Positions 1 to 64,000 of a stretch of DNA of 64,000 nucleotides are shown piece by piece (position 1 is the stretch's first letter; each line of letters starts with the position of its first letter). The DNA is from Ignavibacteriota bacterium (GTDB lineage Bacteria; Bacteroidota; Ignavibacteria; Palsa-1295): NCBI GenBank assembly GCA_963787835.1, contig CAWBEI010000005.1:292313-356312 (forward strand), read 5' to 3'. Position numbers and translations under genes: made by a program. Below the pieces are notes generated by a model. The model did no database searches and was not told where the DNA came from. It worked only from the letters and a program-made list of their open reading frames with translations.

Positions 1-165
1 GTTTTTAGTGTGAGTCCGAGTCATTTACCGAATGTCGTCGGGTATATCGAAAATCAGGAAGAACATCACCGCACAAAAACTTTCCAGGAAGAATTCGAGG
101 ATATGTTGAAGGCTGCCGGTGTTGAATACGATCCGAAATATTTGTGGCATGATGATGGGGAATAA
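1..165 (+). mobile_element. tnpA: 3' end of IS200/IS605-family (Y1/RAYT-like) tyrosine transposase, truncated by window edge
   Basis: Frame 1 translates VFSVSPSHLPNVVGYIENQEEHHRTKTFQEEFEDMLKAAGVEYDPKYLWHDDGE*, containing the YIxNQxxHH catalytic-Tyr motif of Y1 transposases; not in the ORF track. Confidence 0.85.
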
Positions 166-408
166 CATCGCCCTTTCAGGGCTTAGTGTTCGTGGGTCTA
201 TCGTTACCCAGGGTTCCGCTTGCGCACCAATGGTGCGCAAGCTCCACCCTGGGCTGCGAGTACTTCGTCCCTTCGGGACTTTGGGAGCCCAGCCGCGGAG
301 CGGCGAAGTACCCGCAGCCCAGGGTGAAGCAAACATCGCCCACGATGCGAAGCGGAACCCTGGGTTAGCGAAATCAAATAGATTTTTCAAGCCCTGGAAG
401 GGCGATGT
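166..408. repeat. Large imperfect inverted repeat (REP/REPIN-like) flanking the Y1 transposase
   Basis: CATCGCCCTTTCAGGGCTT pairs with AAGCCCTGGAAGGGCGATG; ACCCAGGGTTCCGCTT with AAGCGGAACCCTGGGT; CACCCTGGGCTGCGAGTACTTCG with CGAAGTACCCGCAGCCCAGGGTG. Confidence 0.8.
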
Positions 409-424
409 TAATTACGTTCCACAT

Positions 425-748
425 ATTGTCTCGCTAAAAGGCGGCGGCAACGTCGGGGTTGCGATGGTCAAGGACCTGATCGCGACGGTCGAGCGCGAAA
501 AAGCCGCGATGGGATTTTTTGTCACGCTGGCCGAACCGACGCGACCGATGCGCGAGGAAGCAGTCTCCGCCGGTTTCTACGACGCTCCCCGCTTCGGCTC
601 CGAATACCCGAAGCTGCAAATCCTCACCATCGAAGGACTCATGAATGGCACCGAACGCCCCCGGTTCCCGGATTTAACGCTGGGCCGCTCCACCTTCAAA
701 CGCGCGGCTGTGGAGGATATGGGAGCCGAGCAGGAGAAATTATTGTAA
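425..748 (+). pseudogene. C-terminal Mrr-like restriction endonuclease domain of a DNA methylase-nuclease fusion, apparently cut off from its N-terminus by the IS200-like insertion
   Basis: IVSLKGGGNVGVAMVKDLIATVEREKAAMGFFVTLAEPTRPMREEAVSAGFY...YPKLQILTIEGL resembles the C-terminus of N6/N4-MTase + Mrr_cat proteins; the upstream part of ORF 119-748 is mostly translated palindrome. Confidence 0.7.
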
Positions 749-760
749 ACCACACTCAGT

Positions 761-1543
761 ATGAGTATCATAATTAATGGATATGTGCCTTACCCAAACT
801 ACTGGCCACGGAAGCTCGCCGTAAGCCGAGCGACAATTGATTTTGTGAAAGAGCTTCGTTTACTGGGAGTGGATGTGAAATTTGACTCGGAACGGGACGG
901 AATTGTCAATTGGATAAAAGAGAATAAGGCAATCGATTTATTGTCTAATCCCCTCGTTCAGCTTTTTCTAAATGCTGGTATTAGTTTGTACGCAAAAGAA
1001 ATTAGGGAAGCTCTCACAAATCTTGTGAGAGGCCACTCTTATAAAGGAGATGCATCCGTACTTGTAAAAACTGAGGAGACAGATTATCTTGTCACTTCTT
1101 CTGAGCTAAGGCCACTAAACGAAGAACTGATGAATAAGCTGCACGAAGAACGTGTGAAGTCCTGGATACGACCTTTCCAAATCGGAGGCATAAACAAGAT
1201 TCCGATTTATTTGGAGCATACATCCAGAATTGTTGCTTGTGCGGACCTAGTTTATGAGAACGATATAGGCCTAATGATTGAGGGAGTTCAATTTTTTGAC
1301 CAAGACGTTGAACGAGAAGTTAAGAATGGCTCTCGCAATGGATGCAGTATTTCAGGTCTTGTTACTTCTAGCGAATGTATGATCTGCCATAATCAATATT
1401 CAACTTGTTCGCATCTTACATTCAAGAAGTACGAGGGAAATCAATGTACAGTCAAAATCAAGTCATTTTTGATTGCAGAATGCAGTATTGTAAAGAACCC
1501 CTCTCAGGATCGTGCTCGAATACAGTGGATTCCGGCAAGGTAA
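761..1543 (+). CDS. Hypothetical protein with C-terminal phage prohead-protease-like domain and Cys/His cluster
   Basis: IPIYLEH...GCSISG...CMIC-x6-CSH...KYEGNQC...ECSIVKNPS resembles HK97-type prohead protease motifs (H; SiG; EiSiVxxPA). Confidence 0.55.
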   Translation: MSIIINGYVPYPNYWPRKLAVSRATIDFVKELRLLGVDVKFDSERDGIVNWIKENKAIDLLSNPLVQLFLNAGISLYAKEIREALTNLVRGHSYKGDASVLVKTEETDYLVTSSELRPLNEELMNKLHEERVKSWIRPFQIGGINKIPIYLEHTSRIVACADLVYENDIGLMIEGVQFFDQDVEREVKNGSRNGCSISGLVTSSECMICHNQYSTCSHLTFKKYEGNQCTVKIKSFLIAECSIVKNPSQDRARIQWIPAR

Positions 1544-1561
1544 TTATTATAAACAGAAACC

Positions 1562-2113
1562 ATGACAGACCCTACAAGGGAAGTAATCACCGATCCAAAA
1601 TTCAATGCTCTTTTTTCAAAAGAGGAATTTGTAAGGTTCGGGCCAGTGGCCGAGAAACGTTTTTTGGCAACTTTAGGATCGGTATCACTCGGCTTAGAGA
1701 ACATACATAACGCGCTTTCCAGTATTGCTATTGCGCTGGTTGCTGGAGAAGCAACTGCTACCCAAATTGTCCTTAATAAGCTATCATTCAAGAATCTTGT
1801 TGAAGTGGTTGGTTCACTCGCTAAGCACAAAGGAATAGATGATCTTGACAGACTTTTATTTGTATTAGAAAAGGCAGCACAAGCTGAAGAAATCAGGAAT
1901 CAATTAGTGCATTCACAGTGGGGAGCTCCAAATGATGATGTCAATGCAGGGACGAGATTTAAGACCAAGATTTCTCGGAAAAAAGGGATTGAGTACACGT
2001 TTGAAGATTATTCGCACCAAGACTTAGAAGATATCATCGACTTTTTTAGAAAAGTCCACAACAGTGTTGGGTCTATAGATTTAATAATCCGGAAACGGTT
2101 GTCAGGTGTGTGA
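1562..2113 (+). CDS. HEPN-like domain protein (putative RNase)
   Basis: Predominantly helical 183 aa with RNQLVH (Rx4H) motif followed by SQW. Confidence 0.55.
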   Translation: MTDPTREVITDPKFNALFSKEEFVRFGPVAEKRFLATLGSVSLGLENIHNALSSIAIALVAGEATATQIVLNKLSFKNLVEVVGSLAKHKGIDDLDRLLFVLEKAAQAEEIRNQLVHSQWGAPNDDVNAGTRFKTKISRKKGIEYTFEDYSHQDLEDIIDFFRKVHNSVGSIDLIIRKRLSGV

Positions 2114-2153
2114 CGCCTGCTTCCCGTCGAGCGGATTGTGCCGTCCGCCACCG

Positions 2154-2268
2154 AGTCTGAACCCTCCTCGGCGGGCCTTCGGCTGGGATTAATGGGACGG
2201 GGAGAATTTTTTGGATGATTGTGCATAATCCCCATCATCCAAATCATCCTCCGCATCCCAGTTCAGAC
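2154..2268. repeat. GTCTGAAC...GTTCAGAC palindromic repeat with GGATT/AATCC-rich arms
   Basis: GTCTGAACC near 2154 and CAGTTCAGAC near 2259; related half copies near 20867 and 54895. Confidence 0.5.
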
Positions 2269-2335
2269 ATTCGCGCGGGTTGTGTCGTCCGCCCCCATGG
2301 GAAAGATGAACTATGAAAGATGAAATGGGGAATAT

Positions 2336-2434
2336 TGTAGCGCCGGACGCATCGCCCACGATGCTTTCCCCGCCGGTCCCCTAATCCCAGTGCGCACGCA
2401 CCCTGGGGGGACAGGCGAGGACGCCTGCGCTACA
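2336..2434. repeat. Inverted pair of GTAG-family REP elements
   Basis: TGTAGCGCCGGACGCATCGCCC and CAGGCGAGGACGCCTGCGCTACA (GTAG tetranucleotide plus palindrome). Confidence 0.6.
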
Positions 2435-2531
2435 GGGGCTATTTATTTTCGATTATTTTCAGGAATCGCTTGACTTCTGGAAATTCCCGCCGTATATTGG
2501 TATATGCTTTGATAGGCACTATTTCTTGGAG

Positions 2532-2764
2532 AAAGTATGAAGTATGAATTATGAAGTATGAATGGGGGCGGGGAGTTCATTGAAAAATTGATCTCGGCGG
2601 TAGGTTTCGATATGAACGAGTTCTCCATGAAAGCGTTTTGTGGATAACTTTTTCAACAAATGGCGAATCCAGCTCACATTCAAGGGTGGTCGGGAACTCA
2701 GCAAAAAAAAGAAATGGCACCAATTTCTGGGGGAAATTATGAAGTATGAATTATGAAGTATGAA
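2532..2764. repeat. Heptamer tandem repeats (TATGAAG/TATGAAT), two blocks
   Basis: AAGTATGAAGTATGAATTATGAAGTATGAA at ~2532-2562 and ~2736-2764; reverse-complement block at ~26511-26549. Confidence 0.7.
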
Positions 2765-2963
2765 AGGGAGAGGATTCGGAAAAATGTTGATTTTTTGGTT
2801 TTTGGCTAAATATTGTATTATTTTTGTACCGGAAACGCGATTTGGTGCCGGAAATGGCAGGTCACTTAAAAATCCTTTAAAAAGATTGTAACCTTTTCGC
2901 GTTTTGCGGGTCTTTGTTATAGGAGCGTCAATAACGGCGCTTCATAAAGGAATAAAAAACATA

Positions 2964-3299
2964 CTTTCAGAAGGACACTTGATACTGTTCTCTGTCTGGA
3001 AATCGCGATAATCGGTAACGAGCGATCGCTAACGAATCGCGGTTTTTTCAGAGAGGCTATAAAGGATGAGCGATCATCCGAGCATGAGCGATCATGCGAA
3101 TGGATTTGCCGCTTAAGGGCGGTACCCGGTCAGCGCTAATGCAGCTATGGTGCTGCCAGCGTTTATCAGGTAACAAATCGAGAAGTCATTTTCACGCAAC
3201 CGGACTGGTACAGCGGCGAAAAGGACGAAGCTCCAGGCGGCAAACCTCCATTTTTTAGCTTCTCGGCAGAGTCTTTTCATCAACTCTAACTTCTGAAAG
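2964..3299 (+). ncRNA. Putative structured ncRNA / 5' leader RNA of unknown class
   Basis: Closing stem CTTTCAGAAG (2964-2973) / CTTCTGAAAG (3290-3299); several internal stems; three GCGA tetraloop hairpins; no ORF in the track. Confidence 0.55.
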
Positions 3300-3302
3300 A
3301 CT

Positions 3303-3698
3303 ATGTCATCAACCTCGATTCCTTCTCCTGCTCACGTAGATCACACCCGCTTAGGTCATGTGGGCCATGAACTTCCGCCGTTCGTCGATCTTCAGTATAG
3401 TCCATATCCACAATCCGACGGTCAGCTCGGGACGATGCCCGGGAATAATCCTGTGCCGGATCTGATCCCGGACGAGGTCTATCAGGTGCTTCTGGCGCAC
3501 GATCTCATCAGCGAAAAAGGGATACGCGATCACATCATTCGCAAGGCATTCAAAGCCATGCGCGAACAGCAGGAATTGAAAAGCTGCGAAGCACTGGCGC
3601 GGCTGCAAGCGGTGTATCCATATTTGCAGATCGATACGATCAGGAAGATCATCTATCGCATCGGGCCGGGCGCTAACCGGAAAGCAATGATGTTTTAG
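3303..3698 (+). CDS. Small hypothetical protein with helical, HTH-like C-terminus
   Basis: ISEKGIRDHIIRKAFKAMRE...ALARLQAVYPYLQIDTIRKIIY; basic, amphipathic helices. Confidence 0.65.
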   Translation: MSSTSIPSPAHVDHTRLGHVGHELPPFVDLQYSPYPQSDGQLGTMPGNNPVPDLIPDEVYQVLLAHDLISEKGIRDHIIRKAFKAMREQQELKSCEALARLQAVYPYLQIDTIRKIIYRIGPGANRKAMMF

Positions 3699-3716
3699 AG
3701 GAAAAGTTCTTATAGA

Positions 3717-3876
3717 GTCATTGCGAGAAGAATCGAACGACCCGCATGATCGGTCATGCTGAGGGAGTTCGATTCGACGAAGCAATCTCAGACAGATTAC
3801 CGCGCTGTCTGTTCCGCCTGAGATTGTTTCGAAGGAATTGCTCCGCTGACGCTTCGCAATTCCTTCTCGCAATGAC
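3717..3876. repeat. GTCATTGCGAG...CTCGCAATGAC palindromic element, copy 1
   Basis: Terminal inverted repeats plus internal GACGAAGCAATCTC/GAGATTG stems; related copies at 13092, 16337, 35153, 39348. Confidence 0.85.
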
Positions 3877-3910
3877 ATGAAAATAAAACTGTTAGGAAAA
3901 ACACGCATAA

Positions 3911-6562
<2,652 letters not shown>

Positions 6563-6598
6563 GAAACTCTAACCGCTTCGAAGGGAAATCGTGCCCAA

Positions 6599-6700
6599 TT
6601 ACTCAAATGTAACTTCCAGCGGCACCTCGTCCGGGTCGCGGAAGTAAACGGCGTAATACTCTGGCGAGTATTCGGGATAATGCGCGGGAGGGCGTTGAAA
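6599..6700 (-). pseudogene. C-terminal remnant of a VOC/glyoxalase-family gene
   Basis: Minus strand reads PPAHYPEYSPEYYAVYFRDPDEVPLEVTFE*, like the YYAxFxDPDGxxLE end of VOC proteins; no start codon. Confidence 0.6.
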
Positions 6701-6708
6701 ACCGGGGA

Positions 6709-8127
6709 TTAATTATTCCCCTTCGAAGCGATCTCCTGAATGTTGGAAAGCTTGTACTCGCCGGGGGAGCCATTTTCTACGAAGTGAAAGATCTTGCCGA
6801 CATTATTGGCGTAGGTCCATGTTTCGGTTGGGGATTCGCCGGGAATGAACGACCGCTCGATCTTAGTCGGCGGGCCATAGAGAATATACACTTTGCCACG
6901 ATCAGTTGTTGCGCCGTTCAGCATTCGGGTGGTGGTGAAGTTGAACGCGGCGTAATCCACGCGCTGGTAGAAGGTTGCCATGTGGTCGTTGTAAGCAGAG
7001 CCTTTCGCGGGGTATTGGGTATTCCAATAGGCATAGAGCTTTCTCATCTTTTCTTTATCGGAGCCGGAGTTCAGTGCGGCAAAGTCTTCCGGCTTCATAA
7101 TGATCTCGAGCGGAGGAATGGCATCCTCGGGGTCTTGAAGTGTGAGCGGCATGTTCTGCCAGACGAGCATAAAATCGTTCTTTTGCGTTTGCTCCGCATT
7201 ACCAGATTTTATGTGGAAAGTAAATTCGTATTTTCCTTGCTCGAAGGTCTGACCGGGAACATTAAATATAGCAGTCCAAAGCTGACCGTCGGAATCGGGT
7301 AACAGTTCATACCGAAGAATGCTATCGGCGGCCATAAATTGGAGGGAGCTTTTTGGGTGCAGGTCGCTGAGATCGAGCTGACCGTGATAACGCTGGCCGG
7401 TGTCCTCGGGGTTGATAAGGTTACTGACCTGCCGCACATTAATATCGACATTCGGCAGGGCCTCAGTCGTATCCGGCAGCCGAAACGCTGCGACGCCAAT
7501 AATATTATGGCTGAACATATAGGTATTGCCGCGCGCGCTTGTATATTCAATGCTATTCTTCATGCTGTCTGCAAGCGAGATATCACCGATGGCAATATGT
7601 GCTTCACCGCCAGTAAGGTAGCGAGGATGCGCGCTTTTGATGAGACGCAGGTCAATGATCTGTGGGCGCATTACTAAGCGGTCCACGTTATCTCGCACTT
7701 CAATATGGAGTGCATATTTATTGCTTGTATCCAGAGGTGGAAGCGTGAACCGTTCGCTCATGGCGTGCCAGCATGTCTTGGAAACCGATTCATCGAAGGT
7801 TTTTGCGTAGATCGTGTCATGGATATTTCGGGAAAGGACGGGCTGTGCAGTTCCTTGCTGATCTACTTCAAAGGTTACTTCCCGTATTGCGAAATACTCG
7901 CCACGAGTGGAATTTTTTGCTCGAAGGAACGAGAACATCGCGCTGGAGGTCGTCAGCCGAACATCGACCGTCCGGCCATCCGGCGCTTGGACGACGCTTG
8001 TCATGACGGGGTCGCCATAATCGTAATACATCCGCGAATCGTGCGAATGCCATTGGGCATTGGCACCGTTTGCAAATGCTGCAACGGCGATCGTGAATGC
8101 TAAAGCCCTTAATACGATTCTTTTCAT
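6709..8127 (-). CDS. GWxTD-domain-containing exported protein
   Basis: Signal peptide; FYQRVDYAAFNF...GATTDRGKVYILYGPP...ETWTY. Confidence 0.85.
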   Translation of the reverse strand: MKRIVLRALAFTIAVAAFANGANAQWHSHDSRMYYDYGDPVMTSVVQAPDGRTVDVRLTTSSAMFSFLRAKNSTRGEYFAIREVTFEVDQQGTAQPVLSRNIHDTIYAKTFDESVSKTCWHAMSERFTLPPLDTSNKYALHIEVRDNVDRLVMRPQIIDLRLIKSAHPRYLTGGEAHIAIGDISLADSMKNSIEYTSARGNTYMFSHNIIGVAAFRLPDTTEALPNVDINVRQVSNLINPEDTGQRYHGQLDLSDLHPKSSLQFMAADSILRYELLPDSDGQLWTAIFNVPGQTFEQGKYEFTFHIKSGNAEQTQKNDFMLVWQNMPLTLQDPEDAIPPLEIIMKPEDFAALNSGSDKEKMRKLYAYWNTQYPAKGSAYNDHMATFYQRVDYAAFNFTTTRMLNGATTDRGKVYILYGPPTKIERSFIPGESPTETWTYANNVGKIFHFVENGSPGEYKLSNIQEIASKGNN

Positions 8128-8202
8128 TTCCTATGTTGATCTCTTTCTTGCAAACACCCTATATGGGTACAAACACGCCCACAACATTTAAGTCTCATAT
8201 CC

Positions 8203-8598
8203 TTAATTGAGAAGCGCACCTTCCATGATCCACGTTCTAATTCCATCGCGCTGATTTTCGTTTACATTGAGTGGTGCGTTATGGATCTCCTCGCCAAACA
8301 ATGTTCTGATCAGGATAGAGGATGTATCGAGATTTGGATTTGAAGTGTTCACATCGATGAGGCCAGGATAACCGCGAAGATCCGTCCATGTGGAAAAATC
8401 GTATCCACCAGATGCGGATATGTCGTGGCAACCGGGGCTGTTACACGCGAGAGTAAGAAACGGCTCGACCTGCTGAGAGTAGCTCACATTTGTTGCCGGA
8501 AACACGATCTGATCGGCATTCGAAATACCACCACAGCCTTGCGTGAAAATCACAAGGATCCCAAAGGCTGCAAAAATACTAAAAAGTGCAGTTTTCAT
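8203..8598 (-). CDS. Lipoprotein with cytochrome c-like motif
   Basis: Lipobox TQGC; VSYSQQVEPFLTLACNSPGCHD (Cx4CH) and IRTWIMEGA ending. Confidence 0.6.
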   Translation of the reverse strand: MKTALFSIFAAFGILVIFTQGCGGISNADQIVFPATNVSYSQQVEPFLTLACNSPGCHDISASGGYDFSTWTDLRGYPGLIDVNTSNPNLDTSSILIRTLFGEEIHNAPLNVNENQRDGIRTWIMEGALLN

Positions 8599-8698
8599 CG
8601 TTCAAAAAAATAACCCATTATGGAGGATTCTCATTCCAGGCGCCCCTGACGGAGGGTTCATCCAAAATGTAACGTAAAAGTCGTATCTTTGTAACAAG

Positions 8699-9751
8699 AT
8701 GACTGTACCGCGTTCGATTACTTTTCCCCTTGCCATCATAGCGCTTGTTGTAAGCGGTGCGGCGTTGCATATCATGCAGCCGGTTCTGTTGCCATTTGTG
8801 GTGGCGTTGTTCCTCTCGAATATTTTTCGTCCGCTTGTCGTGTATCTTCGTAACAAGCATGTTCCTATGGCGCTTATTCTTTTGATCGTCGTTGCGCTGG
8901 TTGGTGGGGTGCTGTTTGGCGTTTCGATGGTTGCGGTTTCGAGCGTTAACTCGCTGATGGTTGCGATGCCTCGCTATGAGGCGCGCTGGAATAATACGCT
9001 GCTACCCGGGATCGAAAATATGCTTGACGCTGCACCGGCCGCGCTTCAGCAGCAAGTGCATACCCTTCGATGGTCAAACGTCGTGCAGGTTTCTTCGATT
9101 TTTGGAATACTTTATGCTGGCGCCGGAGGATTTGTTTCCGTAATGAGCGGGCTTGGGCTTATTCTGCTTTTTATGCTTTTTATTCTCGAAGGCAATGGAT
9201 TATTCGAACGTAAGATCCGCGCAGCGTATCCCGATACCAGCGATGAGATCATCTCCGTCATTAACCGGATCGATGGGAAAACGGAGCGTTATTTTATTAC
9301 GATGACGCTCATCAATCTTGTCAGTGGTATTATTTCCATCATTATCTTATCTGCATTTGGTGTTGATTTGGCGCTCTTATGGGGACTTGTAACCTTTATC
9401 GTTTGCTTTATCCCAACGTTAGGATCTATCTTTGCACTTGCATTACCAATCGGAGTGGCATTTTTGCAGTTCGATAGTATCTCCACCCCTATTGCAGTAG
9501 CGATCACGCTCATAGCGGTGCAATTCCTTTGGGGGAGTGTTATCACCCCTCGCATTATGGGTTCCAGCCTCGATCTTAGTCCGCTGCTTGTGTTGCTTTC
9601 GCTGATCTTTTGGGGTTGGGTGTGGGGGCCGTGGGGGATGGTGCTTTCGGTGCCGGTCACCTCAATGATTAAGATCGCCATGGAAAGTATCCCATCTACG
9701 AAACCGTTAGCGATCCTAGGGTCTCACTCAGTCCCGCCCAATCAAACATAA
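8699..9751 (+). CDS. AI-2E family transporter
   Basis: Multi-TM; FIPTLGS, PRIMGSSLDLSPLLVLLSLIFWGWVWGPWGMVLSVP. Confidence 0.92.
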   Translation: MTVPRSITFPLAIIALVVSGAALHIMQPVLLPFVVALFLSNIFRPLVVYLRNKHVPMALILLIVVALVGGVLFGVSMVAVSSVNSLMVAMPRYEARWNNTLLPGIENMLDAAPAALQQQVHTLRWSNVVQVSSIFGILYAGAGGFVSVMSGLGLILLFMLFILEGNGLFERKIRAAYPDTSDEIISVINRIDGKTERYFITMTLINLVSGIISIIILSAFGVDLALLWGLVTFIVCFIPTLGSIFALALPIGVAFLQFDSISTPIAVAITLIAVQFLWGSVITPRIMGSSLDLSPLLVLLSLIFWGWVWGPWGMVLSVPVTSMIKIAMESIPSTKPLAILGSHSVPPNQT

Positions 9752-11771
9752 GTTTATCGAGCTCGGCTTTGATCGATTCCAGGCGAGTTGCGTTCGATTT
9801 CACACGCCCCAGATCGGAATAATATCCGGGATCGTACATGCCATCTTCGATGGCAATCTTTTCTTTCTCCAGCTTTTCGATCTGTTTTTCTATTTTGGAT
9901 ATTTTATCGCGAATGGGTTTTTCCTGTTTGTACTTCTTATTGCGTTCTTCCGCTTCGAGGCGTTTCCGGTTTTCTTCGTTGCGCTTTTGATGTTCTGTGT
10001 TTCGATCTGATTCAACCTGCGTTGGAGGTTTCTGCTTGGGTTCCTGTTTCGGCACAGCGGGTGCCGAGCGTTTGGCTCTGATACTGGCAAGCTCCTTGGC
10101 CCGCAATTCTTCGAGATATTCTTCAATGGGCCTCGGATACTCTTTCACATGGCCATCCCCGAAGGTAATGAGCCGGTCCGTGAGATCCTCGAGGAAATCA
10201 CGATCGTGAGAGATCACGATGACGGTTCCCTCGAACTGCAAGAGGGCTTCCTTTACAACTTCCTTAGACTGAACATCCAGGTGATTCGTCGGTTCGTCGA
10301 GAATGAGGGTGTTAACGGGTTCCAGCAGCATCTTCGCAAGCGCAAGCCGGGATTTTTCACCGCCGGAAAGCACTCGAACCGGTTTGAAGACATCATCCCC
10401 TTGAAATAAGAATGCGCCAAGCAATGTGCGTATCTGTGCCTGAGATCTTGGCGTGCCTCCGCTTTTCGAAGGAGCACTTGCATTCTGTCCATGAAAAAGT
10501 TGAGCTCTCGTGATGGATTCGAGCGTTTCAAGCACGGTAAGTTCTGGCTTCAGGGCTTCGGCCTGATGCTGTGCATAATATCCCAGCGTTACATTATGTC
10601 CAAGCGTCAGGGAACCTCCCGTCAAGGGTTCCTGACCGGCAAGGATCTTGCCCATGGTCGTTTTGCCTTCACCGTTACGGCCTAAGAATGCGATGCGATC
10701 TCCACGTTCTATGCGCAGATCGACTCCACTAAAGATATCACGAACGCCGTCGTACGATTTCGCACCATTTTCTATCTCGAAGACCATCCGTCCCGATGGC
10801 GGGGCAGTCGGAAAGCTAAAATGAACTGCCTTCCCATGCGAAGCAAGCTCGATGCGCTCCATGCGGTCGAGCATCTTCACACGGGACTGCGCCTGACGGG
10901 CTTTCGTGGCACTATAGCGAAAGCGCTCGACAAACCGCTCCAGCTCTTTTCGCCGAGCTTCGATATTTGCGCTTGCAGCAACAAGCTGTGCTTCGCGTTC
11001 CGCCTTCGTTCGTTCGTAATATTCGTAATTACCCGGATAAACTTCCACCTTTCCTTGCTCGATCTCGGCCGTCCGATTGCACACCAGATTGAGAAATGCC
11101 CGGTCGTGCGAGACCATGATGATCGTACCCTCGAACGCCTTGAGAAAGTTCTCAAGCCAGAGCATGCTTTCCAGATCAAGGTGGTTGGTCGGTTCGTCAA
11201 GCAGGAGAGCGTCGTTTCGGGCGATTAACAGTTTTGCGAGCATTAATCGCATTTGCCATCCACCGGAAAATGTTGCTACTGCCTGCGTAAGATCGTTTTC
11301 ACGAAATCCAAGTCCTGCAAGAATTTTCTTTGCATCGCTTTCGAGTTCGAATCCTCCCAAGTCCTCAAATTGATGGTGCAGCACACCAAAACGGTCTATC
11401 ACCTGAAAATAGGCATCACTTGCGTGATCCTGTCCGGGATCCCCCATCTCTTTCTGAACGGCCTCAAGCGCTTCTTCTATGTCAATAAGGTCTTCGCGCG
11501 CGCGCATTGCCTCGGCGATCAAAGTTCGTGACTGAGCGGCCGTATCGAGCGTTGGCTCCTGCGGCAAATAGCCGATCTGGTAACCTGTCGGCATATTCAC
11601 ACTGCCGGATTCCGGCTCATACACTCCGGCGATGATGCGCAGCAGCGTTGTTTTCCCGGCTCCGTTCGGGCCAACAAGTCCCATGCGGTCGCCGGGCCTT
11701 ACGGTAACTGTTGCATCGCGGAAAAGGAATTTTCCGCCGAACTGCATACTAAGATGTTCTAAGGCTATCAA
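9696..11771 (-). CDS. ABC-F family ATP-binding protein
   Basis: Two ABC cassettes (GPNGAGKTT/FSGGW/LLLDEPTNHLD; GRNGEGKTT/LSGGE/LILDEPTNHLD), no TM, coiled-coil tail. Confidence 0.95.
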   Translation of the reverse strand: MIALEHLSMQFGGKFLFRDATVTVRPGDRMGLVGPNGAGKTTLLRIIAGVYEPESGSVNMPTGYQIGYLPQEPTLDTAAQSRTLIAEAMRAREDLIDIEEALEAVQKEMGDPGQDHASDAYFQVIDRFGVLHHQFEDLGGFELESDAKKILAGLGFRENDLTQAVATFSGGWQMRLMLAKLLIARNDALLLDEPTNHLDLESMLWLENFLKAFEGTIIMVSHDRAFLNLVCNRTAEIEQGKVEVYPGNYEYYERTKAEREAQLVAASANIEARRKELERFVERFRYSATKARQAQSRVKMLDRMERIELASHGKAVHFSFPTAPPSGRMVFEIENGAKSYDGVRDIFSGVDLRIERGDRIAFLGRNGEGKTTMGKILAGQEPLTGGSLTLGHNVTLGYYAQHQAEALKPELTVLETLESITRAQLFHGQNASAPSKSGGTPRSQAQIRTLLGAFLFQGDDVFKPVRVLSGGEKSRLALAKMLLEPVNTLILDEPTNHLDVQSKEVVKEALLQFEGTVIVISHDRDFLEDLTDRLITFGDGHVKEYPRPIEEYLEELRAKELASIRAKRSAPAVPKQEPKQKPPTQVESDRNTEHQKRNEENRKRLEAEERNKKYKQEKPIRDKISKIEKQIEKLEKEKIAIEDGMYDPGYYSDLGRVKSNATRLESIKAELDKLMFDWAGLSETLGSLTVS

Positions 11772-11852
11772 TTAAGAATTAAAAATTAAGAATTAAAAAT
11801 GATAAATATGAAAAGGCAATATTGTGTTATTAAACACTATTCTCATTTAGAA

Positions 11853-12458
11853 TCATGGTTTCAGGATTACGTGGTAGAATTGCTCGCCGTTCGGGAAATC
11901 TTCTATTTCTTCCCATAGGATAGTTAAGCCAATATGTTTAAATGTATCTCTGTATTCATCAGGCCCATAATGTGACCAATACATCGTCACCCCTTTCCAT
12001 TCACGAACGATCTCTTCTTCGTTGCTGGCTCCGAGGACAAGATACGCAATACCAGAGGGTTTCAGCCACAGCCGTATGTTCTTGAGCAACTGTTCCTGTT
12101 CCTTTTGAGGAACGTGTATAATTGCGAAGGTGCTCACAATGAGGTCAAACGTTGCATTATCAAATCGGCATTCAGACATATCTGACTGAATGAATTTGCC
12201 ATCCGGAATTTGATCCCTGGCTATCCGAATCATCTCCCCAGAAATATCGACTCCTGTTATATCATATCCTTTACGTGCAAAATATCCGGTCACCGGTTCA
12301 CCGCCTCCGCAGCCTAAATCAAGCACCTTCCCTTTGTTGGGAAAATATTCTGAAAGTGAATCGAAGAACTCACTGACAATCTCTTTCCGAGAAAGACGGT
12401 GTGAATTGTATTCATTCGCTATGACATTATAGCCATCTTCAACGATTTTCTTATTCAT
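11853..12458 (-). CDS. Class I SAM-dependent methyltransferase
   Basis: VLDLGCGGG, GVDIS, FDLIV, WLKPSG; likely start MNKKIV at 12458. Confidence 0.9.
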   Translation of the reverse strand: MNKKIVEDGYNVIANEYNSHRLSRKEIVSEFFDSLSEYFPNKGKVLDLGCGGGEPVTGYFARKGYDITGVDISGEMIRIARDQIPDGKFIQSDMSECRFDNATFDLIVSTFAIIHVPQKEQEQLLKNIRLWLKPSGIAYLVLGASNEEEIVREWKGVTMYWSHYGPDEYRDTFKHIGLTILWEEIEDFPNGEQFYHVILKP

Positions 12459-12465
12459 GATCACT

Positions 12466-12999
12466 TTATGGTTGAAGACCTCTGCGGGATCGGTGGCGTC
12501 TGCGAGCGAAAGGTATTTGGCGTTCACCGTGCTTGCCCTCTTTATCGTACGGAAGTATTGAGATGGAACCATCTATTTCAAGAATGGCAGTTTTCACTTC
12601 GGAAATATCGGTAAATCCATGCTCGCGGATCTGTTCTTCAAGTTCCTCTGGCCGGATCGACTCTTTCGTTAGATTTGACATGACCATCTGACCATTTCGA
12701 ATAAGAAGTCGTGGTTCGCCAGTGATGAGCCCACCGAGTTTTGTATCCCGAAAAATAACTTTTGTCAGAATGACATTAATAAGAATGAGCGTAGCTGCGG
12801 CAACAATGCCGCCGAGCAGCGATGAATCGTTACCAACCATTGCATTCTGAACGGCGTTTGAAACGAGAAGGATTAGCGCAAAATCGATCAGCGAAAGCTG
12901 CGAAATATGCCGTTTGCCCGCCAGACGAAATCCGGCAAGAATAACAAGATAGACCACCGTGCTGCGCACGACGATCTCGATCAGGGAATTAGAGAACAT
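12466..12999 (-). CDS. DUF421 / YetF-like membrane protein
   Basis: RLAGKRHISQLSLIDF, GEPRLLIRNG, AILEIDGSISI. Confidence 0.9.
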   Translation of the reverse strand: MFSNSLIEIVVRSTVVYLVILAGFRLAGKRHISQLSLIDFALILLVSNAVQNAMVGNDSSLLGGIVAAATLILINVILTKVIFRDTKLGGLITGEPRLLIRNGQMVMSNLTKESIRPEELEEQIREHGFTDISEVKTAILEIDGSISILPYDKEGKHGERQIPFARRRHRSRRGLQP

Positions 13000-13091
13000 T
13001 TTGTTCGATATCTGGTAGTTAGGCGGGCGTAACAGCTATCTCATCACTATCGCTTCCGAACGGAGATGTGAAACCCTGGTGTTTTAAAAAC

Positions 13092-13205
13092 GTCATTGCG
13101 AGGAGCTTTCGATGAGCGGAGCGAATCGAAAGCGACGAAGCAATCTGTAGGGATTGCTTCGTCGCGGTGTTCTCCCTTCGGTCGAACACCGCTCCTCGCA
13201 ATGAC
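13092..13205. repeat. GTCATTGCGAG palindromic element, copy 2
   Basis: GTCATTGCGAGGAGC...GCGACGAAGCAATC...GATTGCTTCGTCGC...GCTCCTCGCAATGAC. Confidence 0.88.
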
Positions 13206-13227
13206 GTGACTCGAAAAGGTAAAGACC

Positions 13228-14571
13228 ATGGCCACACCAAATCAAGCAACCACCCAGCGGCTCACAGAGATAGAAAAAGAACTTGCCGAACTTCAGGAAA
13301 GCCGCACCCAGCTACGCTCCCACTGGGAGCACGAAAAGCGGCTCATTAAGGATATTCGCGCTCAGCGCGAGGAGATCGAGGCACTGCGCAATCAGGCCGA
13401 ACAGTTTGAGCGCCAGGGCGATCTTGGCAAAGTTGCTGAGATTCGCTATGGCACGATCCCAAAAACGGAGAGCGATCTCGCCAAGAAACAGGCTGAACTG
13501 GAAAAGCTTCAGAAAGACCATCAGATGCTGAAAGAGGTCGTCGGTCCCGAGGACATTGCTGAAGTCGTTGCGAAATGGACAGGCATTCCCGTCTCGCGTA
13601 TGCTGGAAAGCGAGCGCGAAAAGCTCCTGAAAATGGAAGACCGGTTGCACGAGCGTATCGTCGGGCAGGATGAAGCAGTTACGGCGGTATCGAACGCCAT
13701 CCGCCGCTCCCGCGCAGGAATGCAGGATCGCAACCGTCCCATCGGGAGCTTTATTTTTCTTGGTTCAACGGGTGTTGGCAAAACGGAGCTGGCCCGCGCA
13801 CTTGCGGAATTTCTTTTCGATGATGAACATGCCATGGTTCGCATCGACATGTCGGAATACATGGAGAAATTTTCCGTCTCGCGTTTAGTTGGCGCTCCGC
13901 CGGGATATGTTGGGTATGAAGAGGGTGGTCAGCTTACGGAAGCAGTGCGGCGCCGTCCATATAGTGTTTTATTACTTGACGAGATCGAGAAAGCACACCC
14001 TGATGTGTTCAATATTCTCTTGCAAGTGCTCGATGATGGCCGCCTTACGGATTCGCAAGGCCGAACGGTCGATTTTAAGAATACGATCATCATCATGACC
14101 TCGAATATCGGTTCCCATATTATTACTGCTGAGATGCAGAAGATGAATGATGAGAATAGAGACCGCATTCTTGCACATCTTCGAACGCTGCTGCTTACAG
14201 AGTTGCGCAAGACCATCCGTCCGGAGTTCCTGAACCGGATTGACGAGATCGTGATGTTCCAGCCAATTTCGGAAAGCGATCTTCGAAAGATCGTGGATAT
14301 TCAACTTCTTCGCGTAATCGAAATGACGGAAAAGAACGGTATCCATCTTGAAGTCTCCAATGATGCCCGCGATTGGCTTGCCAAAAGTGGTTTCGATCCC
14401 ATTTATGGTGCGCGCCCACTCAAGCGTGTGATACAACGCGCTGTCGTCGATCCACTATCGATGAAGCTATTGGGCGGGGAGATCGCGCAAGGCGATACGG
14501 TGCGTGTCGATCATAATGATCGTGGGCAATATACGTTTGAGAAAGTGGCTGGTGATTCTCTTGCGGATTAA
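13228..14571 (+). CDS. clpB: ClpB C-terminal half (partial M-domain + NBD2); N-domain and NBD1 absent
   Basis: AEIRYG M-domain motif, [49 protein letters not shown]; only 447 aa. Confidence 0.9.
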
Positions 14572-15242
14572 ATCGGGAACATCATTCCGCCAGCGATACG
14601 AACATCCCGGGTCTTGATAGTGCCGGAGGGAGAAAAAAGCAGTTCACCCTCATAATTTGGATTGGCTAAATTTAATATGTTCACCAATCCAAACGCATAT
14701 CCCGCGTCGACAAAGATTTGTGTACCACTCGACAAATTGAACGTAAGTCCAGCACCGCCAACAATTGAAAAATCGACCATATTCACTCCATCGTTGATTT
14801 TGTAGTCAGCGCCAAGTGTTCCGCTTCCTTGTTGCTTGGCATAGCCCCAAAACATATAGCCGATTGATGGCCCAGCAAATACATAAGGTTGAAAATTTCC
14901 ATTACTGAACCCCACTTTTAAAAAAATTGGAATTTCGAGATAATTAAGTGTAATATCGTTCGATGCAACATACCCGGGAACGTTGCTCTCCTCATGCCAC
15001 CCTTTTTGATCGAGCAGAAGGCCGGTGCTCAGTGCGACCATGTTGCTAAACCATATGTCGAGCTGAGCGCCGCCGATGAGCCCGTTGATTGTACTTTTAT
15101 TGATTCCATTTGCAGTGGAATCCCATACTACGGTACCGACATCCATTCCGCCACGCAGCCCAAGCATAAGCTTTTGCGCGTAGGATGATGAGGAAATTAC
15201 AAGGGTTGTAAGTATGGAGATCGAAAAAACGATTTTTTTCAT
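14568..15242 (-). CDS. Outer-membrane beta-barrel (porin family) protein
   Basis: Signal peptide, [22 protein letters not shown], terminal beta-strand. Confidence 0.85.
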
Positions 15243-15387
15243 GTCTAATGCTCGTTGCTAATTAAATTCTGGGGTGAACCGAATTCTCAGCACACCATAA
15301 TGAATAATTTGTTACGATCCCATTCCGAAGAGGTTACAGGGTAATTATTTGTGACCTAACGGCAGTCGTTGTTCCTCCAAATCAATG

Positions 15388-16323
15388 CTAACTCAGCTTC
15401 ACCCTCGGATCCAACCGTGCATACACAAGGTCGACCACAAAATTCACAGAGACAAAGATCGCCGCAGAAAATATTACGGTTCCCTGAATGATCGGGAAAT
15501 CGCTGCGCGTGATGGCATCGACCGCTTGCAGCCCTATTCCAGGCCAGTTGAAGATATATTCAATAAAGTAGGTGCCGACGAGCAATCCGGCAAGCCATGC
15601 ACTGACGGTCGTAACAACGGGGTTGAGAGCATTCCTCAGCGCATGTTTATACACAATGGATTTCCACGGCGCGCCTTTTGCTTTAGCAGTGCGGATGTAA
15701 TCGCTGGACATGACTTCCAACATACTCGATCTTGTCACGCGAGCAATAACCGAAACAGGACGTAAGGCAAGGACCAGCATTGGCAATATCAGGTATTCAA
15801 TATGCAGTTCGCCGCCTTCCCACATATATCCGGAGACGGGGAGCCAATCCAGCCACGAACCAAATACGAGCATCGCTAATAACCCCATTACGAACGCGGG
15901 AACGGAAATTCCAATAAGGGCGAACAGCATACTGGCATTATCGAAGAGACTATAGGAACGAATCGCACTCACGACGCCAATTCCAACACCGAGTACAGAT
16001 GCAATAAGCATGGCGCTGATGGCAAGTGTTGCCGTCGCGCCGAAACGATCCATAATGCTATCGAGAACGGGTCGGTTCGAGGTGAATGACCGTCCCAGAT
16101 CACCATGCGCGACATTGCCAATGAACCTCACATATCGTTGCCACGCAGGAAGATCAAGGCCAAGCTCATGCCGAATTGCCGTTTGCGTGGCAAGATCCGC
16201 CCGCTGCCCCTGCATCATGCGCGCAGGGTCGGGCAATAAATTCATAATAAAAAAGACTACCGTCACCACCCCGAATATTACAAGGATGGAATAAATAAAT
16301 CTGCGAATGGTAAACGCCAGCAT
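15388..16323 (-). CDS. Peptide/nickel ABC transporter permease (DppB/OppB-like)
   Basis: LGLDLP, GDLGRS, RSSMLEVMSSDYIRTAKAKG, FNWPGIG, DLVYARLDPRV. Confidence 0.93.
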   Translation of the reverse strand: MLAFTIRRFIYSILVIFGVVTVVFFIMNLLPDPARMMQGQRADLATQTAIRHELGLDLPAWQRYVRFIGNVAHGDLGRSFTSNRPVLDSIMDRFGATATLAISAMLIASVLGVGIGVVSAIRSYSLFDNASMLFALIGISVPAFVMGLLAMLVFGSWLDWLPVSGYMWEGGELHIEYLILPMLVLALRPVSVIARVTRSSMLEVMSSDYIRTAKAKGAPWKSIVYKHALRNALNPVVTTVSAWLAGLLVGTYFIEYIFNWPGIGLQAVDAITRSDFPIIQGTVIFSAAIFVSVNFVVDLVYARLDPRVKLS

Positions 16324-16336
16324 GGTAATTTGTCCA

Positions 16337-16461
16337 GTCAATGCGAGAAGGAATTACGGAGCGAAGCGGAGTAATTTCGTCGAAGCAATCTCCCACTTAA
16401 TGGATGAGATTGCTTCGTCGCATAATTCTCCCTCCGGTCGAATTATGCTTCTCGCAATGAC
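16337..16461. repeat. GTCATTGCGAG palindromic element, copy 3
   Basis: GTCAATGCGAGAAG...CGAAGCAATCTC...GAGATTGCTTCG...CTTCTCGCAATGAC. Confidence 0.85.
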
Positions 16462-16484
16462 AGTAAAAGAGAACAGGCAATTGT

Positions 16485-16808
16485 TTACTCCAGTTTAACG
16501 GCTGTGCCGTAGCAGAGCACTTCGGTCACGCCGCTCATGATCTCAGTTGCATCATAACGGACTCCGATAATACCGTCGGCGCCAAGCTGTTCGGCATGTG
16601 CAACCATGAGTTCATACGTGTCAGCCCGAGCTTTCTCGCACAGTTCGGAGTAGATAGAGATGTTGCCGCCAAAGATCGTTTGCAGTCCAGCCGCGAACGA
16701 GCCGACGATCGACCTGGAGCGAACGATAATGCCACGCACGACCCCAAGGTTCTTCGCTATTTTACGGCCTGCGAGATCGAATGAAGTAGTAATATTTGAG
16801 TGATCCAT
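16485..16808 (-). CDS. YbjQ / UPF0145 family protein
   Basis: [26 protein letters not shown]. Confidence 0.92.
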
Positions 16809-16889
16809 AAGAATTGAATGATTTAGAAAATACAAATATACGAGAGAAAAGAAGGACTATTGAGAAAAATTTCGTATATTTGTACATAA

Positions 16890-17095
16890 ATATGTGGTGC
16901 CTCGCACAAATGAGCGATCATGCGGCGAGGTGAAAAGGGAATCTCGTGACGTTCGAATGAGCGATCATCCGAATTAATTCGAGAGCTGCCCCGCAACTGT
17001 AACTCCATCGGCGTTCAATCGCCGTCCACGAAGTCCACTGGGTCCACGGACCTGGGAAGGCATTTTAGGAGAAGCCAGGAGACCTGCCACGTCAT
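16890..17095 (+). promoter_or_regulatory. Cobalamin (AdoCbl) riboswitch
   Basis: GGTGC...AAAAGGGAA...GCTGCCCCGCAACTGTAA...CCACTG...GGGAAGG...AGCCAGGAGACCTGCC (B12 box) upstream of a TonB-dependent receptor. Confidence 0.95.
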
Positions 17096-17232
17096 TCTAA
17101 TTCACTTGGCCTTCGAGGGAGAGGCAGGAGTTACAGACAATCGGAATTGTAGCGTAAACGTTAGTTTGCGCTCGCTCGCTCGATTTTTCGTGCTCCTATG
17201 CTCGCCTCCCGAAGGCTGTATGGGAGCTTTTT

Positions 17233-19200
17233 TTGTCGCATTTTTTAATTATTACGCCGTTACTTCTCATAGCTGTGAGCTATGTGAACGCACGCGCCCA
17301 ACCGGAAGATACGATAAAGCGATTGCCGCCAAAATCGGTGGAAATAACCGCTCTGCGTCCAAGCGATCTCCCGGCAATTGATCCACGCCAGGTTGAAATA
17401 AAGCCTACGGATGAGCTTTTTCGGCAAACTGGCTCGATGATCGCTGCAGAAGCCTTAAATGCCATTTCTTCTTCGCTTGACATTCGGCAATATGGCTCAC
17501 TCGGCTCGATCGCCTTGCCAAGTTTTCGCGGATTGCCTGAGGAATATACCATCGTTTATCGCGATGGTATTCGTGCCACGAATGAACAGCTTGGAGAGAC
17601 CGATCTGGGACAGCTTACGTTGCATGGGATCTCGCATGTGGAATTAATTCCAGCATCGAGTGCTGTCTTGCTCGGCGGCGATGCGATCGGTTCAGCCATA
17701 AATCTTGTAAGTGAAATTCGTGATTCGAATGTGCTAACCGTTGGCACTGAACAGACGACGTATGATGGTTCCATCGGGTTACCAACGAATTCCTATTATG
17801 CGAAGGCATCGATCAATCCTCTACCATCGCTTTCGATCGTCGCAGGAGGGTCGCTCGATCAATCGACGGGAGTGTTCCCATTTTATCAGGATTCGGCTCA
17901 TCCGAATGTGCTTCGGGAGAATAACGATGCCGCGCTTCGGAGTGCAAATCTCGCGGCGTTATGGACAGCCTCCGATAACACAACCATCCGTTTTCTTGGT
18001 AATTATTTTTATGCGAATCGGGGTACGCCGGGAGCTGTCAATCCGGATGGTATATCTTCGCTTACAGCGCGGCAAACGGACGCTCAAACATTCGGGGCGA
18101 TCAAAGCAGATCATGATGATGGCCCGCTTGCTTCTACATTCTCACTTGCGTGGCAGCGCCAATTCGAAAGTTACCGCGATACAATCCATGCGCAGAACGA
18201 TAGTGCATGGAATAATCTGATCGATGCTTTTGAGCGTGCAAGTTATAAGATCGATCAAGCGATCGAGGCATTTGGCGGCATTGAGGATGAGCACACGAGC
18301 CTCGCCGGAACGACGAATCATACCCCCAATGGTGATTCTATCATCGGCCGTTACCGAACCAGCGCGTACGGCGCAGCAAAAGTGCTTCCATTCGATAATG
18401 TAGATGTGAATGGCTCGCTGCGTCTTGAGAACATTTCCGATCTTTCTTTGACGGAACTTCTCCCACAAGCTGCGGTCAATTTTGCTCCGTTTCACGATCT
18501 TGTTTTTGGTGGAGCGTACAGCAGCAGTTTTCATGCTCCAACTCTGAATGATCTGTATTGGTTTGAGGGAGGGAACGCTAAGCTCAAGCCTGAACATGGA
18601 GAGAATTGGCAGTCATCCATCAGTTTCGAGCCGTATTGGAACTCATTCTCGACAAAATTTAGTGCTACCGGGTTCCTTGCTCACATTAACAATGAAATTA
18701 TTTGGGAGCCATATCTCGGTACGGAATGGACACCGATCAATGTGGGTGAAGTAGAATCGAAGGGAATAGAATTTCGTGCCAGCGCATCGGCGAATATAGA
18801 TTCCAAAACGTCCCTGCACGTTGAAGAAAGTTACACATGGCTCGACGCAAAAAATATTACTCCTGGGGATTCGAACTACGGCAAAGAGCTTCAATATTCG
18901 TCTCCAACGCGCTCGCTGTTTATCGCCGAAATAGATAGGAGCGATTGGGGATCGCTAACGGTGCTTGCTCGGTATCGTGGCCATGAATATTCCGATCCCG
19001 CGAATACTCCCAGCGGGAAATTCCAACCGGTTACCACCTTCGATGTTAACATCAGCTCCAGAGAACTTACTTTTGAAGGCATTGGCCTGAAAATATTACT
19101 CGGAGTGGTCGATCTGACCAATGAGCATTATGAAGACATCATCAATTACCCGATCCCGGGCCGAACCTACCATTTTTCCATTGAACTAAATTACCATTAA
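17233..19200 (+). CDS. btuB: TonB-dependent receptor, BtuB-like cobalamin transporter
   Basis: Plug domain, APTLNDLYW...LKPE, YPIPGRTYHFSIELNY; downstream of B12 riboswitch. Confidence 0.85.
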   Translation: MSHFLIITPLLLIAVSYVNARAQPEDTIKRLPPKSVEITALRPSDLPAIDPRQVEIKPTDELFRQTGSMIAAEALNAISSSLDIRQYGSLGSIALPSFRGLPEEYTIVYRDGIRATNEQLGETDLGQLTLHGISHVELIPASSAVLLGGDAIGSAINLVSEIRDSNVLTVGTEQTTYDGSIGLPTNSYYAKASINPLPSLSIVAGGSLDQSTGVFPFYQDSAHPNVLRENNDAALRSANLAALWTASDNTTIRFLGNYFYANRGTPGAVNPDGISSLTARQTDAQTFGAIKADHDDGPLASTFSLAWQRQFESYRDTIHAQNDSAWNNLIDAFERASYKIDQAIEAFGGIEDEHTSLAGTTNHTPNGDSIIGRYRTSAYGAAKVLPFDNVDVNGSLRLENISDLSLTELLPQAAVNFAPFHDLVFGGAYSSSFHAPTLNDLYWFEGGNAKLKPEHGENWQSSISFEPYWNSFSTKFSATGFLAHINNEIIWEPYLGTEWTPINVGEVESKGIEFRASASANIDSKTSLHVEESYTWLDAKNITPGDSNYGKELQYSSPTRSLFIAEIDRSDWGSLTVLARYRGHEYSDPANTPSGKFQPVTTFDVNISSRELTFEGIGLKILLGVVDLTNEHYEDIINYPIPGRTYHFSIELNYH

Positions 19201-19202
19201 TC

Positions 19203-20252
19203 ATGAAAAGCAAACTCCATTTCCTAATCATTGTGGCACTTCTTTCCACTACGCTTGCCGCATGTGAATCGCCATCGAATACCCCTGGTACCCCGATCAC
19301 GGTGGTTCCATCGACCCGAACACTTTTTGCAGTGAGCGAAGGGGAATACACACATAATAACTCGACGCTCGATGCCGTTCTGTTCCGCGATTCGTCCAGT
19401 CACTATGATACGATCGACGATCATGGTGTGGTGACCGGTATGGGCGAAGGGAACGATATTCTGTTATGGGGGAATCGTGTGATCGTTCTCGATAATTATG
19501 CGAACAGCATTTATGTCGTGGACGCCGATTCACTCAAAAAGCTTGCGACGATCTCCATGGGAACCGATGGCCCCAATAAAATGGTGCTCATTCGCCCGAA
19601 CCTGCTGCTCGTCACGCGGCGTAACCAAAACAGCGCCGCAATCATCAATCTTACGACCAACTCCATTGAAGATACGGTCACCTTAGGCGAGCCAAGCATT
19701 GCCGTCGCGGTTTTGGATAACAAAGCATTTATTACCGGCGGCACGTACAATACGATCGGGCATTTGCATGTAATTGATCTTACATCGCTTCAGCAAATCT
19801 CATCCACGGTGATCCTTACTGATCCGGAACGAGCGGTAGCCGATAGCGCATCGGGGCAGATCATTCTCGGATGCGATGGCATCTATCAAACTGTTTCGCC
19901 GCGCATTTATTGGGTCAATGCCACGACCAATGCGTTAGTCGATTCTGTCAATGCACTAACGGATAGCGCCTCTATTACCTTCACCACCGGCGGACGTGTA
20001 AGCCTGATCGAAAACGGCACGCTTCGAAGCATGGATAACGTAAATCATGTCGTTGGTACGCCGATCCTCTCGAATGCTACCCCATATTATGATGGTTATT
20101 TCGATGCAACATCCAATGCGTATTATTTGGGTAATCCTGGCGATTATACGAACAACGGAACCATCGATGCATACAACGCCTCGACGGGAGCATTGCTGTG
20201 GTCGCGGCCAGCCGGAATCGCACCTGCACATTTCGCGTTCTACAACCCATAA
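19203..20252 (+). CDS. YncE/YVTN beta-propeller lipoprotein (BtuG-like)
   Basis: Lipobox LAAC, SEG motif, beta-propeller repeats, GIAPAHF end; in B12 operon. Confidence 0.75.
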   Translation: MKSKLHFLIIVALLSTTLAACESPSNTPGTPITVVPSTRTLFAVSEGEYTHNNSTLDAVLFRDSSSHYDTIDDHGVVTGMGEGNDILLWGNRVIVLDNYANSIYVVDADSLKKLATISMGTDGPNKMVLIRPNLLLVTRRNQNSAAIINLTTNSIEDTVTLGEPSIAVAVLDNKAFITGGTYNTIGHLHVIDLTSLQQISSTVILTDPERAVADSASGQIILGCDGIYQTVSPRIYWVNATTNALVDSVNALTDSASITFTTGGRVSLIENGTLRSMDNVNHVVGTPILSNATPYYDGYFDATSNAYYLGNPGDYTNNGTIDAYNASTGALLWSRPAGIAPAHFAFYNP

Positions 20253-20264
20253 TACAATTCGAAC

Positions 20265-20810
20265 ATGAATCAATATCGTGAACAAGCTCTTCTCGCGGGA
20301 CTTTTAGTGGTCTTCGCGATCGCGACGCGCATCATTTTCAATATGCTGCACGTCTATAATTTCAATGCCGTGATGGCTGCGGGGCTTTTTGCCGGAGCGT
20401 ATCTCGGTTCGCGCCGCATGGGGCTCGTCATTCCATTCATTGCGATGCTTATTACCGATGCGGTGATCGGTTTCTATGACTGGAAGCTGATGGCAGTCGT
20501 TTATGCGTCTTTTGGTATTGCGGTTCTACTCGGAAAGTTCTATGTGAAGGATGCAACGCTGTTGCGCTGGATCGGCTCGGTGCTTGGCGGTTCGCTGACG
20601 TTCTTCGTGGCCACAAATTTCGCAGTGTGGCTCTTCGGGGATGGATCGTTCTATCCACACACACTTGCTGGACTCGGTCAGTGCTTTACGATGGCGATTC
20701 CTTTCTACCGGAGTTCATTTCTCGGCGATCTGACATGGAGCGCCGTGCTTTTTGGCGGATATGAACTATTGAAGCTGAGCCTCCAGAAAAGAATACCGGT
20801 CGCGGGATAA
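20265..20810 (+). CDS. DUF6580 / BtuM-like membrane transporter
   Basis: Several TMs; NFNAVMAAGLFAG, FFVATNFAVW, YPHTLAGLGQCFTMAIPF. Confidence 0.75.
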   Translation: MNQYREQALLAGLLVVFAIATRIIFNMLHVYNFNAVMAAGLFAGAYLGSRRMGLVIPFIAMLITDAVIGFYDWKLMAVVYASFGIAVLLGKFYVKDATLLRWIGSVLGGSLTFFVATNFAVWLFGDGSFYPHTLAGLGQCFTMAIPFYRSSFLGDLTWSAVLFGGYELLKLSLQKRIPVAG

Positions 20811-20835
20811 CCGATCAATGGAAAATGATAATTTT

Positions 20836-20869
20836 GAAGGCTCTCGCAAATAGTGAGGGCCTTCTTTTT
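20836..20869 (+). terminator. Rho-independent terminator of B12 operon
   Basis: GAAGGCTCTCGC-AAATA-GTGAGGGCCTTC followed by TTTTT. Confidence 0.7.
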
Positions 20870-20929
20870 GACTGGGATTTATGAGATTTGATGGGGATTT
20901 TTGGGAATGATGAAAATAGGAATTCTTTT

Positions 20930-22132
20930 ATGAAAAACGATACCTTTACAACCAACGGCGAGAGCAACGAAGAGTCTCCTTCATCCTTCATCCATCACGC
21001 ATCACCGACAATGCTGCCTTCATCCTTGCCCATCCGTCTCGTTCTGGAAAATGGAGCCGTCTTTCGGGGCAGTGCATTCGGCGCGCTCGATGTCCGGCGC
21101 AATACGGGGGAAGTGGTTTTTACCACAAGCATCACCGGTTATCAGGAAATTCTCACGGATCCATCCTACGCCGGGCAGATCGTTACCATGACGAATCCGC
21201 TCATGGGGAACTACGGCGCGAATGCTGAAGACTTAGAATCCTGGAAACCATTTGTGTCCGGGTTTGCAGTGCGCGAGAATGCCGAACGTTATTCCAACTG
21301 GCGCGCTACGGAAAGCCTGGATAAATTCCTTGCTCAAAATGGAATTTTGGGAATCGAACAGATCGATACACGCCGGCTTGTCCGTTTGTTGCGCAGCGAG
21401 GGCGCGATGCGTGGAGTGCTTTCAACCGAAGGGCTCTCGGATACAGAACTGGTCGAGATCGCACGGCAAAGCCCGAAGATGGATGGCCTCGATCTCACCA
21501 AAGGCGTAACGACTGTCGGAACGTATGACATGGAAACCCCTCTCCTTACCAAGGAGAGGGGCAGGGGAGAGGTCGCGCATGTTGTTGTGATCGACTACGG
21601 CATCAAGCAAAACATCTTGCGCAAGCTCGTCGATCACGGAGCGCGGCTGACGGTTATGCCTTCTACCACAACGCTCGAACAGATCCTCGAGCAAAAGCCC
21701 GATGGAATTTTTCTCTCGAACGGCCCCGGCGATCCCGATGCGGTGAAGGATACCATCGCGATGCTGAAAAAGCTCATTAAACTCGAAGAGCATCCGATCT
21801 TTGGGATTTGTTTGGGGCATCAACTGCTTTCGCTGGCGTTGGGAGGAAATACGTACAAGTTAAAGTTCGGTCATCGCGGCGCGAACCACCCTGTGAAGAA
21901 TTTGCTGTCCGATAAGATAGAGATCACTTCCCAAAATCACGGCTTTGCGGTGGATTGGAAGACCATGCCGAAGGACTGCGAACTTACGCACCTGAACCTG
22001 AACGATCAAACCGTGGAAGGTTTTCGCCACACCAAACTCCCGATCTTTGCCGTGCAATACCACCCCGAAGCCTCGCCCGGCCCGCACGAAAGCGATTATT
22101 TATTCGGGCAGTTTATGGAGGGGATGAAATAA
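20930..22132 (+). CDS. carA: Carbamoyl-phosphate synthase small subunit
   Basis: GEVVFTTSITGYQEILTDPSY, LSNGPGDP, GICLGHQ, QYHPEASPGP; start 20930 or 21011. Confidence 0.97.
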   Translation: MKNDTFTTNGESNEESPSSFIHHASPTMLPSSLPIRLVLENGAVFRGSAFGALDVRRNTGEVVFTTSITGYQEILTDPSYAGQIVTMTNPLMGNYGANAEDLESWKPFVSGFAVRENAERYSNWRATESLDKFLAQNGILGIEQIDTRRLVRLLRSEGAMRGVLSTEGLSDTELVEIARQSPKMDGLDLTKGVTTVGTYDMETPLLTKERGRGEVAHVVVIDYGIKQNILRKLVDHGARLTVMPSTTTLEQILEQKPDGIFLSNGPGDPDAVKDTIAMLKKLIKLEEHPIFGICLGHQLLSLALGGNTYKLKFGHRGANHPVKNLLSDKIEITSQNHGFAVDWKTMPKDCELTHLNLNDQTVEGFRHTKLPIFAVQYHPEASPGPHESDYLFGQFMEGMK

Positions 22133-22224
22133 TCGGGAATTTTATATTTAGAAAATAATTATTTGATGGATTGCTAATGGTAGATTAGGAACGAGGGGGG
22201 GGGGGGGACGTTGGTTTCAGTATC

Positions 22225-22902
22225 ATGTGTAAAACTTGTAATAACGAAACACCAAATCAACCTATGAATCCAAATCACAGATCACTTAGTATTCAGTCGT
22301 GGTTCGATCTCGTCGTGATGCCGACGATGGATCCGAGAAGCATTATTCAGACCGCATCGTTTGAAGATCAGGGTGGCACCATGCGTGCTGCTTCATTCCT
22401 CCGTAGCATGGACTGGTTTGTGTCAGCAACATGGATCAATCCGAACTTGTCGGTCACTGTTCCTGCGGCGGGCCTGATTCCTAACGTAACGGTTCCAAAT
22501 GTGTATGATTTCGCATCCATTGAAGACGCGAACGCTTGGAACACGCTTCATCAGATGGTCGCGCCAAGCCCGTTGACTCTTCCGATTGCTGTGCAAAAGA
22601 TCATGTTCCTAAAAGCTGGTACCGCGTTTGTGAATAATCTCTATCTGGATTGGAAAGCGGGAATCACTGCCACGAGTGTGGAACTCAGCTTTCGGGATAA
22701 CTCTGCCACGAGCGGTGATTTCCAGAACGCCGCAGCCGGAACGGTGCCAGCATTTGTTTTCCCATCAACTGCAACCTATGGCGGTTTAGGGAGAAATCTG
22801 CAAGTGACATTGCTACGAACCGGACGTTTTATCGTGGGGCTTCGCATTGTTGATAGCACCGGCAGCCCCAGCATGTTCGAAATGGAATGGATCGTCGAAT
22901 AA
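22225..22902 (+). CDS. Hypothetical protein, beta-rich, N-terminal CxxC
   Basis: 225-aa ORF; no family recognised. Confidence 0.6.
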   Translation: MCKTCNNETPNQPMNPNHRSLSIQSWFDLVVMPTMDPRSIIQTASFEDQGGTMRAASFLRSMDWFVSATWINPNLSVTVPAAGLIPNVTVPNVYDFASIEDANAWNTLHQMVAPSPLTLPIAVQKIMFLKAGTAFVNNLYLDWKAGITATSVELSFRDNSATSGDFQNAAAGTVPAFVFPSTATYGGLGRNLQVTLLRTGRFIVGLRIVDSTGSPSMFEMEWIVE

Positions 22903-22915
22903 GGAGACTTAAACC

Positions 22916-23818
22916 ATGGCTGTAGCACGACAGAACGGGACAACCCCGCTTCCTGCACTTCCGACGCGGATTTTACCGCCGGCATCTCCGTTTGGCGTAA
23001 TACCGGGTTCTGGAAGAACTCCACTTCCAGGTTCGTTGCCGCCGATGCATCCCCTTGATGCGGAGCCAGATCCGAGCGGGGGTGGTGATGATTGTGAATG
23101 CGGCTCGATATCCTCTCCAATCTCTCTCGACGGCGGGGGGGGGGAGGACAATAATAATGTAACATGCCTTCCTTGTGACGATTGGGGCGGGGGCTTTAGC
23201 ATAGGTGGGCCGCCAGGTGGGGGGCCAGGTCCAACTGGGCCGCGAAGCGGTGGAACTGGTTCAACGGGAGGCTCAACTGGAGGTTCAACGGGCGGATCCG
23301 GAGGCTCTGGAGGGGGTAATTCAAATCAAGAGACGATTCAGCAGATAGAGGCGATAGCTGCTGCAATACTTGCACTATATAACCCATCAACTCGACTTGG
23401 GAAGATTGTTCAGCAACTTTTAGGGCAAGCTCTGACGAGCAACGATCCTGGAACACTGAATCAAATCCTCTTCTATCTAAGCACGGTTAATACAATTATT
23501 AAAACTGCGGGTTTATTAGGACCTGTAGTCACTGAAGCATTAGCCACTCTTTTGGAGATTGCGACAGAGGGTGGATTGGCAGCTGGAGAAATAAGCCTCC
23601 TTTTTGAGCTGTTTTCAAATCCATATGTTGACGGTTTTTTGGCATTCATTACACTAGTCCAGGGTGTTCATGCACTTTCACAGTTGGCTGTGCCATTCTT
23701 AACTGGCCTTTTGAACAGTATGTTCGATGAAATTAATAAATTAATTAATAAGCTAGGCAACACACCACCAATGAAGAAGGCAATGCAAGATTTATATAAC
23801 TGGATAATGTACCATTAA
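22916..23818 (+). CDS. Hypothetical Pro/Gly-rich protein with hydrophobic helical C-terminal domain (possible toxin)
   Basis: Strong SD (TAAGGAG), Pro-rich N-terminus, CECG/CLPC, Gly-Ser-Thr linker, hydrophobic helices. Confidence 0.6.
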   Translation: MAVARQNGTTPLPALPTRILPPASPFGVIPGSGRTPLPGSLPPMHPLDAEPDPSGGGDDCECGSISSPISLDGGGGEDNNNVTCLPCDDWGGGFSIGGPPGGGPGPTGPRSGGTGSTGGSTGGSTGGSGGSGGGNSNQETIQQIEAIAAAILALYNPSTRLGKIVQQLLGQALTSNDPGTLNQILFYLSTVNTIIKTAGLLGPVVTEALATLLEIATEGGLAAGEISLLFELFSNPYVDGFLAFITLVQGVHALSQLAVPFLTGLLNSMFDEINKLINKLGNTPPMKKAMQDLYNWIMYH

Positions 23819-23833
23819 CTTTTTTCCTTTCAA

Positions 23834-24688
23834 GTGCGTTTTTTATCTCTAACTTGGTTCTATGTAACTATTCTTTGTACTTGCGTGATTTATTCAGCTT
23901 GCACAAAGGCTCAGCTTGCTATGGTATCCCCTTGGCAAGGCAGTGGAATATCCCCAAATCCGACCCCGCTTGTAAAGGCTATTCTAAGTAATAATCGTGA
24001 AGAAATCCTCAGCATCCTCGATACAGGTGCAAGTCCCAATCAGATTAGTAGTGATACCGCCGACCAATTTGGGAATCCTCTTCAAGTCCTTCCACCACTC
24101 TCTTGGGCTGTGAGTGGACTTATAGTCTGTGACACATTAGTTCTTAAAATGTTGATCGATCACGGCGCGGATGTTAATGGGTTAGATTCTCTCCTTGCAT
24201 CAAGGTCTGAACTTCCATATTCGCCTATTAATGTAGCCATTCTTCACGGAGAAACTGTCGCTACTGAGTTTCTCTTAAGACACGGTGCGAATCCAAACAT
24301 ATTTGACCCACCCAAAGTCTGGTTTGGGCTATCTCCGCTTATTGGAGCAATTTTTAATAGAGATGTACAATTGGGGAGAACTGGACAATTGCTAGACCAA
24401 AATAAATTTGGCGATACGTCGAGTGCTAATCGAATGCGCGTATATGACACAATAATTACTTACCTTCTAAAATACGGCGCCTCCCCATCGCTCGCTGAAC
24501 CGAGTGGTAAAACCCCCCTTCACGCCGCCGCAGAATACTGTGATTCTGCACTGGCAGAAGAACTAATAGCTCGTGGTGCTTCAATAGAAGCGAAAGACAA
24601 TCAAGGTAACACACCTGAAGACCTTGCAAAGAAGAATTGCCCAGCCGTTCTTGCAGTAATTCAAAGACATAAAAATTCTACCAAATAA
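23834..24688 (+). CDS. Exported ankyrin-repeat protein
   Basis: Signal/lipobox-like N-terminus; LIDHGADVN, LLRHGANPN, GKTPLHAAA, GASIEAKDNQGNTP. Confidence 0.9.
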   Translation: MRFLSLTWFYVTILCTCVIYSACTKAQLAMVSPWQGSGISPNPTPLVKAILSNNREEILSILDTGASPNQISSDTADQFGNPLQVLPPLSWAVSGLIVCDTLVLKMLIDHGADVNGLDSLLASRSELPYSPINVAILHGETVATEFLLRHGANPNIFDPPKVWFGLSPLIGAIFNRDVQLGRTGQLLDQNKFGDTSSANRMRVYDTIITYLLKYGASPSLAEPSGKTPLHAAAEYCDSALAEELIARGASIEAKDNQGNTPEDLAKKNCPAVLAVIQRHKNSTK

Positions 24689-24716
24689 AAAAGGCCGGGT
24701 AAAAACCCGGCCTTTT
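24688..24716. terminator. Bidirectional intrinsic terminator
   Basis: AAAAAGGCCGGGT-AAAA-ACCCGGCCTTTT between convergent genes. Confidence 0.85.
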
Positions 24717-24733
24717 CTATCGCGAGAATATTT

Positions 24734-25339
24734 TTACTGCACTTTCAGCAGTTCGACATCGAAGATGAGTGTCGAGTTAGCGGGAATGGTTGGGGGCATA
24801 CCGCGCTGGCCGTAGGCCATGTTCGGCGGGCAGATGAGGCGGCGTTTTCCGCCAACCTTCATGCCGAGAATTCCTTCGTTCCAGCCTTCAATAACTCGTC
24901 CGGGAATCTGCGTGGTGAAGGGCTGAACGTGGTTGAACTTCGGATCAACGTTGGAATCGAATTTGGTGCCGTTCATGAGCATACCGGTATAATTTACGCT
25001 GACCGTTTGTCCTTTGGTGACTGCGGCTCCGGTACCGATCTTGGTATCGATGTATTCGAGTCCTGAAGGTGATTTGACGGTGTCGCCGACCTTTTCGGGG
25101 GCAGCGGTTTCCATTGTGGCAGGTGCTGGCGCGGCGGTTGGCTGTGCTGCCGTCGGCTGGCTTGATTCGGAGGTAGTTGATGCTGATGACATAGGTTGAT
25201 TTGGATCGATCGTTTGTGAGCTTGCTGCTGGAGTTTGTGAATTATCGGATTTTGCACAGCCCGCGTAGGAAACTGCGCTGATGGAAAGGGAAATGAGAGC
25301 GGCAACAACAGCTCCCTGACTGCGTCTGGACGTGAACAT
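24734..25339 (-). CDS. FKBP-type peptidyl-prolyl isomerase (exported)
   Basis: VNYTGMLMNGTKFDS, VIEGWNEGILGMKVGGKRRLICPPNMAYG, IPANSTLIFDVEL. Confidence 0.95.
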   Translation of the reverse strand: MFTSRRSQGAVVAALISLSISAVSYAGCAKSDNSQTPAASSQTIDPNQPMSSASTTSESSQPTAAQPTAAPAPATMETAAPEKVGDTVKSPSGLEYIDTKIGTGAAVTKGQTVSVNYTGMLMNGTKFDSNVDPKFNHVQPFTTQIPGRVIEGWNEGILGMKVGGKRRLICPPNMAYGQRGMPPTIPANSTLIFDVELLKVQ

Positions 25340-25350
25340 GGTTGGAATTT

Positions 25351-26511
25351 TCATTGATTGTATAAACGTGTTAGTTCTTCTTTTTTAGCTTCTTCGAACA
25401 GTTTTTGGTAACTCGAGTAACGGTCGATCGAGATCTTATCGTCCTCGACGGCTTGCCGGACCGCACAGCCCGGCTCGTGGATGTGTGAACAATTGGTTAT
25501 TGCGCAACGCTCCTGAAATTTCTGGAATTCCACAAAGGCGAATTTCAGGTTCTGTGGATCAAGTTCGAAGTTTGCGAATTCACGAACGCCGGGGGTATCG
25601 GCGATAAACGTATCTGGTATCCCTTCGACGGCTCGAAGCATGCTCGAAGCCGTGGTATGAGCACCGCCTTTGAATTTCCGTTGGAGGGAGCCTGTCTGAG
25701 CTGCTTCGCGGCCCAGAATGGCATTTACGATAGAGCTTTTGCCTACGCCGGAGTGTCCGGCGAACACGCTCGTTTTCCCGGCGATCTCCTCTTTTAGCTC
25801 TGAAATGCCTGTTCCAAGCGTTGCAGAGACGAGATAAACTGGGTAGCCTATTTCCTGATAAACATCACTAAAATAGCGCGCTTCATCCATTTCAGCAGCC
25901 GGTGCGCTATCGATCTTGTTAATGGCGATGACAATATCAAGCCCGCCCTCGACTCCGGCAACAACATAGCGGTCGATGATGCCGGAGCGAAGCTTCGGCT
26001 CGCCCACGCTTGCCACAATGACGAGCAGATCGACATTCGATACGACTACCTGCTCGAAGCTATCGCGCCTCCCGGCCGCACGCCTTGAAAGTTTGGTGCG
26101 GCGTGGCAGGACTTCTTCGATCAAATAATCGGCATTGTTTCCATTTTCATTCTCGAACAGGGATGGATGCTCGATTCGAACTTCGTCCCCGATAGCGACG
26201 AGTGTGGAATTCGGGTTAGCGCTGCGAGTCCCTTTGTAGGTTCGTGCTCGAATTTCGGTGCCATCTTCCGTTTGGAGCACGTAATAGATGCCCTCGGTGG
26301 TGATTACCCGATAGGGCGCCGCGAGTTGATTTTCTTGTGTCGGCGATAGTGGGCTATGCTCACGCTTTTTGGAAAGCTTACGGCGCGCGGAATTGCGATC
26401 CTCATGGGCGCCGCGAATTTGCTCGCGGGCAGGGCCGTCGTAGTCCTGTTCGGACGTCTTTGGATTGTAAGATGTATGCAGTATGTTGTATGAACGGGGA
26501 ACGCACAGCAT
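25351..26511 (-). CDS. rsgA: Ribosome small subunit-dependent GTPase A
   Basis: NKID, GHSGVGKSS, HTT, DTPG, Cx4CxHxxEPGCAV; start uncertain. Confidence 0.95.
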   Translation of the reverse strand: MLCVPRSYNILHTSYNPKTSEQDYDGPAREQIRGAHEDRNSARRKLSKKREHSPLSPTQENQLAAPYRVITTEGIYYVLQTEDGTEIRARTYKGTRSANPNSTLVAIGDEVRIEHPSLFENENGNNADYLIEEVLPRRTKLSRRAAGRRDSFEQVVVSNVDLLVIVASVGEPKLRSGIIDRYVVAGVEGGLDIVIAINKIDSAPAAEMDEARYFSDVYQEIGYPVYLVSATLGTGISELKEEIAGKTSVFAGHSGVGKSSIVNAILGREAAQTGSLQRKFKGGAHTTASSMLRAVEGIPDTFIADTPGVREFANFELDPQNLKFAFVEFQKFQERCAITNCSHIHEPGCAVRQAVEDDKISIDRYSSYQKLFEEAKKEELTRLYNQ

Positions 26512-26580
26512 TCATTTCATACTTCATAGTTCATACTTCATACTTCACATATCGCCCGCCGGCCCTGGATAGCACTCGCG

Positions 26581-28095
26581 TTGTGCGGCCTGATCTATTC
26601 GCCCTCGTTATTCTGGTCTTTAGGGCTGGATCAGAATATCTTTGCCGAGATCGGTTCATTGCTGCTGCAATGCAAGAAGCTATACGTCGATGCGTGGGAT
26701 GTCAAGCCCCCGAATATTTTCTATGTCTATGCTTTCTTCGAATGGATATTCGGTCAGCATGAATTTGCGGTGCGAGTATCGGATTATGTGTTTTCTCTTA
26801 TAGCCTGCGTCGCCATTTTCGTGGCGACCGAACGTCAAAGTTCTCCAATCGCAATTAATGGAAGGGGATGGGCAGCACCATTAGCCGCTGTGTTGCTTGC
26901 CCTCACACTGCTTTCGCTTGGACTTGCGGATACTGCGCAGACGGAATCGTATTCGCTTGCTTTCATGCTTGCCGCTGTTGCAATCTCGTTTGCAAAGATG
27001 GGAGATAAGCGTTACCGATTATTTGTGGCGGGCGCGCTCATCGGCATTGCAACATTCTTTAAGACGACGAATGCTATTTTTCTTATTCCCATAACGGTTG
27101 AACTGTTTTTCAGAGATCGAAAGCATTTCGTTCGGTCTCTGTTGCTTTTCTTTTTGGGATTTATTATTTGGTGTGGACTTCAACTTGGGATCTTAGCGAT
27201 CGAAGGAAGTCTCGGGGAGTATCTGCAAATTACGTACCGTGTACTTACCCATCATTCGAATGAAGTGTCTGATTTAGGTACTTGGAGTGTGTTCAGAGCA
27301 ATATGGCTCTATGTGGACCTATGGAGCATCTTGGTGATCGTTGCGATTGTTGTTGCTCTGATCAGGCGTGACAGTGCATTCCTTCGAACAGTGCGAATGC
27401 CACTACTCTTGCTATGCGCGGGAGTTGCGGCGGTTATCGTTCAGAACAAGGGGTGGGGCTATCAGTATGTGGTGTTACTGCCGGGTCTGATTCCGATATG
27501 CGCGATTGCTGGAATTTATCTTTACGATCGAATCAAAGAGAGAAGCCGTTGGACGGCTGTCATCTGCGCCATTTTTATATTGATTCACACGCTGGCGTTG
27601 TCCCCCAGTGCCCGGCGCCGCATTCACAATATTTCGGATGCGATGCTTTCGATTCGCGATCATCCGGTGTATGTGGGAACACTCGGTTCAATACAGAGCC
27701 TTTATTATCCTCTCGGAACGGATACACTTGGGCGCTATCTGAGGGATCATACCACTCCGAAGGATGAAGTATTTATTTTTGGCGAAGAACCGGGAGCTTA
27801 CTGGAGGGCTGAGAGAATTCCCGCCACGCGATTTGTTTATTCCTTGCTTTTTACGAGTGGGGTGATCTCGGATGGCGATCTTCAAGCAATGAAGGATTCA
27901 CTTTCACAAAAAAAACCGGCGGTCATCGTGATCGAGCGATTCGATACGACGGCATTTCGTGGGCGACCGGAGACCAGTGAATCGCTGGTGGTTACGGATA
28001 GCCGCTTTAAGACACTGCATGATCTGCTCGGCGTTGACTACAAGATAGGGGATACCGTTTGCGATAAATTCATGATCTATCACCGAGTGAATTAA
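26581..28095 (+). CDS. GT-C fold glycosyltransferase (ArnT/PMT-like)
   Basis: LYVDAWDVKPP motif, many TM helices, periplasmic C-terminal domain; start uncertain. Confidence 0.8.
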   Translation: MCGLIYSPSLFWSLGLDQNIFAEIGSLLLQCKKLYVDAWDVKPPNIFYVYAFFEWIFGQHEFAVRVSDYVFSLIACVAIFVATERQSSPIAINGRGWAAPLAAVLLALTLLSLGLADTAQTESYSLAFMLAAVAISFAKMGDKRYRLFVAGALIGIATFFKTTNAIFLIPITVELFFRDRKHFVRSLLLFFLGFIIWCGLQLGILAIEGSLGEYLQITYRVLTHHSNEVSDLGTWSVFRAIWLYVDLWSILVIVAIVVALIRRDSAFLRTVRMPLLLLCAGVAAVIVQNKGWGYQYVVLLPGLIPICAIAGIYLYDRIKERSRWTAVICAIFILIHTLALSPSARRRIHNISDAMLSIRDHPVYVGTLGSIQSLYYPLGTDTLGRYLRDHTTPKDEVFIFGEEPGAYWRAERIPATRFVYSLLFTSGVISDGDLQAMKDSLSQKKPAVIVIERFDTTAFRGRPETSESLVVTDSRFKTLHDLLGVDYKIGDTVCDKFMIYHRVN

Positions 28096-28180
28096 TTATT
28101 GCTATTTGCATAATAAAGCCGGTTCGAACTTATAGGGCTTCTGTCCGGTTTTTGCGCCGCACACTACGGAAGCTTTTTTC

Positions 28181-29305
28181 ATGGGCCTATTTTCTAAATC
28201 CTCTCCATCCTCAGACATCACGGAATCCAGCGTATTAGATGCGCTTCGTGCCGTTCAGGATCCCGATCTCCACCGAGACGTCGTCAGCCTTGGCATGATC
28301 AAGGATATTTCGCTGAATGGAAAAAATGTAAGCTTTACCTTCGAACTTACGACTCCATCCTGCCCGATAAAAGGCGAGCTGGAACGGCAGGCGAAAGAGG
28401 CCGTGGAGCGCATTGCCGGCGAAGGAAATGTGGAGGTGAAAATGACATCCCGCGTGCCGGAATCAGCGCATAAATCGGATGGGCAAATGCTGCCAGGGGT
28501 GAAGAACACGATCGCAATTGCTTCCGGCAAGGGAGGAGTGGGCAAATCGACGGTTGCGGCCAATCTTGCCGTACAATTAGCAAAAGCTGGCGCCAAGGTA
28601 GGCTTGCTGGATGCCGATATCTATGGCCCCAGCATTCCGATCATGTTCGGGCTTGAGAATGCGAAGCCCTTGGCACGGCAGGTTACGCCGGACAAAGTTA
28701 AGATGGTTCCACTCGAAGCGGAGGGAATAAAGATCATGTCGATCGGCTTTTTGGTCGATCCCGACACTGCCGTGGTGTGGCGTGGACCGATGGCATCCGG
28801 AGCGCTGAAGCAATTCATAAGCGATGTCGATTGGGGGGAACTTGATTATCTTCTATTCGATCTTCCACCTGGGACGGGTGATATACAATTGACGCTTGTC
28901 CAATCCATTGCATTAACGGGAGCGGTCATTGTTACGACACCGCAGGATGTAGCGCTTGCCGATGCTCGCAAGGGGATTCGTATGTTCGAGAAAGTCCATG
29001 TGCCGGTGATCGGCATTGTGGAGAATATGAGTTATTTTATCTGCTCCCATTGCGGCGAGCGAGAAGAAATATTTGCACATGGTGGCGGCGAGCGGGCAGC
29101 TCGGAGTTTTGAAGTACCATTTCTGGGTGAGCTTCCGCTCGTGACCGCCGTTCGTGAGGGCGGCGATGCTGGGCATCCCATCGTTTCAACGGCGCCTGAT
29201 TCGCCGGCAGGGAAGGCCTTCGAGGGCATTGCCAGCGAAATGGCACGGCAGGTTTCAATCCTCGCATTCGCGCCGAACCAATCTATGGTTCAAATTGATA
29301 TTTAA
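28181..29305 (+). CDS. apbC: Mrp/NBP35 Fe-S cluster carrier ATPase
   Basis: DUF59 N-terminus, SGKGGVGKST, DADIYGPS, DLPPGTGD, ENMSYFICSHC. Confidence 0.95.
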   Translation: MGLFSKSSPSSDITESSVLDALRAVQDPDLHRDVVSLGMIKDISLNGKNVSFTFELTTPSCPIKGELERQAKEAVERIAGEGNVEVKMTSRVPESAHKSDGQMLPGVKNTIAIASGKGGVGKSTVAANLAVQLAKAGAKVGLLDADIYGPSIPIMFGLENAKPLARQVTPDKVKMVPLEAEGIKIMSIGFLVDPDTAVVWRGPMASGALKQFISDVDWGELDYLLFDLPPGTGDIQLTLVQSIALTGAVIVTTPQDVALADARKGIRMFEKVHVPVIGIVENMSYFICSHCGEREEIFAHGGGERAARSFEVPFLGELPLVTAVREGGDAGHPIVSTAPDSPAGKAFEGIASEMARQVSILAFAPNQSMVQIDI

Positions 29306-29330
29306 TTCATTCGTGGATCCGAACGGAAGC

Positions 29331-29651
29331 ATGGCGAGTAATGGAATTGCTACTATCGGCGACACGGAAACGCGTGTCCGCCGGGCACTCGAGCATGTGA
29401 AGCCCTATCTGTTAGTGGATGGAGGCAGCGTTGAGCTTGTTCGTATCGATTATAACAGCCACGTTGTAGAGGTCTGCCTTGTCGGCGCATGCAAAACGTG
29501 TTCGCTGGCTATGATGACCCTCCGGGCCGGTATCGAGCGAGCTATCCTGCATGAAGCGCCGGAGATACACCGGGTTGAGGCTGTTTCCAATTCAGCTATG
29601 GAGCAAGAATTTGAATTCACAAGACCCTTGAACGGGATTCTTTTAGGGTAA
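29331..29651 (+). CDS. NifU-like (NfuA C-terminal) protein
   Basis: VKPYLLVDGGSVELV...LVGACKTC...TLRAGIE. Confidence 0.88.
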   Translation: MASNGIATIGDTETRVRRALEHVKPYLLVDGGSVELVRIDYNSHVVEVCLVGACKTCSLAMMTLRAGIERAILHEAPEIHRVEAVSNSAMEQEFEFTRPLNGILLG

Positions 29652-29710
29652 AAGTTTTTTTACCAATACCTTCGTATCGATCTTCTTAGAATTTTTGAGA
29701 ATTATTGACC

Positions 29711-30037
29711 ATGACAGACGATCTTGCGGCCGATCTGTGGCCACCGAAGTTTTGGAATGCCCATATCACCCCTGAATTTGGGTTGTCGGAATCGACCAAT
29801 GTGCTCGAGGATCTCATTTCACGAGTATTCCTCTTCAACGACAACTATCACACGTTTGATGACGTGATAATGCAGGTGCGAAAAGCACTCGGATGCTCCG
29901 ATGATAAGGGAGCAGCTGTTGCGTGGGAAGTGCACACTCGTGGCAAGGCGCTCGTCTTTGAAGGCGAGATGCTGGAATGCCTCAAAGTAAGCTCCGTGCT
30001 CGAGGAGATCAGCCTGCATACGCAGGTGACGACCTAA
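29711..30037 (+). CDS. clpS: ATP-dependent Clp protease adaptor ClpS
   Basis: VFLFNDNYHTFDDVI, EVHTRGKA. Confidence 0.85.
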   Translation: MTDDLAADLWPPKFWNAHITPEFGLSESTNVLEDLISRVFLFNDNYHTFDDVIMQVRKALGCSDDKGAAVAWEVHTRGKALVFEGEMLECLKVSSVLEEISLHTQVTT

Positions 30038-30063
30038 GCGGCCGCCACCTGCTGCTAACTCGT

Positions 30064-30621
30064 TCAGATCCTGAAATCGAGGCCCACCGCGAACGGTAGG
30101 TAGCCAAAGCCATATTCGGCGCGAACTGCCATCGATGGTGAAAAGAAATAACGCGCTCCGAGTTGGCCGGTGATAAAAATGCCACTGCCATAACTAGATG
30201 AAGGATTGAATCCATCGCCAAATGCCGGCCCGGAGTAACTCGAACTGACAACGACGTATCCAAGACCGAGTCCTGCAAAAAGGTCCCAATTAGGATCCGA
30301 GATTACGAAATGGTAATCGCAAATGACTCCGATAGGAATGTAGGAATACGTATAGGTATAATTTCCATAACCATCTGACCAGCTCCAGTAATCAACCCGA
30401 GCAGCGATCGCAAGCCTGCCCGGTCCGACGGTACCGGGATTGGTGATCGGTGCCTCGAACATGCCACCAAACAGTATGCCGCCACCGTAGCCAAGACCAA
30501 GCCCAAGCTCAGGTCCAATGTAGTCCGAGCCATTAGTAAACTGCGCGCAGGCGCGTGAAGGGATCAATGTTGTGAAGCCCAGCAGTGCTGCGAGCGTAAG
30601 AAGAAGTAAGTGTTTTTTCAT
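30064..30621 (-). CDS. Outer-membrane beta-barrel protein
   Basis: Signal peptide, YHF, GARYFF, terminal GLDFRI. Confidence 0.75.
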   Translation of the reverse strand: MKKHLLLLTLAALLGFTTLIPSRACAQFTNGSDYIGPELGLGLGYGGGILFGGMFEAPITNPGTVGPGRLAIAARVDYWSWSDGYGNYTYTYSYIPIGVICDYHFVISDPNWDLFAGLGLGYVVVSSSYSGPAFGDGFNPSSSYGSGIFITGQLGARYFFSPSMAVRAEYGFGYLPFAVGLDFRI

Positions 30622-30733
30622 AGAGATTTTTCTATTTATAGTTATTCCTAAAGACAAAGCCAAGTTCTTTCTGTAAAATTACGAAAATCTTTTGAGAGTT
30701 TTTGAAAATCCAGAAAATTGATGGGGCAATCAT

Positions 30734-31585
30734 CTACTCGGTAACACATATTTTCGCTAATGCACCACCCATGCGAACAAAATAAAAACCGGCAGAGAGA
30801 TGGGGAAGTGATGCGCCCGTTTGTCCTGCCGGAATGGCAAAGGTTGCTTCCCTGATCCCAAGCGGAGAGAATATTTCGAGATCTCTCGAATCATCCGAGA
30901 CATCGAACGAACATGCGATTGAGCCATTCGAAGAGTAAATGGTGAGATTGTTCGGCTGCGGCACTTCGGTAACTATTGCTGGAGGATTGGAAAATGTTGT
31001 GGGTCGGAAAATTCCGGAGAGGGTGACGGAGGAGGCGGTGAAAGTTTGATTCGAACTGCCTACATAATCTGTCTGGCTATCAACTACACTACGAGATATG
31101 GAAATATTATGCCCTTTAAAGGATGAATCGGTTACAAATATGGATGCGGAATCAAAGTAAAGCGATGAAATTGTAAAATAGTAATTATAACTTCCGAAAA
31201 AATCAGGCTGGTAATGTACAACCTGATTTTGATAAACAGTGAGATTTTTAATAGAATTCGTTCCACTATCAAATTCTATCAATAAGGTTATAGGAGGTTG
31301 AGGTGGATGACCTTGACTTTGAAGTTGGAAAAATTCAAGATCATCTGGGTTTCCGACAAAAGAAAAGCTAGAAATAGTATCGACAGTGATATTGAGATCC
31401 TCGGTCGTATCCCAAGTCGCGTTAGATGTTATCGAGTCATTATAGCGAGTAAAATCGTTCTCTATGCCAACAGCATGAATGCTAAAAGTAAACGGGACGG
31501 GCCACGGACACTTCCCACTATCCGCCGAGGAGGCGAATGCGCTTGAAGCAAAGAAGCATAAGAAAATCACCACTATTTTCTTCAT
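30734..31585 (-). CDS. Secreted hypothetical protein with T9SS-like C-terminal domain
   Basis: Signal peptide; LEIFSPLG...LSAGFYFVRM C-terminus. Confidence 0.65.
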   Translation of the reverse strand: MKKIVVIFLCFFASSAFASSADSGKCPWPVPFTFSIHAVGIENDFTRYNDSITSNATWDTTEDLNITVDTISSFSFVGNPDDLEFFQLQSQGHPPQPPITLLIEFDSGTNSIKNLTVYQNQVVHYQPDFFGSYNYYFTISSLYFDSASIFVTDSSFKGHNISISRSVVDSQTDYVGSSNQTFTASSVTLSGIFRPTTFSNPPAIVTEVPQPNNLTIYSSNGSIACSFDVSDDSRDLEIFSPLGIREATFAIPAGQTGASLPHLSAGFYFVRMGGALAKICVTE

Positions 31586-31674
31586 GCCAAACCAAACGGA
31601 GGGGGTTCGTAAGGGGTTCGCAGGGTATTGAAAAGTGACCTAAGGGGTGCGGGCCCTTCACGATTGGGAAACGC

Positions 31675-32515
31675 CCCCTCACCCGATTCCGCCTTCGGCG
31701 GAATGTCCCTCTCCCCACTTCGTGGGGAGAGGGTTGTGGGTTTGAGCGTGGAGTTGCAAAATGCTATTAATAAGTATGGGGTGCCTACAATCAGGAAAGC
31801 AAAAATCCAATCTTCTCTAATGTTCCCCTCCCCACGAAGTGGGGAGAGGGATGTTTCGACGTAGTCGAAACCGGGTGAGGGGGGTGCTTACACAGTTAAG
31901 CCACCCCGCACTCCTTCGCGATCTCACGCAGCACCGCATCCAAATCCGTCATCACCCGCTCCACAGAAAATCGGAGAAATCGGATCCCTTGCATTTCAAG
32001 TTTTGCCTGACGGGTTCCGTCATAGATCTGCGATGCGGGAAGATCGTGGATGCTTCCATCTATCTCGACAGCGAGAGAATGCTCTGGACAATAAAAATCG
32101 AGAATGAACGGTTTCATGATGTGCTGACGACGGAACTTAAGACTATGCAGCCGTCGGTTGCGAAGGTACTGCCACAGCCGCTGTTCGCTGGGTGTCGAAT
32201 CCTGACGAAGCTTTACCGCCCGGAGGTGAAGTTCGGGCGAGGCGCGGGGACGACGGCGGGGTTCGGGCATTCGCATGGGGGCAAAGATACGTGATTTTAA
32301 TTGCATGCATTGTGAAACGCCCCTCACCCGATTCCGCCTGCGGCGGAATGTCCCTCTCCCCACTGCGTGGGGAGAGGGTGTGGGGAAGGCACGAGGGTGT
32401 TATTAATGCTACTGCTCAATATCTTTGCTAAAACACACTCTCGTTTTAACATTTCCCTCTCCCCACGCAGTGGGGAGAGGGATGTTTCGACGTAGTCGAA
32501 ACCGGGTGAGGGGGG
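31675..32515. mobile_element. DUF559 endonuclease cassette flanked by two pairs of palindromic repeats
   Basis: CCCTCACCCGATTCCGCC...CCCTCTCCCCAC..GTGGGGAGAGGG at ~31675 and ~32320; inverse-type copy at ~31823 and ~32453. Confidence 0.8.
31896..32276 (-). CDS. DUF559 / Vsr-like endonuclease
   Basis: LRQDSTPSEQRLWQYLRNRR, KFRRQH, FILDFYC, VEIDGSIH, LRFS. Confidence 0.92.
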   Translation of the reverse strand: MRMPEPRRRPRASPELHLRAVKLRQDSTPSEQRLWQYLRNRRLHSLKFRRQHIMKPFILDFYCPEHSLAVEIDGSIHDLPASQIYDGTRQAKLEMQGIRFLRFSVERVMTDLDAVLREIAKECGVA

Positions 32516-32587
32516 TGTAGCAGCCTCGACCGGGTGAGAGGGCAGCCATTTTGAACATTCCCACTCCATTCTTGTTAACCCATTCTA

Positions 32588-35153
32588 ATGACTTCCAAAG
32601 AAATTCGCCAATCTTTCCTCGACTTTTTTGCGGCGCGCGGGCACGAGATCGTACCCAGCGCGCCCGTCATACCGCATGGGGATAAAACCCTCCTCTTCAC
32701 CAATGCGGGCATGAACCAGTTCAAGGATGTATTTCTCGGCGTTGGTTCACGCTCCTATACACGCGCGGCGGATACGCAGAAAGTGATCCGTGTTTCAGGT
32801 AAGCATAACGATCTGGAGGAGGTTGGTCAGGATACGTATCACCACACTTTTTTCGAGATGCTCGGGAATTGGTCGTTCGGCGATTATTACAAGAAGGAAG
32901 CCATCGCGTGGGCGTGGGAACTGCTGACAAGCGTTTGGAAGCTGGATAAATCCAGGCTGTTTGCCACCGTCTATGAAACAGATGATGAATCGTTCGAACT
33001 CTGGAACGCTGTAACCGACATCGACCCCACGCACATTCTGCGTTTTGGTGCAAAGGATAATTTCTGGGAAATGGGCGAGACCGGCCCCTGCGGTCCGTGC
33101 TCGGAAATTCATTACGACCACACGCCGGATAAGTCCGGTGGCAATCTTGTGAATGTCGGAGTTCCCGAAGTGATCGAGATATGGAACCTTGTTTTTATCC
33201 AATATAATCGCAATCCCGATGGCTCGCTCGAAGAGCTGCCGATGAAGCATGTCGATACGGGGATGGGGTTCGAACGGGCGTGTGCTGTGCTTCAGCAGAA
33301 AGCATCGAACTACGTCACTGATGTTTTCGAGCCGTATATAAAGTGGGTTTCTAAAAGGACTAACAGGACCTATGGCACAGATGAGCGCGGCGATATTGCC
33401 ACGCGCGTTATCGCCGATCATGTGAGAACCCTAACGGCGGCTATCGCTGACGGTGCAATGCCCAGCAACGATGGGCGTGGATATGTGCTTCGCCGAATCC
33501 TGCGCCGTGCTGCGAGATATGGCAGGAACCTCGGATTGCGCGAGCCTTTCCTATTCGAACTGGCCGGTGTCGTCGCTGATCAAATGGGCCACGTATTTCC
33601 TGAAATGCGTGATCGGCTCGATCTGGTCCAGAAAGTGATTCGAGCAGAAGAAGAGAGTTTCAACGTTACGCTTGATAGAGGGCTTGCGCTGTTCGAAGAG
33701 ATCGCGCAGGAAATTGAAGATTCGGAATCCCCATCTATTGCTGGCGAAGATGCTTTCAAATTATATGATACTTTTGGGTTCCCGATCGATCTGACACAAG
33801 TGCTGGCCCGGGAGCGTGGACTTTCTGTAGATATGCCGCGATTTGAAGAGCTCTTACAAGAGCAAAAGGATCGCTCACTGCGCGTTCATGCTTCAAAGAA
33901 GCAGGTTGTTTCGGCAACGATGGAGCTATCCGATGTTCAATCTGAATTTACGGGATACGAGAATTTCGAAGATACCGGTCGGGCGCTTGTAGTCGAAGGC
34001 AATACCGTCATTCTCGACAGAACTCCGTTTTATGCGGAGTCTGGCGGACAAATTTCTGATACGGGAATTCTTACGATTGACGGCAATCCGCACCGCGTGA
34101 AAGATGTGCGAAAAGTTGGCGCGGCTATTGCTCACGTTCTTGAAGAGGAAGCGATCGTAGCGAGCGAAGGCGCTGCCGCGACTGCAGCAATAGACCGCCC
34201 GCGCCGCATCGACATTATGCGGAATCATTCCGCGACGCACCTGATGCACTCTGCGCTACGCAAAGTGCTTGGGGAGCATGTTCATCAGGCTGGCTCGTTA
34301 GTCACGCCCGACCATTTGCGTTTTGATTTTAGTCATTTTCAGAAAGTTACGCCAGAAGAATTGCGCGAGATCGAAGCTATCGTTAATGAAAAAATTCGAG
34401 AGACGATCAAGCTCATTCATCATCGCAATATTCCGTTCGAAGAAGCAAAGAAGATGGGTGCGCTCATGTTCTTCGGCGATAAATATGGCGCGTTTGTGAA
34501 TGTGGTTGATTTCGGTCCGTTCTCGCGCGAGTTTTGTGGTGGAACGCACGTTGCGAATACTGCAGAGATCGGGCTATTCAAGTTCACAAGTGAATCCAGC
34601 ATTGCAAGCGGCGTACGAAGAATAGAAGCTGTCACTGGACGAGGTATCGAACAGTGGCTGATCGCTGAAGAAAAGAAATACTCCGAACTCAGCCGCGAGC
34701 ACGATGCTTTGCTTGCCGAGAATCAAAAGTTAGAGAAAGATCTGACAAAACTTCGCCTCGAAGCGCGGCGCGATGAGATGCGACAACTTGCAAAGACAGC
34801 GAAGCCCATTGAGTCCACTTCTGTCCATTTAGTCGTTTCAGAAATCAAAGCAAGGGATGCAGCCGAGCTTCAGTCGCTTGGTGAAATGCTTCGCGAAGAG
34901 ATGAAATCTGGCATTATTGCTGTGCTTGGCGCGAAACTTGCGGAGGATAAAGTATCGTTGGTAGCGATGGTATCGGATGATCTTGTGAAGGAGAAGAAAC
35001 TCAAGGCCGGTGACATCATCGGAAAGATCGCAGAGATCGTTGGCGGAAAAGGCGGCGGCGCCGCAACTTGCGCAGGCCGGCGGGAAGTATCCTGAGAAGC
35101 TTTCGGATGCGCTGAAAGCTGTAGAGGAAATTATTCGTAAAAGTTTCAGTTAG
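32588..35153 (+). CDS. alaS: Alanine--tRNA ligase (frameshift near 35060)
   Basis: LLFTNAGMNQFK, HHTFFEMLGNWSFGDY, HSATHL, EFCGGTH; after GGKGGG the expected PQLAQAGGKYPEKL...FS* continues in another frame to 35153. Confidence 0.97.
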
Positions 35154-35258
35154 TCATTGCGAGGAGTCCCGGAGGGACGACGAAGCAATCCGTTAACTGC
35201 ATGAGATTGCTTCGTCGAATCGAACTCCCTTCGGTCGTTCGATTCTCCTCGCAATGAC
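35153..35258. repeat. GTCATTGCGAG palindromic element, copy 4
   Basis: GTCATTGCGAGGAG...GACGAAGCAATC...GATTGCTTCGTC...CTCCTCGCAATGAC. Confidence 0.88.
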
Positions 35259-35285
35259 GCTAAAAAATGTTTGTCATAGATTCAA

Positions 35286-37100
35286 TTGATCAAAAAAAAA
35301 TCTATTCGTAACTTATGGCCCACGCTGGGCGCGCTTGCATCGCTCACACTTCTTGTAGTGCTTTCTATTGGCGCGAACAACTTTCTTGCGCCCGCAAAAA
35401 AGCAGATGCTGAGTGACAGCACTCACTTTGTTGACACCTCCATTCACGCGATGCAGGTGAATTTCAAGGGATGGAATGGCGATACCGCCCGTGCCCTGAG
35501 CGCACTTCGATTGCAGATCGAAGATATATTCGATAGCCGTGAGATCCAGCATGCCAACGTGAGCGCTAAGATCGTGCTCTTCGATACGAATGGTTCCTTG
35601 CATGACGTCTTTTCTTATAACCCGAATGCGAACGTACTACCGGCATCAACGGAAAAGCTGTTCACATCATCCTCAACGTTATGGGCATTAGGCTCGAAAT
35701 ATGCGTTTACCACAAAGTTGGATCTTGCTCCGGGCGCGAAGATCGTTGGAGATAAGATCGTTGGAAATGTCTATCTTCGACCCAGCGGTGATCCCACGCT
35801 GCGTTCGTCCGATCTCGATCTCATTGCGAGTGGGTTGCGATCGAGAGGTATTATGAAGATACAGGGTGATATTATCAGCGATCTGGATGGCGAGAACCCG
35901 CTCAGTCCGGAAGCAAAGGAGTATATGGCTAAACAAAGTTCTGCTGAGATCGCTGTGCATGATTCTATTGTAGGCGATAACGGAGTTATTGCCAGTGCGG
36001 ACTCCACGGCTGCGGATGATGAGGAGAACGAGGATGTGGCCGAGGCCGGCGCACTTTCGACGTTCCCAAATTTTTCTTTGGATCGAAATGTCGTAACGGT
36101 AACCGTTGTTGGTGGGCGCAGCAAGGGTGCTCCGCTAAGTGTTCGGGTGAATCCATCAATCGGCTCGATCGTGGTTGTGAATCATGGAAAATCAAGCGCG
36201 CCTGCAAGATATAGTGTGCGAAGAGTTGGCAGAGGACGCCATCGCAGAACGATTCGAAGGCTTATTCGTGGAACCATGACGCTTCGTGTTACATCTTCCG
36301 GCGGACCAATGGATCCCAGGCAGACCATTGTCATTAATGGCCAGTTTCCTGCACGCACGCAACGCACCTATGGATTTCCCATTCAGAACGTGCCACTTGC
36401 AATGGCTTCTATGATGAAATGGAGATTGCAGCAGAATGGGATAACCGTTAGCGGTCAACCGCGTGTCGAGCGAGCGCCAGTGGATACCAATGCGCGAACG
36501 CTCGCAGAGAAACAAACGAGCCTTATCGACTTACTGGCGTACATGAACAAGCACAGCGATAATTATTTAGCGGAGAGCATGTTCCGCAAGCTTTCTGCGA
36601 TCCAACAGATCGCCGCTACCGATCCGGATGAACGCGCGCGAAAACTGATGCACTCCTGGCTGCGCGTGTGTAATGTCGATGGAACTGCATGTACGTTCAT
36701 CGATGGTTCCGGACTTTCGCGCGGAGATCAGGTCAATGCGAATACCGTAATTAATTTGTTGGCCGGGATAAAAGAGCACGGCATGTTCGAACTCTTTACG
36801 CATACGCTTTCCGTTGCAGGATATGATGGAACTCTTCGAAACCGGATGAAGGGTACGCCAGCGCAATTCAATGCGCACGGGAAAACAGGAACATTAAATG
36901 GCGTGACCGCGCTCGCCGGATATGTTACCACCGGTGATGGTCAGCTTGCCGCCTACTTCATCACGATGCAGCATTTTCGCGGCGGGCCGTGGGCGTATAA
37001 GCGGGATCAGGATAAAGTTGTCGAGGCGCTGGCGAATTTCAAGTATGAGGATTACCAGGGTGCAGCAGCAACACCTGCCATCGGTGCGAAAGTAAAATAA
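35286..37100 (+). CDS. dacB: D-alanyl-D-alanine carboxypeptidase/endopeptidase (PBP4, peptidase S13)
   Basis: PASTEK (SxxK), GDPTL, HSDN (SxN), DGSGLS, GKTGTL. Confidence 0.92.
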   Translation: MIKKKSIRNLWPTLGALASLTLLVVLSIGANNFLAPAKKQMLSDSTHFVDTSIHAMQVNFKGWNGDTARALSALRLQIEDIFDSREIQHANVSAKIVLFDTNGSLHDVFSYNPNANVLPASTEKLFTSSSTLWALGSKYAFTTKLDLAPGAKIVGDKIVGNVYLRPSGDPTLRSSDLDLIASGLRSRGIMKIQGDIISDLDGENPLSPEAKEYMAKQSSAEIAVHDSIVGDNGVIASADSTAADDEENEDVAEAGALSTFPNFSLDRNVVTVTVVGGRSKGAPLSVRVNPSIGSIVVVNHGKSSAPARYSVRRVGRGRHRRTIRRLIRGTMTLRVTSSGGPMDPRQTIVINGQFPARTQRTYGFPIQNVPLAMASMMKWRLQQNGITVSGQPRVERAPVDTNARTLAEKQTSLIDLLAYMNKHSDNYLAESMFRKLSAIQQIAATDPDERARKLMHSWLRVCNVDGTACTFIDGSGLSRGDQVNANTVINLLAGIKEHGMFELFTHTLSVAGYDGTLRNRMKGTPAQFNAHGKTGTLNGVTALAGYVTTGDGQLAAYFITMQHFRGGPWAYKRDQDKVVEALANFKYEDYQGAAATPAIGAKVK

Positions 37101-37117
37101 TTATCCCGGATTTGATC

Positions 37118-37564
37118 TTACACACTGAATTGCTGCAAATGATGGTCGGTGTGCTTGTAGCCTAACTTTCCATATTGCTCGGCGGTAAGTTTACCAAAGA
37201 CGGCATGAATAGGCCATTCGGATGTTTTAGGTTTTGCTGCAACACGTTCCAGCAGATCGGCAAAGCGAGTTTTCTCTGCTTCAATATTGTAGGTGGCTTC
37301 AGAGAGGAGCGCTGGGAAGGTCTGCGCTTTTTCGCGAGGGAAAGGAATTGGCGAAAGAATAAAGAGTCGCGCGAGCGCAGCCTTGAAATTATTACCGTGA
37401 TAGGGCGCGCTGACCTTCCCGAGATACATTTGAAATGCCTCATTGATATGATGTAAGGCCTGTTCGGGTTTCATCTTGCCAAACACCCGTGGTGAGTGTA
37501 CGGTCAGCTTGCTAACTCTATCCAATAATTCTTTCCGAACGGCTGGTTCAAAGATCGTCTTCAT
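37118..37564 (-). CDS. DUF1569 / DinB-like protein
   Basis: FGKMKPEQALHH, HAVFGKLT, YKHTDHHLQQF. Confidence 0.85.
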   Translation of the reverse strand: MKTIFEPAVRKELLDRVSKLTVHSPRVFGKMKPEQALHHINEAFQMYLGKVSAPYHGNNFKAALARLFILSPIPFPREKAQTFPALLSEATYNIEAEKTRFADLLERVAAKPKTSEWPIHAVFGKLTAEQYGKLGYKHTDHHLQQFSV

Positions 37565-37636
37565 TTTATTTGTATTTTTTTAATCGTATTTTTGAAAAAA
37601 TTCAACCGATTTACACTCGATAATCGTTTCGTTTAG

Positions 37637-38899
37637 ATGAATGTCGTTAGTCCTACCCGTTCCATTATCCGAAGCCTTCTCAATGCAGCCGTTATTGTTT
37701 CTGCATTGGGGTATTTCGTAGATATCTACGATCTTGTGCTATTTTCCATCATTCGCGTTCCGAGCCTCAAATCGCTGGGGCTGTCGGGCCCTGCGTTGCT
37801 CGATACCGGTATTTATCTTCTGAACGTGCAGATGGTTGGCATGTTGATCGGCGGAATCGCATGGGGAATTCTCGGCGATAAAAAGGGAAGGCTGTCGGTT
37901 CTTTTTGGGTCGATCATTTTATACTCGCTTGCGAACATAGCGAATGGATTCGTACAATCCGTCGAGCAATATGCGATCTTCCGTTTTATTGCCGGCATAG
38001 GTCTTGCCGGTGAACTCGGGGCTGGAATAACACTCGTCTCGGAATTACTTCCCAGAGAATATCGTGGCTATGGGACTGCGCTCATCACTTCCGTCGGTGT
38101 TGCCGGCGCGACGCTGGCCTGGTTTATTTCGCAGGCCTTCGGATGGCAAATGTGTTTCTGGATCGGTGGCGCACTTGGCATTATCCTTCTTATTCTCAGG
38201 ATCGGCGTGCTGGAATCACACATGTACAAGAAGATCGCGACGAGAGCTATTCCGCGCGGGAAATTCTTCGCACTGTTCACTAACCGCGCGCGCTTCGAAA
38301 AATATCTGAGATGTATCCTGATCGGGCTGCCAACGTGGTACTTAGTCGGCATTTTAATGACATTGGCACCAGAAATATCCAAGTCGCTCGGGGTAACAGG
38401 TAATATTACTGGAGGTGAAGCGGTCTTTTGGTTCTATCTTGGACTGACAGCCGGAAATATGGGAAGCGGGATACTCAGCCAAGTCTGGCAAAGCAGGAAA
38501 AAAGTGGTGTTACTATTCCTTGTTGGGATCGCGGCGTGTGTAGCGGCGTATTTTCTCCAGCGCGATACGACCCCACAAACGTTCTACACGATCTGCACGA
38601 TCATGGGATTTGCAAGTGGATATTGGGCGCTCTTTGTGACCGTTGCTGCCGAGCAGTTCGGTACGAATCTGCGGGCAACGGTCGCAACAACAGTTCCCAA
38701 TTTCGTGCGCGGTGCACTCGTCCCGATCGCGCTTGCGTTTCAGTGGCTGAAGAGTGTGCTGTCGCGCAGCCTATCGCCGAATGAGGCGCTTCTCTATGCA
38801 GGAGGGATCATCGGCGTAATAACGATCTCTATCGCGATCTATGCCCTCATGGGGCTCAGCGAAACGTTCGGGAAGGATCTGGATTATATAGAGACGTGA
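37637..38899 (+). CDS. MFS transporter
   Basis: GDKKGR, RFIAGIGLAGELG, AEQFGTNLRAT. Confidence 0.93.
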   Translation: MNVVSPTRSIIRSLLNAAVIVSALGYFVDIYDLVLFSIIRVPSLKSLGLSGPALLDTGIYLLNVQMVGMLIGGIAWGILGDKKGRLSVLFGSIILYSLANIANGFVQSVEQYAIFRFIAGIGLAGELGAGITLVSELLPREYRGYGTALITSVGVAGATLAWFISQAFGWQMCFWIGGALGIILLILRIGVLESHMYKKIATRAIPRGKFFALFTNRARFEKYLRCILIGLPTWYLVGILMTLAPEISKSLGVTGNITGGEAVFWFYLGLTAGNMGSGILSQVWQSRKKVVLLFLVGIAACVAAYFLQRDTTPQTFYTICTIMGFASGYWALFVTVAAEQFGTNLRATVATTVPNFVRGALVPIALAFQWLKSVLSRSLSPNEALLYAGGIIGVITISIAIYALMGLSETFGKDLDYIET

Positions 38900-38954
38900 C
38901 TCAGATCCTGAAATTTAGGTAACGTCCAGCAGATAATTCTTATGAAGATACCTT

Positions 38955-39311
38955 CTAATGCACTTTTTCACCCCCCGCACCCGGAATCGGGCCGTTGGTT
39001 CGGAAGCCAAAGGGATGTTCGCCCTGGCGTTCGGTTTTGATCTCGCCGTATTGTTGCTCGAACCGGTCGATGTTCTCCTTCATGGCATTCAATAACTGCT
39101 TGAAGTGCATCGGCGTCATGATAATGCGGGCATGGACGCGCGCGCGCGGCACGCCGGGCGTTACGCGGGTGAAATCGAGGATGAACTCGGCCGGGGAGTG
39201 GGTGATGATCGCGAGATTGGAATAAATTCCCTCCGCTTCTTTTTCACCCAGCTCGACCTGGAGTTGTTGTTGGATCGGTTGCTGCGGAGTGATGGGGTCG
39301 TTGTCTGACAT
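38955..39311 (-). CDS. DUF3467 family protein
   Basis: EAEGIYSNLAIITHSPAEFILDF...RIIMTPMHFK. Confidence 0.9.
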   Translation of the reverse strand: MSDNDPITPQQPIQQQLQVELGEKEAEGIYSNLAIITHSPAEFILDFTRVTPGVPRARVHARIIMTPMHFKQLLNAMKENIDRFEQQYGEIKTERQGEHPFGFRTNGPIPGAGGEKVH

Positions 39312-39347
39312 GTAATTATATCTTGTAAATTTTGAGTATCTTTTTTG

Positions 39348-39420
39348 GTCATTTGAGAAGAACCCCGTCACTTCGACTCGGAGATTGATTCCTCGTCCCT
39401 CCGGGACTTCTCGCATTGAC
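39348..39420. repeat. Degenerate GTCATTGCGAG palindromic element, copy 5
   Basis: GTCATTTGAGAAG...GAGATTGATTCCTCG...CTTCTCGCATTGAC. Confidence 0.55.
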
Positions 39421-39482
39421 AGATCCGAAGCCTCATTGGCATTCCCAAATTCTAAATTCTTAATTTTTAACTCTTAATTGAA

Positions 39483-40970
39483 TTAGTGTCCTGTTTGTTT
39501 TAGTTGATCTGATTTTTTGTAGGCATCCTGTGCATCGGCGGAGCGGTTTGCGCGGGCATAGACTCGTGCAAGCAGATCCCAGTATTCGTGGGTGTTTGCG
39601 GCATCCGTTGATTTCAATGCTTCAAGATCGGTAACCAAAGAGATGACCTTATCTTTCTGCCCAAGAATATCATAGTTCTCGACGAGATTCATAAGTGTCG
39701 AAGCATCCGATCTGTTGATGGCACGAAGCTTTTCGAAATAGTCGGTAGATTGTTGCAGTTCACTTTTATATTCCGCTTTCTTATCCGCTTTTTGATCGGC
39801 GGCAGCTTCGTTCTTATAGGCGGCAGCTAAATTGTACAATGCGGATTCATCGTTGGGTGAAAGTGCTAACGCTTTCTGATACGCCGTGATCGCGCCTTTA
39901 TAATCATTCGATTTCATAAGCAGTGTGCCATAGGAGATATACATTTCTTTCGATGGATGGTCCGCCAGAATGCGCTCGTATTCCTGTTTTGCTTTTTCGG
40001 TGCGATCCATGCGAGTATAAATGTCGGGGATCGCCTGGGACGCAAAATCATTCGAGGGATCGATCTGCTGGAGTGTCATGAGCAACGGAATTGCCTTTTC
40101 ATACTGTGTATTCGCGGCGGATTTATCACCGGCTCGTTGTGCAGCAAGTCCTTTTTGGTAATAATCGTTGGCCACGAACTCGTAGGATTGTGTCGAAACC
40201 CGAAGGGGCTGCATCCCTTCGGCATCCGTGGTCGTGACACGCCACCCAGTGAGTTCCCACATATGAGGCGGCTTGATCTGGCGCTCGAAATACACGTATG
40301 TTTGTTTGCTGGGATAGACTTCAATGAGGGCGCTGTCCGCACCGATCGAAACAGTTTGTTTCTTTGCTGGCGTACCTCCGATGGCTCGAGTAACATCATC
40401 CGGCGTGGCATGCAGCATCAATCCCATAGTCACTCCCTGGTCGTAGGATGCGCTGACCTGATTGATCTCGCCGAGATAGTTCTCAAGTCCCTTTGCGGTA
40501 TCACCAGCCGAGTAATACACCTGGCCGAGTAGTTCGTACGTCTCCGGCTGATCGGGTTCCAGTTTTCGCGCGCTTTCGAGATAGGTGATCGCAGATTGCT
40601 GGGCTTCTTTGGAATCCGGATTGGCATTATACGCGCCAAGACCACCATTATATAGCTGGATCCACGTATTGTGCCGGAGTATCTGAAGCTCATCGCGATG
40701 CGTGGTCGAGTAGAGCATCGCGGTATCGATAATGGTGGCGATCTTTTCGTACTCTTTAAGATCGTTCAGGTTCTCGGCATAGAGGTACCAAGCTTCATCG
40801 TTTGATGGATCTTCGGTGATAGCTTTCTGAAGCATTTTATCGGCCGTGATGTAATCGCGGCGCTGGCGGTAGAGCTTAGCGCTTTGCACGTCGGCCGCGC
40901 CGCAGCCGGCGAATTCAAATGCGAACGTTGTGAGAACTGCAAGGAGGAGGGTTCGTTGAATGTTCTTCAT
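39483..40970 (-). CDS. TPR-repeat lipoprotein
   Basis: Lipobox FAGC; multiple TPR motifs (AITAYQKALALSPNDESALYNLA). Confidence 0.85.
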   Translation of the reverse strand: MKNIQRTLLLAVLTTFAFEFAGCGAADVQSAKLYRQRRDYITADKMLQKAITEDPSNDEAWYLYAENLNDLKEYEKIATIIDTAMLYSTTHRDELQILRHNTWIQLYNGGLGAYNANPDSKEAQQSAITYLESARKLEPDQPETYELLGQVYYSAGDTAKGLENYLGEINQVSASYDQGVTMGLMLHATPDDVTRAIGGTPAKKQTVSIGADSALIEVYPSKQTYVYFERQIKPPHMWELTGWRVTTTDAEGMQPLRVSTQSYEFVANDYYQKGLAAQRAGDKSAANTQYEKAIPLLMTLQQIDPSNDFASQAIPDIYTRMDRTEKAKQEYERILADHPSKEMYISYGTLLMKSNDYKGAITAYQKALALSPNDESALYNLAAAYKNEAAADQKADKKAEYKSELQQSTDYFEKLRAINRSDASTLMNLVENYDILGQKDKVISLVTDLEALKSTDAANTHEYWDLLARVYARANRSADAQDAYKKSDQLKQTGH

Positions 40971-41053
40971 TGTGATCAAGTGTGATAATCGAGTAACGTT
41001 TTGGGATAGCGTTTGCAGGCTTCGCACCGCGCGAAGCCTGCCATAACTTTAGA

Positions 41054-42568
41054 TTATGCGTTTGCTTCTTCCTTCAACATTTGCGTCAGAAGCCGCACGC
41101 CGACTCCGGTGCCGCCTTTGGGAATGTAATCGCCGTTAGAATCGGAGATCGCGGTACCTGCAATATCCAAATGCACCCACGGGTAGTTCGTGAAGCGTTT
41201 TAAGAACATTGCCGCAGTGATGGCACCAGCCCAACGCCCGCCAACATTTTTGATGTCTGCCACGTCGGATTTAATAAGCTCATCGTATTCGTCATAGATG
41301 GGAAGCTCGCAGACGCGCTCGTAAGTGCTATCGCCAGCGCGTTTCAGGCGTTCCATCATCGAGCTATCATTTCCCATCATGCCCGTGGTAACATGTCCGA
41401 GTGCAACAACGCACGCTCCGGTCAGTGTTGCAAGATCGATCACGGATTTCGGCTTGTATCGTTCCGCCCAGATCAAAGCATCGGCTAAGACGAGACGACC
41501 TTCGGCGTCCGTGTTATCGACCTCAACAGAAAGTCCGTTCGAATAGGTCAAAATATCGCCAGGCCGCATTGCTGTGCCCGATGGCATATTTTCTGCGCTT
41601 GAAACAAGTCCGACGACATTCACCGGAAGCTTCAGCGATGCTACAGATTTCAGGGTCGCAATAACAGTTGCTGCTCCGGACATATCACCCTTCATTTCGC
41701 CCATGCCAGCCGCAGGTTTGATGGAAATGCCACCGGTATCGAATGTAATTCCTTTGCCGACTAAGACGATCGGAGCTGTATCCGATTTTGGGGCTCCACG
41801 ATATTCCATCATAATGAAGCGTGCCTCTTTCGCGCTTCCTTGATTCACGCCGAGAATTCCGACCATCTTATTAGCCGTAAGTTCCTTCGGTCCAAAAATA
41901 GTTACCTTAACTCCGTGTTCGCGGCCCACTTCCTTCGCCCAGTTCGCCAGCGTTTCAGGATATTTGTTATTAGAAGGCTCATTCTCCATGTCACGTGCGA
42001 AGATCGCAGCGGTGGTGATGGTTTCCGCTTCATCCATTGCAGCTTTTACTTCGGCAGAACTTGAACCCTGAAGGCTTTCACCATCTTCGAGAATGGTGAC
42101 GCTATCAAGCAGAACTTTGGGCTCTTCCTTCTTGAAAAATTTATCGAACTTGTAAAGTCCGAGCATCACGCCTTCGACAACGGCGGCTGCGATCTGAGCG
42201 CCGGAGGCTCCGTTCACGGATGGCAGTGTGATCGCCAGCGATTTCGATTTCAGGCCCTGAGCTTTCTTGGCCGCGCGCGCGGCTCCACGGCGAACGGTTT
42301 CGAGCGAAAGCTTATCGGTCTTGCCAAGCCCAATTAACAGGACGCGCTTTGCTGAGGCTTCCGTTTTTTTAGGATAAAGCACGAACAGCTCATCCTTCTT
42401 GCCGGCCATATCTCCGGCGGCAAGCAAGGCTTCGGCTGTTGCTGCGGCGGAGGTTCGTCCGAGCATTTTTATCGTGGCGTTTACGCTCTTCTTGTCTTCG
42501 GACTGAAAAAATGCGACGGTGGTGTTCCGGACCTTGTTCCAGGAGGTTTTTTGAATGCTAAAGTTCAT
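41054..42568 (-). CDS. pepA: Leucyl aminopeptidase (M17)
   Basis: VGKGITFDTGG, MKGDMSGAA, NTDAEGRLVLAD, DLATLTGA. Confidence 0.97.
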   Translation of the reverse strand: MNFSIQKTSWNKVRNTTVAFFQSEDKKSVNATIKMLGRTSAAATAEALLAAGDMAGKKDELFVLYPKKTEASAKRVLLIGLGKTDKLSLETVRRGAARAAKKAQGLKSKSLAITLPSVNGASGAQIAAAVVEGVMLGLYKFDKFFKKEEPKVLLDSVTILEDGESLQGSSSAEVKAAMDEAETITTAAIFARDMENEPSNNKYPETLANWAKEVGREHGVKVTIFGPKELTANKMVGILGVNQGSAKEARFIMMEYRGAPKSDTAPIVLVGKGITFDTGGISIKPAAGMGEMKGDMSGAATVIATLKSVASLKLPVNVVGLVSSAENMPSGTAMRPGDILTYSNGLSVEVDNTDAEGRLVLADALIWAERYKPKSVIDLATLTGACVVALGHVTTGMMGNDSSMMERLKRAGDSTYERVCELPIYDEYDELIKSDVADIKNVGGRWAGAITAAMFLKRFTNYPWVHLDIAGTAISDSNGDYIPKGGTGVGVRLLTQMLKEEANA

Positions 42569-42762
42569 AGAGGAATCGAATTTAAAATATGATAATAGTA
42601 GTACCCAAACGGGTGAATTCATGCCGGTGCGAACGTCCTGAACGCATGGTCATGCCTAAGTTGTCCTACAAAGTTACGAAATTCTTACCGTGTTCGTGAT
42701 GGAGTTGCTAGGAGGGCTTCGAAATCGGGAACCGAGCACGGCACGTGCGCGGTTCACCGGAC

Positions 42763-44187
42763 ATGTTTGCTAGAACGAATAGGAGCACCAAAGTTATTCG
42801 TTTGTTTTTTCTCTTTAGCCTCATTTTGGCTTCGTTTCCTGCCCATGCTCAAAAAAAAGGGCATAGCGTTATTGGGAGCACGGTCGTGATCCCTCCTCCT
42901 TCCGGCGATACATCCAGCGAGTCCATTAAATTTGAACGGATCAATCTGGGGCCGAATATTAATTCTCAGTATAGTGAATTGTACCCGATCCTGACTCCGG
43001 ATGAAACGATCATGTTCTTTTCTCGAAAGGGTGATCCAACGAACGCTGGTTATGCCAAGAATCCGAATGACGAGGATATCTGGTATTCCGCTCGCAAGGC
43101 CGATGGCTCCTGGAGCAAAGCCGAACGCCTTCCAGGGCCGCTCAACACCGCAAATTATGATGGCGTAAGGGCTATCAATAGCACGGCTACACGCTTATAT
43201 CTACAAAATATCTATAATCCCGATGGAACGGGTGCAAAAGGGTTTTCCGTCTCTCAGAAGCAGCCGGATGGCTCCTGGGCTTTTCCTGAACCGCTGGAAA
43301 TTCAGAATTATTATAACGACACCACCACGGCAATGATGACCATTTCCAGTGATGAGAAGACAATGATCCTCGCAGTCCAACGGAAGGATACCAAAGGGCA
43401 GCATGATCTGTACGTCTCGCATAATCTTGGCGGTTTGCGCTGGTCCCGGCCATTACCGATCACGGAACTCAACACGCCGCTGGATGAGATCTCGCCATTT
43501 CTTGCCTACGATGACCACACGCTCTATTTCTCCACAAATGGGCGCGGGGGATATGGGGGGTACGATATTTTTGTTTGTCGGAGGCTGGATGATAGCTGGA
43601 TGCATTGGACCGTCCCACGCAATCTTGGGGAGCCGGTCAATACACCGTCGTTCGATGCCTATTTTATTCTTGGTGCTCAAGGTGATACGGCATATTTCTC
43701 CAGCTCTCATGAAAGCTCCACGAAGGGATTTGGGAAAAGCGATATTTGGAAGCTTGCGCTCAAACCCGAGTTAAGGCCGGGTTTTCATTTGCCAAAGGGA
43801 GACGTATTCGATCCCAAACTTACTGCAAAAGATATGGAGGGTTCACTCTTTCGGCTTGACGGAGTATTTTTCGATGTCGGGCACAGCACACCCACTGCAC
43901 AATCCTTGCAATCCCTCAAGAAAATGGCGGATGTCATGAAACGGATACCAACGATCAAACTTGAAGTGCAGGGACACACCGATGCCGATGGTGACCCCGA
44001 CCGGAATTTGATGCTTTCACAACAACGCGCCGAATCCGTCTGTCATTTTCTGATGGAGCAGGGAATCGCTCCCGATCGCCTGACGGCAAAAGGTTACGGC
44101 ATGACGCGTCCCATCGCGCCTAATGATACGCAGGCTGGTAAAGCGCTCAATCGAAGAGTGATGATCGAGGTTAAGAACGAAGGGTAG
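42763..44187 (+). CDS. OmpA-family protein with PD40 repeats
   Basis: PD40/WD40-like repeats (LYFSTNGRGGYGGYDIF); OmpA domain GHTD...LSQQRA...NRRV. Confidence 0.9.
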   Translation: MFARTNRSTKVIRLFFLFSLILASFPAHAQKKGHSVIGSTVVIPPPSGDTSSESIKFERINLGPNINSQYSELYPILTPDETIMFFSRKGDPTNAGYAKNPNDEDIWYSARKADGSWSKAERLPGPLNTANYDGVRAINSTATRLYLQNIYNPDGTGAKGFSVSQKQPDGSWAFPEPLEIQNYYNDTTTAMMTISSDEKTMILAVQRKDTKGQHDLYVSHNLGGLRWSRPLPITELNTPLDEISPFLAYDDHTLYFSTNGRGGYGGYDIFVCRRLDDSWMHWTVPRNLGEPVNTPSFDAYFILGAQGDTAYFSSSHESSTKGFGKSDIWKLALKPELRPGFHLPKGDVFDPKLTAKDMEGSLFRLDGVFFDVGHSTPTAQSLQSLKKMADVMKRIPTIKLEVQGHTDADGDPDRNLMLSQQRAESVCHFLMEQGIAPDRLTAKGYGMTRPIAPNDTQAGKALNRRVMIEVKNEG

Positions 44188-44320
44188 GAAGGTTCCATAC
44201 ATTAAACGGATGCAGAGCAAATCTACCAAGTGGAACGGTTGGGTCGATGTGCCACGTTGCGAAGTAACTAATGTTGATTCGAGCGAGTCGGATTGCATCT
44301 AGAAGCTCGTTGTTACATGA

Positions 44321-44989
44321 TTGGTTTTAGAGATGGGAGTTTTAGGGACATATAAAATTCGAATAGCTAGCGCATTAATCCTTGTATGGATAATATTCAT
44401 GCAACCTTTCACAGTCCATTCACAACAAGAAATTCCCTTTAAAAAGGTTGCAGATTCTTCAAGCGTTATTCAAAATCAAAATAAATATTTATGGCTCATG
44501 GCTTGCTTCTCTATCGATGTTGTTCAGCCGTATGTTGGAGATGGAGAAAATCCGGCAGGAATTTCGTGGAAATTCGGAGGAATCTGGCACTCTTATACAG
44601 CCCTCTTTACAATTCATGAGACTGGAGGATCTTTTCCCTCTGGATCTCCCTCTTCGGAATATCGCTCTGATTATGCTCTTCTTCTTGGGCTTTCGAAACG
44701 GATGGATTATTTATTCATGAGTGCCACAGCAGGAATAAGTAGCGTAAATTATCAGAAGAGAGGCGCGTTGCTTATTCCTGGTACCAGTTCAGACAATGGT
44801 ACCTACCAACAACTAAATGGAACTACTTTTGGACTCGCAGGTTCCTTGGATATCTATTTCACACCTGTCCCTCTCATCGGAATTCCAGGAATAGGTTTCT
44901 ATGGCAGTTGGTCGAAAACTGAAAGTTATTTTGCATTCGAAATCTCGCTTCTTCAAATTAACGTCCCCCTTCAGTTTTCTACGAATTAA
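44321..44989 (+). CDS. Hypothetical outer-membrane/exported protein
   Basis: Hydrophobic N-terminus, beta-strand pattern; AT-rich. Confidence 0.55.
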   Translation: MVLEMGVLGTYKIRIASALILVWIIFMQPFTVHSQQEIPFKKVADSSSVIQNQNKYLWLMACFSIDVVQPYVGDGENPAGISWKFGGIWHSYTALFTIHETGGSFPSGSPSSEYRSDYALLLGLSKRMDYLFMSATAGISSVNYQKRGALLIPGTSSDNGTYQQLNGTTFGLAGSLDIYFTPVPLIGIPGIGFYGSWSKTESYFAFEISLLQINVPLQFSTN

Positions 44990-45162
44990 CCAGGCGCAAG
45001 TTTATGAATTATGAATTCAACAAATATCGAGACTAAGATAATTGGCGAAATTGGCTCGAAACAAGAGTGGTTGGAAACTCGGACAAAGAAAACGGCACCC
45101 GTTTCTGATAGGAAGGTAAATCCATTATTACTGTGTAGCGATAGGCCTTTTTAATTTTCAAC

Positions 45163-45906
45163 TCATTTATTAGACATGGTATTCTTTATCACAAATGTTG
45201 CATCGAGATGGGATTGACGTCCTTTTTTGAGGAGATCGTTTAGCCCGAACACACGCTCCTGGCCGCCGGATATTTGCTTGATCTTCTTATCATGAGGTTT
45301 CTCCAGATCTGGAGAAAATACACGATAGTACATTTTCAGGCCATTAAAATTATCCTGAATACCGGGTATATCCATACTCATAAAGCCTTCCGCTTTTTGA
45401 CGAGCATAGAACATCAAATTTATCAGATCTTTCGATCTCGTTACGTTAAGACGTACGTCATCGGAATCCTCGGATGGAGAAGCAGACCCATTCGAAATGG
45501 ACGCTTTGTTCATGACATGAAAAGCCCCGGGAAGAGAATCGACACTTGTGACCGTTACTTCCATCGAGAAAAACGTCATACTATCAATGGTGGTATCGCG
45601 GACATCGAACGCGGTAATACCGTTCTTCCCGATAATGTGTTGAAATTGAATGAGCGAATCACGTTTATTGGCGAACATGTGCCGGATCGAATCAACGATC
45701 ATGTTTGGCGTGACCGTGACCGTGGAATCTCCGAGAGATGCGACACCGGAGAGTTCCTGAAAGAACTCATTGCTGAACCCGATCGTCTGACGGACCGCGA
45801 ACGTCCCGTTCGGATTCTGGACGACATCGTAATAAAAATCGAAACAGCCATTAAAGGAAAATGAGGAACACAATAACGCGAGAAAGCACAATGAACGTAT
45901 TCGCAT
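45163..45906 (-). CDS. Hypothetical lipoprotein
   Basis: Lipobox FNGC followed by VVQNPNGT. Confidence 0.65.
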   Translation of the reverse strand: MRIRSLCFLALLCSSFSFNGCFDFYYDVVQNPNGTFAVRQTIGFSNEFFQELSGVASLGDSTVTVTPNMIVDSIRHMFANKRDSLIQFQHIIGKNGITAFDVRDTTIDSMTFFSMEVTVTSVDSLPGAFHVMNKASISNGSASPSEDSDDVRLNVTRSKDLINLMFYARQKAEGFMSMDIPGIQDNFNGLKMYYRVFSPDLEKPHDKKIKQISGGQERVFGLNDLLKKGRQSHLDATFVIKNTMSNK

Positions 45907-46043
45907 ATCACAAAAGATAGTAAATGTGTCCATCCATGAACACTGTTTCTATAACACGTCAGTGATAAGTTATATGCCGTTGGGAGATAGTGGGCACCTA
46001 TTTCATGAAGAATAACTTTCGAATGGAGCGTTCAACATTATAA

Positions 46044-47346
46044 ATGGCAGATATCAAATCAGGACGAGCGACGCCTCCGCGTGAAACGCGCGGAGTGGGG
46101 GCTTCGCGTCTGCCGCGTTCGGCAAATATTAAGCTTGCGTTATTGGCAGCCTCGGTGCTGATCGTGCTCGGTACGTTACTCTATGCCCACAGCCTGGTGA
46201 CCCAGCTTCGAGATAGGGAATACCGGGTCGTCAAGCTTTTTTCAGAATCGGTGAAATATTATACCAATGCCGAGGAAACCCCGGACGATTCCTTATACCG
46301 GATGATCATCCATTATGCACGATCGAGCGAGGTTCCGGTCATTCTCACCGACCGGCACGACGATCCGAGTGTCCGGCATTTTAATGAGACGAATTGGAAC
46401 GTTCCATACGATTCTTCACTCGATTCATCTGCGCAACTGGCATTCCTTCGTGAAGAAATGCGGGAAATGGACCGGGTGTACCATCCAATCCCGGTTTACT
46501 TTCACGATTCTGCCGAACGTCCGGATATGGTGACGGAGTATATCCACTATGGCAACAGTCTGGTGCTCTCGAAGATCGAATCGTTACCGTACGAACAGCT
46601 CTTGCTTGGGATGGTCGTGGTGGTGATCGGGTATCTGAGCTTTAGCTATTTCAAAGCGAAGCGAGCAATCGAATATCTGGGTCGGCATGGCGAAGGAAAC
46701 AGCGCATCAATTGGGAACACCGCTTTCCAGCTTGCTGGGCTGGGCAGAAATGCTTCGGCTTTCGGCAACCCAGCCGCAGGAAGTCGAGAATATCTCGCGA
46801 GAGATCGACCGGGATGTCGAACGCCTAAATCGCGTAACGGTTCGCTTTTCGAAGATCGGTTCCGTTCCCGATCTGAGGTTACAGAATGTCGTGCAAGTCG
46901 TAGCCGAAGTAATGAGCTATTTTGAGGGTCGGGGCATTGTGGCAACCACCCCGCAGCTTCGCAAGAATATCAAGCTTGAACTGTTGACGGATGAAGATGA
47001 AATTCTGGTAAAGATCAATAGGGAATTGTTCGAGTGGGTGATCGAGAATTTAATAAAGAATGCCTATGAAGCGATCGAAGGTTCGGAGGGTTCGATCCAG
47101 GTGAGCATTCATAAGACACCACGGCAAGAAGCCGTATTCATAGATGTAACAGATACCGGCAAAGGTATCCTGTTACGAAAGAAGAACGATGTTTTCCGCC
47201 CGGGTTACTCCACCAAAAAGCGTGGCTGGGGGCTGGGCTTATCACTTGCGCTGAGAATTATTCAGGAATATCATCACGGCAAGCTTTTTGTGAAAGAAAC
47301 CCAGCCGGGGAGGGGAACTACGTTTAGAATTCGGCTGGGATTGTGA
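46044..47346 (+). CDS. Sensor histidine kinase (single-base frameshift at ~46654)
   Basis: Two TMs; removing one A restores YFKRSEQSNIWVGMAKETAHQLGTP; ENLIKNA, DTGKG, GWGLGLS. Confidence 0.9.
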
Positions 47347-47357
47347 TAGATGCCGAA

Positions 47358-48137
47358 TTACGCTGGCAATTCCTCGTACATTTTTCTTAATCGCTTTAGA
47401 TCTTCCCAGGCACCATGCTTCCAATCGGGGTTGCGCATGAGCGCTGCGGGGTGATATGTAACGACAACCGGAATGCCGCAAAAATTGTAGTCCTGATTTC
47501 GCATTTTGCCGAGCGATTCGGTGATCTTCAATAGGTTCGTTCCGGCAATCCTGCCGAGGCACAGAATAAGCTTTGGCTGGATGAGCGAAATTTGTTTCCA
47601 AAGATAGGGTTCGCACGCGGCAACTTCCTCCGGCTTTGGATCGCGATTGTTCGGCGGCCGCGATTTCAGGATGTTCGCAATGAATACTTCCTCGCGTTTG
47701 AATTCGACTGCCGCAAGCATTTTATTCAGAAGCTGTCCTGCACGGCCAACGAAGGGCTCTCCGGAAGCATCTTCATCCGCGCCCGGAGCTTCACCAATGA
47801 CCATCACTTTAGCGTGAGGATCGCCAACGCCGAAGACAAATTTGATCCTCGTAGCACCCAAACCGCACTTTTGGCAATCGTGGATCTTGGATTCCAATTC
47901 TTCGAGGGTTTTGGCACCGAACCACGGTTCCGATCTGTGTGGGCTTGGCTTTTCTTGTAAAATACTTAATTCGACAGTGGGGGCTGAGGTTTTGGAACTC
48001 ATGAATGGCGGTGGAATTTCGGGTTTTGATTTCTTGGCAGGAACGTAAGAAATGACATCGCCAAAGCGCGATGCCTGCTCTTTTACAAAGCGTTCGAGTT
48101 GGGAGGATAAGTCTGTTTCGGGTGGTGTTGTGCTCAT
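47358..48137 (-). CDS. Uracil-DNA glycosylase family 4
   Basis: [36 protein letters not shown]. Confidence 0.95.
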
Positions 48138-49357
48138 GGCAGGATAGTAGCTTCTTTTCGGTGTTGCGATACGTTGGGATAAGCTGATTCCAGTTGATCT
48201 TTGACTTTTTCACGTTCGGCATTCAGGCCATCTCTCAGGAAACGATTAATGTTCGTTCCGGCAGAGCCGATCTGCTCACCGGATACGTTCGGCGGAACAT
48301 ATCGTTTTGCAAGTTGAAAATGCACGTTCGATGCGGCAACATAATGCTTCATGACCTCATGAAGTTGCGTTGCGATCTGAAATTGTTGTTCTGCATCGAA
48401 TGCGTTCTGAATGAGGGAGACGAGCGACTGAGTAGGGACGGCAAGTTTCTGGATGACCATCATCATGAATTCGTAATCCTCCGGAAGCAGATATTTTTGA
48501 TGAAGATACGTGCTGGCCTGGAATTCATACGCGATCACTTCGGCGCTCGATTTTGCTTTTGCAATATAATTCCGTTCCGAGGGAGTGCCTTCGAACGCTT
48601 TTTGAAATACTTGCTTAAGATCGACTCCGAGCAAAAGATCAATGATATAAGACCAGGGCTGATCGCCGGCATTGACTCCGCGAAAGGCTTTACCGGCAAC
48701 GTTAACCTCTCCAAAATATTGTGTCAAAAACTTAAACTCTTCTCCTCCGGGAGTTTTTAACAGCGTTGCATTACCGAGCGATATTCGGTGGAATGCAGTT
48801 GCGGCTTTTTGCAAAAGGGACGTAATGGACTCAAGTGACGCAATTGTTTGGCGCAGTTGATCGAAAGAGTCAAACAATGCTTTTGCCGCAATGTTATATT
48901 GCACCGTTCCCTCGCGATTAACACGAATGAACGCTGTCTCGTATTCAGAGGGACGGAATTGCGCATGTTTCCCAGTTAGCTCAGGGATCTCTGGATTGTA
49001 CGATAAATAAAAGACCGAAAGAAAACGATGCTCGACGCCTATATTCCTGGCCAGTTCGATCATGGCATCTTCAACATACTTGAGCGACCAATGGAAGTTG
49101 ATTGGCAAGGATAACCCAGACTGTGCAAACCGTTTCTTATGATGATACAATGCAGCGTGCATCATCGAGATGTACGTAAATCGTTCTCGTCGATCGGTAA
49201 TCGTATCTTGGGTGATCGCGGAACAAGTCGGGATAGATTCCTCGGAAAGCGTAGTAAGCTCCGACACATTCCCATCGTCAATGCTCTGATTGAGTTGTGG
49301 AAATCTGTCTCGTATCCATCGTTTGTAATTTTCGGATGGGGTGGGAACCTCAGTCAT
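48134..49357 (-). CDS. Hypothetical protein, possibly PrnB/IDO-like heme dioxygenase fold
   Basis: LTQYFGEVNVAGKAFRGVNAGDQ...IDLLLG and H-x3-A-xx-Y...GSAGT tail reminiscent of the PrnB/IDO family. Confidence 0.45.
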   Translation of the reverse strand: MTEVPTPSENYKRWIRDRFPQLNQSIDDGNVSELTTLSEESIPTCSAITQDTITDRRERFTYISMMHAALYHHKKRFAQSGLSLPINFHWSLKYVEDAMIELARNIGVEHRFLSVFYLSYNPEIPELTGKHAQFRPSEYETAFIRVNREGTVQYNIAAKALFDSFDQLRQTIASLESITSLLQKAATAFHRISLGNATLLKTPGGEEFKFLTQYFGEVNVAGKAFRGVNAGDQPWSYIIDLLLGVDLKQVFQKAFEGTPSERNYIAKAKSSAEVIAYEFQASTYLHQKYLLPEDYEFMMMVIQKLAVPTQSLVSLIQNAFDAEQQFQIATQLHEVMKHYVAASNVHFQLAKRYVPPNVSGEQIGSAGTNINRFLRDGLNAEREKVKDQLESAYPNVSQHRKEATILP

Positions 49358-49367
49358 GCAATAATGT

Positions 49368-50804
49368 CTAATAATCTCGGACGCTCAGTTCTTTCAGTTG
49401 CTCGCGAATGATGTTTAGGCCAATGCTCAATTCATCTTTCGTAATATTCAGCGCAGGCCGGAAACGGATCGAGCGGTCGCCAGCGCCAATGAGGATCAGT
49501 CCTTCGTCATAGCATTTCTGTTTCAGGAGATCGCGCATTTGGGCTTCGGCAAGATCGAAGGCGCACATCAGGCCGCGTCCCCGAGCTTCGAACACCAGCG
49601 TGGGAAATTCTGATTGCAGCTTTTCAACTTCAGCAAGCAAGAATTCACCCTGGATGCGCGCATTTTCGACAAGGCCGTCTTCCTGAATTATTTCGAGGTA
49701 TCGTTTGAAGCGCAGCATATCGACCAGGTTCCCGCCCCAGGTGGAATTTAATCTGCCGGGACGCTGAAAAACGTTATCGCGTACTTCATCCACACGCTTG
49801 GAGGCAAGAATACCGCAAACCTGTGTCTTTTTTCCGAAGCTGATAATATCGGGCTCCACAAAATGCTGATGCGCCCACATTTTTCCCGTCAGGCCGATGC
49901 CGGTTTGTACTTCATCGAAAATAAGCAGCGCATCGTTCTCATCGGCAAGCTGCCGTAGTGAGCGCATAAATTCTACGCTGAAATGGTGATCTCCACCCTC
50001 CGCCTGAATGGGTTCGATGATGATCGCCGCGATGTCATCGGGATTGTTTATGAACGCTTCCTTTATTTGTTTAACGGCGGCAGCCTCGTCGCGCCGGGCA
50101 TTAGAAATATTTTCAGGCGTTAGTGGAAAATGAAGATAAGGGGATTCTATGCGCGGCCAATCTTTGAATTTTGGGAAATACAGCGTTTTGTTTGGGTCGG
50201 TATTCGTGAGGGACATGGTGTAGCCCGACCGGCCATGAAAGGCATATCGGAAATGCAGAATGAGTCTCCCACGCTCTTCGGTATAGCCGCGCGTAAAATT
50301 CTTTCGGACCTTCCAATCAAAAGCTGTTTTCAAAGCATTTTCGACTGCGAGGGCACCGCCTTCGATCAGGAAAAGATGCGGCAGGTATTCTGGAATTGCA
50401 ATTCGTGCGAATGTCTCGATAAATTCCGCCATTTCCACAGTGTAAGCGTCGGAGCTGGACGGCTTATTGATCGCGGCGCGCATCAGTTCCTCGATAAACT
50501 CCGGCTCGAACATTTTGGGATGGTTCAGACCGATGGGGCTTGAGCCAAAGAACGTAAAGAAATCGAGATACCGTTTGCCGCTACGTGCGTCTTCGATCCA
50601 CGAGCCTTTCGAATTTTTCAGATCGACGATGAGATCGAAGCCGTCGGCAAGGATGTGACGCAGGAGAGTCTCATGAACCTTCTCCGGCTCGATGTGCACA
50701 TGCTCGATCGTTTTTGTTGCCACCTGGGGCGATGAATGTGCAGCGGAATGCCCATTGGTCGCCACCGGCAATATCGTTGGCTTGGTTTCTTCAATGTGCT
50801 CCAT
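49368..50804 (-). CDS. lat: L-lysine 6-transaminase (class III aminotransferase)
   Basis: GALAVENALKTAFDWK, AFHGRSGY, EPIQAEGGD, DEVQTG, FGKKTQVCG, STWGGN. Confidence 0.93.
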   Translation of the reverse strand: MEHIEETKPTILPVATNGHSAAHSSPQVATKTIEHVHIEPEKVHETLLRHILADGFDLIVDLKNSKGSWIEDARSGKRYLDFFTFFGSSPIGLNHPKMFEPEFIEELMRAAINKPSSSDAYTVEMAEFIETFARIAIPEYLPHLFLIEGGALAVENALKTAFDWKVRKNFTRGYTEERGRLILHFRYAFHGRSGYTMSLTNTDPNKTLYFPKFKDWPRIESPYLHFPLTPENISNARRDEAAAVKQIKEAFINNPDDIAAIIIEPIQAEGGDHHFSVEFMRSLRQLADENDALLIFDEVQTGIGLTGKMWAHQHFVEPDIISFGKKTQVCGILASKRVDEVRDNVFQRPGRLNSTWGGNLVDMLRFKRYLEIIQEDGLVENARIQGEFLLAEVEKLQSEFPTLVFEARGRGLMCAFDLAEAQMRDLLKQKCYDEGLILIGAGDRSIRFRPALNITKDELSIGLNIIREQLKELSVRDY

Positions 50805-50841
50805 ATTAGGTGAACAAAGATGATGTGGTGAATCGTTTGAA

Positions 50842-51318
50842 ATGACTATGAATTCAAGATTTCGAGCAATAGTGGCAATTGCGGCTATTGTGATAGTCTC
50901 TGGCTGTAACGGTAATATTACGAATCCAATGGAGTCGCTCAATCCCGGCGCGCTTGCTGTAGATTTTCCGGATGGGAGCGAATTTCTTTCGTCGAGCGCT
51001 AAGGTGACGGATCAATCCAACGTCTATACTATCTCTGCGACCCGTGATGCTCCACTCCCACAGGATGAAATGTATATTACCATTCCAGAGAATCCTAATG
51101 GTGCCCCTTATACCGTGCAGGCTTCCGATGGTGTGATCGTGCAATATTATAATAACACCACCGGTACTACCTACGAAGCCAATTCCGCACAAGGTAGCTG
51201 TACGGTCACCGTGACGCAGATCTCGCCGACGTTCGAGGGGTCGTTCACGGCCACCACCGTATGTAACGATACCGTTCTCAAGCTGAGTAGCGGCTCATTC
51301 AATGCGACGTATCAGTAA
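50842..51318 (+). CDS. Hypothetical lipoprotein
   Basis: Lipobox VSGC; beta-rich, FEGSFTA...SGSFNA. Confidence 0.7.
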   Translation: MTMNSRFRAIVAIAAIVIVSGCNGNITNPMESLNPGALAVDFPDGSEFLSSSAKVTDQSNVYTISATRDAPLPQDEMYITIPENPNGAPYTVQASDGVIVQYYNNTTGTTYEANSAQGSCTVTVTQISPTFEGSFTATTVCNDTVLKLSSGSFNATYQ

Positions 51319-51327
51319 TTTTACTCA

Positions 51328-52869
51328 ATGAATACCGAAGAACTTTTAGTTCAATATCGTAAAGAGGCTCTGCTTGGAGGAGGCGAAAAGCGGATCGAGG
51401 ATCAGCATAACAAAGGGAAGCTTACTGCACGGGAACGGCTTGCGTTGTTGCTCGATGAGAATTCTTTCGAAGAGTTCGATATGTTCGTCCGGCATCGTTC
51501 TAAAGATTTTGGATTGGAAAAACAGCGTCCGCTTGGCGATGGCGTTGTAACAGGGTGCGGCAGAATCCATGGCCGTTTCGTATATGTATTCAGTCAGGAT
51601 TTCACCGTTTTCGGTGGCTCGCTTTCGGAAGCCCATGCGGAAAAGATCGTGAAGGTGATGGAAATGGCGATCCGCAATGGCGCGCCTGTTATTGGGCTAA
51701 ATGATTCCGGCGGTGCCCGCATTCAGGAGGGGGTGGTATCGCTCGGAGGGTATGCCGATATTTTTCTATTGAATACACTTGCTTCTGGGGTTGTCCCACA
51801 GATATCAGCGGTGCTTGGGCCGTGTGCGGGTGGTGCGGTGTATTCACCCGCGATCACCGATTTTGTATTCATGGCGCAAGGGACGAGCTACATGTTCGTC
51901 ACCGGACCGAACGTTACAAAAACAGTTACCCATGAAGATGTAACAAGCGAAGAATTAGGTGGCGCCGATACTCATGCCTCGAAATCGGGGGTTGCGCATT
52001 TCGCATTGCCGAACGAGCTTGAATGCCTGAACGGCATCCGAACGCTCTTGACCTATCTACCGCAGAATAATAAAGAGAAAGCGCCTCGGAACGAAACACA
52101 GGACGATCCCGCTCGCCTGTGTTCGGCGCTCGACACTATCATTCCGGACAGCCCCAATAAGCCGTACGATATGCGCGAGGTTATCCGCGAGATTGTCGAT
52201 CGGGAAAGTTTTTTTGAAGTACACGAGAATTTCGCCACGAATATTCTCGTCGGTTTCGCAAGATTAGATGGAGAATCCATTGGCATTATTGCAAATCAGC
52301 CGCTTTCGATGGCGGGTGTGCTCGATATTGATTCCGCTACAAAAGGCGGACGCTTCGTGCGCTTTTGCGATGCCTTTAATATTCCGCTGGTGGTGTTCGA
52401 GGATGTTCCGGGATTTTTACCGGGCACCGATCAGGAATGGCGGGGAATTATTCGGCATGGCGCAAAGCTGCTCTATGCGTTTGCCGAAGCGACAGTTCCT
52501 AAAGTTACCGTCATAACCCGTAAGGCGTATGGCGGAGCTTATGATGTCATGAACTCCAAGCATATTCGCGGCGACATTAACTATGCCTGGCCCAGCGCAG
52601 AGATCGCCGTGATGGGACCGAAGGGAGCGGTCGAAATTATTTTCAAGAAAGAAATTAGCGAGGCGAGCGACCCTGTTGCGAAAGAAGAAGAGTTGACTAA
52701 CGATTACCGAGAACGATTTGCCAGCCCCTTCATCGCTGCCGAGCGAGGATATGTGGATGATGTGATCGAGCCCTCCGAAACCCGTATCCGCCTCATTCGC
52801 GCAATGAAAATGCTTTCAACGAAGCAAGACACGAAACCATGGAAGAAGCATGGGAATATACCGTTGTAA
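51328..52869 (+). CDS. pccB: Acyl-CoA (propionyl-CoA) carboxylase beta subunit
   Basis: [44 protein letters not shown]. Confidence 0.95.
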
Positions 52870-52932
52870 GCTAGTCATTTTGCCGAAGAACAAAACTTTG
52901 CCTCTTTGGATTATAGCATACAAGGCAACACT

Positions 52933-53487
52933 ATGTTAGTAACCACTGAAAAGCATTCCACCATTCGTGACTACGAGCGGCTGCCGGAGGGCGCGCCGTA
53001 CCAGCTTATTGCAGGAGAATTAATTATGAGTCCCAGTCCCATTCTTTCTCATCAACGCATTATCCGGAGACTGGCTTTGCGTCTGGATGATTTCATCCAG
53101 CGGGAACAGCTCGGTGAAATCGTGCTATCGCCGATGGATGTCTATCTGACGGAAGAGGATGTTTATCAGCCGGACCTGATCTTTATTCGAAAGGAGAATG
53201 TGCATCTGCTCGATCCGAACGACCGAATCCGGTTCGTGCCCGATATGGTTATCGAAGTTCTTTCACCTTCAACGGGTTCGTATGATTACTCTCGAAAAAA
53301 GAGAATTTATTGCGAGCGCGGAGTTCGCGAATACTGGATCGTCGATCCTGAAGACCGAACGATAGAGATCATGGTAAAAGAAGGGGCATTCTACCAAACT
53401 GTTGCCTTGCTCCGAGCACCGGCCATGCTTGAAAGCGCAATGTTTCCTGGTTTTAGTATGAAGGTCGAGGAAGTATTTGCAATTTAA
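52933..53487 (+). CDS. Uma2 family endonuclease
   Basis: QLIAGEL, QPDL, PDMVIEVLSPST, GVREYWIVDP. Confidence 0.93.
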   Translation: MLVTTEKHSTIRDYERLPEGAPYQLIAGELIMSPSPILSHQRIIRRLALRLDDFIQREQLGEIVLSPMDVYLTEEDVYQPDLIFIRKENVHLLDPNDRIRFVPDMVIEVLSPSTGSYDYSRKKRIYCERGVREYWIVDPEDRTIEIMVKEGAFYQTVALLRAPAMLESAMFPGFSMKVEEVFAI

Positions 53488-53513
53488 ATAAATCCGCCTG
53501 ATCCACGTTCTGA

Positions 53514-54776
53514 CTATCGCATCAACTCCACCGGCAGCGTCTCCACCTGCCCATTCATTCGAACGAGGCATTCATACACACCTCGTGTAGCGCAGGCATT
53601 CTCGCCTGCATCCCAGGTAAAGCTGTGCTCTCCCGCCGTCAGTTCACCCGAAAACAGTCGCGCAACCTCCACGCCAAGCATGTTCACGATGGATACCTCT
53701 GCATATCCGGCAGCTTGGGAGCTGAAGGTGATCTGGGTGGATTGAGAGAAGGGGTTGGGATAGATTTGAATTCCAGAAGGAGTTGGTGACGATTGTGCCG
53801 ATACAGCAGCGGTATTCTCAAATTCTGAAAGTGGGCGGCGATAAACTCCGGGGCCAGTCGTGACAAAGAGATTTGCCCCGATCACCGCAAGGGACAAGCC
53901 ATAAGAGTTCGCCGGCAACCCGGTGTTCTCCTCCGTCCAACTTGCACCGCTGTTGGTCGAAAGAAATACGCCGCTATTGGTTGCAGCAAAAAGATTCGTG
54001 CCACTTACAACAAGGGACACTACAATAGTAGAAGATGGCAAGCCTATACTAACCGAGTCCCAGCTCGACCCGCCGTCAGTCGAGAGAAAAATGCCGCTGC
54101 CAGTTCCCGCGAAGATATTTGTGCCGCTCACCGCGAGGGCATAAACGTGAGCGGTCGTCATGCCGGTATTCGCCGACTTCCAGCTTTGGCCGTTATTAGT
54201 CGAAAGATAAACGCCTGAGCCGTCCGTTCCGGCAAAGAGATTCGTGCCGCTCACCGCAAAGGCAAGTGGAGCATTATACGCTGGTAATCCGGCGTTAGCT
54301 GCTGTCCAGTTGGTGCCCTTATCTGTCGAAAAAAAAACGCCTCCGTATTCGGCAGTGTCTCCGCAAATGTCAACTTCTTCCCTATATTCAGACCCTACCA
54401 GGAGATTCGATCCGCTCACGGCTAAGGAAGTGATTTGAGTACTCACTCCTGCGTTCTCCGCCGTCCAGGTTCTGCCGTTGTTCGTCGAAAGATAAACGGT
54501 GTCTCCATTGACGGCAAGGAGATTGGTGCCGCTCGCCGCAAGGGAGCCGACATAGAGATTGTTGTCACTGAAGCCGTCATTCTCCGCCGACCAGGTTGTA
54601 CCATTGTCCTTCGAAAGAAAAACACCGTTTTCATTCCCGGCAAAAAGATTCGTGCCGCTCACCGTGAGGCAGAGAGCCCCAGGTCCATTGGTCAGAACCC
54701 ACTGTGCGTGAAGAGTAGTGGCACCTAACGCGACGGAGGCGAAAAGAATGAATGATATAACTCGTTTTTGAAGCAT
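53514..54776 (-). CDS. Secreted beta-propeller protein with T9SS type A sorting domain
   Basis: Repeated VSGTNLFAG...STxxGxxW units; YPNPFS...GVYECLVRMNG domain. Confidence 0.88.
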   Translation of the reverse strand: MLQKRVISFILFASVALGATTLHAQWVLTNGPGALCLTVSGTNLFAGNENGVFLSKDNGTTWSAENDGFSDNNLYVGSLAASGTNLLAVNGDTVYLSTNNGRTWTAENAGVSTQITSLAVSGSNLLVGSEYREEVDICGDTAEYGGVFFSTDKGTNWTAANAGLPAYNAPLAFAVSGTNLFAGTDGSGVYLSTNNGQSWKSANTGMTTAHVYALAVSGTNIFAGTGSGIFLSTDGGSSWDSVSIGLPSSTIVVSLVVSGTNLFAATNSGVFLSTNSGASWTEENTGLPANSYGLSLAVIGANLFVTTGPGVYRRPLSEFENTAAVSAQSSPTPSGIQIYPNPFSQSTQITFSSQAAGYAEVSIVNMLGVEVARLFSGELTAGEHSFTWDAGENACATRGVYECLVRMNGQVETLPVELMR

Positions 54777-54968
54777 GGTATGTGAAAACGTTTCAATGAA
54801 AAATAGCGCCAGTATACAACTTTTTTCCCTTTTAGAAAAGCTGAAGTCGAAGTTAAAAGTGCCCATGTGGGATAGGTAAAAATTAGTGCATACCGTCTGA
54901 ACCGAGATTTATGGGATTATTGAGATGAATGGGATGCGGGGTAAGAAAATTTCGGATTTCTAGTGGGG

Positions 54969-55008
54969 TGTTCATTTCCGCTATAACTCCATTCATTTCT
55001 GCAATAAA
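54969..55008. repeat. Candidate transposable-phage terminus with tandem transposase-binding sites
   Basis: TGTTCATTTCCGCTATAA (54969) then ATTCATTTCTGCAATAAA (54991): direct repeat ~21 bp apart, starting with TG. Confidence 0.55.
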
Positions 55009-55122
55009 ATCTAACCTAATGTTACGCAATCTTACCTCAATCTTCCTTCAAAAATTCGCGCCAATCCACCGAGTTATCAACACAAAATTTTCGCGATCCA
55101 TTTTTGACGTTGGTGAGGGTGT

Positions 55123-55305
55123 CTATGTGTAAAGATGGAGTAGGACCTCAAGCTCCTGAAGAGATCCCAAAAGCTCTTTATATCTTGCGAGGGATGGCGC
55201 ATCCATATCGATTACAAGCGGAGGATCACAGCGAAGCATGAATGTAATATTGGTTGCTCTCGCCGCTGCATCTAATGCCTCATGGTGAAGCTCCTTCTCA
55301 TCCAT
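55123..55305 (-). CDS. Small hypothetical phage protein
   Basis: 60-aa ORF immediately after the MuF-like gene. Confidence 0.5.
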   Translation of the reverse strand: MDEKELHHEALDAAARATNITFMLRCDPPLVIDMDAPSLARYKELLGSLQELEVLLHLYT

Positions 55306-55306
55306 C

Positions 55307-56278
55307 TCAAAATACCCCGTGCATTCGTGTTCTGCATTTCGGCCAGTGGAGCGGCGGGACGGGTCCCTTCGCGCTGCTGGCCGTCTCTGGCGTCAGGAAT
55401 GGCACCGATTGCTTCAGATCTTCTGTCGTGCGTGCTTGCAGCTTCGCAGTGACCGTATCTTCAGCGTGCGCCATCTCGAACACCTGCCCATTCGTAACAG
55501 CCTGGCATATCGGACTCGTTCGCTTATCGCGCGGATTATAGAGCGTGTAGTGCGTCACGCCAAGCGATTTCAATTGATAGGTCGAGCCAATATTGCGCGA
55601 TGAATTGATGATGTGTACTGACAAATTGTCAAAGTAACTTTTCGATAGCGTACCGGCATCGCTGGCAAGAAGACGATCGTTCACCATCGACATCAGCTTT
55701 GCCGATAGATCGTCGCGCGTGATCGTACCCGAGAAAAATCCTTCGACTTCATTTTTGATCGACTCCTGCAATTGATCGTCCCAAAAACTTCCAGCTGCGA
55801 TCATCAGCTGCTGCGTGAGCGCTTCGAGTGCATGCTGCTCCGTCAGTCCGAAGACCGCGCCGAACATAATATCGTTCATTTTCACCAGGCGCTTTTTCGC
55901 CTGGGCGAAATCATGGTTCACGGTGTCCTTCCCTTTTTGGAAGCCCTGCGAGATCGTCAACTGCGCGACGTGCTGCACGCGCTGCGCGATCGCCGGTCCC
56001 GAGAGTGAGTGCGATAGCACCTGCATGATCTTCGGCACTTCCGCGAGCGACGGACCGCCCATGAGCGAACCCAAGATCGAATAATGGTGCATCGCCTGGA
56101 CCGCGCTCTTCACCTGAGCATCCCACACATCGTAGAGCGCTGCGCGAAGCATAAGCTCCTGATGGATCGGCGCGTGAGGATCCTTCGCAACAGCTTTGTT
56201 GAAAAGCATCTTGTCGATCATCGCACCGAGCACTTCATCTGCCCAGTAATTTAGTTCAAGCCATTGAAGTGTTGTCAT
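55307..56278 (-). CDS. Phage minor head protein (MuF / gp30-like)
   Basis: DKRTSPIC...NGQVF...PPLHWPKCRT resembles the MuF D-x-RT..C / PP-x-H..CR motifs. Confidence 0.8.
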   Translation of the reverse strand: MTTLQWLELNYWADEVLGAMIDKMLFNKAVAKDPHAPIHQELMLRAALYDVWDAQVKSAVQAMHHYSILGSLMGGPSLAEVPKIMQVLSHSLSGPAIAQRVQHVAQLTISQGFQKGKDTVNHDFAQAKKRLVKMNDIMFGAVFGLTEQHALEALTQQLMIAAGSFWDDQLQESIKNEVEGFFSGTITRDDLSAKLMSMVNDRLLASDAGTLSKSYFDNLSVHIINSSRNIGSTYQLKSLGVTHYTLYNPRDKRTSPICQAVTNGQVFEMAHAEDTVTAKLQARTTEDLKQSVPFLTPETASSAKGPVPPLHWPKCRTRMHGVF

Positions 56279-56466
56279 GGAAGGATAGTCTCGGTACGCT
56301 TATCGCTCACTGTGTAAACCGGTTTGGTGTCAACAATTATAGCGTAAGTATTGCCATAATTATTGTAATTCTCGCGGGCACGTTGGATCGCATCTTCGAT
56401 CGTGTCTCCACCATTTGCCCATTCATGATTGTAAAGGATGATGTAGCGAGTTGTTTTCACTGTCAA
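56275..56466 (-). CDS. Small hypothetical phage protein
   Basis: 63-aa ORF overlapping neighbours. Confidence 0.4.
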   Translation of the reverse strand: MTVKTTRYIILYNHEWANGGDTIEDAIQRARENYNNYGNTYAIIVDTKPVYTVSDKRTETILP

Positions 56467-56746
56467 AATGTTTTTTTGAAGGGTTGTTTTTGTGTTTTTT
56501 TAGGAAATCATGGACTGCAATTTCAAGCGCTTCTGGTGTAATATAGTCGCCTTCAGGATCGATAATATTCGGCGCAAGAATGAGCGGATCGATGTGACCT
56601 GCATTCTGTGAAGAGGCTTTTGATCTTTTCACGGCATCCTTGAGATCATTGGATAAAATTGGATCTTGGCGCTCCATATAATTAGCGATATAAAGGATTA
56701 CATCCCAGGCACCGAAAAATCCAAGTATATCAAGAAGAACGTCCAT
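56423..56746 (-). CDS. Hypothetical protein containing an XkdF-like protease fragment
   Basis: LAPNIIDPEGDYITPEALEIAVHDFL resembles the start of XkdF/peptidase S78_2 domains. Confidence 0.45.
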   Translation of the reverse strand: MDVLLDILGFFGAWDVILYIANYMERQDPILSNDLKDAVKRSKASSQNAGHIDPLILAPNIIDPEGDYITPEALEIAVHDFLKKHKNNPSKKHFDSENNSLHHPLQS

Positions 56747-56747
56747 T

Positions 56748-56888
56748 TCAAAATGTTACTGCACCCGTGACGATGATCGCGCCGAACCAATACGCTACGC
56801 GGTGATAATCTTTCTGAATCGCGTAGCAAAGGCACGCGCATACTTGCAGGCACATCATGGCGATCGCGAATGTTTTACCCAGGTCCAT
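56748..56888 (-). CDS. Small two-TM phage protein
   Basis: MDLGKTFAIAMMCLQVCAC...VAYWFGAIIVTGAVTF. Confidence 0.5.
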   Translation of the reverse strand: MDLGKTFAIAMMCLQVCACLCYAIQKDYHRVAYWFGAIIVTGAVTF

Positions 56889-57129
56889 GGAGTCCTTCCA
56901 TTTCATGTTGTCGCACAAAATAATGTTCTTCACTCTCGAATTCCTTTCGGCAGCACAGGCACACGCGCACACGTTGCCACACCGATCGCCAGGGCTGCGT
57001 GAGCCTGACGTACGATCCCATCCGCGAGTGGCAATGTGGGCATTCGGGATGTCGGTCAGGTTGCTTTATTCGTTCGGCTCGTGGTGGATCGTAGGATGGT
57101 GCAGAGGAGTGCGTGTTTGTTTTCGGCAT
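56875..57129 (-). CDS. Zinc-ribbon protein (NrdR-N / Ogr-like)
   Basis: CPHC...RVRVCLCCRKEFESEE. Confidence 0.55.
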   Translation of the reverse strand: MPKTNTHSSAPSYDPPRAERIKQPDRHPECPHCHSRMGSYVRLTQPWRSVWQRVRVCLCCRKEFESEEHYFVRQHEMEGLHGPG

Positions 57130-57379
57130 TATCGAGAAGATCAGTGATGTAGGCGAACTTTCGTCGATCGCGAGGCGATAGGTTTTGGGCAGACGCCCAT
57201 CGCAAAATTGCACATTCAAGAAGCGTAGCATCGTTAGGGTAGATGCCACGGAGCCACAAGCTTAAGGTGGTCACAGAATAATTTATCTCGGAAGATAGTT
57301 TCCCAAGCGAAATCTTTTTCTCTCGCACGATCGCGCGAAGATCATCGGATGATAGTGGGGAGCTTATCTTCTTCTCCAT
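57056..57379 (-). CDS. HTH protein resembling the MuB-type N-terminal DNA-binding domain
   Basis: ISLGKLSSEINYSVTTLSLWLRGIYPNDATLLECAILRW. Confidence 0.6.
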   Translation of the reverse strand: MEKKISSPLSSDDLRAIVREKKISLGKLSSEINYSVTTLSLWLRGIYPNDATLLECAILRWASAQNLSPRDRRKFAYITDLLDNAENKHALLCTILRSTTSRTNKAT

Positions 57380-57407
57380 TGTTACTACGATCGTAGCGCG
57401 TTATGGT

Positions 57408-58328
57408 TTAGGGTAAGAATCCCCCGCCCAGCAATGGACGGGGGATTTGTTTTGATCCCTTGAGTCGATCCGGCATTTTCGCCATTGGATCTATCTTCGG
57501 CATTTCTCTGAGTTCGTTTTGAACGATCGACATTCCCGCTTTACGAATCGCCTGCGCGCTGGATGTGGCAGCGACATTTCGATCGAATGCCTCGCTCTCC
57601 CCTTCATCAATCCAGCATGTCACTTCGATGCGAACTGTATAATGTTTGAGATGAGGATTGATTGGTCGTTTGGCAATTTTCATGCTTTGCCTGCGCAAAA
57701 ATAACAACGATTAGAAAGATGAGGGCTTCTGGCGCTCCTCATTCCGAACATTGAAAAAATTTTCCCACATAGAGATCTTCTCGATCTTCCGTCCTCTGCT
57801 TCAGCAACGATGAGGTGATAAAGTTTTTCAGATGGACGCTTGAGCCAATATGGGCTTTTATTCATTTCACCTCCCCGAAATGCGTTAGTTGCTCCATCCA
57901 TTTCACGTTGGAGTTGATCGCCAAAAGCGATTTATTCATATTCGAAAAAAGCTTCCTGGTACCCCCACCACTCACTTCGAACACCCATGTTCGATTGTCT
58001 CTTTTAAGAACGCCAATGTGCCGGCCATCGTGATCGAGCACATTGAAGCGATTGGTGTTCACCATCGAGATATACCACGTCATCATTGTTTCTTCCTCCT
58101 CGTATTCCACGCCTTCAGCGCAGCGATCGTGCCGCGCAGGTGCTTGATGGTCTCATTGCGTTCCTGATACCGCTTCTTATATTGATCGCGCTCGCGGATG
58201 AGCGTGTCGTAATTCAGCGCCATCTTCTCAGTCGCGTCGGCGATGCGCTGAAGCGAACCAGCATTGATCTGCTCAATTGTAGCTCCGCCCGTCCATTCCT
58301 GCTTACTGCTATTTCGAAGGGTGCTCAT
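57408..58328 (-). CDS. Four small overlapping phage early genes (57408-57683, 57680-57865, 57862-58086, 58083-58328)
   Basis: Consecutive 4-bp start/stop overlaps typical of phage early operons; no function recognised. Confidence 0.6.
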
Positions 58329-58798
58329 AATAAAATCCCAGGATAGCCCTGCACTTGTTTTAGAAATTCTTTCCAGTCGTCGCGCGCCTTCCAGGCATCG
58401 CCGCTGCTGTTCCTGCCGCGCACCAGGTATTGCAACCGTTTCTGCGTTTTGCCGTCCGGTTCAAGGACCGGCTCGATGAGTCCGAGCTTTTTCAGATCGA
58501 ACATGCGCGCGGAGATAGTGCTCGTTTCGATGCCGGTCTCATCATGCACGGAACGAATGCAGCCCTCACCGCATCGCGTGAGCACCGATAAAATGAGCAG
58601 GTGAACGTCCTGAATCTTTCCTCGCACCTGGTTCCATGCTTCCAGCTGAGACTGGCTCAGGCGTAGCATTCGCGGCGGCGATGGTTGGAGATACCCGGGC
58701 GACTGCCCAAAGTCGCCTGCCCCTAACGGGGTATGCGCCAACGCATCGAGCCGCGTGGCTTCGGTGTAATGCGGATTCGGACGTTCACTCTTGCTCAT
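58325..58798 (-). CDS. Winged-helix DNA-binding phage protein
   Basis: IRSVHDETGIETSTISARMFDLKKLGLIE. Confidence 0.65.
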   Translation of the reverse strand: MSKSERPNPHYTEATRLDALAHTPLGAGDFGQSPGYLQPSPPRMLRLSQSQLEAWNQVRGKIQDVHLLILSVLTRCGEGCIRSVHDETGIETSTISARMFDLKKLGLIEPVLEPDGKTQKRLQYLVRGRNSSGDAWKARDDWKEFLKQVQGYPGILL

Positions 58799-59007
58799 AT
58801 TGCTCCTTCCTTTTTCAATTGCTCGATGAGCTTTTGATTTCGGTCGAATGCTTCTTTGGGGATCACGATGGCTCCCTCGCTGAACTCTTCTTTGAATCGC
58901 TCACGAAGTCTCGATCCGATCCCAACAGGCTTGTCTTCAACCGATAGCTTTGAACTAACCGGTAGAAGCTTTTTTAGCATGTCGGGATGGATCGGCTCTT
59001 CAGACAT
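58795..59007 (-). CDS. Hypothetical phage protein
   Basis: 70 aa, coupled to neighbours. Confidence 0.55.
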   Translation of the reverse strand: MSEEPIHPDMLKKLLPVSSKLSVEDKPVGIGSRLRERFKEEFSEGAIVIPKEAFDRNQKLIEQLKKEGAI

Positions 59008-59537
59008 TATGCTTCGTAGGCTTCGAGCGTTTTGGTTGTGACTGACGCGGTCTCTTCTTCTTTTGACGCCTTAAGGCCGAGTTCCGCGAGAGCTTCATCA
59101 TCGATCTTGCCTTCCGTATAGAGGTTTTTCAGGGCGGTTTTATTGATGGTTGGTTTTCCCTTTTTGATTCCGGCCTTTTTAATCGAAGCATCTGCTTCGC
59201 CAAGCTCATCAAGTACTTCCTCATCTTCCCATCCTTCGAGCAGTTCTATCTTGTAAGGATTCTCGCGGAATGAGATAGTGCCTCCGCGAAGCTCAAGCGT
59301 CTTTCGGCCTTTCGGGAATAATTCCTCATCCTCGCGATTATCTTCGGCCCATGCTTCGATTTGCGATCGGAGACGCTTTGCGAGTTCTTCCTTTTCACTA
59401 ATAAGAGGTGTGACGGTTGATCGCAATTTGGCGATGTCCTTATTCGCATCTGCGGTCTTCTCTTCTATCTCTGCTTCGACCGTCTGAAGCTCGTTTAGAG
59501 CAGCTTCGACCTCAGCAATGTTTTTAAGTTTTTTCAT
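59007..59537 (-). CDS. gam: Mu Gam-like host-nuclease inhibitor
   Basis: Coiled-coil N-terminus, IEAWAEDNR...RKTLELRGGTISFR...INKTALK. Confidence 0.85.
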   Translation of the reverse strand: MKKLKNIAEVEAALNELQTVEAEIEEKTADANKDIAKLRSTVTPLISEKEELAKRLRSQIEAWAEDNREDEELFPKGRKTLELRGGTISFRENPYKIELLEGWEDEEVLDELGEADASIKKAGIKKGKPTINKTALKNLYTEGKIDDEALAELGLKASKEEETASVTTKTLEAYEA

Positions 59538-60088
59538 CGGTATTCTGGTTTTAAAGTGACTAAATCAAAACTGTAAAGAGGATGCTTGCCGGCGCGATCG
59601 AAGTACTCCGGCCAGCACTCGAAATTGAGGCCCTTCGCGCGAAGCCATTCGCCGGCTGCGCGTGAGTCGTAAATGTGATCCTTCGTTGGATAAGGCCGCT
59701 CGATGGGATCTGCCTTGCGGCGCATTGGCTCGGGTTGCGCGTTCGGATTTTTGCGCTTGGCAAGCTCGGGATGTAAGCAGATATTTTCTACCATGTCGAT
59801 GGAATGATTTTCAAGCTTATTAAGAGATTTGATTGCAGAGAGCACCTTGTCCATTCCATGCTTCTCAACAAGGTCCATCAATTCATCCCATCGCGGAGCC
59901 TTCAGCCAGTCATTGCCCATGCTGTGATGAATCACGAAATGCGTTTTGACCGCCCCATGCTTTTTGTACATCGCCATGATCGCGTTCTGATCGAATTGCG
60001 AGCAGAAGTTGCGCCGATCGACCACGATGCCGAAGATCTCTTGTAGCTTCGCGCGGTCCTCGTTCGAAAAATCCCATTGTGAAGCCAT
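59534..60088 (-). CDS. Hypothetical phage protein
   Basis: 184-aa ORF between transposase and gam. Confidence 0.65.
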   Translation of the reverse strand: MASQWDFSNEDRAKLQEIFGIVVDRRNFCSQFDQNAIMAMYKKHGAVKTHFVIHHSMGNDWLKAPRWDELMDLVEKHGMDKVLSAIKSLNKLENHSIDMVENICLHPELAKRKNPNAQPEPMRRKADPIERPYPTKDHIYDSRAAGEWLRAKGLNFECWPEYFDRAGKHPLYSFDLVTLKPEYR

Positions 60089-60090
60089 TA

Positions 60091-61659
60091 TTACTCCTGA
60101 ATTAAGTTACCGAGTTCATCCACCATCATTACCGGCACTGCAAGCATCTCATCGATCGCTGTGGCCTTTGCTTTGATCGATCCTATAGTTTGAGGCGTGT
60201 CGAAAAAGCTTTCGATCTGCTCCCACACATCGGTGGGAATGCTCGCAATGCCAAACCGGCCATTGGATAGCTTCATAAGTTCATCCGAGAATCGCGCGTT
60301 GACCTGGCTACCGCTCAGTAGATCGTCGTCCCGCTCGATCTGCATTCGCATCGTCTCGCCGATCGGTTGCGCCGTCATGCTCGATTGTAGAATGAGTTCG
60401 TGACGCTGGCCGTCATGGAGCGTGAAATAAAATCCATGCACGGAGAAGATCTCGATCTCATCTCCATCGCTGGCCCACAATGGCGCGATGCAAAAGATGT
60501 TCGGAGCCACGTTCACCAATCGCTGACGCACCTTGCATTTCTTCGTGCGCGAAAATAGCCCGAGCGCATTCTCATCCGGGAACATAGCGCTTTGGAGCGC
60601 AGGATAGAAAAGATTCCATTTGCCCAGGCTCGATCCATCTTCAGCTTTGCGCGTGGGATGCGCCATCTGGTTCCACTCTTCGAGCCATGCGTGAAGCTCG
60701 AAGTTGAGCGTGGCGAGGTCGGTTTCGGTGCCGTGTGGATGCTTCAGCGAGTACATCATTTCGAAGCGGCGCTTCAATGTCTGCACCGATTTCTCCACTT
60801 TGCCGCGCGCTTTTTTATTCGAGCGTGGAAGCGTGCGGCCCATTGCATCTTTTTCGTTCGCGCCGATAATCATCTTCACGCCCATGCGCGCAAGGCCAAC
60901 CTGCGTCGAGCCATCGACCCAGCCGGACCCGCGATCGACGTAGATCGATTGTGGGATGCCCTGCAAAAGGAAATCATTCGGATGATGTGCGACGAACGGC
61001 TTTCGCGCGAATGCACGAAGCAAAAAGTTCTGCGCTTCGATGGCCGACTCGCCTTTTGCAAGGAAGTACTCCATGTGCATGACGCGGCTGGCATCGTCGA
61101 TCGCAACGCCAACCCACAAACGGCGCCGGTCGAGCGTCATCTTCGTTGCCGATGGATTGCGAACCATCAGCCTTCCGTTGCCGACATGCTTCAAATGGCG
61201 GCTCACGCTAAAATCGCATTGATACATCGACATCGCGTGCTCACGCTCGAATCGCCGCGCCACCGGCGACCATTCGTTCTCCAGATCCTGCCGCGCGATC
61301 GCTTTGTAGATCATCTGCTCCGTTACCCACTTCGGTATTCGTTCCTCCGCTTGAAGGAATTCGAATGCGATGCGGTACGTGCAGGTGGCGTGATCGAACG
61401 AGTTCTGCTGCGCGAATTCGAACACCGTGCGGCCATACGCATCGAGCGCTTCACGCTTGATCTCCGTTGCCGACGATATGGCGCGCTGCTTGCGCGGCTT
61501 CACTTGCGATAGTTCCAGTTTGCGGTAGAGCGTTGCCACGCTCACGCCAAGATTTTGCGCCGACGCTTCGATCAGTGCGCGGCGTTCACGCGAAGTCTCA
61601 CACGCAAGATAATCCGCGCGGATCGAAGTCAGCAAAAGTGGATCGATGGTGTGTCTCAT
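60091..61659 (-). CDS. DDE (rve/Mu-like) transposase
   Basis: HTH LGVSVATLYRKL; YQCDFS (D), AIDDASR, IYVDRGSG (D), ARGKVEK (E), WNQMAH. Confidence 0.85.
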   Translation of the reverse strand: MRHTIDPLLLTSIRADYLACETSRERRALIEASAQNLGVSVATLYRKLELSQVKPRKQRAISSATEIKREALDAYGRTVFEFAQQNSFDHATCTYRIAFEFLQAEERIPKWVTEQMIYKAIARQDLENEWSPVARRFEREHAMSMYQCDFSVSRHLKHVGNGRLMVRNPSATKMTLDRRRLWVGVAIDDASRVMHMEYFLAKGESAIEAQNFLLRAFARKPFVAHHPNDFLLQGIPQSIYVDRGSGWVDGSTQVGLARMGVKMIIGANEKDAMGRTLPRSNKKARGKVEKSVQTLKRRFEMMYSLKHPHGTETDLATLNFELHAWLEEWNQMAHPTRKAEDGSSLGKWNLFYPALQSAMFPDENALGLFSRTKKCKVRQRLVNVAPNIFCIAPLWASDGDEIEIFSVHGFYFTLHDGQRHELILQSSMTAQPIGETMRMQIERDDDLLSGSQVNARFSDELMKLSNGRFGIASIPTDVWEQIESFFDTPQTIGSIKAKATAIDEMLAVPVMMVDELGNLIQE

Positions 61660-61678
61660 AGTGAGATGTGCGGAGCGA

Positions 61679-61999
61679 TCAGGTGGCAGGTTCCAATTGT
61701 GCAAATTCTTCGCGCGTCATCTCTGTGATGTTGAGATGAATGACGTTGACGATCCTGAATAACTCATAGATCTTCATCATTGATGAAGGTCGAAGTTCCA
61801 TGATGAGCGTAGTCATGTCGTCATCATCGCCCACGCAATAATTGATGGAAAGTACTCGCATCGGCTCATTGGTCGGCGCGATGTAATCTTTCTTCGTGAG
61901 AACGGGCGTCAAGCCATCGGGTGGACGCAAGGTTTCGCCGGTGATCGCTCGTTCGCTCACTGGCCGTCTGAAAGGATGGGATGCTGATTGTGAGGGCAT
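61679..61999 (-). CDS. Hypothetical phage protein between ATPase and transposase
   Basis: 106-aa ORF. Confidence 0.55.
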   Translation of the reverse strand: MPSQSASHPFRRPVSERAITGETLRPPDGLTPVLTKKDYIAPTNEPMRVLSINYCVGDDDDMTTLIMELRPSSMMKIYELFRIVNVIHLNITEMTREEFAQLEPAT

Positions 62000-62022
62000 G
62001 GTTATAGCACCAATGGTGCGAA

Positions 62023-62853
62023 TTAGTACGTTTGAAGTGATGGAGCAAGCTCGAAGGGCTGCGTGAATTGTTTGAGCGCATTCTCGACGATGCGCGTGTC
62101 GATGATCTTGGTGCGGTTCTCGCGGCGAAGCCGGACGGAATTACGCACAGCCGCAAATAGATCGTTGGTTGTGGCAAGCTGCGCGAGGCGTTCCAGGCTT
62201 GCTTCATCGAAGTGCATGGCTTCGGATGGGAACCGGTGCGCGATCACTTCGCGGATCTCGGAACGTTCGATCTTGCCGACCATGATCTCCGTCGCATGGC
62301 GATAGAAACTCAGTGGCGCTTTGAGCTTGTGGTAATGGCCGCTGATGAGGAATGCACAGCCGATCCACCGGCGCTCCTTCGTTTCGCGCACGATCACGGT
62401 ATCCCGCTTCTCGTTCAGCGATTTCACGATGCCGAATGCTTTGGCGGGCATCGTTTCGGCATTGTCGATCACAACGCAGATCACGCGCGGACCGCGATCG
62501 AGCGTGGGGTTCGCATAATCTTTCAGAAGCGCACTGAATCGTGCCTGCACATCGAGCGATCCGCGTGGCGCATCGCCGGTGATCTCGCGCAAGATCGCGC
62601 GCTGGAAATACGTCTCATGCACGGCATAATAGCCGGGAATGATAATGTTCACGAATTCGACAGTGGGGTTCTCGGGATGCGCTTTCGTGCGATACCGGCC
62701 CATCGAATCCTGATAGCCAAGGGCTTCCTGCATCTCGAAGGAAATGCGAGTTTTGCCATTGGAACCGCCTTTGAGGAGTACGATCTCGCGCTGCTCCAAT
62801 GCGGACTGCGTGGGGATCATACATTTGATCTGCGATGATGTTAAGCGTGGCAT
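62023..62853 (-). CDS. AAA+ ATPase, MuB/TniB/ExeA-like, degenerate Walker motifs
   Basis: LLKGGSNGKT (Walker A-like), CVVIDNAE (Walker B-like), FLISGH; likely start MPRL at 62853. Confidence 0.7.
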   Translation of the reverse strand: MPRLTSSQIKCMIPTQSALEQREIVLLKGGSNGKTRISFEMQEALGYQDSMGRYRTKAHPENPTVEFVNIIIPGYYAVHETYFQRAILREITGDAPRGSLDVQARFSALLKDYANPTLDRGPRVICVVIDNAETMPAKAFGIVKSLNEKRDTVIVRETKERRWIGCAFLISGHYHKLKAPLSFYRHATEIMVGKIERSEIREVIAHRFPSEAMHFDEASLERLAQLATTNDLFAAVRNSVRLRRENRTKIIDTRIVENALKQFTQPFELAPSLQTY

Positions 62854-62877
62854 GTTGTTTAGGGTCGAGTTTACAGT

Positions 62878-62911
62878 AAAAAAATGGGAACCGCCATTGC
62901 TGACGGTTCCC
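62878..62911 (-). terminator. Intrinsic terminator upstream of the ATPase-transposase genes
   Basis: Minus strand GGGAACCGTCA-GCAA-TGGCGGTTCCC-ATTTTTTT. Confidence 0.75.
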
Positions 62912-62920
62912 GTTGATGAA

Positions 62921-63314
62921 TTAACTACCGGATGATGCGGGTTGAGCCGCACCGGCGTTTTGATCGCTCGAAGGATCGGGCTCGGTTGCATCCGTGGATG
63001 TTGCATCCGTAGATGTCGCAGTTCCTCCCGACACTTCCGGTGTGGAGATCGCTGAGTTCACTGAGGCTGTCTTCCAGCGCCGTTTCTTCTGTGGAGAGAT
63101 CTACACCAGCTGCGTTAGCCGCAGCTTTGTAGGCCTCGAAATCGCTCTTCACCTGGCCGATCGCTGGCTTGAGCTTGGCTAGCGAGGCGTCGAAATCGGA
63201 TTGATTTGTCATGATATGGTCGAGTTTATTGTGAATGGATTGGAACGATGTATCGAGCTTTCTTGCGAACATTCGAAACAGTTCCGTGAAAAATTGTCTA
63301 TCCTTTTTGTCCAT
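62921..63314 (-). CDS. Hypothetical coiled-coil phage protein (probable frameshift near 63040)
   Basis: HNKLDHIMTNQSDFDASLAKL; an alternative frame gives the low-complexity tail ATSTDATSTDATEPDPSS...GS*. Confidence 0.55.
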
Positions 63315-63329
63315 AGATGTGCGAAGCTA

Positions 63330-63987
63330 TCAGGTGATCTGGTGCGATTTTTTGAAGGCTTCGAATTCCTCGCGCGTTTGCTTGTGATGCGCCTTCAGCC
63401 GATCGAGCGCGATCCAATTAATGGATTTGTCGCCAAGCGCGGATCGATCCATGAAATGCTGAATGCCCTCCTGCACTTCGATGAGCGCGTGTTCCATCTT
63501 CGAGATGGTAAGCGCCGTCAGCCCTTCGGGTTTGGTGTCGAGTTCGATCATCCCATGACCTTCCCTTTCTCTGCTTCGACAAAGTCCTGCAACGCCTTTT
63601 TGATCGCGAAGGCAAGCTTCCGATTCCGTTCGGTTCCCGCGAGAACGAGGACATGAAGGCCGTCGCATGCAACCTCAAAGCACGCTGGTGCATCCTCAAA
63701 TGCCGTGTAACTAACTTCCGCCTTCGCTTTCATCCATTCACCTCTTCATCGGCGCGAACTTTGGCGAGTTCTTCCATGCGAGTGAAATCCTTGGCAAGCA
63801 AGCATTCGAGCATCTCCTCGTAGGATTCGATCTCGTTCCGCATCGATTGCGCGATCTCGGTTACAATGGTGTGGAAGTTGGTATCGGGAACCCGGTCGTA
63901 GAGCGCGTAGCTCTCGCCGAAATTACTTGCGATCGTGGCAAGCCGCTTCTTCGATTGGCGCAACTCCTTGAAGGACTGCTGCCACAC
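63330..63987 (-). CDS. Three small overlapping phage genes (63330-63551, 63548-63733, 63730-63987)
   Basis: Consecutive start/stop overlaps; helical predicted products. Confidence 0.55.
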
Positions 63988-64000
63988 ATAAAGGCCGCTC

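Follow-up and report, generated by a model that had tools for sequence, protein, structure and literature searches.

A structured 5' leader predicted to close over the start codon of a helical protein gene in an uncultured family of Kapabacteria-like bacteria

Results

The gene and its leader

The window, a 64,000-nucleotide stretch of DNA, carries at 3303-3698 a gene for a conserved protein of 131 amino acids. Directly upstream, at about 2920–3307, lies a structured RNA of ~385 nt. Since it occupies the span from a promoter motif to the start codon, it is the 5' leader of this gene and not a stand-alone RNA. The parts of the leader and its gene described below are on the + strand. The leader is present in a single copy in its genome, and no full-length DNA match was found in 300 other genomes of the phylum. 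We compared 36 loci of the family in which the promoter motif and the heptamer UUGAUAC lie within the contig. Loci whose contigs end inside the leader (L013, L132, L133 and L139), a duplicate (L134) and a locus with a variant promoter (L025) were left out; the last one has the heptamer and the same closing stem. Genus labels of six metagenome loci were assigned by likeness. The leader measures 344-607 nt in the source genus and 151-310 nt in the other genera of the family.

The protein consists of a variable N-terminal part of ~48 amino acids, predicted with low confidence, and a helical domain of ~84 amino acids carrying the motif YPYLQxDTIRKIxY. Homologues were found in 48 of the 61 genomes searched (31/34 in the family); close ones are named hypothetical proteins of Ca. 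Kapabacteria, and distant ones occur in Ignavibacteria and Rhodothermia. In complete loci with a secure start call the protein is soluble and 113-165 amino acids long. AlphaFold, run with 96 sequences, predicted a confident five-helix domain (pLDDT 91). Sequence searches of Pfam, PHROG and the PDB gave no match, the Atlas clusters were unnamed, and the best Foldseek hit had an E value of 2.4 or worse. The best fold matches were MuA Ibeta (Z 6.1, rmsd 5.8, 65 residues aligned) and TnpE (Z 6.2, rmsd 4.9, 62 aligned), both below the level that the tool regards as meaningful, and the top weak matches are homeodomain-like HTH domains. Matches of single family members, to Mor (E 0.034) and to a late-promoter activator (E 0.006), are treated as a lead only; the fold search recognised no RNA-binding fold. 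The preliminary description had called the protein basic and HTH-like. It is only mildly basic (pI 9.2 for the core, 7.0 for the whole protein) and its HTH-like character draws on the weak fold matches (Z at most 6.2). We infer that it is a putative DNA- or RNA-binding regulator.

Within the flank examined, purA follows the gene in 10 of the 36 loci. Between the gene and purA the window contains three strong REP-like hairpins (3699-3885, z -3.4), one of them a loop variant of the mini-hairpin described below. On the other side, duplicated tandem heptamer runs TATGAAG/TATGAAT lie at 2536-2563 and 2739-2765, and such runs also adjoin the 6S locus. A Sigma70-like TTGACT-N17-TATATT site (2470-2498) precedes these repeats. 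Still further upstream are AT-rich accessory genes (119-2113), which code for a fragment of an Mrr-like/NACHT-associated nuclease domain and two proteins without a Pfam match.

Promoter region and transcription

The region ahead of the leader is layered. A candidate upstream promoter, TATTTTTG at 2819-2826, matches TAnnTTTG, which we take to be the Bacteroidota housekeeping -7 consensus. TAnnTTTG lies upstream of the second, ECF-type motif in 16 of 17 genus loci. Between the two is an operator-like site (2859-2878) with an intact left half, AGGTCAC, and a right half that is degenerate in the window. The family consensus of this palindrome is AGG(T/G)CA-N8-TG(A/C)CCT, placed 8-9 nt upstream of the -35 element. 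The pattern was found in 25/36 family loci, and in 29/34 other genomes of the family vs 4/26 other genomes of the class. The palindrome is thus limited to the family while the protein is class-wide, and the encoded protein is at most a possible binder. Copies lie in the window at 2859-2878, 15338-15357 and 31622-31641, and in the source genome (G000) at C2:1415911, C4:120248, C4:398765 and C6:138467. The 11 best genome matches are all intergenic and precede an ECF sigma/OmpA-barrel cluster as well as apparent polysaccharide and exported-protein genes.

The ECF-type promoter-like motif TGTAAC-N16-GGTCTT lies at 2887-2914. The motif is conserved in all 36 loci, and its form in the family is TGT(A/T)AC-N16-GGT(C/A)CT. 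The source genome has a motif sharing 25 of 28 bases with it ahead of an ECF sigma gene; many genes of apparently exported or envelope proteins (N-termini judged by eye) are preceded by weaker matches. Therefore, this motif is probably an ECF promoter with a start near 2920. We found no Bacteroidota ECF paper describing the TGTAAC motif.

Just behind the motif is the 5'-terminal hairpin of the leader (2922-2943, z -5.77, reached by 0/200 shuffles), and relatives have hairpins of differing sequence at the same place. The element therefore starts further 5' than the preliminary description had it, with this separate hairpin (z -5.8) at its front. A further sequence pair, TTGCTAC upstream of the ECF motif and the complementary GTAGCA just 5' of the closing stem, was complete in 13 loci (L006, L008-L012, L014, L021, L028, L033, L131, L135 and L136), absent in 22 and represented by a single member in 1; both are lost in the subgroup of the window. 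The pair suggests that a longer transcript has one more, outer stem.

Part of the stretch is contained in six RNA runs, each from a different coded study; four of these studies are 2018 soil or wetland sets, possibly from one campaign. Contigs of relatives (80% identity) cover the leader in 6/6 runs, and two bridge the leader and the ORF (X5, 2807-3406; X9, 3267-3693). This is consistent with the expected transcription, with the reservation that such contigs give no strand, ends or level and that RNA libraries may contain DNA. Over 2780-2943 two DNA runs have contigs and four RNA runs have none, while the contigs of X7 and X5 begin at 2892 and 2807; from this coverage a start near 2920-2940 is no more than weakly hinted at. 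Contig depth was apparently higher over the leader than over the ORF, a measure that cannot rank the two parts. Runs X10 and X11 contained several separate leader contigs.

Fold of the leader

All pairings listed in the preliminary description were found in place. CTTTCAGAAG (2964-2973) is complementary to CTTCTGAAAG (3290-3299), followed by the ATG at 3303. The GCGA hairpins CGA-GCGA-TCG (3019-3028), GGATGA-GCGA-TCATCC (3064-3079) and GCATGA-GCGA-TCATGC (3082-3097) are present, as are the complementary strands 3101-3114/3235-3250 and CGAGAAG/CTTCTCG (3179-3185/3259-3265). The + strand of 2955-3310 has a minimum free energy (MFE) of -135.9 kcal/mol (z -7.86) and none of 100 shuffles was as stable, so the claim of a real fold held up against shuffled controls. 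The - strand of the same segment also folds well (z -4.79).

The outermost helix, P1, is the closing stem. Its 5' strand (2959-2973) pairs with 3290-3299 and, beyond the end given in the preliminary description, with 3302-3306. Because of this extension (2959-2963/3302-3306) the stem does not end short of the ATG and covers the AUG itself. The invariant heptamer UUGAUAC (2979-2985) forms the 5' strand of the weak helix P2 (with 3279-3283) or, alternatively, the loop of a predicted metastable hairpin at 2965-3001 which ties up the P1 5' strand. The 5' strand of P3 (2990-2996) pairs with 3265-3271, with 88% of cells paired in 16 genus sequences. The long stem that had been drawn at 2989-3054 stands only as a local side hairpin, P4 (2998-3047); its supposed base belongs to P3 in the MFE structure. 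The base of P4 covaries, with changes on both sides in 5 of 6 pairs among the 16 genus sequences, and its tip, here CGA-GCGA-TCG, is variable. After two copies of an AUGA-GCGA-UCAU mini-hairpin (3064-3097), a genus-wide repeat, P6 (3098-3120/3230-3253; overall 3098-3253) encloses the variable hairpins P7 (3123-3172) and P8 (3185-3226). In P6 90% of cells are paired and 3/14 pairs are changed on both sides; for the P7 tip this holds for 3/5 pairs. The 3' arm (3279-3307) comprises the 3' strands of P2 and P1 with the translation start region and the AUG. When the 5' arm is absent, it can fold back locally on 3265-3278, and this hairpin covers the AUG as well. In 35 of 36 loci the base at -3 relative to the AUG is a purine.

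The pairing CGAGAAG/CTTCTCG had been offered as an alternative or a pseudoknot. We rejected it since the complement exists without being conserved (62% of cells paired, covariation reached by 207/500 shuffles).

Conservation and covariation

To the genus alignment, made with MAFFT, 16 leaders contributed, the longest one (L008) being left out. The scaffold P1-P2-P3-P4-P6-P7 was paired in 88.5% of 814 cells with 34 double changes, and 0/500 shuffles reached its covariation score. Slid controls were 35-43% paired, a comparison that favours the scaffold because it was taken from the MFE structure of the window. RNAalifold on the same alignment returned local alternatives and not the long-range scaffold. 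Double changes were confined to P4, P6 and P7; in P1, 85% paired, none of 15 pairs had them, and covariation of P1 was seen only between genera. Thus, the inner helices covary within the genus and P1 across genera. Both strands of P6 are strongly conserved in primary sequence within the genus.

Folding z-scores, with 25 shuffles for each leader, ranged from -5.2 to -12.0 in the 14 genus leaders with values listed and from -2.2 to -8.8 in 19 non-genus leaders; in 7 of these 19 the reverse strand folds as well or better. Leaders of different genera could not be aligned. What they share is a pairing, within each locus, between the 26 nt that precede the heptamer and the 27-nt segment that ends at the AUG. 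The interior, about 100 to 500 nt, differs between genera, which leaves the heptamer and the closing stem as the only common parts. The closing stem keeps its position while leader length varies from 151 to 607 nt. In 23/36 loci the cognate duplex between 5' arm and start region beats every partner from another genus, and for eight genus representatives the cognate sum was -104 vs -57 kcal/mol, a result equalled by only 2 of 40,320 permutations.

Deletion of the 5' arm lowered the computed cost of opening the start region (-15 to +12 around the AUG) in 36/36 loci. The mean cost fell from 12.8 to 6.1 in the genus and from 12.3 to 5.4 in the others; the average drop over loci was about 6.5 kcal/mol, and in the window the cost fell from 13.6 to 6.0. 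The cost in the window is not extreme, for among 110 genes, crudely called and taken with the same length of upstream sequence (median 8.2), 16 had a cost of 13.6 or higher. The best upstream duplex anywhere had a median of -15.9 in the family (n=35) vs -12.7 in distant homologues (n=112), a modest difference. The argument rests on the fixed position and the covariation of the stem, not on absolute energy.

The invariant heptamer

UUGAUAC shows no change in 36/36 loci, nor in any further locus of the family with a contig long enough to include it, and its partner strand varies and is often incomplete. Since one strand is invariant and the other variable, the heptamer suggests a recognition site for a factor dedicated to this gene. 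Of 128 loci of distant homologues, 11 have it as well, 48-63 nt ahead of the start, and these apparently fall into two or three clades. Among 123 distant upstream regions we counted 25 TTGATAC matches, about half of which were discounted since an upstream LuxR-like gene has them within its coding sequence. No enrichment of the heptamer was found elsewhere in the intergenic DNA of the genome (15 sites with G/T following). A different sequence, ACCGTTC, lies upstream of the same gene in 24/123 distant loci, those of Rhodothermia (e.g. L074, L103, L114, L116, L120 and L130).

The alternative hairpin at 2965-3001 is the RNAalifold consensus in the genus, with 93% of cells paired and a covariation reached by 36/500 shuffles. 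Its z-score is -1.8 and it is not general in other genera. Prefix folding predicts that the outer stem of this hairpin is lost to P4, and that its inner stem remains over most of the transcript length.

Mini-hairpins and expanded RNAs of the genus

The three GCGA tetraloops had been presented as defining features of the RNA. Two of them belong to the 12-nt genus-wide repeat, and the third loop is not kept in relatives. The apparent compensatory G-C/C-G swap between the tandem hairpins is likewise variation of a repeat and not covariation of a conserved helix. The sequence ATGAGCGATCAT was found 31 times, and 41 times with loop variants, in the 3.57-Mb genome; 27 of the 41 copies are outside crude ORF calls in a genome that is about 90% coding. 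As a dispersed multicopy palindrome, mostly outside genes, it resembles REP/REPIN elements. Genomes of the genus have 5-77 copies and those of other genera 0-8, with 0-2 for the reversed control, and orthologous leaders carry 0-3 copies at different places. In sense orientation, tmRNA and the cobalamin riboswitch at 16878-17105 carry two copies each, and RNase P RNA carries one full copy together with a shorter variant; further copies lie in both rRNA spacers and just 5' of 6S. This 12-nt GNRA mini-hairpin, AUGA-GYRA-UCAU, also occurs in leaders and in some protein N-termini, where it reads M-S-D-H; examples are 3064-3097 and 16910-16968 in the window and, in the source genome, C3:311840-312339, C3:317721-318158, C5:291595-291675 and C6 at about 166390 and 169570. 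Palindromic elements in tmRNA and RNase P RNA have reportedly been described in Rickettsia.

The housekeeping RNAs of the source genus are enlarged. Its tmRNA has 500 nt and its RNase P RNA 438 nt, and the 6S core measures 275-356 nt in three genus copies vs 177-234 nt in six others of the family and 142-190 nt in seven others of the class. Since the genus expands all its structured RNAs, some of the structure of the leader may be neutral. The mini-hairpins mark the leader as an insertion-tolerant structured RNA; they do not define it. Rather than a ligand pocket, the branched interior of the leader is likely an expansion that is specific to the lineage and tolerated, like those of the 6S, tmRNA and RNase P RNA of the genus. 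As a separate observation, RNase Y (TIGR03319) scored over the cut-off in 0/35 genomes of the family vs 25/26 other genomes of the class.

Comparison with known RNA classes

The preliminary description had seen no hallmarks of tmRNA, RNase P RNA, T-box or common riboswitches, and we agree. Rfam 15 matched only the cobalamin riboswitch (16878-17105) in the window, and a looser threshold applied to 2300-4020 gave six matches at E 1.5-8.8, all far below the cut-off; the leader thus has no Rfam family at two thresholds. Both tmRNA and RNase P RNA were found on contig C3, so neither was kept as a candidate. A faint likeness to the T-box sequence AGGGCGGTACC at 3116-3126 is not kept in relatives, and a T-box, for which Rfam gave no hit either, was dismissed with it. 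A metabolite riboswitch is unlikely because the interior has no sequence or fold core common to the genera.

We also considered whether the leader replaces 6S RNA, since RF00013 misses 35/35 family genomes and the zapA-6S-rny order is broken in the source genome, where neither 6S nor rny follows zapA. A sequence model built from 13 class 6S RNAs found 6S elsewhere in 18/20 non-genus family genomes, and this candidate was rejected. The 6S RNA of the source genome lies at C5 about 119770-120130 (- strand), about 175 kb from the leader; it was located by blastn after a five-sequence nhmmer profile had missed it. RF00013 finds 6S in 5/61 genomes and the 13-sequence model in 48/61 at E 0.05 or better, with a few partial or doubtful hits. 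The class-wide 6S loci (L229-L253) are strongly expanded in the source genus, and in the family 6S RNA has left the zapA-rny position. With RF00013 and the model built here, the class 6S appears as a long irregular rod whose tip is branched and expanded in the genus, a likeness to our leader; the leader, however, has none of the class 6S hallmarks.

Discussion

A probable translational lock and its alternatives

The two ends of the leader are complementary and predicted to bury the start codon, which makes a default-off lock likely. We therefore think that the leader probably lowers translation by default and works like the leader of the MS2 maturation gene. The 5' arm would pair with the start region and cover the AUG, so that ribosomes could enter only while this arm is engaged elsewhere. 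In the source genus the hairpin at 2965-3001 may hold the 5' arm during transcription, as in the MS2 maturation leader, and the heptamer would be the likely handle for a dedicated factor. Our best single guess for this factor, a tentative one, is the encoded protein itself, which would close the lock through the heptamer in a negative feedback. A kinetic window in the source genus, within the same lock, seems to us unlikely. Of the two proposals in the preliminary description, a non-coding RNA or a translational switch, an uncatalogued structured RNA closing over the start is upheld; the switch fits better than a stand-alone RNA since the closing stem always includes the start region of the same gene.

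That the 5' arm might be removed, and not displaced, is a reading we regard as rather improbable. RNase III or RNase E would cut the P1-P3 rod at a site marked by the heptamer, and loss of the 5' arm would enable translation, much as cutting off the 5' arm turns translation on in type I toxin mRNAs. Genes for RNase III and RNase E/G are present, the long irregular duplex is family-wide and loss of the arm halves the opening cost. The lack of RNase Y over the cut-off in all 35 family genomes, compared with its presence in 25 of 26 others, suggests that decay pathways are changed there. The contigs, however, give no ends and show no cut site, the heptamer is also present in distant homologues whose leaders are short and fold weakly, and invariance of one strand is not typical of plain dsRNA substrates. 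The release of a stable RNA from the leader, which would act as a protein sponge or RNA polymerase decoy with the burial of the AUG being secondary, appears very unlikely. The strong conservation of both P6 strands in the genus, the separate leader contigs in X10 and X11 and the mini-hairpins shared with the stable RNAs of the genome would agree with it, but the interior cannot be aligned between genera and shrinks to about 100 nt, the sole family-wide helix involves the start region, no terminator was found before the ORF, and the 6S, tmRNA and RNase P RNA of the genome lie elsewhere.

We consider it just as unlikely that the lock is opened in trans, by an sRNA pairing at UUGAUAC, in the manner of rpoS, or by a ribosome on a short uORF which starts from the UUG of the heptamer (M-I-L/R-F/Y...). 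The heptamer directly adjoins the 3' side of the inhibitory strand, so that an RNA or ribosome bound there would stand in the way of P1, and 13/17 genus loci read a six-codon ORF from the UUG. However, the best intergenic complement in the genome (-25 kcal/mol) does not stand out from the background. An A is found at -3 of 10/36 UUGs and a G at none, while 35/36 AUGs have a purine there; codon 3 of the uORF flips between Leu and Arg with a fixed first base, and the ORF length is not conserved. It is least probable, to a degree that we nearly disregard it, that the structure is neutral or merely stabilising and stems from palindromic repeats. The genome is rich in hairpin repeats, and the start regions of many other genes are computed to be just as closed. 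Against this reading stand the invariant heptamer and the covariation, both that seen within the genus and that of P1, at its fixed place, between genera. A default-off translational lock remains our preferred reading.

Relation to known systems

The leader of E. coli rpoS, a regulator gene, is long and uses an upstream strand to occlude the ribosome binding region. The leader in the window shares these traits; it differs in that the genome scan identified no partner sRNA and that the closure spans the whole leader. The mRNAs of hok and tisB are examples of type I toxin leaders. Our leader resembles this group, to which aapA3/IsoA3 with its metastable hairpins also belongs (PMC6733600), in the sequestration of the initiation region by folding and in a possible metastable hairpin during transcription. 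Its product is different, a 131-amino-acid soluble helical protein and not a short membrane peptide. We rejected a type I toxin-antitoxin locus, as no short hydrophobic toxin is present and the family protein is soluble, with 113-165 amino acids. On the opposite strand no conserved promoter motif was found (ECF-type motif in 0/36 loci, TAnnTTTG in 4/36).

The closest layout is that of the MS2 maturation leader. Its description (PMC4615214) gives a 5' hairpin, an upstream complementary sequence, a branched interior and a long-distance helix over the initiation region, and a metastable alternative hairpin made of the complementary sequence and the start of the next arm. By computation the window leader has the same layout, with an upstream complementary sequence that pairs at long distance over the initiation region. 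Unlike the MS2 leader, it is chromosomal, 150-600 nt long instead of about 130, contains an invariant heptamer and pairs over a mostly SD-less start together with the AUG; the alternative hairpin is supported in one genus only, and we claim no sequence homology. Membership among levivirus 5' UTRs was rejected because the locus is single-copy and chromosomal, not an RNA phage genome.

A parallel for feedback by the encoded protein is offered by the HTH proteins Aca1 and Aca2, which, according to PMC13551039, bind structured RNA in their own 5' UTR and repress. Like the Aca loci as described there, the window has a small, tentatively HTH-like protein behind a conserved structured leader and an operator-like palindrome at the promoter. 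It differs from them in lacking an anti-CRISPR or phage context, in the far larger RNA with long-range closure, and in a protein without PHROG or Pfam family whose RNA binding is only putative. In Bacteroidetes, the start of translation is adjusted through the structure of the mRNA and an A at -3, as stated in PMC6847099.

A bolder picture that joins several of these observations is improbable in our estimate, though worth stating. The leader could be a chromosomal 'translation timer', corresponding in cells to the delayed-folding leader of MS2, by which an unrecognised HTH-family regulator of an ECF-sigma envelope regulon would get one short burst of translation per transcript before the ends lock. 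To set the length of this burst, the regulator would read UUGAUAC as an ancient RNA element, retained from Ignavibacteria to Kapabacteria. Starting as an element of ~60 nt, the lock would have reached 600 nt in a family which had lost RNase Y and in which all structured RNAs accrete GNRA mini-hairpins.

Significance

The leader has not been described in the literature that we found, although supplements of motif-discovery studies could contain it as an uncurated motif. As an RNA family it is new, though of a kind already known, and its full form is restricted to one uncultured family. It thereby adds to a lineage without a cultured member an uncatalogued, probably cis-regulatory RNA family with a minimal core of heptamer and closing stem. 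The genus-specific GNRA mini-hairpins in tmRNA, RNase P RNA, the riboswitch and the rRNA spacers bear on the expansion of structured RNAs, and the RNAs decorated with them occur in a family apparently without RNase Y. The finding also illustrates how occlusion of the start region may work where Shine-Dalgarno pairing is weak. Finally, it suggests that an unnamed family of helical proteins, present in Ignavibacteria, Rhodothermia and Kapabacteria, is a putative regulator under layered control, by candidate housekeeping and ECF promoters, an operator-like site and a probable translational lock.
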